Positions 1 through 64,000 of a stretch of 64,000 nt of DNA are shown in pieces. The DNA comes from Callorhinchus milii (lineage: Eukaryota). Location: contig NW_024704742.1 in the NCBI RefSeq assembly GCF_018977255.1, forward strand, positions 132,868,001-132,932,000. The letters are read 5' to 3'. The notes under the pieces are model-generated. The model ran no database searches, was not told the DNA's origin, and saw only the letters and a program-made list of their open reading frames with translations. The position numbers and the translations under genes were made by a program. Positions within the stretch are counted from its first letter, which is position 1. Each line of letters starts with the position of its first letter.

Positions 1-1812
1 GAACATACATATTCGCACACACACACAATTGCACACATATGTATGTATATAGATATATATACACACGCACACACCATTGCACACGAACACACACACGCAC
101 ACACACACATATATATATATATCACTCACACCCACACACATCAATACACTTACATTTAAACCCCGGCAAAGAAACTCACAACTCACTCAACTTCCCGACT
201 CTCCTTCTCTCTCTCTCTCTCTCTCGTGTGTGTGTGTGTTGTGTGCAGTGTTTTTTTTTGCTCAGCCCTCTGTCTGTGATCGATAAATATACAGTATTAT
301 CTCAGCCCCGATTTGTGTGTGTGTTGAGAGTGGTGAAGGGGAAAGGGGAGGATAGCAAACAGCACTACACTGAGAGAGAGAGAGAGAGGGGGGGGGGTTG
401 CAATGTGGGGTGTGTTGGGTGTGGGGGAGGTGGGAAGAGAGAGATAAAAGTTTAACTAAACTTTTAGCAATTGTTCACTTACTTTGCAACACTTTTCCCC
501 TTCCTTTCCCTCCACAATTTCCATCCTCTTCACCACACACACACACACCCACACACATACACACACACACACATATATATATATATAACCAGCCATAAAG
601 CAAACCAATGCAAAAAAAATCTCAATTCACACACTGCTGGGTGGGGAATTTTAAACAAAAAAATATATATATAGCAAAAAAATTTCTTAAATAACACGTC
701 GAATCGGTTAAGAAGCATTTTTCACCAAATTCTTTTTTTTAATTAAAAAATGTAAAAAAGTAATAAACGCACCACCCACCCCCCCCCACACACACACACA
801 TACACACAGAGAAAAAAATTGATCAAATAAAACTTTTAAATATATAATGTATATGATATATGTATATATATATATATAGTTAAAAGGCGAAGCAATGTTG
901 GATTTGCAAAGAGATCGATGGCTTTCTGTCTCTTGCGCCTCTTTCGGTCACAAAAATCATCCCTTTTCGGTGCTTTTCTTTCATTTAAAAGACACAAACA
1001 GGCAGGAAAATATCGAAAGTTGTGAATTAAATTTGGAGAATTATAGTTACAGATAAATATGGGTTATAGTTGTACCCCATAAAACACACACACACACACA
1101 CATACACACACACAGCAACAGCAGCTGAGACCCTTTGCTTATTTATAGTACACAATTATATTTCATTGTAATTAATTACATATATATATATCAAATAATC
1201 AGTTTGCGATGTTTTTCCAACAAAAATAGATACTAACCATTCTCTATCAAATGATTGATTCAAAGTTGCTCAAAATCTCACTATCTTGGCCCGAATAGTA
1301 TTTAAGGCAAACGATAAATGTTTTCTGGTTGAAATGACTATTTTTTTTTTGACTTGCCACAACACCTCCCCCAAAACCAATTTAACACCCCCTCCCCCTC
1401 CCAAACACACACACACACACTCCCCTCCCAAACACACACACACACACACACTCCCCTCCCAAACACACACACTCCTCCACAGTTCAGGATCTCATACCCT
1501 GTCTTATCTTTAGAAATATCGACACGTACACAAAATTACTCACTTTCCAATCCCCTCCCTCCCTCCCTCCCTCTTCCCCTCCCTCCCTCCCCCCCAAAAA
1601 AAAATTCCTAATAGTTTAAGGGGTGGGGTGTTTGGAGAGAGAGGAAACTTCACTCCAGTGCTTACTGTTTCCAAAGCGATAGGTTCTGTGCGGTAAACAG
1701 CGAAAGCCACACAGCAGCGCCCTTGTGCGGAAAATATGGACCTCATCGGTTCAAGCGAATCGCTTTGCCCCGAATATCTGCTGTCCATCAACCCACAGCA
1801 ACTTCCCTATCC

Positions 1813-2256
1813 CATACACATACACACACACATACACACACACATATACATATATATACACATACATACATACATAATACATATAAACATACACACATAT
1901 ACATATATATATACATACATATATATACACACACAATAATACATATACACACACATATATATACACATACATATATACACACATGCATAATAATACATAT
2001 ACACACACACATATATACACACACATACATAATAATACATATATACACACACACATATATATACACACATACATAATAATACATATATAAATAAACATAC
2101 ACACATATATATATTCACACATGCACATATATACACACATGTATACACACACGTGCACATATACACACACACACATGCACATATATACACGCACATACAC
2201 ACACACACACATATATATACACACACAACACACATATATATATACACATACACACA
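1813..2256. repeat. Compound (CA)/(TA) microsatellite
   Basis: Direct reading. Confidence 0.95.
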
Positions 2257-2981
2257 GACAGGGCGCTTTAATGCACAATTAACAACCCCTTACCCTCCAG
2301 CTTTGCTCGATCACCTTTAGTATATATTTTTTAACAATATGCATGTTAAAAATATTTCGATTGCAATATATATATCTCTCTCACATACACACACACACAC
2401 ACACACCAAAGGCGCTTTAAATGCACACTTTACCCCCAGCCCCACACTCCACTTTTGCCAGATCACATTTGGCATTTTTTTATGCATAAAATCAAGTAAA
2501 TAAGCGAAAAAAAATATTTCGATTGCAATGTACGATCTCTCCCCCCCTCTCTCTCTCTCTCTCTCTCCCACTTCCTTGTACGGTTTTGTCTTACCGAGTT
2601 TCCTACAAAACTTTATCGAACGCTTTTCAAATATATATCTGTTTATCAAGAAAATAAATGAATCAATCGGTCGCAACCCTTTTAAACGCGTTTTATTCGT
2701 GTTAATAAGCAATTGTAGATATTGGCAATCGTTTGTGTGCTATCTCTCTCTCTCTCTCCCTCTCTCTCCTTCCTCTCTCTATCTCTCTCCTTGACCCTCC
2801 TGTTTTCAGATCGTTGCAATTAAAATATTCCCACTGTATTTAAACCCCAGACATCAGTGATCTGTGATTCCAACATGTAGAAAGTCTCACCGTGTTATTG
2901 CCTTTGACCAAACTTTTTTTTGCTGTGTCTGTGTCAAAACTTAAAAACATTGCTCTTTCGCTCCTGGGTATGTATGGATCC

Positions 2982-3609
2982 GTGTGTGTGTGTATGTGTG
3001 TGTGTAAGTGTGTGTGTCTGTATGTTTGTGTATCTGTGAATATGTGTCTGTGTGTGTGTGTGTCTGTGAGTGTGAGTGTGTGTCTGTGAGTGTGAGTGTG
3101 TCTGTGAGTGTGTGTGTCTGTGAGTGTGAGTGTGTGTCTGTGAGTGTCTGTGAGTGTGTGTGTCTGTGAGTGTGTGTGTCTGTGAGTGTGTGTCTGTGAG
3201 TGTGTGTGTCTGTGAGTGTGAGTGTGTGTCTGTGAGTGTGTGTCTGTGAGTGTGTGTCTGTGAGTGTGAGTGTGTGTCTGTGAGTGTGTGTCTGTGAGTG
3301 TGTGTGTCTGTGAGTGTGAGTGTGTGTCTGTGAGTGTGTGTCTGTGAGTGTGTGTGTCTGTGAGTGTGAGTGTGTGTCTGTGAGTGTGTGTCTGTGAGTG
3401 TGTGTCTGTGAGTGTGTGTGTCTGTAAGTGTGAGTGTGTCTGTGAGTGTGTCTGTGAGTGTGTGTGAGTGTGTGTGTCTGTGAGTGTGTGAGAGTGTGTG
3501 TCTGTGAGTATGTGTGTCTGTGAGTGTGTGTGTCTGTGAGTATGTGTGTCTGTGAGTGTATGTGTCTGTGAGTGTGTGTGTGAGTGTGTGACTGTGAGTA
3601 TGTATGTGT
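2982..3609. repeat. (GTGT..CTGTGA) degenerate GT satellite
   Basis: Tandem ctgtgagtgtgtgt units. Confidence 0.95.
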
Positions 3610-4096
3610 TTTGCAAACTCAAAAGATTGCTCTGGAATGTAACTTCTCCCTCAAAAACGAAACAGAACAAATCCCAACACTACACGTCGCCTCAAAACGT
3701 CCAGTTTAAATAAATGAATATATATCTATATACATGTACACACGGGGGGGGGCTCTTGTTTAGTTACAAATCAGTCGTTCATCCCATTTGTTTCAGTATT
3801 TTCCACATTCCCCCCACCACCAAAATAAAACAACATACACCAACAATTCCAATTTCTGTTATAATCCAGACACATTTTTTCTTCTGAATATTTTTAATGC
3901 CCCAATTAAAGTTTGCTGAGTCTCCCACCACCCTATTTGTGTTTGTGTTTCCCCCTGTCTCCACCCCCCCCCCCCGCCCCACCTCTCTCTTCTCTCTGCA
4001 CACTTTTTTGGGTGACTTTTTGATTTTTTTTATATAAATGGCTTTTCTAACCTCTTCCCCTTCCCCCCTCTTTCCACTCCCCCTCTCCTCAGCAAC

Positions 4097-4127
<31 letters not shown>

Positions 4128-4256
4128 AGACACCAACCATCATTAAAATATTTACAGAGACACAGAGAAACACACACACAGGACAGACAAACATACAGTC
4201 AACAGCTCCCAGGTCAGTCCTCTGCTCTTTCCCATTGTAACTTAATCTGGGAAACC

Positions 4257-4811
4257 AGAGAGAGACACACACACACACACACATAGAGAGAGACACATAG
4301 ACAGACACAAACAGAGAGACACACACACATAGAGAGAGACACACAGACACAAACAGAGACACACAGACACAAACAGAGACACACACACACAGACACATAG
4401 AGTGAGACACACACACACAGACACAAACAGAGACACACACACACACAGACACATAGAGAGAGACACACACACACATAGAGAGAGACACACAGACACAAAC
4501 AGACAGACACACACACACACACATTGAGAGAGACACACACACATAGAGAGAGACACACACACACACACACAGACACATAGAGAGAGAGACACACACACAC
4601 ACAGATAGAGAGACTCAGAGAGAGAGAAAAACAGACAGACAGAGGGACACACACACAGACAGAGAGAGACAGAGACAAACAGAGAGAGAGAGACACACAT
4701 AAAGACATAGAGACACAAAGAGAGAGAGAGAGAGAGAGATGCAGAGACACACACACACATAGAGGGAGAGAAACACACCCAGACAGACAGACAGACAGAC
4801 AGACAGAGAGA
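4257..4811. repeat. Compound (CA)/(GA)/(CAGA) microsatellite just inside the putative ARID3C intron 1
   Basis: Direct reading. Confidence 0.95.
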
Positions 4812-4887
4812 GGTGGGGAGGGGGGTGGAGAGAGAGTTTGGATTATTACACACAGTATAAATAAGAATACAGAAATCGCACCCTCAC

Positions 4888-4926
4888 CAAAGCTGTCTTA
4901 GTCACTACACTTGCGTTGTCAACCAT
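4888..4926 (-). CDS. ARID3C: Probable first coding micro-exon of ARID3C ([13 protein letters not shown]); rest of gene would lie left of the window
   Basis: Minus strand reads gaatcATGGTTGACAAC...GCTTTG|gtgagg: strong Kozak, 13 codons, canonical donor. Position and orientation downstream of the SIGMAR1 3' end match human ARID3C synteny. The peptide resembles, from memory, N-termini of non-mammalian ARID3C. No ARID domain is visible in the window. Confidence 0.5.
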
Positions 4927-6089
4927 GATTCGTGTAGTTTTCTGCCTCTCTCTGACTGTCTCTGTTTGGTTGTTGTTTGGTTACTCTCCTCCTCCACTCC
5001 ACATCTATTACTCCACTGTAAATCCCTTGTCCGACAATCCGGGTTTGTGTTTTATTTCCACATCGAGTGTCTGGATCGCCTGGTGAAGGGATTGCACCCC
5101 ACACCAACACCCCCCCACCCACCCACCCACTACCACCACCAATCAACCAACCAACACCCCCACCCACCCAACACCCAACTCCTTTCCCTTTCCCCCCCTG
5201 CAAGACACCCATCAACACACATGCACAGACATCGTTGATGTTGCCAACTGTGTTAATATCACAGCCCTGAAAGCAACAAGTGTGTCTGGGGGGGGGGGGG
5301 GGGTGGGATAGAGATTGATGTGTGTGTGTGTGTGTATGTGTGAGGAGGGGGTGCAGTTTGTATGACCAAGACTCTGACAGCCAAACCTCTACTCCCATTT
5401 GCTAAATAGACGTCAATGTGTTGATAAATAGAAGAGACAACGATCAGTGCAAAGAAAACACACACAAAAACCCCTCCTTTCTCTCTTTCTCTCTCTCTCC
5501 CTCCCTCCCAGCTCCCTTCCTTCTTTCATTCATCCTTTCCCCTTCGTTCCTTGCAAAAGGTTTCAATATCTATATGTGTTTTATCTACCCCCACTCTCTT
5601 TCTCCCTACCTCCACCAACCCATTCAAACATAGGATCTGTATTTTTATAGATTTGGGTTTCACACTGATGAATGTCATGTGTGATTTTTTTCTCTCTCTC
5701 TCTCTTTCTCTCTCTGCACGATCGGGGGAACCAGTTTTGAATTGACTCCAATGTGAAAAGGAGAGAGAGGGAGACTTCTCAACCAAGTGATAAGGTGCTA
5801 TATCGAAAGCAAGTATTATTATTATTATTATTATTATTATATGGATGCCCACCAAAGGGTGGCAGAAAGAAGAGAAGGGTTAAATACATACAGTCGATTC
5901 ACTTTACAGTATATTCTGTGAAGCGCTTTGAGATGTTTAGAAGACGTGAAAAGCCTTATATCAAATGCAAGGATTATTATTATTATAAGGGAGATTGTAG
6001 TGTTAATGTCACTCCCACACACACACACAGATCAGCCTTATCATCTATCACCCACACAAAATACACAGTCAAAATATTTTACTGTACGT

Positions 6090-6430
6090 AGAGTCTGTAG
6101 CGTAGTGGTTAGTGCGCTCGTCTTGCAAGTGAAAGGATCCGGGTTCGATTCCCGGGCGGGGCGAAACTGTTGGCAAGTTTCCTTACTCCACACGCCTCTG
6201 TTTACCTAGCAGTAAGTAGAAACCCAATCCATTTTAGGATCGCTTTCAGAAAGGTAATAATCCCTTAAACAAATCTGACTCAATCCACGACTGTTTGTGG
6301 GACACTGCTGTGCGAAATTGGATGACACGTTTCACCCACAAAATATACTGTCAATTCACTTTACAATCTATTCAATGACGTGATAAGGCGCTATAACAAA
6401 TGCAAGGATTAATATTATTATTATTATTAA
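6090..6430 (+). mobile_element. tRNA-derived SINE, long form
   Basis: A/B-box head (tagcgtagtgg...ggttcgattccc), ggcaagtttccttactccacacgcctctgtttacc body, ...caaatgcaagg(att)n tail. Confidence 0.85.
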
Positions 6431-7812
6431 GTGCCTCCCCTCCCTCCCACGCGTACACAGATCAACCCAGCAAATAGCTGCAAGCATTTACTTGAAATTG
6501 ACATTTGTACATTACTGGGGTAGCAATCAGTCTCACCTCCGTTGATGTGTGCGTGCAATACAGATATATTGTGCAGAGTGTGGCAATTTTAATAATAGGA
6601 TCCAGGGTTTGTGTGTGTGTGTGTGTGTGTGTGTTGGGGGGGTGATGGTATGTGGGGAAATATACAGCAACAATATGGTGAAAGCCATGTGAGAGATTTT
6701 TTTTTGAGATGGAAAGGACTGGGTGTGGTTGGAACTGGAATTTGTGAAGTGAAGGGTGTGGGAGGTGGGGAAATGTTTAAACATTAAACATGCAAACAAG
6801 TTTCTAAATGAATTAAACAGATGTTCATGACAGCAAACCGACACAGAGGGAAGGAGGGCGGGGAGAGGAGGTAGAAAGAGATAGAGAATTAAAAGGAACT
6901 GAGATGGTGGGAAAGGTTCCTTCTTGCAAACAACAGAAAAAGGTCCTTTAAATGCCTTGCCTTTCACTGTAATGTGTATATATAAATGTTTAAAAGCAAA
7001 ACAAACAGGATTAATAAACAGAAAGGAGAGGAGTGGGGGGGGGGGGGGGGGGCAGGGGAGAGAACCATCAGCACAGTAAAATGAATTGTGCAACAGGTTC
7101 CAGACAAGTCAAATGATTGACACAACCAGCTTTGCCTCAGTTTACGCCTGCACTGAGCTGAGGTGTGCCTTTTACCGCTGTGTCAGCTTAGATCGGCTGT
7201 TAGTTATGGGTTCGTGGCCTGTGTTCAGAACTGTAAAGCTCCTTGTCTAAGGCAATCGTACCGTAAAGCTCTTTCCGACAAGATTCATTGTCTCCTTGGA
7301 TGTGTCTGTTAAGGTGAGAGTCTCGTCCACTTTTGCAGGGATATTTCACATCCCACGACATTACGTATTGAAAAGCGATGTCCTGACCAACAATCCAGTG
7401 AAGTTGGCCATTTACTTACTTCGTGGCTGTACGCTGAGCGCAGAACGGCTTCTCAAATGTGACATGAAGTGCTTCGAGGTGATCTGATGTATGCGTGAAT
7501 GGGTTCTGTGTCAAATGCTTTTATTAATCAGCTGTGAATTCGCTTCACAATATATTCTGTGAAGCCCTTCGAGACGTCTCAATGACGTGATAAGGCGCTA
7601 AATAAAATGCGACGATTATTATTATTGTTATTGACCGACAAACAACAAAAAAATATATATTCAGCGCCTTTCAAGTAGAACTTTAGGAGTCAGCGAAGAT
7701 GCTGTGCAAGGGAAAGGGTGTGGTGGGCTTTAAGCATGTTTGAAGAGGTGGGACTTAAATTCAGAAAGAGAGGGCGAGACAGATTGGTAGAGGGAAGGAG
7801 TTGCAGGGGTCA

Positions 7813-8165
7813 TAATAATAATACATAATAATCCTTGCATTTGATATAGAGCCTTATCACATTGTTGAGATGTCTCAAAGGGCTTCACAGAACATACTGT
7901 AAAATGTATACTTTATGGGCAGAACATGGCAGCCAATTGCGTACAGTTTCTGAAGTGAGTGACCAAATTCTTCTTATTTTTTTGAAGGGATTACTACCCC
8001 AAGAATGTGATACGCCAGTCGACTAACAATCGGGTTCCAACTTATTGCTAGGAAACAGAGGCGTGTGGAGTAAGGGAACTTGCCTAAGATTTTGCCCTGC
8101 CCAGAAATCAAACCCTGATCCTCTCGCTTGCGAGGCATGTGTCCTTACCACTACAATACAGGACC
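7813..8165 (-). mobile_element. tRNA-derived SINE, long form
   Basis: Reverse complement of the same head, body and tail. Confidence 0.85.
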
Positions 8166-8489
8166 TTACAAGATGGGAGAGATAAGGAGGAGCTAGGGAA
8201 TGGACCTAATTTATAGCTGCACTGAGGTGTGACATTTAACTCAAATGGTAACTGGACATCTGAGACATGTCCGAGCTAATACACAGCTGTTGAATGGATG
8301 AGAAATCGACACCAGGAGCTTTGAAAACATTTGCTTTCATTAAGAGGTTTGCACATCAGATTATGGATATTTAATATTTTGCACAGATTTCAGAGGAAAT
8401 GAATGAAGCAACATTTCTTTATGCTGTTCAAGCAAGATAACGTTTGGCTTGACCTACAACATTGACACAGTGCACTACACATAGAGTAT

Positions 8490-8790
8490 CACGGAACAGA
8501 TCGATTTCAAGATCCTCTCACTTGTCCACAAATCCTGTCACACCTGGCACCTCCCTACCTTTCTGACCTGCTTTCTCCCCACTCCACTGCCCACCGCCTC
8601 CACTCGGCTGGCTCCCGCTTCCTGCTATCCCTCGTTCCCTTCACTCCACCATCGGCAGCCTTGCCTTCAGCCACTACGCTCCGAAGCTTTGGAACTCTCT
8701 CCCTCAATCCCTTCATCTACGACCACCTCCCTCCTTCCTCCCCCCAGCTCTGTGCCAGTTTCCACCACTGTTAAGCACTTCGAGACATCG
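8490..8790 (+). mobile_element. L2-type LINE 3' fragment
   Basis: Encodes the IDFKILSLVHKS...APPYLSDLL C-terminal L2 motif and contains cactccaccatcggc. Confidence 0.75.
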
Positions 8791-9339
8791 CGTCGCATGA
8801 ATAATAATAATAATCCTTGCATTTGATATAGCGCTTTTCACGTCGGGAGGACGTCCCAAAGCGCTTCACAGAACACACTGTAAAGTGAATTGACTGCATA
8901 TTTGTGGGCTAACGCGGCAGCCAATTGCGCACAGCAATGTCCCACAAACAGTCGTAGATTGAAAATGACCAATTTATTATTGGTTTTGGTTTTGGAGGGA
9001 TTATTATTGAAGGGGGCTATTTAAATGCAAGTTGTTGTGGTTGATAATGTTTGACGCATCTCTATTATACAAGGGAGGGGGCATCAGCAATATCTTGATA
9101 ACCTAACAATTTCCTTCTCAAGAATCCCGCCTGCCTTCGATTTTCAGGTAATTTTCAGAGTATCGGTTTAATATAATTCAGTCTGAGTTGAAGTATTTTC
9201 TTGTAATAATAACAGTAATAATCCTTGTATTTGGTACAGCGCTTTATCACGTGGTCAAGATGTCTCAAAGCGCTTCGCAGGCTTTATCGCAAAGTGTAGT
9301 GACTGTGTATTTTGTAGGTGAACTTCATTTTGGATTTTC

Positions 9340-9635
9340 TAGGTTCTTCAGATGAGACGTTATACCGAGCTCTTGTCTGCCTGTTCAGGTGGATGTTAAA
9401 GATCCTGCGGTGCTAACTCAAAAAAATGAAGGGAGTTTCTCCCGGTGTCCTGGCCAAAAATCCCCTGAATAAAATGAGTCATTCACTGTTTTTGGAGAAC
9501 ATTGCTATCTGCAAATTTGTTGCCACATTCGCACAGAAAAACAGCCACAATATTTCACAGTAAAATCCTGTGAAGTACTGAAATGACTCATCGTTGTGGT
9601 AAGGTGCTAGGCAAATGCAAGTGTTATTATTATTA
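9340..9635 (+). mobile_element. Deu-domain SINE (SacSINE1/AmnSINE1-like) fragment
   Basis: gatgagacgtt...cctgttcaggtggatgttaaagatcc...gggagtttctcccggtgtcctggccaa resembles the Deu domain; tail shared with the other SINEs. Confidence 0.7.
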
Positions 9636-10764
9636 AATGCAAGAATTGGGTCATTACAGTACAGTTAAGAGTGGGCACAGAGTAGTGGAGGATTTGGGTG
9701 TATACCTCAGTGGCTCCATGTTAGAATCATAGAATTTACAGTATAGAAAGCAACCGTTTGAATCTATGCTAATGCTATGTCCTTCACTGAAGCTAACTGA
9801 TCTAAATCCCTGCTCTTTCGCTGTATCTTTTTATATGGTTTCCATTTTATATGGTTCAAATTGCCTGCTGCCAAATTGGCTTGGAGGCGCCTTGACAACC
9901 TGATAAGGCATGGTATCAAATGCAAGGTATCAAATGCAAGGTTTATTATTTGAACATTTATTCAGTTTCCTTTTAACTGTTGTATTTTTGGTCTCGGTAA
10001 CCGCAGGCATTCGTGGCAAAGCAAGCCATGTTCTAGTGCGACAATGTAGCTTTTCCAGTGACAATCTGTGGTTAGCTCATTACCTCAGCTAACCTTGTCT
10101 CAGGTATCAGCTTGGCTTAGTTGGTAGCACTCTCACCTCTGGATCAGAAGGTTATGGGATTATTATTACTGATGTTCTGCCATGTCTTGAGCTCTCAGTC
10201 ACAGCTCGCATTCTAGTGAGATGCTGCATTGCCAGAGGTGCCATCCCTTTGGAAGAGATGGTAAACTGAAGTTCTCTCTGCTCAAAAAGGGGTGAAAAGA
10301 TCACGTGTAAAGGAAAGTGAGCATGTTTTTTTCTCCTGGCATCTTGGCCTTTCGCAGATCAATTGGTCGTTCTGTTTCTGGGAACTCGCGGGATCAGCAG
10401 TCGGGCTTTCAGTCTATTCTACCCCTACTTTGGAACTCCATCCCAGAATCCCCACACCTTCCTCCCTTTGACCATGACTTAGATTGTCTTCCCTCCCTCC
10501 CACTCCCATCCCATGTCTGTTGGCCCCTACCCCCATTTCGGGCGCAAACATTGTCCAAAGCCTTGGGATGTCCTCCCAACGTGAAAGGTGCTATACAAAT
10601 TTGAGACCGGAAATAGAGGTCAGCTTTGCTGCAAATTATGGTTGAGAGGGAGAAAGTTCAAGCACCGGTTTAAGAAAGAAGAACATCAATGATAATGTCT
10701 TATTGCGCTTTGGGACGTCCTCCTGATGTGAAAGGCGCTCTATAAATGTAATTTTGTTGTTGTT

Positions 10765-11200
10765 GTTGTATTGATATCACACCCTATCATGTGGGTAAAA
10801 CATCTCAAAGCGCCTCACAGGATTTAATGTAAAGTGTCTTTACTATCTATTTTGTAGACGAACGCGGAAGCCTATTTGTGCAGAGCAATGTCTCGCAAAC
10901 AGCCATGGAGTGAGTTATGAATTTGATCTGGGGGATTGTTGGCCAGGATATACAGACAAACTCCATTCACTTTTCGAATAGTGCCAAAGGAACTTTAACG
11001 TCTGTCTGAATAGGCAGACAGCACCTCAGTTTATCATCTCATACAAACAACGGCACCTCTGACAATGCAACACCCCCCCAGCACTACATTGGAGCATCAT
11101 CTTAGACTATGTGAGCTCAAAGTCCTGATGAGGAGCTTGAACCCGTAATCTTCTGACTCAGAGTTGAGAGTGCTACCGACTGAGCCGGACTGACACCTAC
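10765..11200 (-). mobile_element. Near full-length Deu-domain SINE
   Basis: tRNA-like head (gctcagtcggtagcactctc...ggttcaagc), Deu-like centre, L2-like tail. Similar copies at about 12700-13040, 27430-27700, 49885-50295, 53305-53705, 57385-57640 and 62030-62320. Confidence 0.7.
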
Positions 11201-14200
11201 ATTTGAATGTGAGCAGACAGAGTGCAAACCCTGGGAATATTCATTAAGTCCACTGGAGAGAATAAAGGCATAATTTACAAGAACTAGTTTTCTGTTACTT
11301 TTGGCCTCCCCCCCACCCGCCCTCTCCTCTTCCGTTGACAGAAATATTGATGGGGTAAAATGTGGAGTATTCCCTTAAGGTGCTCCTGCCTTAATTAACA
11401 CAAGGAACGCTTTAAGGAATGCCCACAAATTTTCCCCAATAGTTCATAGATCAAGTAGCAATGATCTGAAGTTGCAACAATAAATGAATCTCACCTAAAA
11501 GCTGCAAGCAAATGGGGAGCTCATTCATAAAACAACAACAACAACTTGCATTTACATCGAACCCTTCATGCGGGCGGGACAGCATCTCAGAGCGCTTGTC
11601 AGTGCCTAGCTCGGGGGGGTGGGAGGGAGGGGAAGAGGGAGAGGGAGGAGGTGCCCGTAAGCACGGTTCAAAAAGGAAGGTCTTCAGTTCTGATCCAAAA
11701 GAGGGGACGGAGGGGGCAAGGCGGAGGCATTGAGGGAGAGAGTTCCAAATGCATATTTAGGGAGCATATTTACGTAGTGTCTTTCACGTTGGGAACCAGC
11801 TTCTGAGTTAAGATTGGATCTAAGGATTTCCTGCATTTTTGAGTGATCTTAGATTTTAAGGTAATATAATGTTTTCAGGCTAAGTAGCATTCCTCTAAAG
11901 GGTTCGAAAGACTTTCAACACATATTTTCCTTGTTCCCTAGCACTCACTATGATTAAGAGTATCCAAATTGAGAGTTCCACATACGGATGCCAGCTATGC
12001 CTGGAAATAACAATATATTAATAATAATGCTTTAATTCGATATGGCATCTTATCACATTGTTGAGATGTCACAAAGCGCTTCACATAATATACTGTAAAG
12101 AGAATTGACTGTATATTTTTACTATTAACAATCGGGTTCCTACTTACTGCTATGTAAACAGAAGTGTGTGGATTAAGGAAACTTGCCTGATGTTCCACCC
12201 TGCCTGGGATCAAGCTCGGGTCCTTTTGCTTGCGAGGAGAATGCTCTAACCAGTATACTACAGGACACCGCTCCACAGAAATGTCCCAGCGTCTGAAATG
12301 GAATGTGCAATCTCTCTCGCTGGAGGGATGAGTCCTGCTCACCTAATTCTTGCAGACGGACGAGAGCAAAGGCTTTGGGACCCCAAAATGTGCATTGGGG
12401 TACAGCTGGAGTCTAACCAGCTAAAACAACATAGCTTGCCTTTTGAGAGTGCTGTCTGGCAAGCTATCTCACTGCTAGGACGATTCTACCCTTTGGGGCT
12501 TTGGTGAGTGGCCAGAATTCCCTGCTGCCATCTTTCTTGGGTGCCATCCTCCAAGTGACCATCATTCAAGTATGAGTGTTGACAGTGAGAGTGGGAAAGC
12601 TATTCAATCGCAACTTGAATCCACAACCTCCTAACCTAACGGAACCGAAGCTGACACTGTCACAGAGTCAGACAGGCATCCATCTTTGGCACACAAATGT
12701 CAGCTTGGCTCAGTTGTTAGCACCCTCGCCTCTGAGTCAGAAAATTGTGGGTTCAAGCCCCACTTCGGGACTTGGAACCCCAATGCAGTGGTGGGGGTGT
12801 CTGTCAGGTGGACGATAAAGATCCCATGGCACTAATTGAAAAGAGGAGGGAGTTTCTCCCGATGTCCTGGACACCAATCCCCAGATACAAATTATTATTT
12901 ACTCCATGGCTGTTTGTGGGACATTGCCGTGTGCAAATTGGCTGCCGGGTTCACCCACAAAAGCACATGGTCACACACTTTACAGCAGATCCCGCAAAGC
13001 GCTTTGAGACATCACGGCAAAGTGAGGAGGATTATTATCATAAGTCTCGGATGAGCCGAGAGAACCAAACTGCTTTAGATTTCAATTCATGACTTTGTGA
13101 GGCCTCAGAATTCAAATCAGGCTAACAATTCCAGGAGGAAACCTAATCAAGGGTTATGAACCGTCACCTGAACTGTGAGATAAAGTTACTGCCTTCAAAT
13201 CACTCCAGGGCATCTGGGTTCTTTTTAAAAAAAAGGCTCGCGATGTAAAGGCTCGAGAAATGCTTTGTGTTCAAGGTGCACCCCCTAGCTATCACAGGGA
13301 AAAACAGAGTTAGACAGTCATTCTTTGCCTGTCACAAACAATAATAAGAATAATCCTTGTATTCGATATAGAACCTTATCACAACGTTGAGACGTCTCAT
13401 TGTGCTTCACAGGATATATCGTAAAGTGGATTAACTGTATGTTGTTCACTCTCAAAACTATTGTTGAAAATAAGTGACAAAGGACACATTTAAGCACCTG
13501 TCATTCAAACACTCTTTAATTTGGGAAACGTCGATAATTGAGGAACACATTATGAGAAATTCCACTTGGGGTCTGGATTTCTTCTGTTTGTGTAGCATTT
13601 TGAAGCATCCGGAATTTGTTGTAATCAGTCTTATGTTGGAAATCAGCTTTATGTAGTTTCTTGAAAGAATCGGACAGAAAACAGGCTTCAGAATTACGAA
13701 TTTCTCAATAGATGGATGCTCTGAGATGTACATAAATAGAGTAAATCAGGTAGGATTTTCCCCACCAGCAAAGCGCTCAGGAATACTGTGATTTTCATGC
13801 CTTGATGCTTCTAAGAAAGCAGGAGCCAGTCATAAGCCATTCACCGGGTATTCGATCCACGTTTTTGTTAAGTGGGTATATCCAATGTGAGAATAAACTG
13901 TGTGACTAATGCATTAATCACATTCTGATTCAATGAAATAAGCATCTCTACAGCAATAGAAGAGAACAAGAGACAGAAGGAAGAAATGCATTAGAGTCGC
14001 CACTTGGCAACCCATGTACCAACTCACAGGTTCCCGATACACCAGTGACATAGATAATATCTGCTGCACTTCAATGTCTTAATCCTGGTTCAAATCCTTC
14101 TCGTTGCTGTTGAAGATTGGAATAGGAGTCCTGGATTGCTCAACTGGAACTGAGCCAGCCTGGAGCCTTGTTGAATAAGCTTTTAAACAAGTGCCATTTT

Positions 14201-15565
14201 TGAAAGAGAATTGGTGATGTGTTTGCCGAGAGACGATTTCAAACAACAACTTGCCTTTATACAGCACCTTTGACATGGGGAGCATCTCAGAGCATTTCAC
14301 GGTGGTGTGGCTTGATGCCGAACTGGAAGGGGAGAGGAAGTGACCGAAGGCCCGGTTGAAGAGGAAAGAAAGTCGTTCATTTCAAAGCATGTGTAGAAAG
14401 AGCAAAGGAGTTGGGGTTAGGGTAACCGGCTCCAAGTGAATGAGTAAGCACCAGCCTAGGGTTAATGGGCCAGAAGATCTCCTTCTGTACCGGGATTTAT
14501 ACAATTGTATGATTCCAATACATGGAAGGGGAATTCAATGGAAAAATATGTCACCCTGTCTCTGTAGAAAGCAGCATTTCTTTCAGTGAAGTACTGAAAA
14601 TAATAAGGTACATTAAATGCCATTATTAACTGGAAATATATAATAATAATAATATTTATCACCAATATCACTTTGATACAGTGCTCTACTGGATCGTTGA
14701 GAAGTTTCATCCACAAAATATGCAGTCAATTCAGTTTGCAATATATTCTGTGAAGCGCTTTGAGACGTCTCAATGACGTGATAAGGCATTATATCAAATG
14801 CAAGGATTAGTATTATTATTACAAAGAGCTTTACAGGATATACTGATAGGTGGTGTGACTGTGTATATCTTTTGGGTGAATGCAGTTTGCAAATATGCAA
14901 CTCAGAATACAGAGCAGGATTCTCATTTCTGAACTTTGAAAGATAATAAAATAATAGTGTTCAGTAGTTTTTCACAAACAGTTGTGGATTGAGTGACCGA
15001 ATTAGTTTTTTGGAGAGATTATTACTCCTGGAAAGCGATACACCATTCGATCAACAACCGGCTTCCTGCTTACTGGTAGGTAAACAGAGGTGTGTGGAGT
15101 AAGGAAACTTGCCTAAGCACGGGAATCGAACCCGGATCCCGAGTGCTCCTACCAATAAGCTGCAGGATTCCACAATATAATAATAATAATAATCATCATA
15201 ATCATTGCATTTGATAAAGTGACCTGTCGCATTGTTGAGACGTCTCGAAGAGCTTCGCAGGATATACTGGAAAGTGGTGTGACTGTGTATATTTGCATGC
15301 AAAAATGCAACTCACTCTACAGAGCAGGTTTTCTGAGCTTTGAAAGATACCGTCTGACGGAACGAAGTTTCACTTCAGTCATCGTTTTCTGTCTGAGCCC
15401 CCGAAAGCTCGCGCTGAGTGATGGTTGAGATGTGCTGACAGAGCAAGGCAGCCACCTGCTGGTTGAAATGAAGCTAAGCACGCACAGAGATGATTATAAA
15501 ATATTCCTTGCATTTGGTATAGTGCCTTTCGCGTCAGGAGGATGTCTCAGGGCTTTTCACAGGAT

Positions 15566-15889
15566 AATAATAATAATAATAATCCTTGCATTTGATATAG
15601 TGCTTTTCACGTCGGGAGGACGTCCCAAAGCGCTTCACAGAACACACTGTAAAGTGAATTGACTGTATATTTGTGGGCGAACGCGGCAGCCAATTGCGCA
15701 CAGCAATGTCCCACAAACAGTCTTCGATTGAAAATGACCAATTTATTATTGTTTTTGGTTTTGGAGGGATTATTATTAGGCTCTGTGTGGAGTAAGGAAA
15801 CTTGCCCAAGGTTTCGCCCTCTGCCTGGAATTGAACTCAGGTCTCTCACTTGCAAAGCGAGTGCTCTAACCACTGAGCCACAGGACTCC
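15566..15889 (-). mobile_element. Young short-form tRNA(Ala-like) SINE
   Basis: Near-identical to the copies at 28973, 30608 and 49060; head ggagtcctgtggctcagtggttagagcactcgctttgcaag; long (ATT)n tail. Confidence 0.92.
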
Positions 15890-16138
15890 GACTATGATAT
15901 GTAGTGACTGTGTATTTTGTTTGTCAACGTGGCAGCCAATTTGCGCACCGCAATGAAACAGCTGTGGTCTTAGCCGGAGAAGCAGCGGGAAAGCTTGTCA
16001 GGCAGTGATATCAATGGCAAGCTGCGCGGCTTTAGCTGGTTAGACTCCAGCAGTTACCCCAGCGCACACTCTGGGGTCCCCTTGCCAACCTGCCCTAACA
16101 CTTTCCAGAAGCAGGTAAGCAGGAAGCGTCCCTCCAGG

Positions 16139-16172
<34 letters not shown>

Positions 16173-19119
16173 CACTCCAACAATCTATCTCTGGGGTTTC
16201 CATGTGTAGGTGGGAGGCGTGGAATTCTCAGCTTGGTTTGGATACTCTTAAACACGGTGATGGGTTTCAGTATGTGCCAGCTGACCAAAAAAACAGGCAA
16301 AAAAACACCAATTTTATTTGGGGAAATTGTTGGCGTCTCAGCCGAAGGATGGCACCTCTGCCAACACAGCGCTCCCCTAACCCTGCACTGGGGGTATCTA
16401 GAATATGACATCAGCTCCTGAAATTGGGGGGCTATCATGCTCACGGCTAATGATCGAAATATTTTGGCTACGACTTTGTAACGAGCAGGATTTATAATAG
16501 AAGTGGACCCAGGTGTTAAACCAGCTGTCTGATAACAGACAAGAATTACAGGTCGTTAATTCTCTGGTGTGGGGAGAAAGAGCCAATCAACCATTATTAC
16601 TCAGTGCTAAACCGAATAATATATTGTACTAGTTCATTGTACTGGAGAGAAAGAGCGGGCTTTAAAATGCAATAAGTCACCCTTGTTCCCATTGCACCCT
16701 CCCCTGCAGCCTTGAGGCACACAATGGTTAGAAGCTTAAGCAACAAAAAACAATCAATGATGTGCTCGGAGGAATAAAGAATAGCCACCAGGGAATGGGA
16801 GGCAGTAACTCTGCTTTCCCAGTGGCATTCATGAACTGTCTTGGCTTCATTCTTGTGGCTGAAGACAAATATTGGACTTGGTCGATTTACTTGTTGCTGC
16901 AGCTCACTGTCTGCATTTTTGACATTTCATTTGTTTGTGTTTGAAGATGCCTGCGGGTGAAATAAAGATACAAATGGCTCAAACGCAGGCCTGTTTTACA
17001 TTGCCTGCCCCCCACTCCCCCACCCCCATACTCAATCGCATACACACACCACCCCCCCCACTCCCATTCACTCACAGACACCCCACATACACACACCACA
17101 CACCCTCACACACTCACCTCCTACACACACACTCACACCAAAATGCACATCCTACATACATACACACCCCACGTACACAACACCCACTCACACAGACACC
17201 CGCATTCTATAGACACACACCCCACATATACACGCACACACAGGCCTGCATACCCTACATGCACACTCACACAAACACATCTCACCGACACACACGACTC
17301 ACAAACACCACTTCCTCCCCACCCCCGTACACTCATTCCTAAGATCCTTCCGCCTTGCTTTCCAAACCCTATCTCTTTACAATACAATGTATATCACATC
17401 GGGAGGAAAGGTTGTCTCAAAGCCCTTTACACAGCTGACTACACACCCGATCTGGGGGGTGGGAGATGGGGGGTTGGGATAAAGATAATTGCCCCAAAGC
17501 ACAGTCAAAGAGGTTAAGTCTTGAAGCGAGTTTTAAAAGTAAGGGATAGAGGGGGAGAGTCAGAGGACTCCAAGGATGGAGTTCAAAAGAGCAAGGGCAG
17601 AATGACTGATAGCTTACCCGTTGATGGTGGAGTGGAACAAATCTTGGGCGGGGGACATGAAGCAGGCTTTGCTTTCAAATCCCTGCTAAAAACTCTCTCT
17701 TTATGTGTTAAACTTTAAATCAACTCACTCTCTCGCTCCCTCCCCCACCCCACTGTCACTTTGTTCAGCGTTCCACTCTATCTCTGCAAAGCACTTTGAG
17801 ACCTTATGTGAAAAGTCCCGTGTTGTATCACAATAACCTCCAACAGAGTTTGTTGTGTGTGTGCATTGTGCTGCGGCGATTATAATATAACACTGAGATA
17901 TTCTCTCTCTATGACAGAAAGCTTCCCCTGATTTTTGTATGTGTGCTCTGTGTGTGTAAGTGTTGGGGGTGTGTGGGGGAAAGGGGTGTTAAACCAAGCT
18001 ATAGGGATGGGTCGGTGGGTGGGTGGATGTTGGGTAGTTCTCCCATTGGAATTTGGACTTGTTCTCTCTGATCAGAAAACCCTTTTGCTCTGTAAGTACA
18101 GCCAAAGGGTAAACACCAAATGATTAATGTTACAACAGCACTAATCCATACAGACCACATCTGCTGCTGACTTAGCTGCTGATCTCTAGGAGTCACCGAC
18201 TGCATATTCCCCTCCCCCAACATCGATATCCAAGCCCTCCACCCCTCTCTGATCCCAATCCACAGCTTGGGTACAAACCCCCTCATTGACCAGTGCCTTG
18301 GGTCATCCTCCTAACATGAAGGATGCTATATAATTGAACTTGTTGTATTTGTATAGGGAGCAGGGAATCCTCCAACTCAGCTCTTGTTAATCCTACAAGC
18401 CAAAGCCCTACTGGGTAGGGTGAACTCACGGGAAAGCTTACCAGACACTGATATCAATGGCAAGTTGTGCAGTTTTAGCTGGTTAGACTTCAGGAGTTAT
18501 CTCAATTCACATTCTGGGGTCTCCAAGCCTTGGCTCTTGCCAACCTATGCCTATTATTTTCCGGAATTAGGTAAGCAGAGTGCATCCCTCCAGAGAGAGT
18601 GCGGCTTCTATTCCAGCAATCTATCTCTGGGATTTCTGTGTGTCGGTGGGATGAATTGAATTCTCAGTATGATTTGGATACTCTTAAGCATGGATTTCCA
18701 CGTGTGTCAGACACCCGGCCGACGCCCAAATAATTGTAATTTAGAAGCTATTTTTCTGCATTGCTTATAAAGCTTTAAAATGGAGACTGAATTGAAGAAC
18801 CTTCCAAAGCTTCCGCACAATTTTTAGATCTTAAGACTACAATCCTAAGGCTAAGACTGTAAGCCTCTGATTTCCACCCTGGGATTCTGCCCACTGCTGG
18901 AAGGTATTCACATATACGTGTCATATGAAGACAAGCTCGAACCAGCAGTGATGCCAGGCTCCTAATTTGGTTACTGACACTTACTGCCAAGGCTCACAGG
19001 TGTATAATGATCACTTACACTTGTTACTGGTTAGACCAGACTCCCAGCGATAATCAGCGTCTTAAAAGGAGTAGAAAATGCATTTAAAAAACACACAAGA
19101 TTTTTAAAAAGCGCTAAAA

Positions 19120-21150
19120 CAACAACATCAACAACAAAATTACATTTGCAAAGCACCTTTCACGTCAGGAGGACATCCCAAGGTGCTGGACAATCAGAGT
19201 TTCGGACCTGAGCTGGGGATTGGGATTGGGGACGGTGGAGGGCAGGGGAGGGGAAGCAGGGTGCTCGAAAGCACGGTTGAAGAGGAGGATCCTGACATGG
19301 ATCTTGAAGGAGGCAAGGGAGGGGGTGAGATGGAGGGACTGTGGGATAGAGTTCCAGAGGGTGGGGCCAGAGTGGCAGTAGGCCAATAGTGGGGCGAGCG
19401 AGGCGGGGGACATGAAGCAGGCCAGAGGCCTTGAGAAGAGGGACCGAGCAGGATGGTAGGGGGTTAGAAGGTCGCAGAGGTAAGGGGGAGCAAGTCCGTG
19501 AAGGGCTTTGAAGGTGAGGACCAAGATCTTGAACTGTAGCCTCTGTGTGATTGGGAAGCCAGTCAGGCGAGGACGGAGTTGATAGGGTCACAGAGCATAG
19601 TGCGGGAGAATACACGAGCTGCAGAGTTCTACATGATCTGCCACCTGTGGAGGGAGGAATTAGGGAATCTGACAGTGAGTTTGCAGAGTCGAGCATCGAT
19701 GTAATGAAGGCGTGTATGAGGGTTTGGAGGTCTGCGGTGTGAGACAGTGTCGGAGCCGGGCGATGTTGCGGAAGTGGGGGAAGGCAGAGCGGATCATGGC
19801 GCAGATGTGGGGTAGAAAGAATAGTTGAGGGTCAAACAAAACCCCAAAGTTCCGGATTGGCTTAGCAAGGTGGAGGGTGCAACCATGGTGGATGGTGATG
19901 CTTTCAGCGCCTGAGGTGAGGAGGCGCTGACGGGAGCTGATCAGGAGGGCCTTGGACTTGTTGACGTTCAACTGTAGAAAGTTAGCTCTCATCCAGGACT
20001 CGATGTCTGAGTCAAGGGTGGAGGCAGAGAGGTAAAGTTGGGTGTCATCCGCATACATGTGCAAGTTGACCCCATGTCTGCGGATGATGTTACCAAGAGG
20101 GAGCACATGGATATTGAAGAGGAGGGGACCAAGGACAGAGCCATGAGGAACACTGCATGAGACCGTCCGTGGGCTAGAGGAGAAAACATTTGTGGAGATG
20201 AAGTGGAGGCGGTGTGAGAGGTACGATTTGAACCACTCAAGGACAGAGCCATGAAGGTTGTCTCACACACCACAGGCCACTGAAAAACCTCATACATGCT
20301 TTTGTTATATCGAGGCTCGACTACGCAAACTCATTGCTTGTCGGCCTCCCCAGCTCCTCCCTCCTTCTGGCTGCAGATCATCCAGAACTCTGAAGCCCAT
20401 GTCCTCTTCCGCACTAGGTTCCACAACTCTATCACCCCCATCCTTGCCCAACTCCACTGGCTTCCCACCACACAGAGGATACAGTTCAAGATCCTAGTCC
20501 TCACCTTCAAAGCCCTTCACGTTCTTGCTCCCCACTATCTCTGCAACCTACTAACCCCCTATCATCCTGCTCGCTCCCTCTGTTCAGTGGGTTCCAGCCT
20601 GCTTCACGTCCCCTGCCTCGCTCGCCCCACTATTGGTGGGCGGGCCTTCCTTCTGGAAATCCACCCACGGTCACTCTGCCTCGCCCCCTCCCTTGCCACC
20701 TAAAGACCCATCTCAGGACCCTCCTTTTCGACCATGCTTTTGATCTCCCTGTTTCCCCCCCTGCCCTACACCCTCCTCCACCCCGACCCCCAGCTCGGCT
20801 ACGTAAATCTGTCTGTCCAGCACCTTGGGACATCCTCCCAACGTGAAAGGCGCTTTACAAATGTAATTTTGTTGTTGTTTTTGTTGAGGTGAGAAGAGAG
20901 GCGATGGATGAGGATAGAGTGGTCGACTGTTGAAGTCAGCAGAGAGGTCAAGGAGGATGAGGAGGCAGAGGGAGCCCTAGTCGCAGATGGACAAAATGTC
21001 ATTTGTCACTTTGACCAGGGCAGTTTCTGTGCTGTGGGCGGCACGGAAACCCGATTGGAGTGGTTCGAGAAGGGAGTGACGGGAGATGAAGGAGCGAAGT
21101 TGAGAAGCAACGACTCGTTCCAGGACCTTGGAGAGGAAGGGGAGGTTGGA
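19120..21150 (-). mobile_element. Degenerate L2 LINE ORF2 (RT domain), interrupted by an opposite-strand L2 fragment at about 20260-20885
   Basis: Minus-strand translations [28 protein letters not shown] and LVLTFKALHGLAPPYLCDLL; upstream QSGFRAAHSTETALVKVTND near 21000-21060; (CAA)n tail near 19120. Confidence 0.9.
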
Positions 21151-21152
21151 GA

Positions 21153-21275
21153 TGAGGCAAAATACTGCAGATGCTGGAAATCTGAAATAAAAGCAGAGTC
21201 GCTGGGAACACGCAGCAGGTCAGGCAACATCTATGGGAATGAGTTAACATTTCAGGTGGATAATCTTTCATCAGC
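21153..21275 (-). mobile_element. Penelope-like terminal-repeat relic of a type common in cartilaginous fishes
   Basis: aaatactgcagatgctggaaatctgaaataaaagcaga...cagcaggtcaggcaacatct...gttaacatttcagg, recognised from memory of shark repeats; the minus strand has CTGATGA...GAAA. Confidence 0.55.
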
Positions 21276-21341
21276 CTCCAGGTATTAAAAAAATGCTTGT
21301 GGCGTCTTTCTCAAAGGGCAGGATTGGCTGTTAGTCAATCA

Positions 21342-21360
21342 TGGCCACTAGATGGTGCAA
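21342..21360 (+). promoter_or_regulatory. Candidate CTCF site
   Basis: tggCCACTAGATGGTGCaa closely matches the CTCF core; motif only. Confidence 0.45.
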
Positions 21361-21856
21361 CTTCTTTGTATTTGATACGGCCCGTATCGTGTCTTAAAGC
21401 AATGTATTGTAAGAGACATCTACTAGACCACTGTAGGGTAATAGCGGGCATCAATTCTATATAGTTAGCAAATGGGAAGATTAGGAGACACGTTTCACAA
21501 ACTAAGATAGGAGAAGCAGGAGTGGTGGTTGAGGCAGAACCCATAACCATGTTAGCTTTCAAAAGCGAACTGGATAGGTACCTGAAAAGGAACATGGGAA
21601 TAATAATAATAATAATAATCCTTGCATTTGATATAGCGCTTTTCACGTCTTCTAGGTGTCTCGAATCGCTTCATAGAATAGACTGTAAAATGAATTGACT
21701 GTATATTTTGTGGGCGAAACGCGGCAGCCAATAGCGCGCAGCAGTGTTTCACAAACAGTCGTGGTTTGAAGTGACCAAATTATTATTGTTTTTTTTACTT
21801 GAAGGATTATTATCAGGCGTGTGGAGTAAGGCAACTTGCCCAAGGTTTCGCCCTGC

Positions 21857-22521
21857 CACTTCACCTCCATAACATCGCCCGACTCCGCCACTACCTCACC
21901 CCTCAGGCCGCTGAAACTCTTGTTCATGCATTCATCACCTCCAGGCTCGACTATGCAAACGTCCTGCTTGTCAGCCTTCCCAACTCCTCCCTCCACAGGC
22001 TGCAGATAATCCAGAACTCTGCAGCCCGTGTCCTCTCCCGCACCAAACTCCGTGACCCCATCTCCCCCATTCTCGCCCGATTCCACTGACTCCCTATCCT
22101 TCAGAGGATCCAATTCAAGATCCTGGTCCTCACTTACAAAGCCCTCCATGGCCTCGCCCCACCCTACCTCTGTGACCTCCTAACCCCCTACCAACCCGCC
22201 CGCTCCCTTCACTTAGCCGGCTCCGGCTGCTCCACGTCCCCGGACCCACCCGCCCCACCATTGGCGGGAGAGCCTTCAGCCACTCTGCCCCAACCTCTGG
22301 AATTCCATCCCCAATCACTCCGCCTCGCCCCCTCCTTAGCCTCCTTCAAGTTCCGCCTCAAAACCCTCCTTTTCAACCAAGCCATCGGCCACCCCCCTTC
22401 CCCTCCCCTTCCTTCTCCCTCCCTGACCCCAGCTCGTGTCTGAAATGCTGTACACTGTCCATCGCCTTAAGACATTCTCTCAACGTGAAAGGAGCTATAC
22501 AAATGTAACCTTGTTGTTGTT
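21857..22521 (+). mobile_element. L2 LINE 3' fragment nested in a SINE (21600-22565,-) nested in a CR1 3' end (about 21510-22665)
   Basis: ORF LHNIARLRHYLTPQAAETLVHAFITSRLDYANVLL...; the SINE body stops at ...ttcgccctgcc and its head resumes at about 22524. Confidence 0.85.
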
Positions 22522-22664
22522 ACCAGGAATCAAACCCAGGTCTAATCACTGAGCTACTGGACTCCTGAAAAAAGGTAAATGGGACTGAAAAGATCCCTCT
22601 TTAAAAGAGCCAGGCATGATGGGCTGAATGGTCTTCTTCTGTGCTGCACATTTCTATGGTTCCA

Positions 22665-23373
22665 TGTAATTAATGTGCAAATTATATTTGCGATGTTTAT
22701 ATATATTTGAAACATATGATCAATCTCATATGAGGGGAGATGGTTGAGACTAGCTTCGAAGACGATCCTTGCTCAAGGAGGAGAAACAAAAGACTGTTTA
22801 TAAATAACAAACTGTTTCATTCCTTATCAGTCAGTTTCTCATGAAAAAATGGTCAGAAGCTGGAGAGAGAGAGAGAGAGAGCTGTGTTGCATTTGTATTT
22901 ACAAAGGAACCATCTTGCCAGTAGGTGAAAGTTCACCTATTCAACGGTATAAACGGAGATCGATTCGGAAGAGAAAGAGAGAGAAGGAAGAAATTGGAAC
23001 TTGGGAGTCACGAACCATATTCCAGTTTCTAAAGAAAGATGAAGACTACATCTTAAACAACTTTAAACGAACAATAGTGCCTGGATACATTTGGGTGATA
23101 TTGAACTGGGAACCGTATACTTGTATACCTTTTAATTTTGATTAAAATGGACATTAAATTGGACACTGCTCCTCTCTCTCTCCCGCAGCATTTGCTTTGA
23201 TCAACTTAAATTGTTGTGAACTACAGTATACATGGATACATAAGCAGAATTGGATGTATTCTTTTAATTACTTATAACCATTAATAATGAATTAATAAAC
23301 CTTGATTAATTGTATAACATTTGTGTCAATCCTTACTTCAATGCAGGGTCATGAAAATAAATGAACCCTTACA
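22665..23373 (+). mobile_element. Possible solo-LTR-like element
   Basis: TGTAA...CCCTTACA termini and an AATAAA about 75 bp before the end; no TSD found. Confidence 0.35.
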
Positions 23374-26300
23374 CAAGGGAGGGAGCGAGGCGAAGGGAAG
23401 TTGGATGGAGTTCCAATACAGTTAGCAAACGAGCAAATGGGAAGAATAGGAGACATGTTTCACAAACTAAGATAGGAGATGGAAGGCCCAAGATCTCCCT
23501 TTAAAAGAGCCAGCACAGATATGATGGGCTGAATGGCCTTCTTCCGTGCTGTCCATTTCTATGGTTCTATGGAAGTAGCCAAGTCTGACTTAATCCCCTT
23601 CACATACCTTCAGTAGTATACTTTGCTATAATACTCTCAGCACAGAACCCAAATCACCTAAGTTTTGCTCCAGCGCAGACTCAATTTGAAGACACTCTTT
23701 CAAAATCAAGTACTGTTCATGTATCTTTTTAATATACTTAATTTAATTCAATTTTTCAGGACATCAGATACATTTTAAGACACGTTGCTTTACATTATAA
23801 TAATCCATTGATTCACGTGTAAGGCTGTTGGTGGCACTTTTCAGATCAGTAACCAGACATTCAGCTTTGATACTTCTCAACACGAGGTTTGTTTATGGAA
23901 CGGACGTCACAAAGCTTCAATCAAAACCCAATGGGACATAACACACCTTTGCGGAAAACTGCTGACGTGAGTCAGAAGGCAAGCACCACACACCTAGCGT
24001 TAAAATACATTGTGAGAAAGGGTTATGTAAAATGTTATGGGAATTTCTGTCTTTTAAGAAAAATAACTAGTGTATTCCATTCGTACATTTTAATGTGACA
24101 TTGCCAAATAACATTCATTTTTATTTGAAAGTAAAATCACTTTTGCTTTTAGAGAATAAAAATCACAAGAATTTTTCTTTACTCGGAGGACAATCAATGA
24201 CTGGAACAGGTTGGCAGGAAAGGTGGTTGAGGCCAGGACACTGGGACTCATTTAAAAGCAGCTTCATGCTATGATTGGGTGGTGGGGAAGTAGGGTGGGG
24301 TTATTTTGGAAGGATGAGATCGGATGCGCCAAAGGGCCTTCTTCAATGTTAACTGATTTTATGAAAACTGTAGTTTATTTAGCGTTTATTTAGTGTTATT
24401 TAGTGGAATGGTATGGAAAGAGATGACTGTCTGAAGCATTCAAAACAAATCACTATTTTCCTACTTTACTGGGATCCAAATAAGACTTAAAAAAAAGTGA
24501 TTGGATGCTAAAATACAAGCATCCAATATGCACTTAAAATCAAATCTCCTCTCCACTCCTCCAGCCTCCGTTGCTCAGGATCAGCCAGGACTATTCGCCT
24601 CTTTGGGTGAGCAGACGAGAAGGAAGATCGTGCAACTTTACTTGACCATGACTGGGCGCTGGGCAGAAGGAGCAAGATTGGATGGAGATGTCAATTTTGT
24701 TTTTGGTCAGCCGGGTGTCTGTCACCAGCAGAAACCCTTTACCATTGCTTAAGAGTATCCAAACCAGACAGAATCCCATCTATGTATGCCACATTGATTT
24801 TTACATCAAAGTAGCAGACCACGTTGCCTTGTTAGAATATGCACAAGCATTGCAAACAGCAACAGAAATGAAATTTAAACATTGATTATAATAATAAAAT
24901 TTGGGAAAGATGTAGTATATTTACTCATTTATGGCTGAATCTTTGAAACAATCTGGTTTCTGACTTCCTTTAGACTAAAGCGAGGTTACTACTGGTCTCA
25001 AAGGGCTTTGGTAATCCTGAATCACAGTTCATCTGAAAGGCTGGTTAGCATTGAATTTGTTGGGTTATTAGAAGCTGACAGTACGGTCAAGGATATCAGC
25101 GTAACCTTCAGATATGGCCATGCACCGGTGGATTTGAAACAAGGCAATTCTGCTACAAGTCTGTCAGAAAGGAATCTCTATCACCACATCTGGGGATACT
25201 AAGACAGATGTATTGGGACAGGGGAAAGAGAAAGAGATCCTTTGTTCCTCCGCTCCCATTTCCCCCCACCCCACATATCAAACATATGAAATGTGCTGCT
25301 CCAAAATGAAGTTCTTCAGAGCATTCTACTGTAACTAAATGTGGTCTATTGTTTCCAACAACTTGCCTTTATATATATATATATAGCTCATTTCACCACA
25401 GGATAGAGTCCTGGAGCATTTATTATATTTGATACATGTCTACATTGCCATTCTAATCTTACATGAACATACATCATTTACCAATCATTTAGTGCAATAA
25501 TTTCATGATTACTGGGTTCCGGTTTATTCTATTTTAAACGTATTAAATTATTCTCTTTCACAAGAATCCACTTCAAGGAGAAAGAGTACATTGATTTTAC
25601 AATACTTACATTTGATATAGCGCTTTTCAGGTTGGTGGGACATCTTAAAGCACTTCACAGGATTTAATGTAAAGAGACTGTATTTCGTTTGCAGATTTGG
25701 GCATAGCAATGAAGTGAGTGACCAATTTTTATCATGGGGGTGGGGTGGGGGGGGGGAGATTTGTTGGCCATTCTTCCCTCCTCTATTCAAAAGGAGCCTT
25801 TGCAAACTTTTGCTGACAAGCCACAAGACTTGTTGGGAATGAACAAGAGAACAAAGAGAGGTGAGAAGGTTTGTACAGACAGCAAAATGGTCAAACTAAA
25901 ATGTTTGAAACTGGTTGAAATCGTTCTCGGCCAGTTTCACTTTTCTTCACTGTCACCTCATTTTTTTTTGTTGGTCCAATGGTCATGGCATAGACAAGCA
26001 CAAACAAACCGTGTTACGGTCAGAATAACCCTGCGCTGTGACTGTCTGATCTTATCTTACAATCAAACAAAACTTTCTACTGTAATAACTCATTGAATTG
26101 GTTATGAAACAGCAGATAATTTACACTCCCCTCGCCCATATCTCTAACTATATCATTGAGCAACAAAATAGTGCAATTATTGCTCGGTACAATTATCACT
26201 GAGTTCTCAATATCGCGGGGAGTGGTTTGGGAGGAAACTGAGTTAATTTTTAAGTATTGATTATTATTAATAATATTTACACTGGATATAGGGTCTTGAG

Positions 26301-28174
26301 TGTTGAGAGGATGTCTCAACATGCTTCCTGGGATTCACTGTCAAGTGTAGTGATGTGTGGGATGTGAGGAAGGTACTAGAGGGAAGCCGTCTCCCTTAGA
26401 CCCATGCAACCTCAGGGTCGAGAGGACATTTAAAAACGCTTCACGAGATTCACTGTCACGTGTAGTAACTGTGTGTTCTTGGAGGCATATGTAAAGCCAA
26501 TGACATCTTGAACACATAAACTGGCCTTCCTGGTTCAGTTATTAACTGAGAATTAAACAAGCCACAATTAGAGAGGTCAGTGCAGGAATAAATTGGCGGA
26601 GGATTGATTCTATGAGAAACAGGTTTTTGCTTGTTTTATTTCTCTCCTCACTGGGGTGAGTGCGGGTCTACAGCAAACGGTTTCCTTCTGGTATCTCTCT
26701 CACTGACCATCCTTGATCATTCACTTCACAGCTGTTTGTGGAGTATCACTATGCTGCAGTGAGACACAGTCGCTACACTTTGCCGTAAAATCCTGTGAAG
26801 TTCTTTGAGACATTGTGGACCTGATTGTGGCACTATATTAAATGCAAAGATTATTCATTGTATTTTTATTCTGCACACATCTGCCCAGGCAGTGAGCACC
26901 AGTTGGTCATTCCAAGGCAGATCCTGACCTCCCTTCATGACCACACATGCACAGTAACAATGATCAGAGAGCTTGCTTGCTTTCTCCCACCTTCCCATGG
27001 GACATTGCTGTGTCAGATGGGTCAGGCTACAAATACAGTCACTACAATTTACAGCAAATCTTGCCATGAAAGGCACCATGTCTATTACAAAGATTATTAT
27101 TGTATTCACCCTAGCCCTCGAGTCAATTGTGGCAGTCTTACCCGGCTTAGCTCTCCTAATTCAATTGAACTCAGTTAAGCTCACAGCTTGCTGGTCTATA
27201 TGGCTCAGTGCTGCAATTGGCAGTGCTTTTCCCCACGGGGAAGGAGAAAGAATGCTAAAGTATCTTTATTTTAGGGCATGTGGAATATTTTAAACTCTGG
27301 AACAACCAAATCCAGCAATCCGTTTAAGGAAAATAAAGCATTTATTTGCACGGTTTGGATTTGCTTGTCCGAATATTTCATTATTGAAGTTCCAATTGGT
27401 TATAATACGGGCAATTAACAGAAACAAATCAAAGCGTTTCGCAGGATTTACTGTGAAGTGTAGTGACTGTATTTGCAGACAAACACGACAACAATATCCC
27501 AGACTGCCATGAAATGAACAACCACTTTTATCTGAGGGACTGTTGGCGATGACGCCAGGAAAATTCCCTTCTTTTTTTTTTTGAGTCATGTCACGGGATT
27601 AACAACGTCCACCTGAACAGGCAGACGGGACCTCGGTTTAACAGCTCATCTGAAGGACGGCATCTCTGACAATACAGCGAAAACTTAGCACTGCATCATC
27701 CACCTAGGTTCGATGCATTTGGGAAGATCCTCAGTGATCAGGTTAGATGGAAACAGGGTATGACGACAAAATAAAGGCACGAAAATGCATAGGTTCCTGA
27801 ACAGCTTAAAAATAAAACAACTCTGGTTTGAAGCCCGTGGCTTTGCAGTTTGAATGCTTTGGGACTAAGCCACAATTGACATTCTGTAGGTCAAAGACTT
27901 ATCAAGCATTTCCTATCTTGTCCTTCACCACACGAGCTCACGCTCAGTTCAAAAGTGGTTTCAGGAGCTGCATTTTTGTTCTGACTTTTAACGAAACAAA
28001 AAACAGAAAGAGCTTCCCTCAACTGAGCACTGAGCAAAACCCAACAAACCAAAAAAAAGACTTCCAGCCCCCACCCCACCCCCCCTCTGCCCATTTCCCC
28101 CAACCTCAGGTAAATTGTCAAATACCAAACAATAAAAATTATCAAAATGACAAAGAGGATCTCCCCGCTCAGCT

Positions 28175-28404
28175 TCAAACGATCCCCGTGCCTGTGAGGT
28201 ACGTGCCAGCCTCCAACATCAGTGCCTTTGTGTAGACCACCAGGGTGTAGTAGAGGGTGAGGAAATCTTGCGTGCTGAAGATTGTGTCGGACAGTGCAAA
28301 CCCCAACATGGACGGAATAAACCCACGTCCGTACTCCACCATCCAGGTTCCTGAGCTCCAGCGAACGGACGTGGCCTCGCCCATGGAATGGACGATAGTG
28401 TCGC
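28175..28404 (-). CDS. SIGMAR1: SIGMAR1 exon 4 (last coding exon)
   Basis: ccgcag|GC GAC ACT: (G)[75 protein letters not shown], with the VEYGRG motif containing the ligand-binding Glu; stop TGA at 28175-28177. Confidence 0.97.
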
Positions 28405-28972
28405 CTGCGGAAATTACAGAAACAAATAGCTCAGTGGAGTCCTGTAGCTCAGTAGCTAGAACATTCGCCTCGCAAGCGAGAGGAGCTGGGTTGGATTCCC
28501 GGGCAGGGCGAAACATTGGGCAAGTTTCCTGACTCCACCCACCTCTGTTTAATAGTAATAAAACCTAATAATGAAGGGCCCCGTTCTAGGCACTCAGGAG
28601 CAAGGATTGTTATTTGCTATAATAATAATAATCCTTGCATTTGATATAGCGTTTTATCACGTCTTCGAGACATCTCAAAGTGCTTCACAGAATATACTGT
28701 AAAGTGAATTGACTGTATTGTGCGAGAAATGTGGCAGCCAATTGTGCACAGCAGTGTCCCCACAAACAGTCGTGGTTCTGTTTACCTAGTAGTAAGAAGG
28801 AACCCAGTTGTTATTCGACTGGCAGATCGCTTTTTCGAGGGTTTAATACCACACCGCCCCAGAAAAAAAAAAAAAAAAAAATTTGGTCACTTAATCCACG
28901 ACTGCTTGTGGGACACTGCTCTGGGCAATTGGCTGTCAAGTTTCGCCCAGATAACATACAGTCACCACACTT

Positions 28973-29295
28973 GGAGTCCTGTAGCTCAGTGGTTAGAGCA
29001 CTCGCTTTGCAAGCAAAGCGACCGGAGTTCAATTCCAGGCAGAGGGCGAAACTTTGGGCAAGTTTCCTTACTCCACACGGAGCCTAATAATAATCCCTCC
29101 AAAACAAAACAATAATAAATTGGTCATTTTCAATCCATGACTGTTTGTGGGACACTGCTGTGCACAATTGGCTGCCGCGTTTGCCCACAAATATACAGTG
29201 AATTCACTTTACAGTATATTCTGTGAAGCGCTTTGGGACGTCTAGAAGACGTGAAAAGCGGTATATCAAATGCAAGGATTATTATTATTATTATT
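28973..29295 (+). mobile_element. Young short-form SINE in SIGMAR1 intron 3
   Basis: Same family as 15566-15889. Confidence 0.92.
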
Positions 29296-29789
29296 CAGTA
29301 TATTCTGTGAAGTGCTTTGAGACTCCTCGAAGATGCAATAAGGTGCTATATCAAATGCAACGATTATTATTATTATAATAATAAAAAAAAGGAAATAAGA
29401 ATCCTCGTGCCTGATTGCTTAGAATGGGGGGGCCCTCCAGCGGGTCGATTGCAGTTAGGTGACACTCTCTTGCGCATGATCAAAAATTCAAAAGGAAGGA
29501 GTGATAGAACCGTGTTGTGATTCAAGTCCAATTGATAATGAAGGCAGACACACAAAGTATTTCATGCATCTCGAAATAAAAATATAAACTTTAATATTTA
29601 AACTGCAGTCCATGTTGCTCCTTCCTCTTGTTTTTATTGAGCGTGCACAAACTAATCAACCGGCCTAGAAAGTCAAACGTCTTCGCAGATAATTGCTGTT
29701 AAGGGTAGTGACTGTTTATTTGCAGGTGAATGTAGCAGCCAAGCCAATTTTTGCACAACTATTCACATATCAAACCCTCTGTCAGGTTC

Positions 29790-30170
29790 CGGTTGGATAT
29801 AGATTTGGCCGGGTGGGGGAAGATAACCGAAGGCACGGTTGAAAAGGAATGTCTTGAGATGGGCCTTGAAGGGAAGAAGCAAGGCTGAGGGGCTCCAGGA
29901 TGGAGTGCCAGAGGGTGAGGGCAGAAAGGTTGAAGGCCTGACTGACAATAATAGAGCAGGCAGGGCAGGGGACTTAGAGCAGGCCAGTGCCTGTAGAGTG
30001 GAAGGAGAGCCAGGTTGGTGAAGTTTTAACAGGTCGCAATGATGGGGTGGAGAAAGACTGTGGAGGGCTTTAAAGGCGAGAGCGAGGATCTTGAACTCGA
30101 TCCTCTGAGGCACGGGGAGCCAGTGAAGCCAGACGAGAATGGGGTAATCAGCTCAATGAGGTTAGTGCGG
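29790..30170 (-). mobile_element. L2 LINE 3' fragment
   Basis: PQRIEFKILALAFKALHSLSPP motif. Confidence 0.8.
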
Positions 30171-30205
30171 GAAAGGAAACTTCGGAAACATAGGCACACA
30201 CTGAC

Positions 30206-30298
30206 CTGGATAAAATATTTCACTTTTAGTCGTCCCTTCTTTCCACTGCTGAAAGGTTCCCGATATAACAGTGTCAGACACTTCAGCCCAATACCGAC
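30206..30298 (-). CDS. SIGMAR1: SIGMAR1 exon 3 (93 bp, phase 1-1)
   Basis: catag|GT CGG TAT TGG...TAT CCA G|gtcagt: (G)[30 protein letters not shown](G); same boundaries as the human exon. Confidence 0.96.
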
Positions 30299-30607
30299 CT
30301 ATGATTTCCAACAAACACAATTCACAGAGTTAGACCGACATGTGAGATCATGCTTACTTTTTACTGACCCACAAATTATCTTCAAAAGTATTACTAAACA
30401 ATAAGCCTTTCACGTCGGGAGGACTCTTCAAAGTGCTTCACAGAATTTTACTGTTCCATGTGTATTCTGTGGACAAATGCAGTCCCAATTTGTGCACAGC
30501 AATGTCCTGCAACAAGCCATGGAGTGAATAATCAATTTTATTTGGGGGATTGGACACTGGAAGAAACTCCCTTCTCTTATCAAATAGCACCACTGGATCC
30601 TTAATGT

Positions 30608-30923
30608 GGAGTCCTGTAGCTCAGTGGTTAGAGCACTCGCTTTGCAAGCGAGACACCTGGGTTCAATTCCAGGCAGAGGGCGAAACCTTGGGCAAGTTTC
30701 CTTACTCCACACAGAGCCTAATAATAATCCCTCCAAAAACAATAATAAATTGGTCATTTTCAATCTACGACTGTTTGTGGGACATTGTTGTGCGCAATTG
30801 GCTGCCACGTTCGCCCACAAATATACAGTCAATTCACTTTACAGTGTGTTCTGTGAAGCGCTTTGGGACATCCTCCGGACGTGAAAAGCGCTATATCAAA
30901 TGCAAGGATTATTATTATTATTA
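30608..30923 (+). mobile_element. Young short-form SINE in SIGMAR1 intron 2
   Basis: Same family as 15566-15889. Confidence 0.92.
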
Positions 30924-33005
30924 ATGTCCAGCTGAACAGGCAGAAAGGCACGAGACGTCTCACCTGAAGGACGGCAAGTCTAGCGATACAGCAAACACTG
31001 TATTGGAGCATTAGCCTAAAAACCAGATCTGAAAAGAACATGCTTTAATTATATTAAGTCCTGACATGGGACTTGAACTCGCGTCCCTTGAACATGCGTC
31101 ACTTGAACTAGGCAATTCTATCTCAGAGGCGAGAATGCTACCAACGTAGCCAGACTGACACAGAAGATCTTTCTTTTAAAAAATTAAGAACACTATCCAG
31201 TTATCAAGGATCCTTTATACGTGGGAAACGAGTTGCAGAGTTTTGTCCAGGTCTGGTACCTCCATCAGCTCAAACAGGACTGAAATAACCGAACAAATGA
31301 CAGTGGGAAGCAATGCATCAGGAAACGATGGAGCTGATTCAACAGTGTCAGTTTATAGACAAGACAGTTCACTTCATTTGGCAGTAAGTTATTTCCTGGC
31401 CAATCCTCTAAATACTTTAGTGGAACCTTAGTTTGACAAAACACCTGTCACACTTGCCTACATATCACTACACTTGGCAGCAATTACCTATGAATTGCTT
31501 TGACATATTTCAATGTTTTATAGGGTTACAAGCCATTTGGCCCAACTAGTCCATTCCGGTGTTTATACTCCATCCCTTCCAATCTCCCCTTTATGTATGC
31601 CTTATGTTTTCTCTTCAGTGACTGTTTGCACTGCACGGCAAGGGATATGGGGATAGGGCAGGTAAGTGGAAATAGGTTAGAAGATCAGCCATGATCGTAT
31701 TAAATGGTGGGGCAGGCTCGAGGGGCCGAATGGCCTACTCCTGCTCCTATGTCTTATGGTCTTAAATTCCCTATGGGATCTACCACTGACCACTTTATAT
31801 TTGTATAATATATACAAATGGAAATATATACAAATATATATACAAATATACAAATATATACAAATGCTCTATAAATGGAATCTTGTTGTCTTGTTGTTGT
31901 TGTTGTATCCTCTAATTTTGGACTCACTAACAAATGGAAACAGCTCATTAATGTCCACTTCATCAAATCCTTTTAGAATCTTAAATACCTCAATTATCTC
32001 CCCTCACAATCAACTCAACCTACATTTATAGAGAATCCTTCACATCAAGACATCTCAAAACTCAAAAGTCATAGCTATTTATGTGAAGCGTTTTCAATGA
32101 TAACCAAAATTATGATCGACAAGATAGTTCTTAAGATTGCAATATTAAACGTAAGGATTATTATAATGAGCACTCCTCGACTGATGCACAATTGCAGAAT
32201 GATAAACACAGGGCAGGGAAGAACAACAGCTTTTTTTNAATGCTAATAAGAGTTTTAATTTAATTAAGAATTCTGTCTGCTGGAGGCTGAGACAGTGCCA
32301 CCTTCTGATAGAGCTTCTTTGTCTCTGGAGAATAAGAGGAAACAGCAGATCCTGGCACCAGCAGAGTCTTTGGCAGGAAGTTAATTTGCATTGGAGATAA
32401 AGAGAGAGGAAACAAACAGCGTAGAAAGGGAATGATAGCCTGCAGAGAGGGAACCTGAAGTGAAGAGACCGATTCAAAGTATGTTAGCACGTTAACAACT
32501 TAACATTCTGTACATTGTACCTTTCACATAGGACGAATGTCTCAAAGCACAGGTGCTAAACAAAGACGTGGTCAAGTTTGTCGGAGGGGGGGTGTTGAAA
32601 GCAGGAAAAGATGAAGACATTTTGGAAGAATTACAACAACATTACTGGCATTTACTATATATAGTGCCTTTCATATGGGTTAGCGTCTCTGAAAGTGTGA
32701 ATTATTAATACTTTGTATACATAGATGTACACATGAGGGAGAAGGGAATAGAAGGCAGGGAGTAAGGAACTGATGGAGACTCATTGAGTATAAACACTGG
32801 CATAGACTTGTTGGGCCGAATGGCCCATTTCTGTGCTGTCCAGCACCCTGGGACGTTTTCCAGACGTGAAAGGCACTATACAAATGTAATTTTGTATTGT
32901 ATATTCTATGGGGGATTCACAACAACAAGTTGGATTTACATATAGTGCCTTTCAGGGAGTTCCAGGATTTGGGGCACAGCAGCTGATAGCTGAGCCATCG
33001 ATGGT
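30913..33005 (+). repeat. Left arm of a 2.09-kb near-identical inverted duplication (SIGMAR1 intron 2 sequence)
   Basis: Reverse complement of 41241-43331; the ORF track shows mirrored ORFs (31243-31431+ vs 42812-43000-, 32680-32883- vs 41363-41566+). Confidence 0.97.
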
Positions 33006-33374
33006 AGGAGATCGCATCAACCACGGCAACAAAATTACACTTGTGAAGTGCCTTTCACGTCGGGAGGACGTCCCAAGGTCCTGGACAGACAGAATTACGG
33101 ACCCGAGCTGTCGATAGTGGGGCGAGCGAGGCGGGGGACGCGAAGCGGGCTGGAGAACATATTAACGAGAGATCCAAGAAAAGTGTTGCCGCTCGGCATC
33201 TCATCGTGTGAAAAGCGCTGTATCAAATGCAAGGATTATTATCGTTGTGGTCATTATTATCCTCTCGCCCTCTGTGGACGCACTGGGGATGAAGACACGA
33301 GAGCTGATTACTCTTATTTACAGGGGGGGAAAAAAAAACTTAACGGCAGTGGAAACACTTTGTCGCTGCTTTAC

Positions 33375-33420
33375 CGCTGGGGTGGAAGGACTGAAGCAGA
33401 TCGGTGACCTGCGGCTCCAT
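33375..33420 (-). CDS. GALT: GALT exon 1 coding part (MEPQVTDLLQSFHPS+G), on the opposite strand to the rest of GALT in this assembly
   Basis: gagccATGGAG...CCCAGCG|gtaaag: strong Kozak and a phase-1 donor that joins exon 2 to give ...[20 protein letters not shown] box lies about 55 bp upstream, and the exon is head-to-head with SIGMAR1 exon 1. Confidence 0.85.
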
Positions 33421-34743
33421 GGCTCTCCTCGCTCTGACTCCAGGCTCGGGGCTGATTCATTCACTCCAGGCTATTGGCTGCTCAGTCCCGTGAAACATCA
33501 TCTGATGCAAAACAAAACAACTCCACTGGTTGCATTTCATTTTCATTCTTGACAGCATTTACGTACATAGAGAGAGAGAGAGACACACACACACACAAAT
33601 AAATAGAGCAAAGCAAGGTCATTGCATGGCTTTTATTCGCTTCTCTCTAAATGTTCGCCTGGAGATTCTGTTCAGAGAGATTTCTTAATGTATCTTCAGA
33701 CCGACTGTATTAACTGTACCCTTGAAACCCTGTCGCCATCGATAAGTCCGTGTTTTAAGATTGGTTCCATTATTATAGGCATGTTTTCTTTCTTACTTAT
33801 TGTGTCGGGGCATATAATCCACCCCCCCACCCCATCCCTCCCTCCCCACCCCCACCCAAAGCCTAAAGTCTGTTATAATAATTCTTACACGTGTTATCGC
33901 GTCTTCCGCACGGGGAGGACGTCTCAGAGCGCTTGGCGGGATATGCTGAAAGGCGAATCGAGGCCGTGTCCCCACAAACAGCGACCAAATTATTATTATT
34001 ATTATTATTATTTTTCGTGGGGGAAGGAACTATTATCCCCAGTAAAGCGCTGCACGGATCGACTAACAACCGGGTTCCCGCTCTCGCCGCCGGGTAAACA
34101 GAGGCGGGTGGAGTAAGGGGACGTGTCTGAGGTCCCGCCCGCCCGCCCGCCCGCGGGACGTCCTCTCGCTCGCGAGCCGAGCGCTCCAACCACTAAGGCG
34201 CCCAATTGCGAAGCTCCACGATATCACCGGATCACCCCGGTCCCCATTGCAACCCCCGTGTCATCCCCAACCCCATATTTTCCCCATCCCCCCCCCACCC
34301 CATATGTCATGTCAAGTCATGTCATCTCATCCCCACGTGACCCCCCCCCCCTTGAGCACCATCGCCTCTGCTCTGCCCTCTCAACACCGCTCAGCAGCCA
34401 ACGAGGTGGCCAACCACCGCAGGGCGAGCAGCCGGTCGGCCCGTTCAGCGGCCGCGCTCTCAACCGAACGCAGTGGGGGAGGCGGGACCAGGGCAACGTC
34501 CGCCGGGCGTCGATTGGTGCAGCGGCGGCGGCCGCGACTGCCGATTGGCGGACAGCGGCGGTCAGTCAGTCTCAGTCGGTCAGTCGATTCGCTCGGTCAA
34601 GTGGGAGGGGCGGGGCCGTCAGGTTAGGTTGACGCGAGCGCGTGCGGACGGCGGCGGCTCGAGCTGAGGCCGAGAGCAGCGGAGAATCCCGGGGTGTGGG
34701 GCCGAGGCGAGGCCGCTGTTGCCCGGGGGTGGGCGTGGGGGCG
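33421..34743. promoter_or_regulatory. Head-to-head GALT/SIGMAR1 promoter region with CpG island (about 34050-34880)
   Basis: 1323 bp between divergent ATGs; dense CpG; ATTGG (CCAAT) boxes near 33472, 34513 and 34544; GC box ggggcggggc near 34607. Confidence 0.8.
33873..34196 (-). mobile_element. Long-form SINE embedded in the promoter, GC-shifted
   Basis: Retains cgactaacaaccgggttcc, ggtaaacagaggcg, tggagtaagg and cctctcgctcgcgag...gctccaaccact. Confidence 0.8.
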
Positions 34744-34879
34744 ATGGCGCTGCTGGTCCGGGCCCTCGCTGGGGCCTGTGCGGCGGCGCTCGCGGTGCTG
34801 CTGATCCGCTTCTGGCTGAGCAGCAAACACTACGTGATGAGCGGCACCGAGGTGGCCGGACTGGCGAAACAGTATGCAG
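34744..34879 (+). CDS. SIGMAR1: SIGMAR1 exon 1 (N-terminal transmembrane helix)
   Basis: gcgATGGCG...: MALLVRALAGACAAALAVLLIRFWLSSKHYVMSGTEVAGLAKQYA(G)|gtaact; hydrophobic segment plus the conserved LAKQYAG; lies in a CpG island. Confidence 0.93.
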
Positions 34880-34905
34880 GTAACTGGGGGCTGAGGGGTG
34901 GCCTT

Positions 34906-36846
34906 CCCCCACTGACCGACCCCCTCCCTCCCCCCCACTGACCGACCCCCTCCCTCCCCCCACTGACCGACCCCCTCCCTCCCCCCACTGACCGACCCCC
35001 TCCCCCCCCCACTGACCGACCCCCCCTCCCCCCCACTGACCGACCCCCCCCCCCCCACTGACCGACCCCCTCCCTCCCCCCCACTGACCGACCCCCTCCC
35101 ACTGACCGACCCCCTCCCACTGACCGACCCCTCCCTCCCCCCCACTGACCGACCCCCTCCCCCCCCACTGACCGACCCCCTCCCACTGACCGACCCCCTC
35201 CCACTGACCGACCCCCTCCCTCCCCCCCACTGACCGACCTCCTCCCCCCCCCCACTGACCGACCCCTCCCTCCCCCACTGACCGCCCCCCCCCCACTGGG
35301 ACCCTGCCCCCCCCCCTCCACTGGGACCCTGCCCCCCCCCCACTGGGACCTGCCCCCCCCCCACTGGACCCTGCCCCCCCCCCCACTGGGACCCTGCCCC
35401 ACTGGGACCCGCCCCCCCCCCACTGGACCGCTGCCCCCCCCCACTGGGACTGCCCCCCCCACTGGGACCCTGCCCCCCCCCACTGGGACCCTGCCCCCCC
35501 CCCCACTGGGACCCTGCCCCCCCCTTGCCCACTGGGACCCTTCCCCCCCCACTGGGACCCTGCCCCCCCCCACTGGGACCCTGCCCCCCCACTGGGACCC
35601 TGCCCCCCCCTTCCCACTGGGACCCTCCCCCCCCCCACTGGACCCTGCCCCCCCCCCACTGGGACCCCTCCCCCCCCCCCCCACTGGACCCCTGCCCCCC
35701 CACTGGGACCCTGCCCCCCCCCACTGGGACCTGCCCCCCCACTGGGACCCTGCCCCCCCCGGGACCCTGCCCCCCCCCACTGGGACCCGCCCCCCCCCCA
35801 CTGGGACCCTGCCCCCCCCCCACTGGACCTGCCCCCCCCCCCCCCACTGGGACCGCCCCCCCCCCCACTGGGACCCTGCCCCCCCCCACTGGGACCCTGC
35901 CCCCCCCCCCACTGGGACCCCTGCCCCCCCCCCCACTGGGACCCTGCCCCCCCCCCTGGGACCCCCTGCCCCCCCACTGGGACCCTGCCCCCCCCCCCAC
36001 TGGGACCCTGCCCCCCCCCCCACTGGGACCCTGCCCCCCCCCCACTGGGACCCTGCCCCTCCCCCCCCCACTGGGACCTGCCCCCCCCCCCCCCACTGGA
36101 CCCTCCCACTGTGCCCCCCCCCCCCCACTGGACCTGCCCCCCCACTGGGACCCCCCCCCCCCCCCCTGGACCCTGCCCCCCCACTGGGACCTGCCCCCCC
36201 CACTGGGACCCTGCCCCCCCCCCCACTGGGCCCTGCCCCCCCCCCCCCCCATGGGACCCCCCCCCCCACTGGGCCCCCCACTGTGGCCCCCCCCCACTGT
36301 GGCCCCCCCACTGTGGCCCCCCCCCCACTGTGGCCCCCCCCCCACTGGGCCCCCCCCCCGTGCCCCCCCCCCCCCCACTGGTGCCCCCCCCCCACTGTGC
36401 CCCCCCCCCACTGTGCCCCCCCCCTGTGCCCCCCCCCCCCACTGTGCCCCCACCTGTGCCCCCCCACTGTGCCCCCCCCCACTGTGCCCCCCCCACTGTG
36501 GCCCCCCCCCCCCACTGTGGCCCCCCCCCCCACTGTGGCCCCCCCCCACTGTGGCCCCCCCCCCCCACTGTGGCCCCCCCCACTGTGGCCCCCCCCACTG
36601 TGCCCCCCCCCCACTGTGGCCCCCCCCCCCCACTGTGGCCCCCCCACTGTGCCCCCCCCCCCCACTGTGCCCCCCCCCCACTGTGCCCCCCCCCCCACTG
36701 TGCCCCCCCACTGTGCCCCCCCCTGTGCCCCCCCCCCACTGTGCCCCCCCCCCATCCCCCCCCCTGTGCCCCCCCCCCTCTGTGGCCCCCCCCCCCCCAC
36801 TGTGCCCCCCCCCACTGTGGCCCCCCCCCCCACTGTGGCCCCCCAC
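34906..36846. repeat. C-rich minisatellite in SIGMAR1 intron 1: Cn-ACTGACCGA, then Cn-ACTGGGACCCTG, then Cn-ACTGTG(G)
   Basis: About 1.9 kb of poly-C runs with a near-invariant CCACTG anchor; the G-rich minus strand gives the Gly-rich pseudo-ORFs. Confidence 0.97.
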
Positions 36847-37479
36847 AGTAACTGACCCCCTCCTCTCCCCCTTCTCTTCCCCCCCTCCCACACACACACA
36901 CACTAACCCTAACTGGGAGCTCGGAGTATTAATAATAATAATCCTTGTATTTGATGTCGCGCTTTATCACGTCGTTGAGACGTCTCAAAGCGCTTCACAG
37001 GATTTACTGTAAAGTGAATTGACTATAATTTTGTGCGCAATTACAGTCATAAATGATGATAAATTGTTCACTTCAATCCACGACTGTTTGTGGGAAACCA
37101 CTGCGCGCAATTGGCTGCTGCGTTTCGCCCACAACTATACAATCAATTCACTGCAGTATATTCTGTGAAGCGCGTTTAGGACGTCTCGATGACGTGATAA
37201 AGTGCTATATCAAATGCAGGGATGATTATTATTATAATAGAGTTGGCTCCCAGAAGGGTAAGACTGTAGCAGTCGCTAACAAATACACAGTCACTCCACT
37301 TTACACTGAATCCTGTGAAGCACTTTGGGACGTTCTCCTGACGTGAAAGGCGCTCTGCAAAATGCAAGAATTCATTAATTTTGTGTAATACCAGAATACT
37401 TGCATTTGATATAGTACCTTAATGCGCTGTGGAGAAATCTCTCGAGATTTCAGTCTGAACTGTTGTTTGTGACTGTTTG

Positions 37480-38040
37480 CTCACCCCTCGTCAGCCTTCC
37501 CAGCTATTGCTTCCACAAGCTGCAGATCATGCAGAACTCTGCAACGAGTGTCCTCTCCTGCACCAGGCTCTGTGACCCGATCACCCCCGTCCTCACCCGG
37601 CTCCACTGGCTCCCCCTCCCCCAGAGGATTGAGTTCAAAGTATTCATCCTCTCCTTCAAAGCCCTCCACGGCCTTGTTCCTCCCTACCTCTGTGACCTGC
37701 TATCTCCAGAGAGACCAGTCCGCTTCCTCCGCTCAGCGGACTCCGGGCTGCTCCATGTACCCCACCCAGCCCGCTCTCCCATCGGCGATCAGGCCTTCAG
37801 CCTCTCTGCCCCCACCCTCTAGAACTCCATCCCCCAGTCCCTTCGCTTTGATCTGTCCCTTACCTCCTTCGAGGCTCCTCTCAAGTCCTTCTTCAACTAC
37901 ATCTTTGGTCACCCTCCTACCCCTTCACTCCATCCTTCCTGGTCCCAATCTCCAGTTCGGGTTCAAATCCCTGAACTGTCCAGCGCTTTGCAATATCCTC
38001 CTGACAAGAAAGATGCTATAAAATGTAATTTGTTGTTGAC
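37480..38040 (+). mobile_element. L2 LINE 3' fragment
   Basis: LQIMQNSA...LHWLPLPQRIEFKVFILSFKALHGLVPPYLCDLL; (TTG)n tail. Confidence 0.88.
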
Positions 38041-38304
38041 TAGCGCCCTGGGATCTTTAAGACCCCTGTTTTCCCTTCTGTTTGCATGCCTCCACACTCT
38101 TTGTTGCCTTAAATTCAATGTATGTACTTGCTGTATTACCCAGTCAAAAGCCATCCTGAAAAATTCCAAGTGTTTTATGTCAACTTGTGGAGGGAAGCTT
38201 GTGTATAATAATAATAATAATAACTTGCATTTGATATTGCGCATTATCATGTATTCGAGACATCTCAAAGTGCTTCACAGGATGTACCGTGAAATGTAGT
38301 GACC

Positions 38305-39105
38305 GAGCCACAAGACCACGGTTCTCCTGATTGGCTCCTGTCAGCGCCTTCTCACCTCAGGCGCTGACAGCATCACCATCCATGGTTGCACCCTCCACCT
38401 CGCTAAGCCAGTCCAGAACCTTGGGTCTTGTTTGACCCTCAACTATCCTTTCTACCCCACATCTGCCCCATGACCCGCTCTGCCTTCCCCCACCTCCGCA
38501 ATGTTGCCCGGCTCCGACAACTCACACTACAGGCCGCTGAAACACTCATACACGCCTTCATTACATCGAGGCTCGACTATGCAAACTCACTGCTTGTCGG
38601 CCTCCCCAACTCCTCTGTGCATAGGCTGCAGATCATCCAGAACTCTGCAGCCCATGTCCTCTCCCGCACCAGGCTCCGCGACCTTATCATCCCTATCCAC
38701 GCCCAACTCCACTGGCTTCCCATCACACAGAGGATACAATTCAAGATCCTGGTCCTCACCTTCAAAGCCCTCCATGGTCTTGCTCCCCACTACTTCTCTG
38801 ACCTCCTAACCTGCTATCACCCTGTTTGCTCCCTCCGCTCAGCGGGCTCTGGCCTGCTTCACTTCCCCCACCTTGCTCGCCCGACTATCGGCGGGTGGGC
38901 TTTCTGCCACTCTGCATCCACCCTCTGGAAGTCCATCCCCCAGTCCCTCCGTCTCGCCCCCTCCCTCGCCACCTTCAAGACCGTCCTCTTCGACCGTGCT
39001 TTCGATCTCCCTGCTTCCCCGGCCCCCTCCCCCAACCTTACCCTTAGCTCAGGTCCGTAACTGTCTGTCCAGCGCCTTGGGATGTATGTAATGTAATTTT
39101 GTTGT
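38305..39105 (+). mobile_element. L2 LINE ORF2 C-terminal fragment
   Basis: ORF 38428-39060: FDPQLSFLPHI...HAFITSRLDYANSLL...LHWLPITQRIQFKILVLTFKALHGLAP. Confidence 0.9.
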
Positions 39106-40883
39106 ATGTTTTTGTGGGCGAAACGCAGCAGCCAATTGCACAGTAGTGTCCCACAAACAATTGTGGAGCGAGCGACCAAATTTACTTGGGGGATTATCGG
39201 CCAGGACACAGGGAGTGAGAGAGAGAGTATAATCTTGTCAGTAAGACTGAGGTGACATTGAGTAGAATGAGATATGTGACAATGGTTTGAGATGTGGCAG
39301 ATGTTAAATGCCACACTCGCAGCCTCAAGGTGTGATCAGTCTTCTTTTCATAACTTTCCGTGATGACTGCATTGTGCAGCTCTGTGAAGCCATAATTGGT
39401 AACGTTCCTCATGCAACATTCATTGGGTGTTGAGTGTGCTGAATTGGCTGCAATGCTTCCATAGTTTGTGGTGCGTTTAATAGATTGTAACAGCCCCCAA
39501 GGTTTAGACTGGGCATAATAGGCTGCAGCATCCCCGGGGTTTAGAATTTGTTAGACATTCTGTAACACGCCCAGAGTTTAAAATTTGCTTTATACCCAGT
39601 ATTATACCCTGTTTTTAGCGATATGCTATCAAGGTCTTTGATGCACCTGTTGCACAGACTGTAGTTAATAATAATCCTTGCGTTTGATATAGCCCCTTAT
39701 AATAATTATAATAATCCTTGCATTTGATATAGTGCCTTATCACATCTTTGAGATGTCTCAAAGCGCTTCACAGAATATATTGTGAGGAGTGACAGTGTAT
39801 TTTGTGGGTGAAACAGGGTAGCCAGTTGCACACAGCAGTGTCCCACAAACAGTCGTGGATTGAGTAACAATTTTTTTTAGAGGGATTATTACCCCAGAAA
39901 GCGATCAACCAATCAACTAACAGTGGAGCAAGGAAATCTGCTTAATATACTCAAGGTTTCCAGTGATTTCCAGGAGTGCAAGAGCAAAACTCAGGTCTTT
40001 AGTTAGTCAATAAAACCGGAGGGTCATGTTGAAACCATCAATAACAGTGTCATTTCTAATATGAGTGGTTTCTGAATTTACGTGTGTACTATATGTGTGT
40101 TATACACGTACAGTGTATGTCTGTTCCACTCCCCCTGAAAGCCGCTGTCATCACACACCACCTCAAAAAAACCCACCCTCGATCCCTCTAATCTCTCACA
40201 CTACCATCCCAACCTTCCCTTCCTTGCCAAAGTCCTGGAACGCATCGTTGCAGGTCAACTTCGGTCACACGTCCACTCCCTCCTCGAGCCCCTGCAGTCT
40301 GGTTTTCGCCCTGCCCACAGCATAGAGACAGCGCTTGTTAAAGTCACAAACGAATAGTACATAATACATCTGGACTTTTTTTTGCCGAGTCATCAAATTA
40401 GAGGCCAGAGAACACAAATGACTTCATCTTTTAGCAACTTCATCCTGTGGAACCTTGAAGTTCTATGTTGAAGAGAATCTCACTGAATGTTGTAGCGTGG
40501 AAACAGGACATTCAGCCCAACTCATCTGTAAGGCTATTTATATTCTACATGAATTTCCAGACTTCAGCAGTTTCCCCAGGGCACACTGGACTCTCCCCAA
40601 GCCAGCTAACCTTGCTAACCTGCACCTAATATTTTCCGATATCAGGTGAGCAGGATGCATCTCTTGGGAGAAAGGCACCCATACATACTACAGTGTATAG
40701 GTACTCACAAAGAGCCGGGATTAGGATTAGAGTAGTTAGCTCCAGTGAATGAGCGAGCACCAGTTCAGGTTTGTTGGGCCGAACAGCCTGTTGGTTGGTG
40801 TATTGCATGGGATTCTGTATGCACAGGTGGAAACGGTAATGGTGGAGTCTTAAGTATGGCCATTATCACACCGTGTATTTCAG

Positions 40884-41084
40884 GTCTGGATCACGAGCAG
40901 GCGTTCACAAAGGTGGTGGTGGAGCTGAGAAAGAAGTACCCCGGCCACATTCTCCCTGACGAGGACCTGCAGTGGATCTTTGTCAACGCTGGGGGGTGGA
41001 TGGGCTCCATGTGCCTCCTACACGCGTCCTTGACTGAATACGTGCTGCTCTTCGGGACCGCGGTGGATACCGGGGGGCATTCAG
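40884..41084 (+). CDS. SIGMAR1: SIGMAR1 exon 2 (201 bp, phase 1-1)
   Basis: tttcag|GT CTG GAT CAC...CAT TCA G|gtacag: (G)[66 protein letters not shown]. The four exons sum to 660 nt = 219 aa plus stop. Confidence 0.97.
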
Positions 41085-41240
41085 GTACAGTTTGATTCTT
41101 TACAGAGCCGCGCTCGCTACACATAATCAGGCACTACACTTTATAGTGCATCCATGAAGCACATTGAGATGCTTCCATGTCCCAATGAGGTGCAGTATTA
41201 AATACAAGGATGATCTTCACATCCTCATCCCATCCACTCC

Positions 41241-43331
41241 ACCATCGATGGCTCAGCTATCAGCTGCTGTGCCCCAAATCCTGGAACTCCCTGAAAGGCA
41301 CTATATGTAAATCCAACTTGTTGTTGTGAATCCCCCATAGAATATACAATACAAAATTACATTTGTATAGTGCCTTTCACGTCTGGAAAACGTCCCAGGG
41401 TGCTGGACAGCACAGAAATGGGCCATTCGGCCCAACAAGTCTATGCCAGTGTTTATACTCAATGAGTCTCCATCAGTTCCTTACTCCCTGCCTTCTATTC
41501 CCTTCTCCCTCATGTGTACATCTATGTATACAAAGTATTAATAATTCACACTTTCAGAGACGCTAACCCATATGAAAGGCACTATATATAGTAAATGCCA
41601 GTAATGTTGTTGTAATTCTTCCAAAATGTCTTCATCTTTTCCTGCTTTCAACACCCCCCCTCCGACAAACTTGACCACGTCTTTGTTTAGCACCTGTGCT
41701 TTGAGACATTCGTCCTATGTGAAAGGTACAATGTACAGAATGTTAAGTTGTTAACGTGCTAACATACTTTGAATCGGTCTCTTCACTTCAGGTTCCCTCT
41801 CTGCAGGCTATCATTCCCTTTCTACGCTGTTTGTTTCCTCTCTCTTTATCTCCAATGCAAATTAACTTCCTGCCAAAGACTCTGCTGGTGCCAGGATCTG
41901 CTGTTTCCTCTTATTCTCCAGAGACAAAGAAGCTCTATCAGAAGGTGGCACTGTCTCAGCCTCCAGCAGACAGAATTCTTAATTAAATTAAAACTCTTAT
42001 TAGCATTAAAAAAAAAGCTGTTGTTCTTCCCTGCCCTGTGTTTATCATTCTGCAATTGTGCATCAGTCGAGGAGTGCTCATTATAATAATCCTTACGTTT
42101 AATATTGCAATCTTAAGAACTATCTTGTCGATCATAATTTTGGTTATCATTGAAAACGCTTCACATAAATAGCTATGACTTTTGAGTTTTGAGATGTCTT
42201 GATGTGAAGGATTCTCTATAAATGTAGGTTGAGTTGATTGTGAGGGGAGATAATTGAGGTATTTAAGATTCTAAAAGGATTTGATGAAGTGGACATTAAT
42301 GAGCTGTTTCCATTTGTTAGTGAGTCCAAAATTAGAGGATACAACAACAACAACAAGACAACAAGATTCCATTTATAGAGCATTTGTATATATTTGTATA
42401 TTTGTATATATATTTGTATATATTTCCATTTGTATATATTATACAAATATAAAGTGGTCAGTGGTAGATCCATAGGGAATTTAAGACCATAAGACATAGG
42501 AGCAGGAGTAGGCCATTCGGCCCTCGAGCCTGCCCCACCATTTAATACGATCGGCTGATCTTCTAACCTATTTCCACTTACCTGCCCTATCCTCATATCC
42601 CTTGCCGTGCAGTGCAAACAGTCACTGAAGAGAAAACATAAGGCATACATAAAGGGGAGATTGGAAGGGATGGAGTATAAACACCGGAATGGACTAGTTG
42701 GGCCAAATGGCTTGTAACCCTATAAAACATTGAAATATGTCAAAGCAATTCATAGGTAATTGCTGCCAAGTGTAGTGATATGTAGGCAAGTGTGACAGGT
42801 GTTTTGTCAAACTAAGGTTCCACTAAAGTATTTAGAGGATTGGCCAGGAAATAACTTACTGCCAAATGAAGTGAACTGTCTTGTCTATAAACTGACACTG
42901 TTGAATCAGCTCCATCGTTTCCTGATGCATTGCTTCCCACTGTCATTTGTTCGGTTATTTCAGTCCTGTTTGAGCTGATGGAGGTACCAGACCTGGACAA
43001 AAACTCTGCAACTCGTTTCCCACGTATAAAGGATCCTTGATAACTGGATAGTGTTCTTAATTTTTTAAAAGAAAGATCTTCTGTGTCAGTCTGGCTACGT
43101 TGGTAGCATTCTCGCCTCTGAGATAGAATTGCCTAGTTCAAGTGACGCATGTTCAAGGGACGCGAGTTCAAGTCCCATGTCAGGACTTAATATAATTAAA
43201 GCATGTTCTTTTCAGATCTGGTTTTTAGGCTAATGCTCCAATACAGTGTTTGCTGTATCGCTAGACTTGCCGTCCTTCAGGTGAGACGTCTCGTGCCTTT
43301 CTGCCTGTTCAGCTGGACATTAATAATAATA
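41241..43331 (-). repeat. Right arm of the inverted duplication, ending in a SINE (TTA)n tail at the assembly gap
   Basis: Reverse complement of 30913-33005; followed by 25 N. Confidence 0.97.
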
Positions 43332-43356
43332 NNNNNNNNNNNNNNNNNNNNNNNNN
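43332..43356. other. Assembly gap (25 N)
   Basis: Run of n. Confidence 1.
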
Positions 43357-43615
43357 GTCAACGCTGGGGGGTGGATGGGCTCCATGTGCCTCCTACACGC
43401 GTCCTTGACTGAATACGTGCTGCTCTTCGGGACCGCGGTGGATACCGGGGGGCATTCAGGTACAGTTTGATTCTTTACAGAGCCGCGCTCGCTACACATA
43501 ATCAGGCACTACACTTTATAGTGCATCCATGAAGCACATTGAGATGCTTCCATGTCCCAATGAGGTGCAGTATTAAATACAAGGATGATCTTCACATCCT
43601 CATCCCATCCACTCC
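43357..43615 (+). other. SIGMAR1: Second copy of 40982-41240 (3' half of SIGMAR1 exon 2 plus the start of intron 2) immediately after the N gap
   Basis: Apparently identical 259-bp repeat at offset 2375; it diverges from the first copy exactly after ...catccactcc. Confidence 0.95.
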
Positions 43616-44661
43616 GTTACTTTTGATCCCTTCGCTGCCTTGAGTCTTCTCCGCCCGCTCAAGTCCTTTTGCATGTTGCAAAATTGTAACCCGTTTGGGC
43701 TCTGAATCGCTTTGATCTTTCCCTTTTGCAACTTAACTTTTGCGGTCACTGATTTCTTCTTTCGTTTCGCCAATGCAGGAAGGACTCTCACATCGCGTCT
43801 TGTGTGTGTGTGTGGGGGTGGGGGAGGGTATTTGTGCTGCCCTCTGTTGGTGTGATTTCTTGTTCACTGATGCTATCGACGAATCACTAAAGTATTTTTT
43901 TAAACAAAATAATAACACCTGCATCCGATAATAATAATAATAATTATCCTTTGTTTGATATAGCGCGTTGTCACATCGTTGGCAGAATATATGTAACGTG
44001 AATTGACGTCCATGCAGTGAATGACCAATTTTATTTGAGACCAGACGATGGAGGTCACTGCGAGGGAGCAATTCGCTTCCCCTTCTGAATAGTGCCACAG
44101 GATCTTTAATGTCCACGTGCACAGGTAGATGCGACATTTATTTAACTTTGGCCCTCTCTTATCGGCCTTCAAAGGATTCCTGAAAACCTACCATTTTGAC
44201 CGTGCCCATAGTCACTCTCCCCCCCACTATCCCCCACGCTTAGTGCCCAGCACTCTGTGTAAAGTGCTTTGAGACGTTAACTCTGCATGAACGTTTTTCT
44301 AACTAGGAATGATGACAAGGAGCGTAGCCTTTTGTAATGGCACAAATTATCAGATCGAATGGTTAACTGAACTTGGCTGTGCTCCCAGCATGTGTGCGCG
44401 TGTGTATGTCTGTGCGTCTCCGGGTGTGTGTGTGACTGTGTTTTGATGCCTATGCGTACCATTTTGTGTGTGTGCAGGTGACATCCAGTCGTATGTGCGT
44501 GACTTTAATAATAATCCTTGCATTTGATACAGCGCCTTATCATGTCATTGAGACGTCTCAAAGCTCTTCACAGACTATATTACAAAGTGGTTTGAATGTG
44601 CATGTAGTTACGTAAGGTGGCAGGTAATTGCGCACAGCAGTGTTCAACATACAATCATAGA

Positions 44662-45590
44662 TTATTATGGAATCATCGAATTATACAGCACAGAAGGAGG
44701 CCAATCGGCCCATCGTGTCTGTGCCGGCTTTTTGAAAAGAACTATCCAAAACAATCCCACTCCCCCACTATCACCCCATAGCCCTGCAAACTTGTCCTCC
44801 CCAAATAATTATCTACTTCTCTCTTAAAAGTTGTTATCGAATCGGCTTCCACCATCCTTTCAGGCAATGCAGTCCAGATCTGAACAACTCGCTGTGTGAA
44901 AAAAATTTCTCTTCACCTCCACTCTGTTTCTTTTAACAACCATTACCGACCCACCCGCCAGTGGGAATAATTTCTCTTTGTTCACCCTCATAATTTTGAA
45001 AATTTCTATTAAGTCTCCTCTTAACCTTCTCTGCTCCAAGAATAATCCTAGCTTCTCTAGCCTCTGCTGATAACTGAAGTTCCTCATTCCTGGTACCAAT
45101 CCTGGTAAATCTCGTTTGCAACAACAACAACAACAACTTGGATTTATATAGCGCCCTCCACGGCGGACGGCGTCACAGAGCACTTTGCACCCTTATCATG
45201 GAATCATCGAATTATACAGCGCAGAAGGAGGCCATTCGGCCCATCGTGTCTGTGCCGGCTCTTTGAAAAGAGCTGTCCAAATCAATTCCACTCCCCCACT
45301 ATCTCCCCATTGCCCTGCAAACTTGTTCTCCCCTCCAATGCAATGCCTTGACATCCTTCCTAAAGTGTGGTGCCCAGAACTCACCACAGTCTCTCGCTGA
45401 GGCCTAACCAGTGTTTTATAAAGGTTCATCATAACTTCCTGACTTTTGTATTCTATGCCCTTATTTACAAAGCCTAGTATCCCATACGCTTTTTTAACAG
45501 CTTTATCTACCTGTCCTGCCACCTTCAAAGATTTACTTATCTGAATCCCCAGGTCTCTCTGTTCCTTCACCCCCTTTACGATTGTACTAC
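44662..45590 (-). mobile_element. Two CR1 LINE 3' fragments
   Basis: EQRDLGIQISKSLKVAGQVDKAVKKAYGILGF...LYKTLVRPQ and LEQRRLRGDLIEIFKIM; 3' UTR atgggccgaatggcctccttctg...ttccat. Further CR1 tails near 24140-24350, 51210-51470, 61530-61850 and 62450-62600. Confidence 0.88.
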
Positions 45591-45939
45591 CTAGATTGAG
45601 TGATCAATTTTTTTAAGGATTTATTACCCCCGGAAAGTGATCTATCAATTGACTAACAACCAGGTAAGCAGAAGTGTGTGGAGTAAGGGAACTTGCAAGA
45701 TTTCACCCTACCCGTGGATCGAACCTGAGTCCTCTCGCTTATAAGGCGAGCGGCTAAGCACTATGCGAACGGATTCCCAAGACTACGCTATAGGCCTTTG
45801 TGTGTTTCTTTGTGTGAGTGTTTGTGGTATGTGTCTTCCATGTACAGAAAATTCTTGTCATGGCGGTGAGTCTATTTCTAGCTTCCGAGGTAAAGAGAAC
45901 TTCTGCCACAAAGTGGTTTACCCGGTCCGGATTGTGTTC

Positions 45940-46290
45940 TCCCCCCTACCTCTGTGATCTCCTAACCCCCTACCATCCTGCTTGCTCCCTCCGCTCAGCG
46001 GGCTCCGGCCTCTTTCACGTCCCCCGTCTCGCTCGCCCCACTATTGGCCTTCTGCCACTCTGCCCCCACCTTCTAGAACTCCATCCCACAGTCCCTCCGC
46101 CTCGTCCCTTCACTTGCCTCCTTCAAGACCCATCGCAAGACCCTCCTCTGCGACCGTGCTTTCAATCTTCCTGCTTCCCCCCCCTGCTCTCCACCCTCCC
46201 CTATCCCCACCTCGGGCTCGAAACTCTGTCCAGTGCCTTGGGATGTCCTACAACGTGAAAGGTGCTATACAAATGTAATTTTGTTGTTGT
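45940..46290 (+). mobile_element. L2 LINE 3' end just upstream of GALT exon 2
   Basis: PPYLCDLLTPYHPACSLRSAGSG motif; tail cgtgaaaggtgctatacaaatgtaa(ttg)n. Confidence 0.85.
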
Positions 46291-46349
46291 TCTTGTTGCA
46301 CTCCCTTCCCAGGAGGAGGACACACCGCACTTTACAGTTTTATGCCTGA

Positions 46350-46622
<273 letters not shown>

Positions 46623-46925
46623 TGAGACCTGAATAGGCAGAGATTGAAGATCCCGTGGCTCTATTCGAAAAGAGAAGGGAGTTTCTCCCAATGTCCTAGA
46701 CAACAATCCCCCAGATAAAACCGGTACCATATCTCCTTTTGCCCTCTGAAGCCTCCTCAGTATTTTTGAGCCACCTATTTCCCTGCTTGATCTTTACCAC
46801 TCTATTTTTGAGTAATTCTTTATCGATGCAAGGTTTTGTAATAAGAAAAGCAACAATGCTTACAATTGGTAAAGTTGGTAAAGTGTCTTTTGTGTTGGGA
46901 GGAAGTGCTCTGAGATGTAACCCCA

Positions 46926-47305
46926 GAGTCCTGTAGCTCAGTGGTTAGAGCATTCGCTTTGCAAGCGAGAGACCTGAGTTCAATTCCAGGCAGGGCGAAA
47001 CCTTGGGCAAGTTTCCTTACTCCACACGCCTCTGTTTACCTAGCAGTAAGTAGGAACCCGGGTGTTAGCCGATTGGCGGATCACTTTTCCAGGGATAATA
47101 ATCCCTCAACCAACAAAAAAACCCAATAATAATTTGGTCACTCAATCCACGATTGTTTGTGGGACACACTGCTGTGCGCAATTGGCTGCTGCGTTTCGTC
47201 CACAAATATACAGTTAATTCACTTTACCCTATATTCTGTGAAGTGCTTTGAGACGTCCAGAAGACGTGAAAAGCGCTATATCAAATGCAAGGATTATTAT
47301 TATTA
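46926..47305 (+). mobile_element. Full-length long-form SINE in GALT intron 2
   Basis: Complete head, body and tail. Related copies at about 51884-52256, 52320-52642, 54649-54945(-), 56818-57130(-), 59085-59418(-) and 61175-61523. Confidence 0.9.
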
Positions 47306-47339
47306 CTGAGGCTTCCATTTTGTTTTGTGTTGTTTAAAG

Positions 47340-47415
47340 GTGAACCCAGATTATGACAGTACCTACATCTTCAGTAATGATTTCCCAAGTCTGCAGCCTG
47401 ATGCCCCAGAACCAG
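47340..47415 (+). CDS. GALT: GALT exon 3 (76 bp)
   Basis: ttaaag|GTG AAC CCA...CCA G|gtacgt: VNPDYDSTYIFSNDFPSLQPDAPEP(G). Confidence 0.96.
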
Positions 47416-48211
47416 GTACGTCTAACTCTGCTCTACGCAGTCAGTCCACAGCAGCTGTTCACACAATACTGCACAATTTACACTTATACAGCGCCTTTCA
47501 ATGTCTTGACACTGTTGGCTGGGTCCCAAGAACAGCCATGTGAGGGATGGAAAAGATATATTAATAATAATAATAATTCTTGCATTTGATATAGCGCTTT
47601 TCACGTCCTCTAGTCATCTCAAAGCGCTTCACAGAATATACTGTAAAGCGGATTACATAGGAACAGGAGGAGGCCATTCAGCCCTTCGAGCCTGTTCTGC
47701 CGTTTAATTAGATCATGGCTGATATGTACCTCAACTAATAAGAATTGACTGTATATTTGTGAGCAAAATGCAAATATACAGTCAATTAATTCACTGTATA
47801 TTTGAATTGACTGTATTCAAATATACGTTTGTGATATTTGTGATCGAAGGCGCGGTCACAGAGATGGAAATTGAAGGAAGTGAGGGAGGGAGCGAGTTGG
47901 GAGGGACTCCGGGATAGAATTCCAGAGAGCAAGGGAATATCTCAAAGGTTTCACAGAGTTTTTCTGTACAGTGGTAGTGTGTGTTGGATTTCTATATATG
48001 ATGGACACCTTGCTGACCAAAGCAAATACTGAGATCGACTACCTCAGCCCAGATTGGGAGGGGAACCTACAACTCTCTGTCCGTGTGAGCTTTACCCATT
48101 TAGGTAATCGAGCGAGTGAAGTTCTGGGAAGTTAAAGACTGATTTAAACTCTTTTCCTTGGGAATCACTGTCCACTATGTAAATGGTGAAAACTTTCCTT
48201 TGAACATGTAG

Positions 48212-48260
48212 GTCCCAGCGAACATCCACTGCTGCAAGCAAGAGTTGCCAGAGGAGTTTG
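48212..48260 (+). CDS. GALT: GALT exon 4 (49 bp)
   Basis: atgtag|GT CCC AGC GAA CAT CCA...GTT TG|gtaaat: (G)PSEHPLLQARVARGV(C). Confidence 0.93.
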
Positions 48261-48773
48261 GTAAATATTCACTTTAATAAGACTCTCAAAAAGGATGATG
48301 ATAATAATAATTATTAATGATAATAACAGAAAAAAAACCTCTTGCTTTTGTATGGAGGACAGCGGGTTGTAGGTAAGATGCTGAGGTGTTGCTTGAATTA
48401 TAGAAATTTCCAGCACCAAAGGCCATTCAGCCCATCGTGACTGTGCTGGTTGGCTCCCTGAAGAGCAATACTTTCAGTCCCATTTGCCTGCCCTTTCCCC
48501 AAACCCCTGTAGCTGACTCTCTTAAAGCTCCAGAACGAATCTCGTTTTTAACACACTCGCTGACATGAAAAGGGAAGGAAATTTGAGGAAAAGAAAGCCC
48601 TCCCTCCTTCTCTCTCCCTCTCTCTCTCTCTCAGTTTCTCCCTCAGTCTCTCTCTGTCTCACCTTATACAAATAGGGAACAGGGAACTGAGAACAGAGAG
48701 AAAATAAATCACAGGTTACAGAGAGAGAGAAGAGACTGAGAGAGCTGCGTGACGTTGACGGGCACTTGACTAA

Positions 48774-48971
<198 letters not shown>

Positions 48972-49059
48972 TAAATGGCCCCTGTGCCAGTCTGGCTCAT
49001 TTGGTAGTGTTCTCGCCTCGGTCGTTCAGAAGGTTGTGGGTTTGCGCCCCATATGGCGT

Positions 49060-49368
49060 GGAATCCTGTAGCTCAGTGGTTAGAGCACTCGCTTTGCAAG
49101 TGAGAGACCTGAGTTCAATTCCAGGCAGAGGGCGAAACCTTGGACAAGTTTCCTTACTCCACACAGAGCCTAATAATATTCCCTCCAAAACCAAAAACAA
49201 TAATAAATTGGTCATTTTCAGTTTGTGGGATATTGCTGTGCGCAATTGCTGCCGCATTCGCCCACAAATATACAGTCAATTCACTTTACAGTGTGTTCTG
49301 TGAAGTGCTTTGGGATGTCCTCCCGACATGAAAAGCGCTATATCAAATGCAAGGATTACTATTATTAT
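49060..49368 (+). mobile_element. Young short-form SINE inserted in an older Deu-SINE (about 48985-49730)
   Basis: The Deu-SINE head precedes it and the Deu-SINE body resumes at about 49380. Confidence 0.85.
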
Positions 49369-50727
49369 ATATTGGGATTTGTGCTCATAGCCCAGGCTGA
49401 CACCCCAGTGCGCTACTGGGGGAGTGCTGCATTGTCGGAAGCTGTCCTCTGGATTGGAAATTCGACCGAGGTCCCACCTGCCTGTTTAAGTGTTCCATGG
49501 CACTATTAAAAAGGAAACTGAGTTTCTCCCGGTGTCCTAACCAATAATCCCACTCCCCCCGTATTAATTGGGTGTTTAATTAATTCATGGCCGTTTATGG
49601 GACCTTTCTGTGAGCAAGTTGGCAGCTGTGTTTCCTACAAATTATACAGTCACTTCACTTATCAACAATGCCCCGTGAAGCACTTTGAGACACTTTGACA
49701 TGAAAGGAATATTGTCGAATGGAAGGCTTATCATGATCTTACTACGTGTTCAATGAAACACTTGAATAATGATAATCTTTGCATTAATATGAAATGATTG
49801 TTACCCATTCTCGAAGGGGATAGGGGGAGATTTGGGGTTATTTTCCCATTATAAATGCATAGACACAACAGTGTAACTCATGCGTTTGATACAGTCCCTT
49901 ATCACTGTCATAAAGATGCCTCAAAGCACCTCCCCAGATTTTACTGCAAAGTGCAGTGACTGTGTATTTTAGATGAACGCAGCAGCCAATTTGGACATAG
50001 CAACGTCCCACTGTCAGCCGTGAAATGAGTGACCGATTTTATCGAGGAAATTGTTGGCCAGGACACCAGGAGAAACTCTTTTCTCTTTTAGAGTAGCGCC
50101 ATGGGATCTTAAAGTCCACCTGAACAGGCAGATGGGACCTCAGTTTAATGTCTCATGCAAAAGACGGCACCTGTGACAAATCAGCGCTTTCCTAACTGTG
50201 CTTCGGACTGTCAGCCTAGACTGTGAGTTCAAAGTCGCAACGTAGATCTTGAACCCACAACTTTCTCACTTATAGGCAAGAATGTTACCGACTGCGACAA
50301 CATCGCTGTACAAAGCAGTGAGAGAGAGAACATTCTCACCCCTAACATCCTTGGATCATTTATTACAGGCTTCAGTCAAGTGATTTTTAGTAATAATAAA
50401 AGATTATTGTTATTATAAAGGATAATAATAATAATCATCCTTGCATATGATATAGCGCTTTATCACGTCTTCAAGACGTCTCAAAGGGCTTCACAAAATA
50501 TACTGTAAACTATATTTACATACTGTATATTTTGTGGGTGAAACGCGGCAGCCAATTGCACACAGCTGTATTCCACAAACAGCCGTTAAATTGACCAATT
50601 TATTTATTTTTAAGGAATTATTACCCCCGGAAAAGCGATCTGCTGAATGGACTAACGACTACATATTGCCAGGTAAACAGATTTACTCAACAGCCTTTTA
50701 ACAGCCTGATTTCTTCTGTGTTTCCAG

Positions 50728-50784
50728 ATTTTTGAGAACAAAGGAGCTATGATGGGCTGCTCAAATCCACACCCTCACTGTCAG
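50728..50784 (+). CDS. GALT: GALT exon 6 (57 bp; catalytic His-Pro-His)
   Basis: ttccag|ATT TTT GAG AAC...TGT CAG|gtagga: IFENKGAMMGCSNPHPHCQ. Confidence 0.97.
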
Positions 50785-53700
50785 GTAGGACAATAACAAT
50801 GTACCTGTGATTTACAAGCAGTAATGGTGCTATGTGGCTGTAGGCGCCTGAGCTACGAGAAGAGAAAGCGAGAAAACAGACCATTTACACTTCAGAATAA
50901 TAATCCTTGGATTTGATACAGCGTCTTATCACGTTGTTGAGACGTCTCAAAGTGCTTCACGGAACATACTGTAAGTGGATTGACTGTATTTTGTGGGTGA
51001 AATGCGGCAGCCAATTAATTGCGCACAGCAGTGTCCAACAAACAGTCATGAATTGAGGGAACAAATAGAGGGTTGAAGAGGAATCTGATGTTTTTAGATG
51101 AGTTCGACTCAGAAAGGGATTAGGTGAACAAACTGCTTTGGATTTATAGTAGTTTAAGTGCGGAGGATGATGAATATTTGAAACAGAACTTTCAAGGAAA
51201 CAATGCAGATGAATAGAATTGTAGAATTATACAGCACAGAAGGAGGCCATTCGGCTGATCATATCTGTGCCGGCTCTTTGAAAAGAGCTATCCAATTCAG
51301 TCCCACTCCCCGCGCTCTCCCCATAGCACAGCACACCTGTCCTCCCCAAATAATTATCTACTTCTCCCTTAAAAGTTTTTACCGAATCGGCTTCCACCAC
51401 CCTTTCAGGCAATGCGGTCCAGATATGAACAACCCGCTGTGTAAAATAATTTCTCCTCTCCTCCGCTTTGTTTCTTTTACCTATTAAAATAGGGTCAGCA
51501 TATTTAATAATGATATGAGGAGATTGGAATGGGGATATGAAGGTGAGTTGGATGAGGATATGAAGGAGTTTGGATGGAGACACAAATGTGAGTTGAATGG
51601 GAATATAAAGAGAAATGGATGGGGATACAATAGAGGTAGATTTTGAATACTAGTGATATTTTAGAAACTGACTCCAATCAGACTGACTGTAATTGGCTTT
51701 TCTGACCTTGGACCTTTGTTCTTGTGTATTACGTAATGCAAAACAGGGATGTGGATCTTTGTTGTGTGAGTGAGCTGAGGAAACATGACTGAGAGATCAT
51801 GAGTGCATTGTCTTGATCACATTCATCAGATCTAACAAGCACCTGACCTAAGTATTCATAACACTGACACCAAAGGTAGAGACGGAGTCCTGTAGCTCAG
51901 TAGTTAGAGCACTCACCTCGCAAGTGAGAGATCTGGGTTCTGTTCCCGGCAGAGCGAAATGTTAGGCAAGTTTCCTTACTCCACGCGCCTCTGTTTACCT
52001 AGCAGTAAGTGGGAACCCGGTTGTTAGTCGTTTGGCAGATCGCTTTTCCGGGGATAATAATCCCTCAAAAAGAACACAATAATAATTTGGTCACTTCAAT
52101 CCATGACTGTTTGTGGGACACTACTCTGCGCAATTGGCTGCCGCGTTCGCCCACAAATATACAGTCAATTCACTTTACAGTGTGTTCTGTGAAGCGCTTT
52201 GGGACGTCCTCCCGACGTGAAAAGCGCTATATCAAATGCAACGATTATTATTATTATCAAATGCAAGGATGATTATTATATATTATTATTGCATTCCCTC
52301 TGTAAATGCCCCAGCGACGTGGAGACCGGTAGCCTATTGGTTAGAGCACTCGCCTCGCAAGAGAGGACCTGAGTTTGATTCCCACGCGGGGCAAAACCTT
52401 AGGTAAGTTTCTTTATTCCACATACCTCTGTTTACCTAGTAGAAAGTAGAAACCCGGTTGGCGGACCGAATTCCAGGGGTAATAATCCCTTAAGAAAGTC
52501 TCACTCCCTCCACAACTGTTTGTGGGACACTGCTGTGCGCAATTGGCTGCCATGTTTCGCCCACAAAATATACAGTCAATTCACTTTACAGTATATTCTG
52601 TGAAGCGCCTTGAGACGTCTCAACGATGCAAGGATTATTATTAAGTTTTAATTTGCATTTACATCACGCCCTTCACATGGGAACTTTCTGTATGCTTTTA
52701 AAAAAAACAAAGGTTACCAAGCCCTGTACCTTTTGGAGCTGGCGAAACGCTAAATCCAGTGGGAAACATCAAAGTTATTATTTCTGCATTTCTCTACGGT
52801 GGTTTCAGTCCCAAAAGTGTAAGCCTCCCAAAGTCGAAACCACAAGGGGAAGGCAAGAAGGCAAGTAAACAATAGAAACCTTTAACGGGGTCACTAGTTG
52901 TAACGTCTTGTTATTGGCATTAAATCCAAGCGCGTCAAGTGCTGTGTTCTCTGTCGGTAATATATGGCAGGAACAAGGTCAACGTATCCTCAATCCTGTG
53001 AACACAAACCCCTGAGGGAACACAGGAATGTTCAGGACAGGAAAAGACCATGACAGACCATCTGGATCACTCCCAAAGTAAACATCAATAAATAATCCTA
53101 CACTACTCTATCTTTCATGCCTCTCAGTGCGAGTGTCTTGGCCAAACAGCGATCTAATCCCTCCTGAATATCCGGGTACAATCCGTCTTCGCTTCTTCCG
53201 TAGACAGGCCTGTCCAAGTGTTCACCACCCTTTGTGTGGAGTCATTAAATTTGAACGCTCACCTTTCATCTTCTGAGCTGGAGCCCCACACCTGGACTAT
53301 CACACTGGCTCAGTCTCATATCTCGTCCGACGGATGGCACCTCTTGCCTCTGAGTTGGAAGGTTGTGGGTTCAAGCCCTGCATCCCTGCACTGCATTGTC
53401 AGAGACGCCCTCCTTTGGCTGAGACCCTAAACCGAGATCCCATCTGCCCATTCAGGTGGACATTAATTATTATTATTATTACTTGAAAAGAGAAGGCAAT
53501 TTCTCCCAATGTCCTGGCCAACAGTCCCCAAAATAAAATTGTTTACTCACTCCTTTGCTGTTTGTGGGGCACTGCAGTTCACAAACTGGTTGCCATGTTT
53601 CACTCACCAAATACAGTCAATCCACGTCACAGTATATTCTGTGAAGCGTTTCGAGACGTCTCAATGATGTGATAAGATGCCATATCAAATGTAAGGATTA

Positions 53701-56239
53701 TTATTATCCTTTAAGCATCTTGCCCATTAAATTTCTCTTCACACTTTCTATAAAGTTCTATTACACTGTCCTATGAACTGGTGGTGCCCATAAATGATGA
53801 ATGAAATGCGTAAATCTTGTATAAGTTAAAAGTAGCCATTCACATCATGGCTGTTTCAGCGCCTTGGGACGTCCTCCTGACGTGAAAGGCGCTTTATAAA
53901 TGGAATCTTGTTGTTGTTGTTGTTGTTTGTGGAGGAAAATGGGCATTTGTGAACAAAACAAACAGTCACTACGCTTCACAGTGAATTCCTTTGAAACGTC
54001 TCACCAACGTGACATCAAACACAAGGATCATTTATATTTATCATTATTCTAATCCTAATAATATTCACTTCATGGCTGTTTGCAGGATGCTGCTGTGTGT
54101 GTGCAAATTGGTTGCTGCGTTTGCCTACAAAAAAATACACAGTAACTACACTTTACGGTACTGTATGTCATATGAAGCCCTTTCAGACATACTCTCGACA
54201 TGAAACACGACAGTATATCAAATGTAACGGTTATAATTAGATCTGCAGTTAATGCAATTCTAAGAATGACCACAGGATGTCGGTATCTACCAGACACTGA
54301 CCATCCGACCAGAAGAGATTTTAAAAAATCTGTTTGCCGACAACACCATGAGAGGGAGAGAAGCTTATTTTGCTTGGCATCAGAGGTGGACACCAAGCGC
54401 AGGGGAACCAATAGAAAGTTATTGATCTCTGTCTTTAGGATAAATGAAACGGAGTAAATGCAATAATGGGTTGGCTGTAAAAAAAATGGTTCTTTGGTCA
54501 TTCACTGAGCTAGCTCCGAGATGCTACCCAGTTGAAGTATCCTATACAAATGCAAGTTGTTGTTGTTGTTGGAATATAGGCAATCACATTTGCTTCCAAA
54601 CTACGCTTTACGGTAAATCCCGTGAAGCCCATTACAATAAAATAATATATAATAATCCTTGCATTTGATATAGCGCCTTATCAATTCTTTGAGGCATCTC
54701 AAAGCGCTTCTCAGAATATACTGTAAAGTGAATTGACTGTATATTTGTGGGTGAAACGCGGTAGCCAATTGCACACAGCAGTGTCCCACAAACAGTCGTG
54801 GATTGAAGTGACCAAATTATTATTATTATTATTTTTTCCTTGAGGAATTAGTATCAGGCGTGTGGAGTAAGGAAACTTGGCCAAGGTTTCGCCCTGCCTG
54901 GAATTGCTTGCGAGGCGAGTGCTCCAACCACTGAGCTACAGACCCCGTATTGAGACGTCCTCCCGACGTGAAAGGCACCATATAAGATGCAAGGATCATT
55001 GTTATAATGAATGATAATAAGATGTAGTTGGCAACTCTTTTGAAAATAACCCTTGTGTTTGGTATTGAGCCTGTAATAGCATCTTTTTACAATGCTCTGT
55101 GGGGAATTTGCATTTCTATGTGAATAATATGGGCACTGCAGTGTCCACCTGAACAGGAGGCCATCTTTCGGACAAGACGTGAGACTGAAGTCCCATATGA
55201 CTGTTCTGGTGTGTAGATTTATGTCTTTCCCATTGGTACGATGTCTCAAAAGTGCTACCCACTACTGGATGGGCACTTGAGCTAGGATTTGAGCTGCAAG
55301 GTGGAGTGGACAGAAGAGGAGAAGGTTGACCAAAGCACGGTGAGTGAGGTACATTTTGAGTAGGTTCCGTGGTGCTATTTTGAGCCAAGAGCCAAGCGTT
55401 CGGACAGTCTCCTTGGCCAACGTTTCTCCTCGTCCAAAATAATAATAATAATAATAATAATAATAGGAAGAAGTACTTCAAGCAGAGAGTAGTGAGATTG
55501 TGGAACTCACTGCCTGAAGTGGTGCTTGAATCAGACAGTGTAGATGCATTCTAGAGGAAGCTAAACCTTCACATGAGGGAGAGGGCAATAGAAATGTAAT
55601 AATAATCCTTACATTTGATATAGCACCTCATCACGTCTACGAGACGTCTCAAAGAGCTTCGCAGCATATACTGTAAAGTGAATCGACTACATTTTGTGGG
55701 TAAAACGCGGCAGCAAGTATCTCACAAACAGTCGTGGATTGAGTGACCCAATTATTATTTTTCTTAAAGAGATTATTGCCCCCAGAAAAGCTCACTCCCC
55801 TTTGGTGGCATCTCCCTTTAAAGAAATCTGAATTAACGTGTCGAGGCCCTCAATTGTGAACACGACATCCCAAGTTAAACCAAGTTAAATCTTTTTGAAA
55901 ATCAGCAACAGTTCAATTCATTCAATCATCTCATTGTCTGTGGGAGAATTACAATACGATACAATTTATATAGAGCTTTGCATGTCGGGAGAGCATCTCA
56001 AAGGGCTTCACACTGTTGGCTTGGTTCATCAATTCAGACTAGTTGGCACATATGCCCATATCATAGCCTTTCAAATTAACCCTTTGCGTGAAGAGATTGG
56101 AGACATTTTGGTGCAGTAAGACATGCTATCTAATAGTGCAATTATTGTTTCAGCACTGCATCCAAATGAGTAATGCACTAGGTGGAGCCTGTGAGCTGTT
56201 CTATGAAATTTTCTTGTGGGTACTTTAGTATCTACAGTG

Positions 56240-56670
56240 ACTGAGAAACACAGAGGAGAAAGGGTGAGACGAGAGCACGAGCGTGGGGGAAGCGAGCGAG
56301 AGAGACAGACAGAAAGGAGAGAGCAAGAGTGACAGAGCGAAGGAGCGGAAGAGAAAAAGGAGAGAGAAAGAAATAGAGAGAAAAGTTAGAGAGAAACAGA
56401 GAGGAAAGTTAGAGAGGAAGAGAGAGAAACAGAGAAAAGGCAAACAGAAGAGAGAGAGAGAGACAGAGTGAAGACAGGCAAAAAAGAAAGACAGAGGGAG
56501 AGAGACACATTGATGAGGGATATTGAGCGAAAAGAGAAGACAGAGGGAGGATAATAAAATACGGGACGAGGAGTGAGAGCAAAAGGGGAAAAAAGGATAA
56601 TAATAAAGGATAATAAAATACAGGACAAGGCGTGAGAGCAAAAGGGGAAAAAAGAGAACAGGAAAGAAAT
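56240..56670. repeat. Purine-rich (GA) low-complexity tract with a tandem duplication of about 60-bp period
   Basis: ggataataaaatac.ggac.agg.gtgagagcaaaaggggaaaaaag occurs twice (about 56549 and 56608). Confidence 0.85.
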
Positions 56671-59600
56671 GGGAATCAGGGATACGCATGTGTCAGAGCA
56701 CAAGGAATAAACCCAGGGCAGAGTTTGGCAACACAAAAATTGGGTAACTGCAAATGGCACAACAGGAGGGGAGGCAAAGAGACCTGGGAATTATTAAGAC
56801 TTTTCCAGTAGTCATAGTAATAATAATAATAATCCTTGCATTTGATATAGTGCTTTTCACATCTTCTAGATGTCTCAAAGCGCTTCACAGAATATACTGT
56901 AAAGTGAATTGACTATATTTGTGGGCGAAATGCGGCAGCCAATTGCACACAGCAGTGTCCCACAAACAGTCGTGGATTGAAGTGACCAATGTATTATTGT
57001 TTTTTTCCTGAGGGATTATTATCAGGCGTGTGGAGTAAGGAAACTTGCCCAAGGTTTCGCGCTGCTGGGAATCGAACTCAGGTCTCTCGCTTGCGAGGCA
57101 AGTGCTCTAACCACTGAGCTACAGGATTCCACATGGAGTCAATAACCAGAGGACACGAGGTTAAGATACAACAGCTTACATTTATGTAATGCCCTTCAAT
57201 GTTGGACAACATATCGTAGTTATTATAATAATCCTTGCATTTGATATAGTGCCTTATCACATCGGTTGAGGTGTCTCAAAATGTTTGTCATGATTTTACT
57301 GGATTTTACAGCCCAATCCCCGTGAAGGACTCCCAAGACATTACCCTCTGTGAAGAATGCTATATAAATGCAAATTGTTGTTGTAGTAACTATTTGTAGG
57401 TGAATGTGGCAGCCCATTTGTGCGCAGCAATGTCCCACAAACAGACATGAAGTGAAGGATCAATTTTTACCAGGGGATTGTTGGCTAGGACCCCGGGAGA
57501 AATCCCTTCTCTTTGCAAATAGCGCCAAGGGATCTTTAATATCCATCTGATCAGGCACAGATAATTTATTGTCTCATCTGAAGGATGGCACCTCTGACAA
57601 TGCAGCGCTGCGCTGGAGTGTCAGGCTAAACTGTGGCTCATGTGGTTGAAAAATACCAAGTCACACTTGCCAGTGAGAGGTCCTTTGTGTCCGTGTGCAG
57701 TCAGTTTGCGCAGTCAATGTCCCACAAACAGCCATGAAGTGAATGACCAATGTTACCTGATGCATTTTCGACCAGGACACTGGGAGAAACCTTCCTCCTG
57801 TTTTCAAGTAGCACCTTCAGAGGCTGCATAATGTTTCACTGAAAAGGTAGATGGCTCAATGTCTCCTCTGAAGAACACACCTCCTGACCAAATCCCCCTG
57901 CCCTCCGCACTCATCCTCCCAGTACTGTGGTCTCAGAGAAAGTCCCCACAATGGGGCTTGATCCCACAGCTTTCTGACCCAGAGACCAGAGTGCTCCCCA
58001 CTGAGGCCGTCTGTAACTCCTCACTGTCCTTTTGTCTACTGGATTGACATTCCTGCCTCCTGTTCCCCTGCTCTGCCCGCCCCACCATAAGCAGTTATGA
58101 CCTTCATATTACCTGCCCCCAGTCTCTGAAACTGCATCCTGGAGTCCCTCTGGCTCGTTCGTTCGTTCATTCCCTCCCTCCCTACCTTCCTCCCTCCCCC
58201 CCTCAAGGTCTATCTCAAGACCTACCAGGTCATCTTCCCCCCGCCCCCAGCTTCGGTGCCAAACCATGATCTTGTATTGATCCTCGTGCCTTGGGACATC
58301 CTCCCGATATAAATAGTGCTAGATAAATGCAATTTGTTGTTGACAGGGGCCTTGGGGTGTCCTCCCAATGAGAAATGCACTGAATAAATATAAATAATAA
58401 TAATGCTTGCATTTGATATAGTGCCTTATCACGTCTTAGAGACTTCTCAAAGCGCTTCACAGAATATACTTTAAAGTGGACTGACTGTGTATTTGTGGGC
58501 AAACAAGCTGAAGGAAGGAGAACGAGTTGGAGGGACCGCAGGATGGAGATCCAGAGAGTGGGGGCAGAGAGGCTGAAAGGCCAGACTGCTAATGGTGCGG
58601 CGAGCAGAGCAGGGCTTGGGGGAACAGCCTTCTGAAAGGAGACTTGCCCGGGCTTTGAGAGCAGACACACCTGTTTAGTGTCAGGGTGGACTCCTGGCCC
58701 ACTGGCTAGTGTCACATGTGGGATATTTACCAGCTTCAAAGTCTCTAATTGAGCAGCGCTGTGCTCTTGTGGTCAAGGAATGCATCTTGGGTTTCGGAGC
58801 GAGCACTTGCAGAGGAATGGGAAGGAACGTTTAACATCACTAGAAGAAAATTGAAGAGGACAGTGAAGAATATAAAATTACCCAAAGCAATGAAGCATTT
58901 AGTTTTCTTTTCCAGATGAAATGTTTTTGTTCTTTCCCCTTCCTCTCCAACCCCCCCACCCCCATTTAGTTTTATAATAATATAATAATAATCCTTGCAT
59001 TTGATAGAGCACCTATTACAGTATTAACAATAATAATAATAACTTGAATTTTAGGAAGCTCAACAATATCAAAAAAAGTAACAATAATAATAATCCTTGT
59101 ATTTGATGCAGCGACTTATCATGTTGGTGAGTCGTCTCAAAGTGCTTCACAGAATATATTGTAAAGTGGATTGACTGTTTATTTTGTGGGCGAAATAATT
59201 GCACACGGCAGCATCCCACAAACAGTCGTGAATTTAGTGACCAAACTTTGTTTGGAAAGTGATTCACCAATCGACTAACAACTGGGTTCCTATTTACTGC
59301 TAGATAAACAGAGGCGTGCGGAGTAAGGAAACTTGCCTAGGGTTTCTCCCCACCGAGGAATCAAACCCGGGTCTTCTCGCTTGCGAGGCGAGAGTGCTAA
59401 CTGCTACACTGTGGGACTCAGCAATCTAGTTTTCTCTTCCATTTTCCCTGTCTTCAGTGATGTGTTTGAGTTCTTTTCCTGTTACCCGGAGTCTGGTTCC
59501 GCTAGACCATTCTGCTGTGGTGCCTTGACATCAAGAAAGCTGTCAAATGGGGTTCATTGATCGGTCAAACCCCATATTATCCTTCTACAGCCATCACCAG

Positions 59601-60259
59601 TGAAGACACTCACATGGCCACCTCCAACAAAGCGTTGGGGGCGGGGGTGGTGGTCCTAGATATCATCATTGTTTGTGGGACATTGCTGTGTGCAAGTTGA
59701 CTGTCGCTTTCACCTACAAAATACACAGTCGATGCACTTTACAGTGAAGCGCTATAAAAACAAGGATTATCGTCATTATTATTATTTGCAGATGAACCCC
59801 GCAGTCATTTTACACGCAGCAATGCCTCACAAACAAACAGCCATGATGTGAATGACCAATTCTATTTGGGGAGGGTGGAATCATTGGTGAGGACATCGAG
59901 AGAAACTCCCTTCTCTATCCGAGTAGCGCCACGGGATTTTTAACGTGCCGGATGGGGAGCCGGTGCCTTGTTCGCCAGTTGTAATAATGAAAGTACTCTG
60001 ATTCTTTTGCCAATTACCTTAAATATATGTGCCCCGGTTACCCACCCACCCGCCAGTGGAAACAGTTTCTCCCTATCTACTCTATCAAAACCCCTCATAA
60101 TTTTGAACACCTATTTTCAAGCCCCCCTTAACCTTCTCTGCTTGGTTAGCTCTTCCAAGATTAGGCACTGACACCATGGGCTGAATGGCCTCCTTCTGTA
60201 CTGTAAATTCTATATGAATTTGACACAGGTTCACAATGAATTACTCTGGTCTCTTTCAG

Positions 60260-60382
60260 GTGTGGGCGAGCTCCTTTCTTCCCAACGAGCCCAGGATGGC
60301 TGACCGCACTCAGAGGGAGTATTTTGGGAACCAGGGGATGCCCCTGCTGCTGGACTACGCCAATTTGGAGGCTCAGAAGAAG
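60260..60382 (+). CDS. GALT: GALT exon 7 (123 bp); remaining exons not found in the window
   Basis: tttcag|GTG TGG GCG AGC...AAG AAG|gtcctg: VWASSFLPNEPRMADRTQREYFGNQGMPLLLDYANLEAQKK. Confidence 0.94.
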
Positions 60383-61856
60383 GTCCTGTTCACTGATTAA
60401 CCTCATAGAAAAAAAATTGCGGTCACTCAATCCATGACTGTTTGTGGGACACCGCTGTGCGCAATTGGCTGCCGCGTTTCGTCCACTAAATAAACAGTCA
60501 ATCACTTCACAGTATATTGTGTGAAGCGCTTTGAGAAGTTTCAACAACATGATGAGGCGCTATATCAAATGCAAGGATTACGATTGTTATTATTGTTGTA
60601 GATTGTAGCATTAGCAGCTGGCTTCTGTTTGACTACACACTCGTGCTTCTGTTTCACTACAGTGGAGTTTGATGTGGGGATTACGGCCAGAAAAGTATGT
60701 GGCATCTGTCCAAGCGAATAGGTCAGGTGTCTTTAGCACTTCACGGCGATTCGTCAAGTGAACCGTGCCAGTAAGGTGCCGGCTTGCGGTTCGATGTTCC
60801 CCTCTCTGTGCATTTAGTTATTTTATATCCGACGGGTTGTCATGTTCCAGCTGTTACACCAATGCTTGTTTTTATTGCCTCACATTTCCGTCACTTTAAG
60901 AAAAGTAAGGGCTCCAATTTGTTTTTGAGACCAGTTTGTGGTTTGAAGGAAGTTTGTTTCTCTATATATCAGTACCTGGCTCACTCCTCTGTACGTCAGT
61001 AATTAGATCATATACTATCTCCTGACTTACTATCTTTTCTCGTCCTCCCCCGCCCACCGAGCTCGGGTTCCAGCCAGCTGTGTGAAGTGATGTATCAAAT
61101 CCAAGTATTATTATTAATATTATTCTCATAATGGAGGCAGTCTCTCTGTTTCATTGAGACATCATAGAGTCCCTTAACTTAGTAGTCAGCGTGCTCGTCT
61201 TGCAAATGAGAGGACCCGGGTTTGATTCCTGGGCAGGGTGAAACCTTAGGCAAGTTTCTTTACTCCACACGCCTCTGTTTACCTAGCAACAAGTAGGAAC
61301 CTGGTTGTTAGTCGATTGATGGATCACTTTCTGGGTAATAATCCCACCCAAAAAAAAAAATGTAGTCACTCAATCCACGACTGTTTGTGGGACACTTCTG
61401 TGTGTAATTGGCTGCCCACAAAACACACGATCAATCCACTTTATAGTGAATTCTACAAAGCACTTTGAGATGTTTCAATGATGTGATAAGGTGCTATATC
61501 AAATGCCAGGATTATTATTATTATCTCGGAGGGGAGAGCCACAGAGGTTTATAAGATGCTCAACAGCGATAGAGAGAGTAACCTCAGAATGATATTTTCA
61601 GGTCAGACAGAGCAGAGGGATGAGAGGTCAGAGCGTCAGGTTTGCACAGGGCATGGTTTTAGGACAGTCACCGGGAGATATTACTTCATGCAGCGGGCAG
61701 TCAACAGCTGGAACGGGTTACCAGGAAGAGTGGTTGAGGTCAGGACACATGGAATTGTTTAAGAAACAGCTTGACATTGCAATAGGAAGACGGCAGTAGA
61801 ATTGGGATTTGGGAAGGATCAGATCAAATGGGCTGAAGATCCTTTGACAGCCGAAC

Positions 61857-61894
<38 letters not shown>

Positions 61895-63571
61895 GTCTCT
61901 CACTTTTGTGATCTCTCTGTTCCCAGTTCTGGATCCTCGAAAAACACATCACCAAATTCCTGCGGGCGAGAAAGAGTCCAATAATATGCCTTAAGTAGTT
62001 TTCAGTTTGCCTAATGATAGATAAAGATAAAGCACCTTTCACATCAGGAGGACATCTCAAAGCGCTTCACAGGATTTTCTAGGATGACATCCAATTTGAG
62101 CACAGCAACATCCCTACAAGCAGTCATGACCAATTTTATTTGGGAGATTGTTGACCAGGACACTGGAAGAAATTCCCTTCTCTTTTTGAATAGTGCCATG
62201 GGATCATTAACATCCACCTGAACAGACACTCCAGGTTTAATGTCTTATCCGAAGGACAGCACTTCCAACAATGTAGTGTTTCCCCCAACATGGTGTTGGA
62301 GTGCCAGCCTAGACTTCATGATGTAAACTGTTTAGTCAGCAGAGAACCCTCACTCCTTCGTAGGACTTTGTGTCAGAAATTATCAACACTGCAGCTTTCA
62401 ACAGCAATCGAGGCTCATTCAATAACATAGTAGAATAAATGGACACAGGTTTAGAGTTGCAAAAGGCAATTTCAGGACAGACTGCAGGAAGGTTTTCTTT
62501 ATGCAAAGGGTGGGCAAAGATTGCCAGAAAAGGTGGTTGAGGCTGGGACACTGGGACTCATTTGAAAAGCAGGCTTTTGCAGTAATGGGAGAGGGTTGGG
62601 GAGGAAGGGGGAATCTAGTCACAAGTCTAGTCTGATGCTCCAGATGGGCATTAATGATCTCCTGGCACTATTTGAAAAGAGAAGGGAGTTTCTCCTGGTG
62701 TCCTGGCCAACAATCCCCCAAATAAAATTGGCTGGTTTGTGGGACATTGCTGTATGCAAATAGGGTGCCGGGTACGCCTACAAAATACAAAGTCACAGCA
62801 CTTTACTGTAAATTCTGTGAAGCGCTTTGAGACATCCTGATGATGTGAAAGGCGTTATGTCAAATGCAAGGATTATTATTACAGTAAAAGTCACATGAGT
62901 CATTTGAGTCAGGACCATAGCATTTAATCCGTTTGACATCACGAAGCATGAGTTAGAGGCAAACTTACGTAATTTGTATAAAATCTGATTTAATCAATAA
63001 TTAATTTAATCAATAATAGTCTACAGGTTCAGAACATTTTCCACAACTCAATGCAGCTGGTAAGTGCGCTAATGGCGTTACAAGTTAGGAGATGATTTTC
63101 TTTATGAAATCGACTAGTGCAAAGAAACCTAAGTGAGTTTTGGTAGGAAACTGAATGCGGCTCAAGTGCATGTATGACTCGGGCGATTATATGATTGATA
63201 AAGATAAGATGTAAGCGAGTTTTACTGTTATTTATTATTATGGGTAGAGAAATGAACTTCTCCAAAACAGACAGGCAGGAGCAGATACTCTGGATTACAT
63301 CAGCTGCAGCTGGGAGAAAGGCAGTATCCAATTGTACATATTTTCCGTCCACTGAAATTAGCAATGGATGTCCTGATACAAGACAGTACTCTGATAGAAA
63401 GTCCTTTGGGCGTTAACCTTGAGGTGCATAACAGCGAGGAACTAATTTATTGTGAAAGAAGTTTAAGTTAAATTATCTCCGGACTTCAGAGCAAAATAAA
63501 ATGGTACAAAAAAAATTTTTCACAAAAATTTCAAACCAATTCACTCCGATTTATATCAAACTAAGTGAATA

Positions 63572-63677
63572 CAGGGTGACCAAAAAGTTGTGATTTTATT
63601 TAAAACAAAACACAAATATCATAATTTCTTTAAGAATTATTAGACAGCAATATTATCATGACTTTTTGGTTACCCTG
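63572..63677. mobile_element. 106-bp Tc1/mariner-type MITE
   Basis: TA|cagggtgaccaaaaagttgtgat ... atcatgactttttggttaccctg|TA: 23-bp imperfect TIRs with a TA TSD. Confidence 0.8.
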
Positions 63678-64000
63678 TAGTTTCTCCACTGATAGTTTAC
63701 AGAGTAAAGGAGATGCAGTTCTAGGGAAAATCGGGCACCCAGTTCAATAATAACAATCCTTGCTTTTGATACTGTGTCTCTCAGGTCAATCAGAAGTCTC
63801 ACAGGATTTTACTGTTAAATGTAGTGACTTTGCATTTTGAGGGTGAATGAGGCAGTACACTGCAATGTTCTCACAAATAGCCTTGAAGTGAATGAATGGT
63901 CGATTTTGTTGGCCAAGTCACCGGGAGAAACTCCTTTCTTTTTTCAAATGGTGCCTTGGGATCCTTAACATCCATCTGAATAGCCAAAACGGGACCTTGG

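Follow-up and report, generated by a model that had tools for sequence, protein, structure and literature searches.

The SIGMAR1-GALT locus

The window analysed here, a 64-kb stretch of the elephant shark (Callorhinchus milii) contig NW_024704742.1, contains exons of the SIGMAR1 (sigma-1 receptor) and GALT genes in a rearranged order. It is a mosaic in which the two junctions of an inversion of 8,235 bp occur together with one normal junction, a gap of 25 N, and an inverted duplicate of 2.1 kb that shows errors of the homopolymer type. The features are as follows:

28404-28175, minus strand: SIGMAR1 exon 4, coding part (230 nt including the stop), with the equivalent of E172
30298-30206, minus strand: SIGMAR1 exon 3 (93 nt, AG/GT), with the equivalent of D126
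30299..33374, minus strand: chimeric GT-AG intron of the putative fusion (3,076 nt, of which 369 nt are GALT intron 1 and 2,707 nt SIGMAR1 intron 2)
30913..33005: segment X, SIGMAR1 intron 2, with a second, inverted copy at 41241-43331
33005..33006: junction J1 of the inversion, between SIGMAR1 intron 2 and GALT intron 1, free of N
33006..41240: inverted block (8,235 bp) with GALT exon 1, the probable shared promoter and SIGMAR1 exons 1-2
33420-33375, minus strand: GALT exon 1, coding part (46 nt, phase 1, GT donor), GALT residues 1-15
33800..34800: CpG-rich stretch between two divergent start codons (GC 0.54-0.77, CpG observed/expected 0.64-1.22)
34744..34879, plus strand: SIGMAR1 exon 1, coding part (136 nt), with the transmembrane helix (residues 3-21)
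34883..36850: minisatellite, rich in C, within SIGMAR1 intron 1; its C-runs vary irregularly in length
40884..41084, plus strand: SIGMAR1 exon 2 (201 nt, phase 1 end), with 7 of the 12 listed pocket residues
41240..41241: normal (uninverted) SIGMAR1 intron 2 junction, crossed by an old repeat fragment
41241..43331: X', the inverted second copy of X, 99.6% identical, ending at the gap
43332..43356: assembly gap, 25 N
43357..43615, plus strand: perfect direct repeat (259 bp) of 40982-41240, a stretch that takes in the last part of SIGMAR1 exon 2 and the first part of intron 2
43615..43616: J2, the reciprocal junction of the inversion, between SIGMAR1 intron 2 and the remaining GALT intron 1, free of N
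44109..44124, plus strand: short coding exon that serves as the alternative start of a predicted GALT isoform of 353 aa (P0337); it is not part of the inverted block
46423..46592, plus strand: GALT exon 2, phase-1 acceptor
near 47340, 48210, 48800, 50725 and 60260, plus strand: later GALT exons

GALT exon 1, which codes for just 15 variable residues, was placed by tblastn with residues 1-15 of P0217, while SIGMAR1 exons 3-4 occur as a single copy within the 64-kb window. Judging from its composition, the CpG-rich stretch is likely to be a bidirectional promoter shared by the two genes. The species records for the elephant shark include an intact SIGMAR1 (219 aa, P0121) and an intact GALT (363 aa), the two RefSeq models concerned being XP_042196317.1 and XP_007901313.1, and a 183-aa model has SIGMAR1 exons 2-3-4 in colinear order.

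Predicted fusion products

A sequence-only reading of this DNA had proposed that GALT exon 1 is spliced to SIGMAR1 exons 3-4 on the minus strand, and the details of this proposal are borne out: the GT donor of GALT exon 1 lies ahead of the AG acceptor of SIGMAR1 exon 3, the frame is open, and the exon lengths (46+93+230 = 369 nt) give 122 aa without an internal stop. The description of the product as contiguous is correct in that the sequence between the exons contains only a single N, but the intron is chimeric, and a second, inverted copy of 2.1 kb of its sequence stands beside the gap. The 122-aa product is residue-for-residue identical to XP_042187874.1 (P0122), entitled 'sigma non-opioid intracellular receptor 1' [Callorhinchus milii] without mention of the GALT start. 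This record was likely drawn from the same assembly and hence gives no independent support; being a prediction, it was rejected as proof that the fusion is expressed. Among the 80 matches of the near-length protein search none was an elephant-shark representative, since the 122-aa protein is itself a member of the P0001 cluster.

Both introns are of phase 1, a coincidence with a chance of roughly one in three, and the in-frame joining of GALT to SIGMAR1 is not beyond chance expectation. The reciprocal SIGMAR1::GALT product (460 aa) is in frame as well, owing to the same single coincidence of phase, and both fusions use canonical native splice sites and open frames. Since the stop codon of the 122-aa product lies in the last exon, nonsense-mediated decay of its transcript would not be expected.

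The SIGMAR1 part of the 122-aa product corresponds to human residues 118-223. It matches PF04622 (ERG2/Sigma1R) with E 1.6e-31, over only positions 109-204 of the 210 in the profile. The N-terminal transmembrane helix is missing (maximum 19-residue hydropathy within the first 30 residues -0.22, vs 2.42 in the intact protein). As had been claimed, exons 3-4 retain the ligand-binding Glu (the equivalent of E172), and the equivalent of D126 is kept likewise. Measured against the published pocket list (V84, W89, M93, L95, Y103, L105, F107, I124, D126, W164, E172 and L182; PMC6736580), the product keeps 5 of the 12 residues and loses 7, including Y103; at the trimer interface 11 of the 19 listed residues are kept and 8 lost. 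The AlphaFold model of the 122-aa product is of low confidence (pTM 0.38; TM 0.37-0.40 to solved sigma-1 receptors), as is that of the full-length control (pTM 0.61; TM 0.70-0.81; pLDDT <50 over much of the barrel), and the alignment A1 sets 15 GALT residues against unrelated SIGMAR1 columns, which makes the fold comparison weak evidence.

With neither a membrane anchor nor any signal, the 122-aa product is predicted to be cytosolic, apart from the luminal BiP. Its nearest studied counterpart is the human SIGMAR1 fragment 112-223, the C-terminal chaperone domain; this fragment binds BiP in micelles, is mostly helical rather than barrel-like, aggregates in water, and was examined in detergent (PMC3774411). 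The human fragment was recombinant and kept in DPC micelles, whereas the shark fusion would begin with 15 GALT residues and would have no route into the ER lumen.

The 460-aa product retains GALT residues 17-363 including the HPH motif at 172. A SIGMAR1::GALT protein was found neither among 182 matches of 98-2000 aa nor among the 3 members of either elephant-shark species cluster; this absence is weak evidence because no elephant-shark record there has a transcriptome-contig (Logan) source. The human topology reporter SIGMAR1(1-113)-GFP-APEX2 resembles the fusion in having a near-identical leader (shark 1-112, human about 1-117) followed by a soluble passenger, and its passenger is delivered into the ER lumen (PMC6053353). 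The reporter is an engineered mammalian construct. By analogy, the 460-aa product would likely carry its GALT part into the ER lumen and so separate it from the substrates in the cytosol. The topology of SIGMAR1 is disputed, the crystal-structure paper having assigned the C-terminal domain to the cytosolic side; were this correct, the GALT fusion might be active.

Origin of the inverted arrangement

The inverted arrangement of SIGMAR1 and GALT is likely to be either a broken allele of a single animal or a mistake in the assembly. Neither J1 nor J2 contains a gap, their left breakpoint is the same to the nucleotide, and the normal junction occurs alongside them. A repeat fragment (31 nt, 87%, E 3e-5) crosses the normal junction; in spanning controls, repeats crossed 68 of 187 native positions vs 6 of 200 random joins, and the normal join is therefore taken as ancestral. 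Each of the 20-mers at the GALT-side breakpoint is unique within the window. Apart from one match of 67 bp (87%), which is on the same strand and off the breakpoints, the breakpoint regions show no substantial similarity to each other, so there is no obvious repeat on which an assembler could have mis-joined; inverted similarity amounts to an 11-bp word. The normal GALT-side junction was not found in the 64-kb window, which leaves exact reciprocity unproven, nor was a repeat found across the inferred normal GALT-side join.

Several origins of the junctions were considered and rejected. Recombination between inverted repeats lacks a homologous inverted pair at both breakpoints, and a simple fold-back read chimera does not agree with a block that is single-copy and not palindromic. 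Microhomology (GGAG after the normal left breakpoint and one base past J1) is a weak candidate, as matches of 4-5 bases occur at other offsets. Our searches returned no literature on an inversion joining SIGMAR1 and GALT.

On balance we lean slightly towards an animal heterozygous for the inversion, as judged from the sequence. The assembler would then have followed the inverted haplotype across J1, passed over to the normal one at 41240/41241, come to a halt at the gap, and resumed on the inverted haplotype across J2; the 8,235-bp block would derive from a young inversion, the break having been mended by end joining, which is suggested because no inverted repeat pair lies at the breakpoints. 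The competing view, to which we give a little under an even chance, is that the 8.2-kb block was mis-oriented in contig building, scaffolding or gap filling, that in the animal itself the two genes stand solely in their normal head-to-head arrangement, and that the 122-aa RefSeq protein is a by-product of gene prediction. The rearranged structure adjoins the 25-N gap, where it stops with duplicated flanks on either side; this counts against a real inversion, as does X', which differs from X by 1 substitution, 1 N and 5 small indels (4 of them within single-base runs), lacks two bases that a related repeat copy has, and so bears the marks of low-quality extension sequence. The noisy C-rich minisatellite inside the block is a likely low-coverage spot, the other elephant-shark records are all normal, and the reciprocal fusion protein was not among the recorded proteins. 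The run of 25 N may be a mark of long-read gap filling.

The layout recalls the overfilled gaps described after such filling (PMC3504050, PMC9635638), with non-overlapping extension into the gap and duplicated flanks; inversions are a suspected cause, and PMC3504050 names inversions and mistakes in the input assembly as part of it. The shark assembly may have gone through such a gap-filling step. Against mis-orientation stand the gap-free J1 and J2 with their common left breakpoint and the want of an inverted repeat for mis-joining. Furthermore, a simply mis-oriented contig would be expected to leave gaps at both ends and, combined with normal reads, to put the start of the GALT intron to the right of the gap, where the end of SIGMAR1 exon 2 is found instead.

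Predicted consequences for the two genes

If the inversion is real, its geometry is as the sequence-only reading had inferred, with both promoters and N-termini swapped and both fusions in frame. The further suggestion that this swap spares the allele from being a double null is not supported. A segregating allele with a working anchor-less sigma-1 fragment and/or a membrane-tethered GALT could draw on the native splice sites, the stop codon in the last exon, the closeness of the 122-aa product to the BiP-binding chaperone domain, the retained GALT residues with their HPH motif, the crystal-structure placement of the SIGMAR1 C-terminal domain in the cytosol, and the RefSeq listing of the 122-aa protein. 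We nevertheless regard it as very unlikely: the fragment would miss luminal BiP and has lost most of the pocket and 8 interface residues, its human counterpart is largely helical and aggregates without detergent, its model matches the receptor fold less well than the control (both at low confidence), the SIGMAR1(1-113) reporters are luminal (PMC6053353), and the frame match is a single chance event.

Equally slim is the chance of a real but one-sided lesion, in which SIGMAR1 is lost and GALT activity is kept, either by a fusion that is tethered to the ER and faces the cytosol or by use of the alternative first exon at 44109. GALT exon 1 contributes only 15 variable residues, the predicted 353-aa isoform starts downstream of J2, and the topology of SIGMAR1 is disputed; but this isoform is a prediction, its separate promoter is hypothetical, and the in-cell reporter (PMC6053353) favours a luminal C-terminus. 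Taken broadly, a segregating 8.2-kb inversion whose reciprocal fusions are both expressed and include one or two working products (a cytosolic chaperone fragment or an ER-tethered GALT) appears highly improbable. Nor would rescue be required for the inverted allele to persist, as the single knockouts are viable: Sigmar1-null mice survive and are fertile, and galt-null zebrafish show normal survival with reduced fertility.

The reading we prefer, to which we assign an even chance, is a young heterozygous inversion whose two in-frame hybrids are both predicted to be non-functional. The 122-aa product would be made in the cytosol with an incomplete barrel and exposed hydrophobic helices, and would be degraded or aggregate, while the 460-aa product would carry GALT into the ER lumen; the allele, paired with a normal copy, would be recessive and would amount to loss of function in both genes. 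Inversions that break two neighbouring genes in head-to-head or opposite-strand order form a known class that gives rise to reciprocal fusion transcripts. The present arrangement resembles this class in having one inversion, two intronic breakpoints and two in-frame hybrids, and differs in being known from one assembly alone and lying beside a gap.

The main use of the finding is as an annotation warning: XP_042187874.1 (122 aa), listed as elephant-shark SIGMAR1, opens with the N-terminus of GALT and is unsuitable as an orthologue, the intact protein being the 219-aa record P0121. If the inversion is real, it provides a simple PCR marker and a naturally occurring allele with loss of function in both SIGMAR1 and GALT, each of which has a human orthologue that causes recessive disease. 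A bearing on wider questions, namely whether the C-terminal domain of the sigma-1 receptor can act as a chaperone without its anchor and which side of the ER membrane this domain faces, would require that a fusion be expressed and active; an active ER-tethered GALT, if it exists, would in addition report in vivo, and without any engineering, on the disputed topology of the sigma-1 receptor.

Order of the locus and the fused frame

Self-comparison divides the window into A, X, M', X', gap, Y and B, in that order. X is a segment of SIGMAR1 intron 2 and X' its inverted second copy. M' is an inverted block in which a CpG-rich stretch separates the divergent start codons of GALT exon 1 and SIGMAR1 exon 1; beyond the latter lie a C-rich minisatellite and SIGMAR1 exon 2. 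The window holds three joins: the inversion junctions J1 (33005/33006) and J2 (43615/43616), both between SIGMAR1 intron 2 and GALT intron 1 and sharing a left breakpoint identical to the base, and the normal SIGMAR1 intron 2 join (41240/41241).

Features of the rearranged locus
28404-28175, minus strand: SIGMAR1 exon 4, 230 nt
30298-30206, minus strand: SIGMAR1 exon 3, 93 nt
30913-33005: X, recurring inverted as X' (41241-43331) with 99.6% identity
33006-41240: M', inverted block, 8,235 bp
33420-33375, minus strand: GALT exon 1, 46 nt
43332-43356: gap of 25 N, directly after X'
43357-43615: direct repeat right of the gap, exact copy of 40982-41240
44109-44124, plus strand: predicted alternative GALT first coding exon, 16 nt, including an ATG and followed by a GT donor

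The minisatellite (34883-36850, SIGMAR1 intron 1) is ~2 kb long and C-rich; its units change over its length and its C-runs are uneven. Its G-rich strand could form quadruplexes and hinder sequencing. The sole N outside the gap lies at 32238, within a T-run of X, and corresponds to a plain base in X'.

GALT exon 1 and SIGMAR1 exons 3-4 have canonical GT-AG ends and form an open frame of 369 nt (122 aa), so the assembly bears out the three exons and the product proposed in the sequence-only reading. The peptide encoded by exon 4 matches C. milii SIGMAR1 at 100% identity and orthologues from sharks and rays at 84-89%. RefSeq already lists the 122-aa product as a prediction, XP_042187874.1, named plainly as sigma-1 receptor, which is likely derived from the same assembly as the window and therefore lends no independent support. 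Two bird RefSeq "isoform X2" models (P0157, P0165; 123 aa) also combine a foreign-looking N-terminus with SIGMAR1 exons 3-4, probably of other origin, namely a frameshifting splice.

Ancestral order and origin of the rearrangement

An old repeat fragment (31 nt, 87%, E 3e-5) spans the normal join 41240/41241. Neither inversion junction, nor the normal GALT join as inferred, has a spanning repeat match better than E 0.65; in controls, spanning occurred at 68 of 187 native positions vs 6 of 200 random joins. Judged from these sequence comparisons, the uninverted order is ancestral. The intact C. milii protein records (219-aa SIGMAR1, P0121; 363-aa GALT, P0217 and P0338) agree with it, and the 183-aa model P0001 has SIGMAR1 exons 2, 3 and 4 colinear. 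We take V9-type accessions to be cDNA-derived and A0A4W3-type accessions to be Ensembl models of an older assembly. Intact SIGMAR1 and GALT cannot be encoded colinearly in the window; cDNA may have been used to complete the P0121 and P0217 models where the assembly has its gap, or there may be another copy. A longest contig of the same size is listed for P0121, P0217 and the 122-aa model. SIGMAR1 and GALT accession or locus numbers lie close together in a skate, an electric ray, a sturgeon and a minnow, which suggests that the pair is old.

We lean slightly towards a real heterozygous inversion, and regard an assembly artefact as a serious, somewhat less probable explanation. In favour of the inversion, J1 and J2 are both gap-free, each 20-mer at the GALT-side breakpoint is unique within the window, and the breakpoints have no inverted repeat pair, the sole substantial match (67 bp, 87%) being same-strand and displaced; moreover, a mis-oriented contig extended by normal reads would not place the SIGMAR1 exon-2 end right of the gap. 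However, the rearranged structure terminates at the gap, X' departs from X at 1 substitution, 1 N and 5 indels, of which 4 fall in single-base runs, and X' is two bases short relative to a related repeat copy. A paper on gap filling (PMC3504050; cf. PMC9635638) names inversions and assembly mistakes as suspected causes of overfilled gaps, and a step of this kind may have been used for this assembly. No SIGMAR1::GALT protein was found among 182 hits or in 3/3 members of either species cluster, a weak negative that also points towards artefact. The case belongs with known inversions that break genes, or else is an assembly error that imitates one; literature searches for SIGMAR1, GALT and inversion, and for Callorhinchus and sigmar1, returned no description of this rearrangement.

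Predicted properties of the two fusion products

With human residue number equal to fusion position + 102, the 122-aa fragment spans human 118-223 and retains D126 and E172. According to the residue lists of PMC6736580, it lacks 7 of 12 pocket residues (V84, W89, M93, L95, Y103, L105, F107) and 8 of 19 trimer-interface residues, and its match to the ERG2/Sigma1R profile PF04622 is limited to positions 109-204 of 210. The anchor is absent, as proposed: the N-terminus is hydrophilic (maximum hydropathy -0.22 vs 2.42 in the native helix), so the fragment would be synthesised in the cytosol. The sequence-only reading is correct on the chaperone activity of C-terminal fragments: PMC3774411, citing earlier primary work, credits this domain with chaperone activity and BiP binding. 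The same paper, however, describes the 112-223 fragment as aggregating in water and mostly helical in detergent. AlphaFold models of the fusion (pTM 0.38; TM 0.37-0.40 vs solved receptors) and of the intact control (pTM 0.61; TM 0.70-0.81) are both of low confidence and carry little weight.

Because SIGMAR1 intron 2 has the same phase (1) as GALT intron 1, the reciprocal join is also open: SIGMAR1 exons 1-2 continue into GALT exon 2 (46423) with a predicted product of 460 aa, retaining GALT 17-363 and its HPH motif. Phases match by chance roughly one time in three, and the two open fusion frames are one coincidence, not two. The galactose-1-phosphate pathway is cytosolic. A human SIGMAR1(1-113) leader brings its passenger into the ER lumen (PMC6053353), and such placement would likely separate fused GALT from its cytosolic substrate; SIGMAR1 topology is disputed, so an active tethered GALT is conceivable. 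A predicted GALT isoform of 353 aa (P0337) begins with the exon at 44109-44124, in GALT intron 1 and outside the inverted block, and is another possible escape from GALT loss. By eye, this exon looks similar to repeats at other places in the window.

Possible persistence of the putative inverted allele, and annotation

The sequence-only reading suggested that the inverted allele may be a reciprocal swap of N-termini and promoters instead of a double null. Its geometry stands, both frames being open; given the anchor, pocket and interface losses and the aggregation of the human fragment, we consider a functional swap as originally stated very improbable, and still improbable when a GALT-only variant is included. 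Mice lacking Sigmar1 are viable and fertile, and in humans the alleles are recessive (PMC8293995). Zebrafish without galt show normal growth and survival but lowered fertility; neither the number nor the quality of eggs differed significantly between heterozygotes and wild type (PMC5786655). By analogy with these phenotypes, a recessive double loss over a normal copy would be near-invisible to selection, and any persistence of the allele would call for no special mechanism, including the rescue by swapping suggested earlier. The main present value of the finding is as a warning on the 122-aa RefSeq model.

Follow-up and report, generated by a model that had tools for sequence, protein, structure and literature searches.

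In the window analysed here, a stretch of 64,000 nucleotides from contig NW_024704742.1 of Callorhinchus milii, the genes SIGMAR1 and GALT are each divided between the two strands. The question that this raises is whether the sequenced animal carried an inversion of the segment holding both gene starts, or whether this segment was turned round during assembly. No contig listed for three public samples bridges the reversed join of B-end with D described below, and we therefore take the arrangement for a likely assembly error and not for a true inversion: the block was probably cut and flipped in silico, and a gap was then overfilled.

The stretch splits into a left flank A (ending at 33005), a block B (33006-41240) and a right flank D (starting at 43616). 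With rc for reverse complement, its relevant features are as follows.

28175-28404, minus strand: SIGMAR1 exon 4, coding part and stop, in flank A; 100% to P0121, AG acceptor
30206-30298, minus strand: SIGMAR1 exon 3, in flank A; AG/GT boundaries
30913-33005: end of flank A, within SIGMAR1 intron 2; copied in reverse at 41241-43331
33005/33006: junction of A with B-start; blunt, N-free
33006-41240: block B, 8,235 bp; orientation opposite to the gene-intact order
33375-33420, minus strand: coding part of GALT exon 1 (15 codons and a further base), with a GT donor; 100% to P0123 residues 1-15
34006-34879: GC-/CpG-rich stretch that separates the starts of the two divergent genes; in the four bins of 250 bp that begin at 34006, GC is 0.63-0.73 and CpG o/e 0.57-1.2
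34744-34879, plus strand: SIGMAR1 exon 1, coding part
34906-36844: C-rich minisatellite in SIGMAR1 intron 1; successive units of about 25, 21 and 16 bp
40884-41084, plus strand: SIGMAR1 exon 2
41240/41241: junction of B-end with rc(A), the ancestral join, within SIGMAR1 intron 2
41241-43331: reverse copy of A, 2,091 bp; stops at the gap
43332-43356: assembly gap, 25 N
43357-43615, plus strand: second copy of B-end (40982-41240), 259 bp, exact; covers the final 103 nt of SIGMAR1 exon 2
43615/43616: junction of B-end with D; blunt, N-free, unbridged by the listed contigs in all three DNA-type runs
46423-46592, 47340-47415, 48212-48260, 48800-48929, 50728-50784 and 60260-60382, plus strand: GALT exons 2-7, in flank D

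A sequence-only reading of this DNA had reported the three junctions and the division of both genes between the strands (SIGMAR1 exons 1-2 plus, exons 3-4 minus; GALT exon 1 minus, exons 2-7 plus). The junctions were confirmed in the sequence at 33005/33006, 41240/41241 and 43615/43616, and the exon translations match P0121 and P0123. When joined, the four SIGMAR1 coding exons translate exactly into P0121 (219 aa) and GALT exons 1-7 into exactly the first 217 aa of P0123; the exons of both genes are 100% identical to C. milii proteins, and the records of the species include full-length SIGMAR1 (P0121) and GALT (P0123, P0244). Intact copies of both genes require the order A-rc(B)-D, in which they lie head to head. 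As the same reading had maintained, B is therefore reversed relative to the gene-intact order, its cuts are reciprocal and base-exact, and the join of B-end with rc(A) is the ancestral one. The vertebrate SIGMAR1-GALT neighbour pair is broken in the text of the window and restored by A-rc(B)-D. The human genes are arranged head to head as well. The pair has adjacent locus tags in Acipenser sinensis (FKN15_026595/026596) and in Phoxinus (R3I94_020228/020229), and galt and sigmar1 are given as neighbours in the spotted gar in a published account (PMC8042750). Judged from its sequence, the region 34006-34879 is likely to be the shared promoter of the two genes, and the adjoining minisatellite (34906-36844) is likely to be hard to map with short reads. 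An Rfam scan of the window returned nine tRNA-like matches, none of them at the cuts.

The window contains the 25-N run and a single N at 32238, inside the end of flank A, and none at 33005/33006 or 43615/43616. The segment 41241-43331 matches the reverse complement of 30913-33005 at 99.57% over 2,100 columns (BLAST), and 43357-43615 is 100% identical to 40982-41240 over 259 bp. Both of these extra junction copies are overhangs on the two sides of the N run (43332-43356): the reverse copy of A ends, and the copy of B-end begins, exactly there. The two duplicates are the longest self-matches of the window at an identity of at least 95%, which rules out chance. An overfilled gap is expected to leave a near-identical duplicate of the true neighbour abutting the N run, and this is what we found (2,091 bp, 99.6%, ending at 43331); the reverse copy is likely a read-derived extension into the gap. 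Such a history is also expected to leave gap characters at both ends of the flipped block, and these are absent. A true inversion, for its part, predicts two reciprocal novel junctions that are base-exact at matching bases, and the assembly text does contain them. The two copies of A are set apart by one substitution, five indel events and the N site, none of which lies within 767 bp of the junction. Their ratio of substitutions to indel events (1:5) departs from that of the public samples against the window (15:3, a tally that leaves out three substitution rows and one indel row inside repeats; Fisher p = 0.007), so that the differences between the copies look like consensus errors, although this spectrum cannot separate an artefact from an inversion if both copies are unphased consensus.

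The join of B-end with D was compared with contigs from public samples. Four of the 24 contig runs were set against window positions 43357-46700, three of DNA type (X1, X2 and X3, from samples S1-S3) and one of RNA type (X6). None of the 24 pieces listed for X1-X3 bridges 43615/43616, and thus no listed contig crosses this novel join in any of the three DNA-type samples, whose contig depth is low (4.9-11.2) and whose contigs drop rare variants. In X1, X2 and X3, the contig that matches 43357-43615 runs on for 126, 121 and 126 letters unlike the window, and the contig that matches from exactly 43616 is preceded by 51, 51 and 15 other letters, respectively. In length, these overhangs fit the predicted neighbours rc(A) and B-start: a multi-copy repeat is entered after about 115 bp in rc(A) and after about 11-23 bp in B-start, and a k=31 graph would break there. 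The contigs of all three samples depart from the scaffold exactly at 43615/43616, and it is in overhang length that they agree with the path of the extension. The fourth junction predicted by the sequence-only reading is indirectly borne out, in that the D-side match begins at exactly 43616 in all three DNA-type runs; since other letters stand before it, D is preceded by a base other than the C that ends the B-end copy, as would be expected of a blunt flip. That reading had also proposed a heterozygous inversion with both alleles captured in one assembly. The three samples gave this proposal no support, as no bridging contig was found at 43615/43616 among the pieces listed for them, and an overfilled gap beside a block placed in the wrong orientation would account for the layout too.

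All three samples differ from the window at 43525, 45863 and 46472, and S1-S3 appear to be animals other than that of the window; a private allele in the latter would therefore be compatible with their contigs. The six haplotypes bound the frequency of an inverted allele loosely, at about 39% (at 95%), even assuming perfect detection. Word sharing (15/19 in X1 and X2) was set aside as evidence, because an extra T behind 43525 also removes words. In the RNA-type run, a 788-nt contig departs from the window at the SIGMAR1 exon 2 donor and continues for 384 letters without matching GALT exon 2; these letters fit SIGMAR1 exon 3 plus the coding part of exon 4 (323 nt) and a further 61 nt. The cover of X6 at 43615/43616 is zero, and its GALT contig begins 17 nt into exon 2, so that it does not bear on the first exon of GALT. 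The Pfam families of SIGMAR1 and GALT share no row among 120 of 344 and 120 of 312 listed, a weak check, as the C. milii members are listed without any transcript-contig source.

How could a block be flipped in silico? A contig would have been broken on either side of a segment that few short reads support, one made up of a GC/CpG-rich region and the 1.9-kb C-rich satellite, and the piece would have been re-joined the wrong way round. The proximity-ligation scaffolder HiRise is described as breaking contigs at each end of low-support segments longer than 1,000 bp and as making orientation errors at a higher rate (PMC4772016). In layout, the window resembles the error described there, in which blunt, reciprocal cuts fall in unique DNA and the orientation is inferred afterwards, but HiRise-type joins normally carry gaps and those at 33005/33006 and 43615/43616 carry none. 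Scaffolders in general leave Ns at joins, and that both false joins are N-free counts against an in-silico flip, which does not explain it; the gap characters would have been lost by a mechanism that is purely supposed. A later break would fall 259 bp inside B, near the false join of B with D. Gap filling would then carry the left piece along true reads over these 259 bp and on into rc(A) for 2,091 bp, fail to meet the right piece and leave 25 N; the PBJelly placeholder is exactly 25 N. In the PBJelly paper, a gap is defined as at least 25 N, and inversions and mis-joins are the suspected causes of overfilled gaps (PMC3504050); the occurrence of overfilled gaps at mis-joins and inversions is likewise described in two papers (PMC3504050, PMC9635638). 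The likeness to an overfilled gap as portrayed there is again one of layout: a flank is extended with its true neighbour, duplicates nearby DNA and misses the other flank, and an N run remains. Unlike such a gap, the right piece here opens with the 259-bp copy of B-end joined N-free to D, and the left false join lacks N. A gap filler given only ancestral reads would, moreover, extend D into rc(B-start) and not into B-end, which argues against overfilling.

The alternative that the sequenced animal was heterozygous for a rare germline inversion, and that the assembler mixed both haplotypes, is in our view unlikely, if still to be taken seriously. It would require a blunt double-strand break in SIGMAR1 intron 2 and another in GALT intron 1, both repaired by end joining without loss. 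Heterozygous balanced inversions formed by blunt non-homologous end joining have reciprocal, homology-free junctions, and both alleles can show as mixed contig ends. The two reciprocal N-free joins agree with this, the contig ends would fit a mixed walk through an inversion bubble, and it counts against an artefact that a true heterozygous inversion in an overlap graph also gives the walk A-B-rc(A) and a contig starting with B-end joined to D. Viability would need just one intact copy of each gene, and the human disorders of both genes are recessive. However, half-depth reads are expected over both inverted joins, and at the directly tested one (43615/43616) the listed contigs of all three samples have none. 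Loss and homology are zero at both joins, as an in-silico flip gives and as is uncommon in natural events; two conserved genes would have been broken at once; and the differences between the copies of A look like errors more than like alleles, although unphased consensus would blur alleles. If the arrangement is an artefact, it shows that reciprocal, base-exact joins alone are no proof of a real inversion.

The absence from other samples and the N-free joins would also be accounted for if both inverted joins came from the source DNA, either through an inversion present as a somatic mosaic or through a chimeric library molecule or a few of them. We consider this very unlikely, as a single molecule must carry both joins over 8.2 kb, and joins that lack support are usually trimmed during read correction. 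Chimeras from restriction and ligation at GATC and RAG-type inversion were rejected, since the cuts lie away from GATC sites and no CAC heptamer start adjoins them, as was a missed-adapter read, which would give a palindrome unlike the layout here (PMC3504050). It is scarcely credible that the shared promoter block is inverted as a common polymorphism or in a regulated (flip-flop) manner. Both exon swaps are in frame (phase 1 to phase 1) and their products would be translatable, but the phases would agree by chance in roughly one case out of three. The cuts are blunt and reciprocal and lack homology, inverted repeats and recombination sites (within 60 bp, no inverted match exceeds a 9-mer, which is out of register), on which ground inversion mediated by repeats (NAHR) or by a recombinase was rejected; in addition, the inverted join at 43615/43616 occurs in none of the contigs listed for the three samples, and the RNA-type contig does not link SIGMAR1 exon 2 to GALT exon 2.

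If the block was flipped in silico, as we think probable, the locus offers a practical warning, since a public gene model matches the arrangement; for work on synteny, promoters or read mapping at SIGMAR1/GALT, the order to rely on is A-rc(B)-D. It is doubtful that the sequenced animal had the promoter block cleanly inverted over 8,235 bp, with the front ends of both genes swapped in frame. Were this true, one event would have created two reciprocal fusion genes, with the loss of two housekeeping genes on one haplotype, and two divergently transcribed genes would have exchanged exons reciprocally, in nature and in a single step; judged by titles, no description of a SIGMAR1/GALT rearrangement was found in the literature searched. 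One product would consist of SIGMAR1 exons 1-2, with the N-terminal membrane anchor, followed by GALT exons 2 onward, and its reading frame is open through GALT exon 7. The other would join the 15-residue GALT leader to SIGMAR1 exons 3-4. The translation of the latter is identical to RefSeq XP_042187874.1, a GALT-SIGMAR1 chimera (GALT exon 1 plus SIGMAR1 exons 3-4) that is labelled SIGMAR1 and is obtainable only from the arrangement in the window.

The three junctions proposed in the sequence-only reading, namely 33005/33006 (end of the left flank, A, to the start of the block, B), 41240/41241 (end of B to the reverse complement of A, rc(A)) and 43615/43616 (end of B to the start of the right flank, D), were checked in the sequence and found at exactly these positions. 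The interpretation attached to them, a heterozygous inversion of the shared SIGMAR1/GALT promoter block, is only partly supported, and the genome probably does not carry the rearrangement. Block B has a length of 8,235 bp. The Ns of the window consist of one run of 25 (43332-43356) and a single N (32238), and self-comparison of the window showed that both longest self-matches of at least 95% identity abut the 25-N run:

30913-33005 to 41241-43331, reverse: end of A, repeated in reverse (self-match, 99.57% identity)
40982-41240 to 43357-43615, direct: end of B, repeated exactly (self-match)

The single N sits in a T run of A, and nine Ts are present at the same site in the reverse copy; it may reflect either an earlier joining of contigs or uncertainty in calling the homopolymer.

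SIGMAR1 exon 2 matches solved sigma-1 receptors and is 100% identical to the Callorhinchus milii SIGMAR1 protein P0002. The translation of the four SIGMAR1 exons, two on the + strand inside B and two on the - strand inside A, is exactly the 219-aa protein P0121, and GALT exon 1 (-, inside B) together with exons 2-7 (+, in D) encodes residues 1-217 of P0123 (363 aa) without a mismatch. Both genes are collinear only under the order A-rc(B)-D, in which their starts diverge from a GC/CpG-rich stretch. Full-length C. milii proteins are on record with the UniRef accessions V9LBC6, V9L0H1 and A0A4W3HLJ5, of which we take the V9 entries to derive from cDNA and the A0A4W3 entry from a genome-based model. 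RefSeq models can contain bases missing from an assembly, and their full-length entries are therefore no proof of a second, intact locus. Consecutive locus tags for SIGMAR1 and GALT are found in other vertebrate records, and a published study also places the two genes side by side in spotted gar (PMC8042750).

The SIGMAR1 cluster has three members, including XP_042187874.1 (P0122, 122 aa). This entry, a predicted gene model labelled SIGMAR1, consists of GALT exon 1 (33375-33420, -) spliced to SIGMAR1 exons 3-4 (30206-30298 and 28175-28404, both -). Its sequence can be obtained only from the arrangement joining A to the start of B, and the public annotation was therefore built on DNA with that join. 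Another model uses a different GALT start:

44109-44124, + strand: alternative GALT first exon in D, with a GT donor, used by XP_007901314.1 (P0243)

Should this exon be genuine, block B might be dispensable for starting GALT.

Twenty-four public runs were listed, all as contigs, and five contain part of 43500-43720. Four of the 24 were compared against 43357-46700: X1-X3 (samples S1-S3), whose library type is not on record and which cover introns, and X6, RNA by guess. Each of the runs X1-X3 contains a contig that agrees with 43357-43615 and then continues for 126, 121 or 126 letters unlike the window, and another that begins to match exactly at 43616, preceded by 51, 51 or 15 other letters. 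None of the 24 contigs listed for X1-X3 bridges 43615/43616, at a contig depth of 4.9-11.2 and with contigs dropping rare variants, which speaks against the claim that both alleles of an inversion had been captured. An allele joining B-end to D would, in a k-mer graph, introduce a branch point at the join that ends both contigs; one joining A to B-start would likewise interrupt the path through B-end, provided that the overhang is rc(A). Judged by their lengths, the contigs instead extend to about the start of a multi-copy repeat in rc(A) and in B-start. The D-side match reaches no further than 43616, so the base before it must be something other than the C found there in the copy of B-end; this fits a blunt flip in which nothing was lost. 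The X6 contig departs at the SIGMAR1 exon 2 donor and runs for 384 further letters without being placed on GALT exon 2, and the flanks of this contig agree with normal SIGMAR1 mRNA. Furthermore, X1-X3 all differ from the window at 43525 (an extra T, absent from both window copies of B-end) and at 45863 and 46472 (two G-to-T changes), the latter being a third codon position of GALT exon 2 at which X6 differs too. Thus, S1-S3 appear to be other animals, or the window contains errors; its bases at these sites are either private alleles or uncorrected errors.

We consider it probable that the arrangement arose in assembly, when software severed a poorly mappable segment at either end and reversed it. 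Block B, presumably with low support, would have been re-joined in the wrong orientation; it contains the GC-rich stretch that is likely the promoter, together with a C-rich satellite of 1.9 kb:

34906-36844: C-rich minisatellite in SIGMAR1 intron 1, unit shifting along the array from about 25 to 21 and then 16 bp

The opposite strand of this array consists of many successive G runs, which makes G-quadruplex potential likely. A published scaffolder is described as cutting low-support segments >1,000 bp and making more orientation errors (PMC4772016). If the sequence was subsequently broken 259 bp into B and long reads then extended it along the true path, the result would be a direct copy of 259 bp, a reverse copy of 2,091 bp and the N run. 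Duplicate copies with an N run, as at 43332-43356, are the pattern described for overfilled gaps in PMC3504050 and PMC9635638. An artefact of this kind would belong to a known class of assembly error; a literature search of freely accessible papers listed no title on this rearrangement.

The weak point of a software flip is that neither false join carries Ns. A private heterozygous inversion would account for both N-free joins and predicts the same three contig ends, and we regard it as unlikely, though worth weighing. As a real allele, the inversion would swap the front ends of SIGMAR1 and GALT in frame, since the introns at both junctions have phase 1, but such a match is expected in about one in three cases by chance alone. 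N-free joins would equally follow if a mosaic or chimeric molecule had supplied the inverted joins, which we hold to be very improbable, and a common or regulated inversion seems more improbable still.

Both cuts are blunt, with no in-register shared base. The ends of B have a 4-nt inverted match offset by one base, and within 60 bp of the cuts no inverted match exceeds a 9-nt repeat fragment, which is out of register. These cuts are not what homologous recombination, a recombinase, RAG-type joining or GATC ligation would be expected to leave. Over the 767 bp nearest the junction, the reverse copy of A shows no difference; beyond, it has one substitution, five indel events and the N site, as against 15 substitutions and three indels between samples and window (three and one rows in repeats dropped; Fisher p = 0.007). 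At one differing site, a repeat copy at 47711 agrees with A against the reverse copy. These differences look like a thinning read consensus and do not separate the readings, because an unphased consensus hides alleles.

Other repeats in the window comprise:

nine sites between 6098 and 59415: tRNA-like matches (Rfam scan)
8800-9008 and 15569-15777, direct: 209-bp pair (self-match, 97% identity)

The tRNA-like sites inspected lie inside copies of a dispersed repeat and are likely heads of a tRNA-derived SINE, of which the 209-bp pair likely represents young copies.
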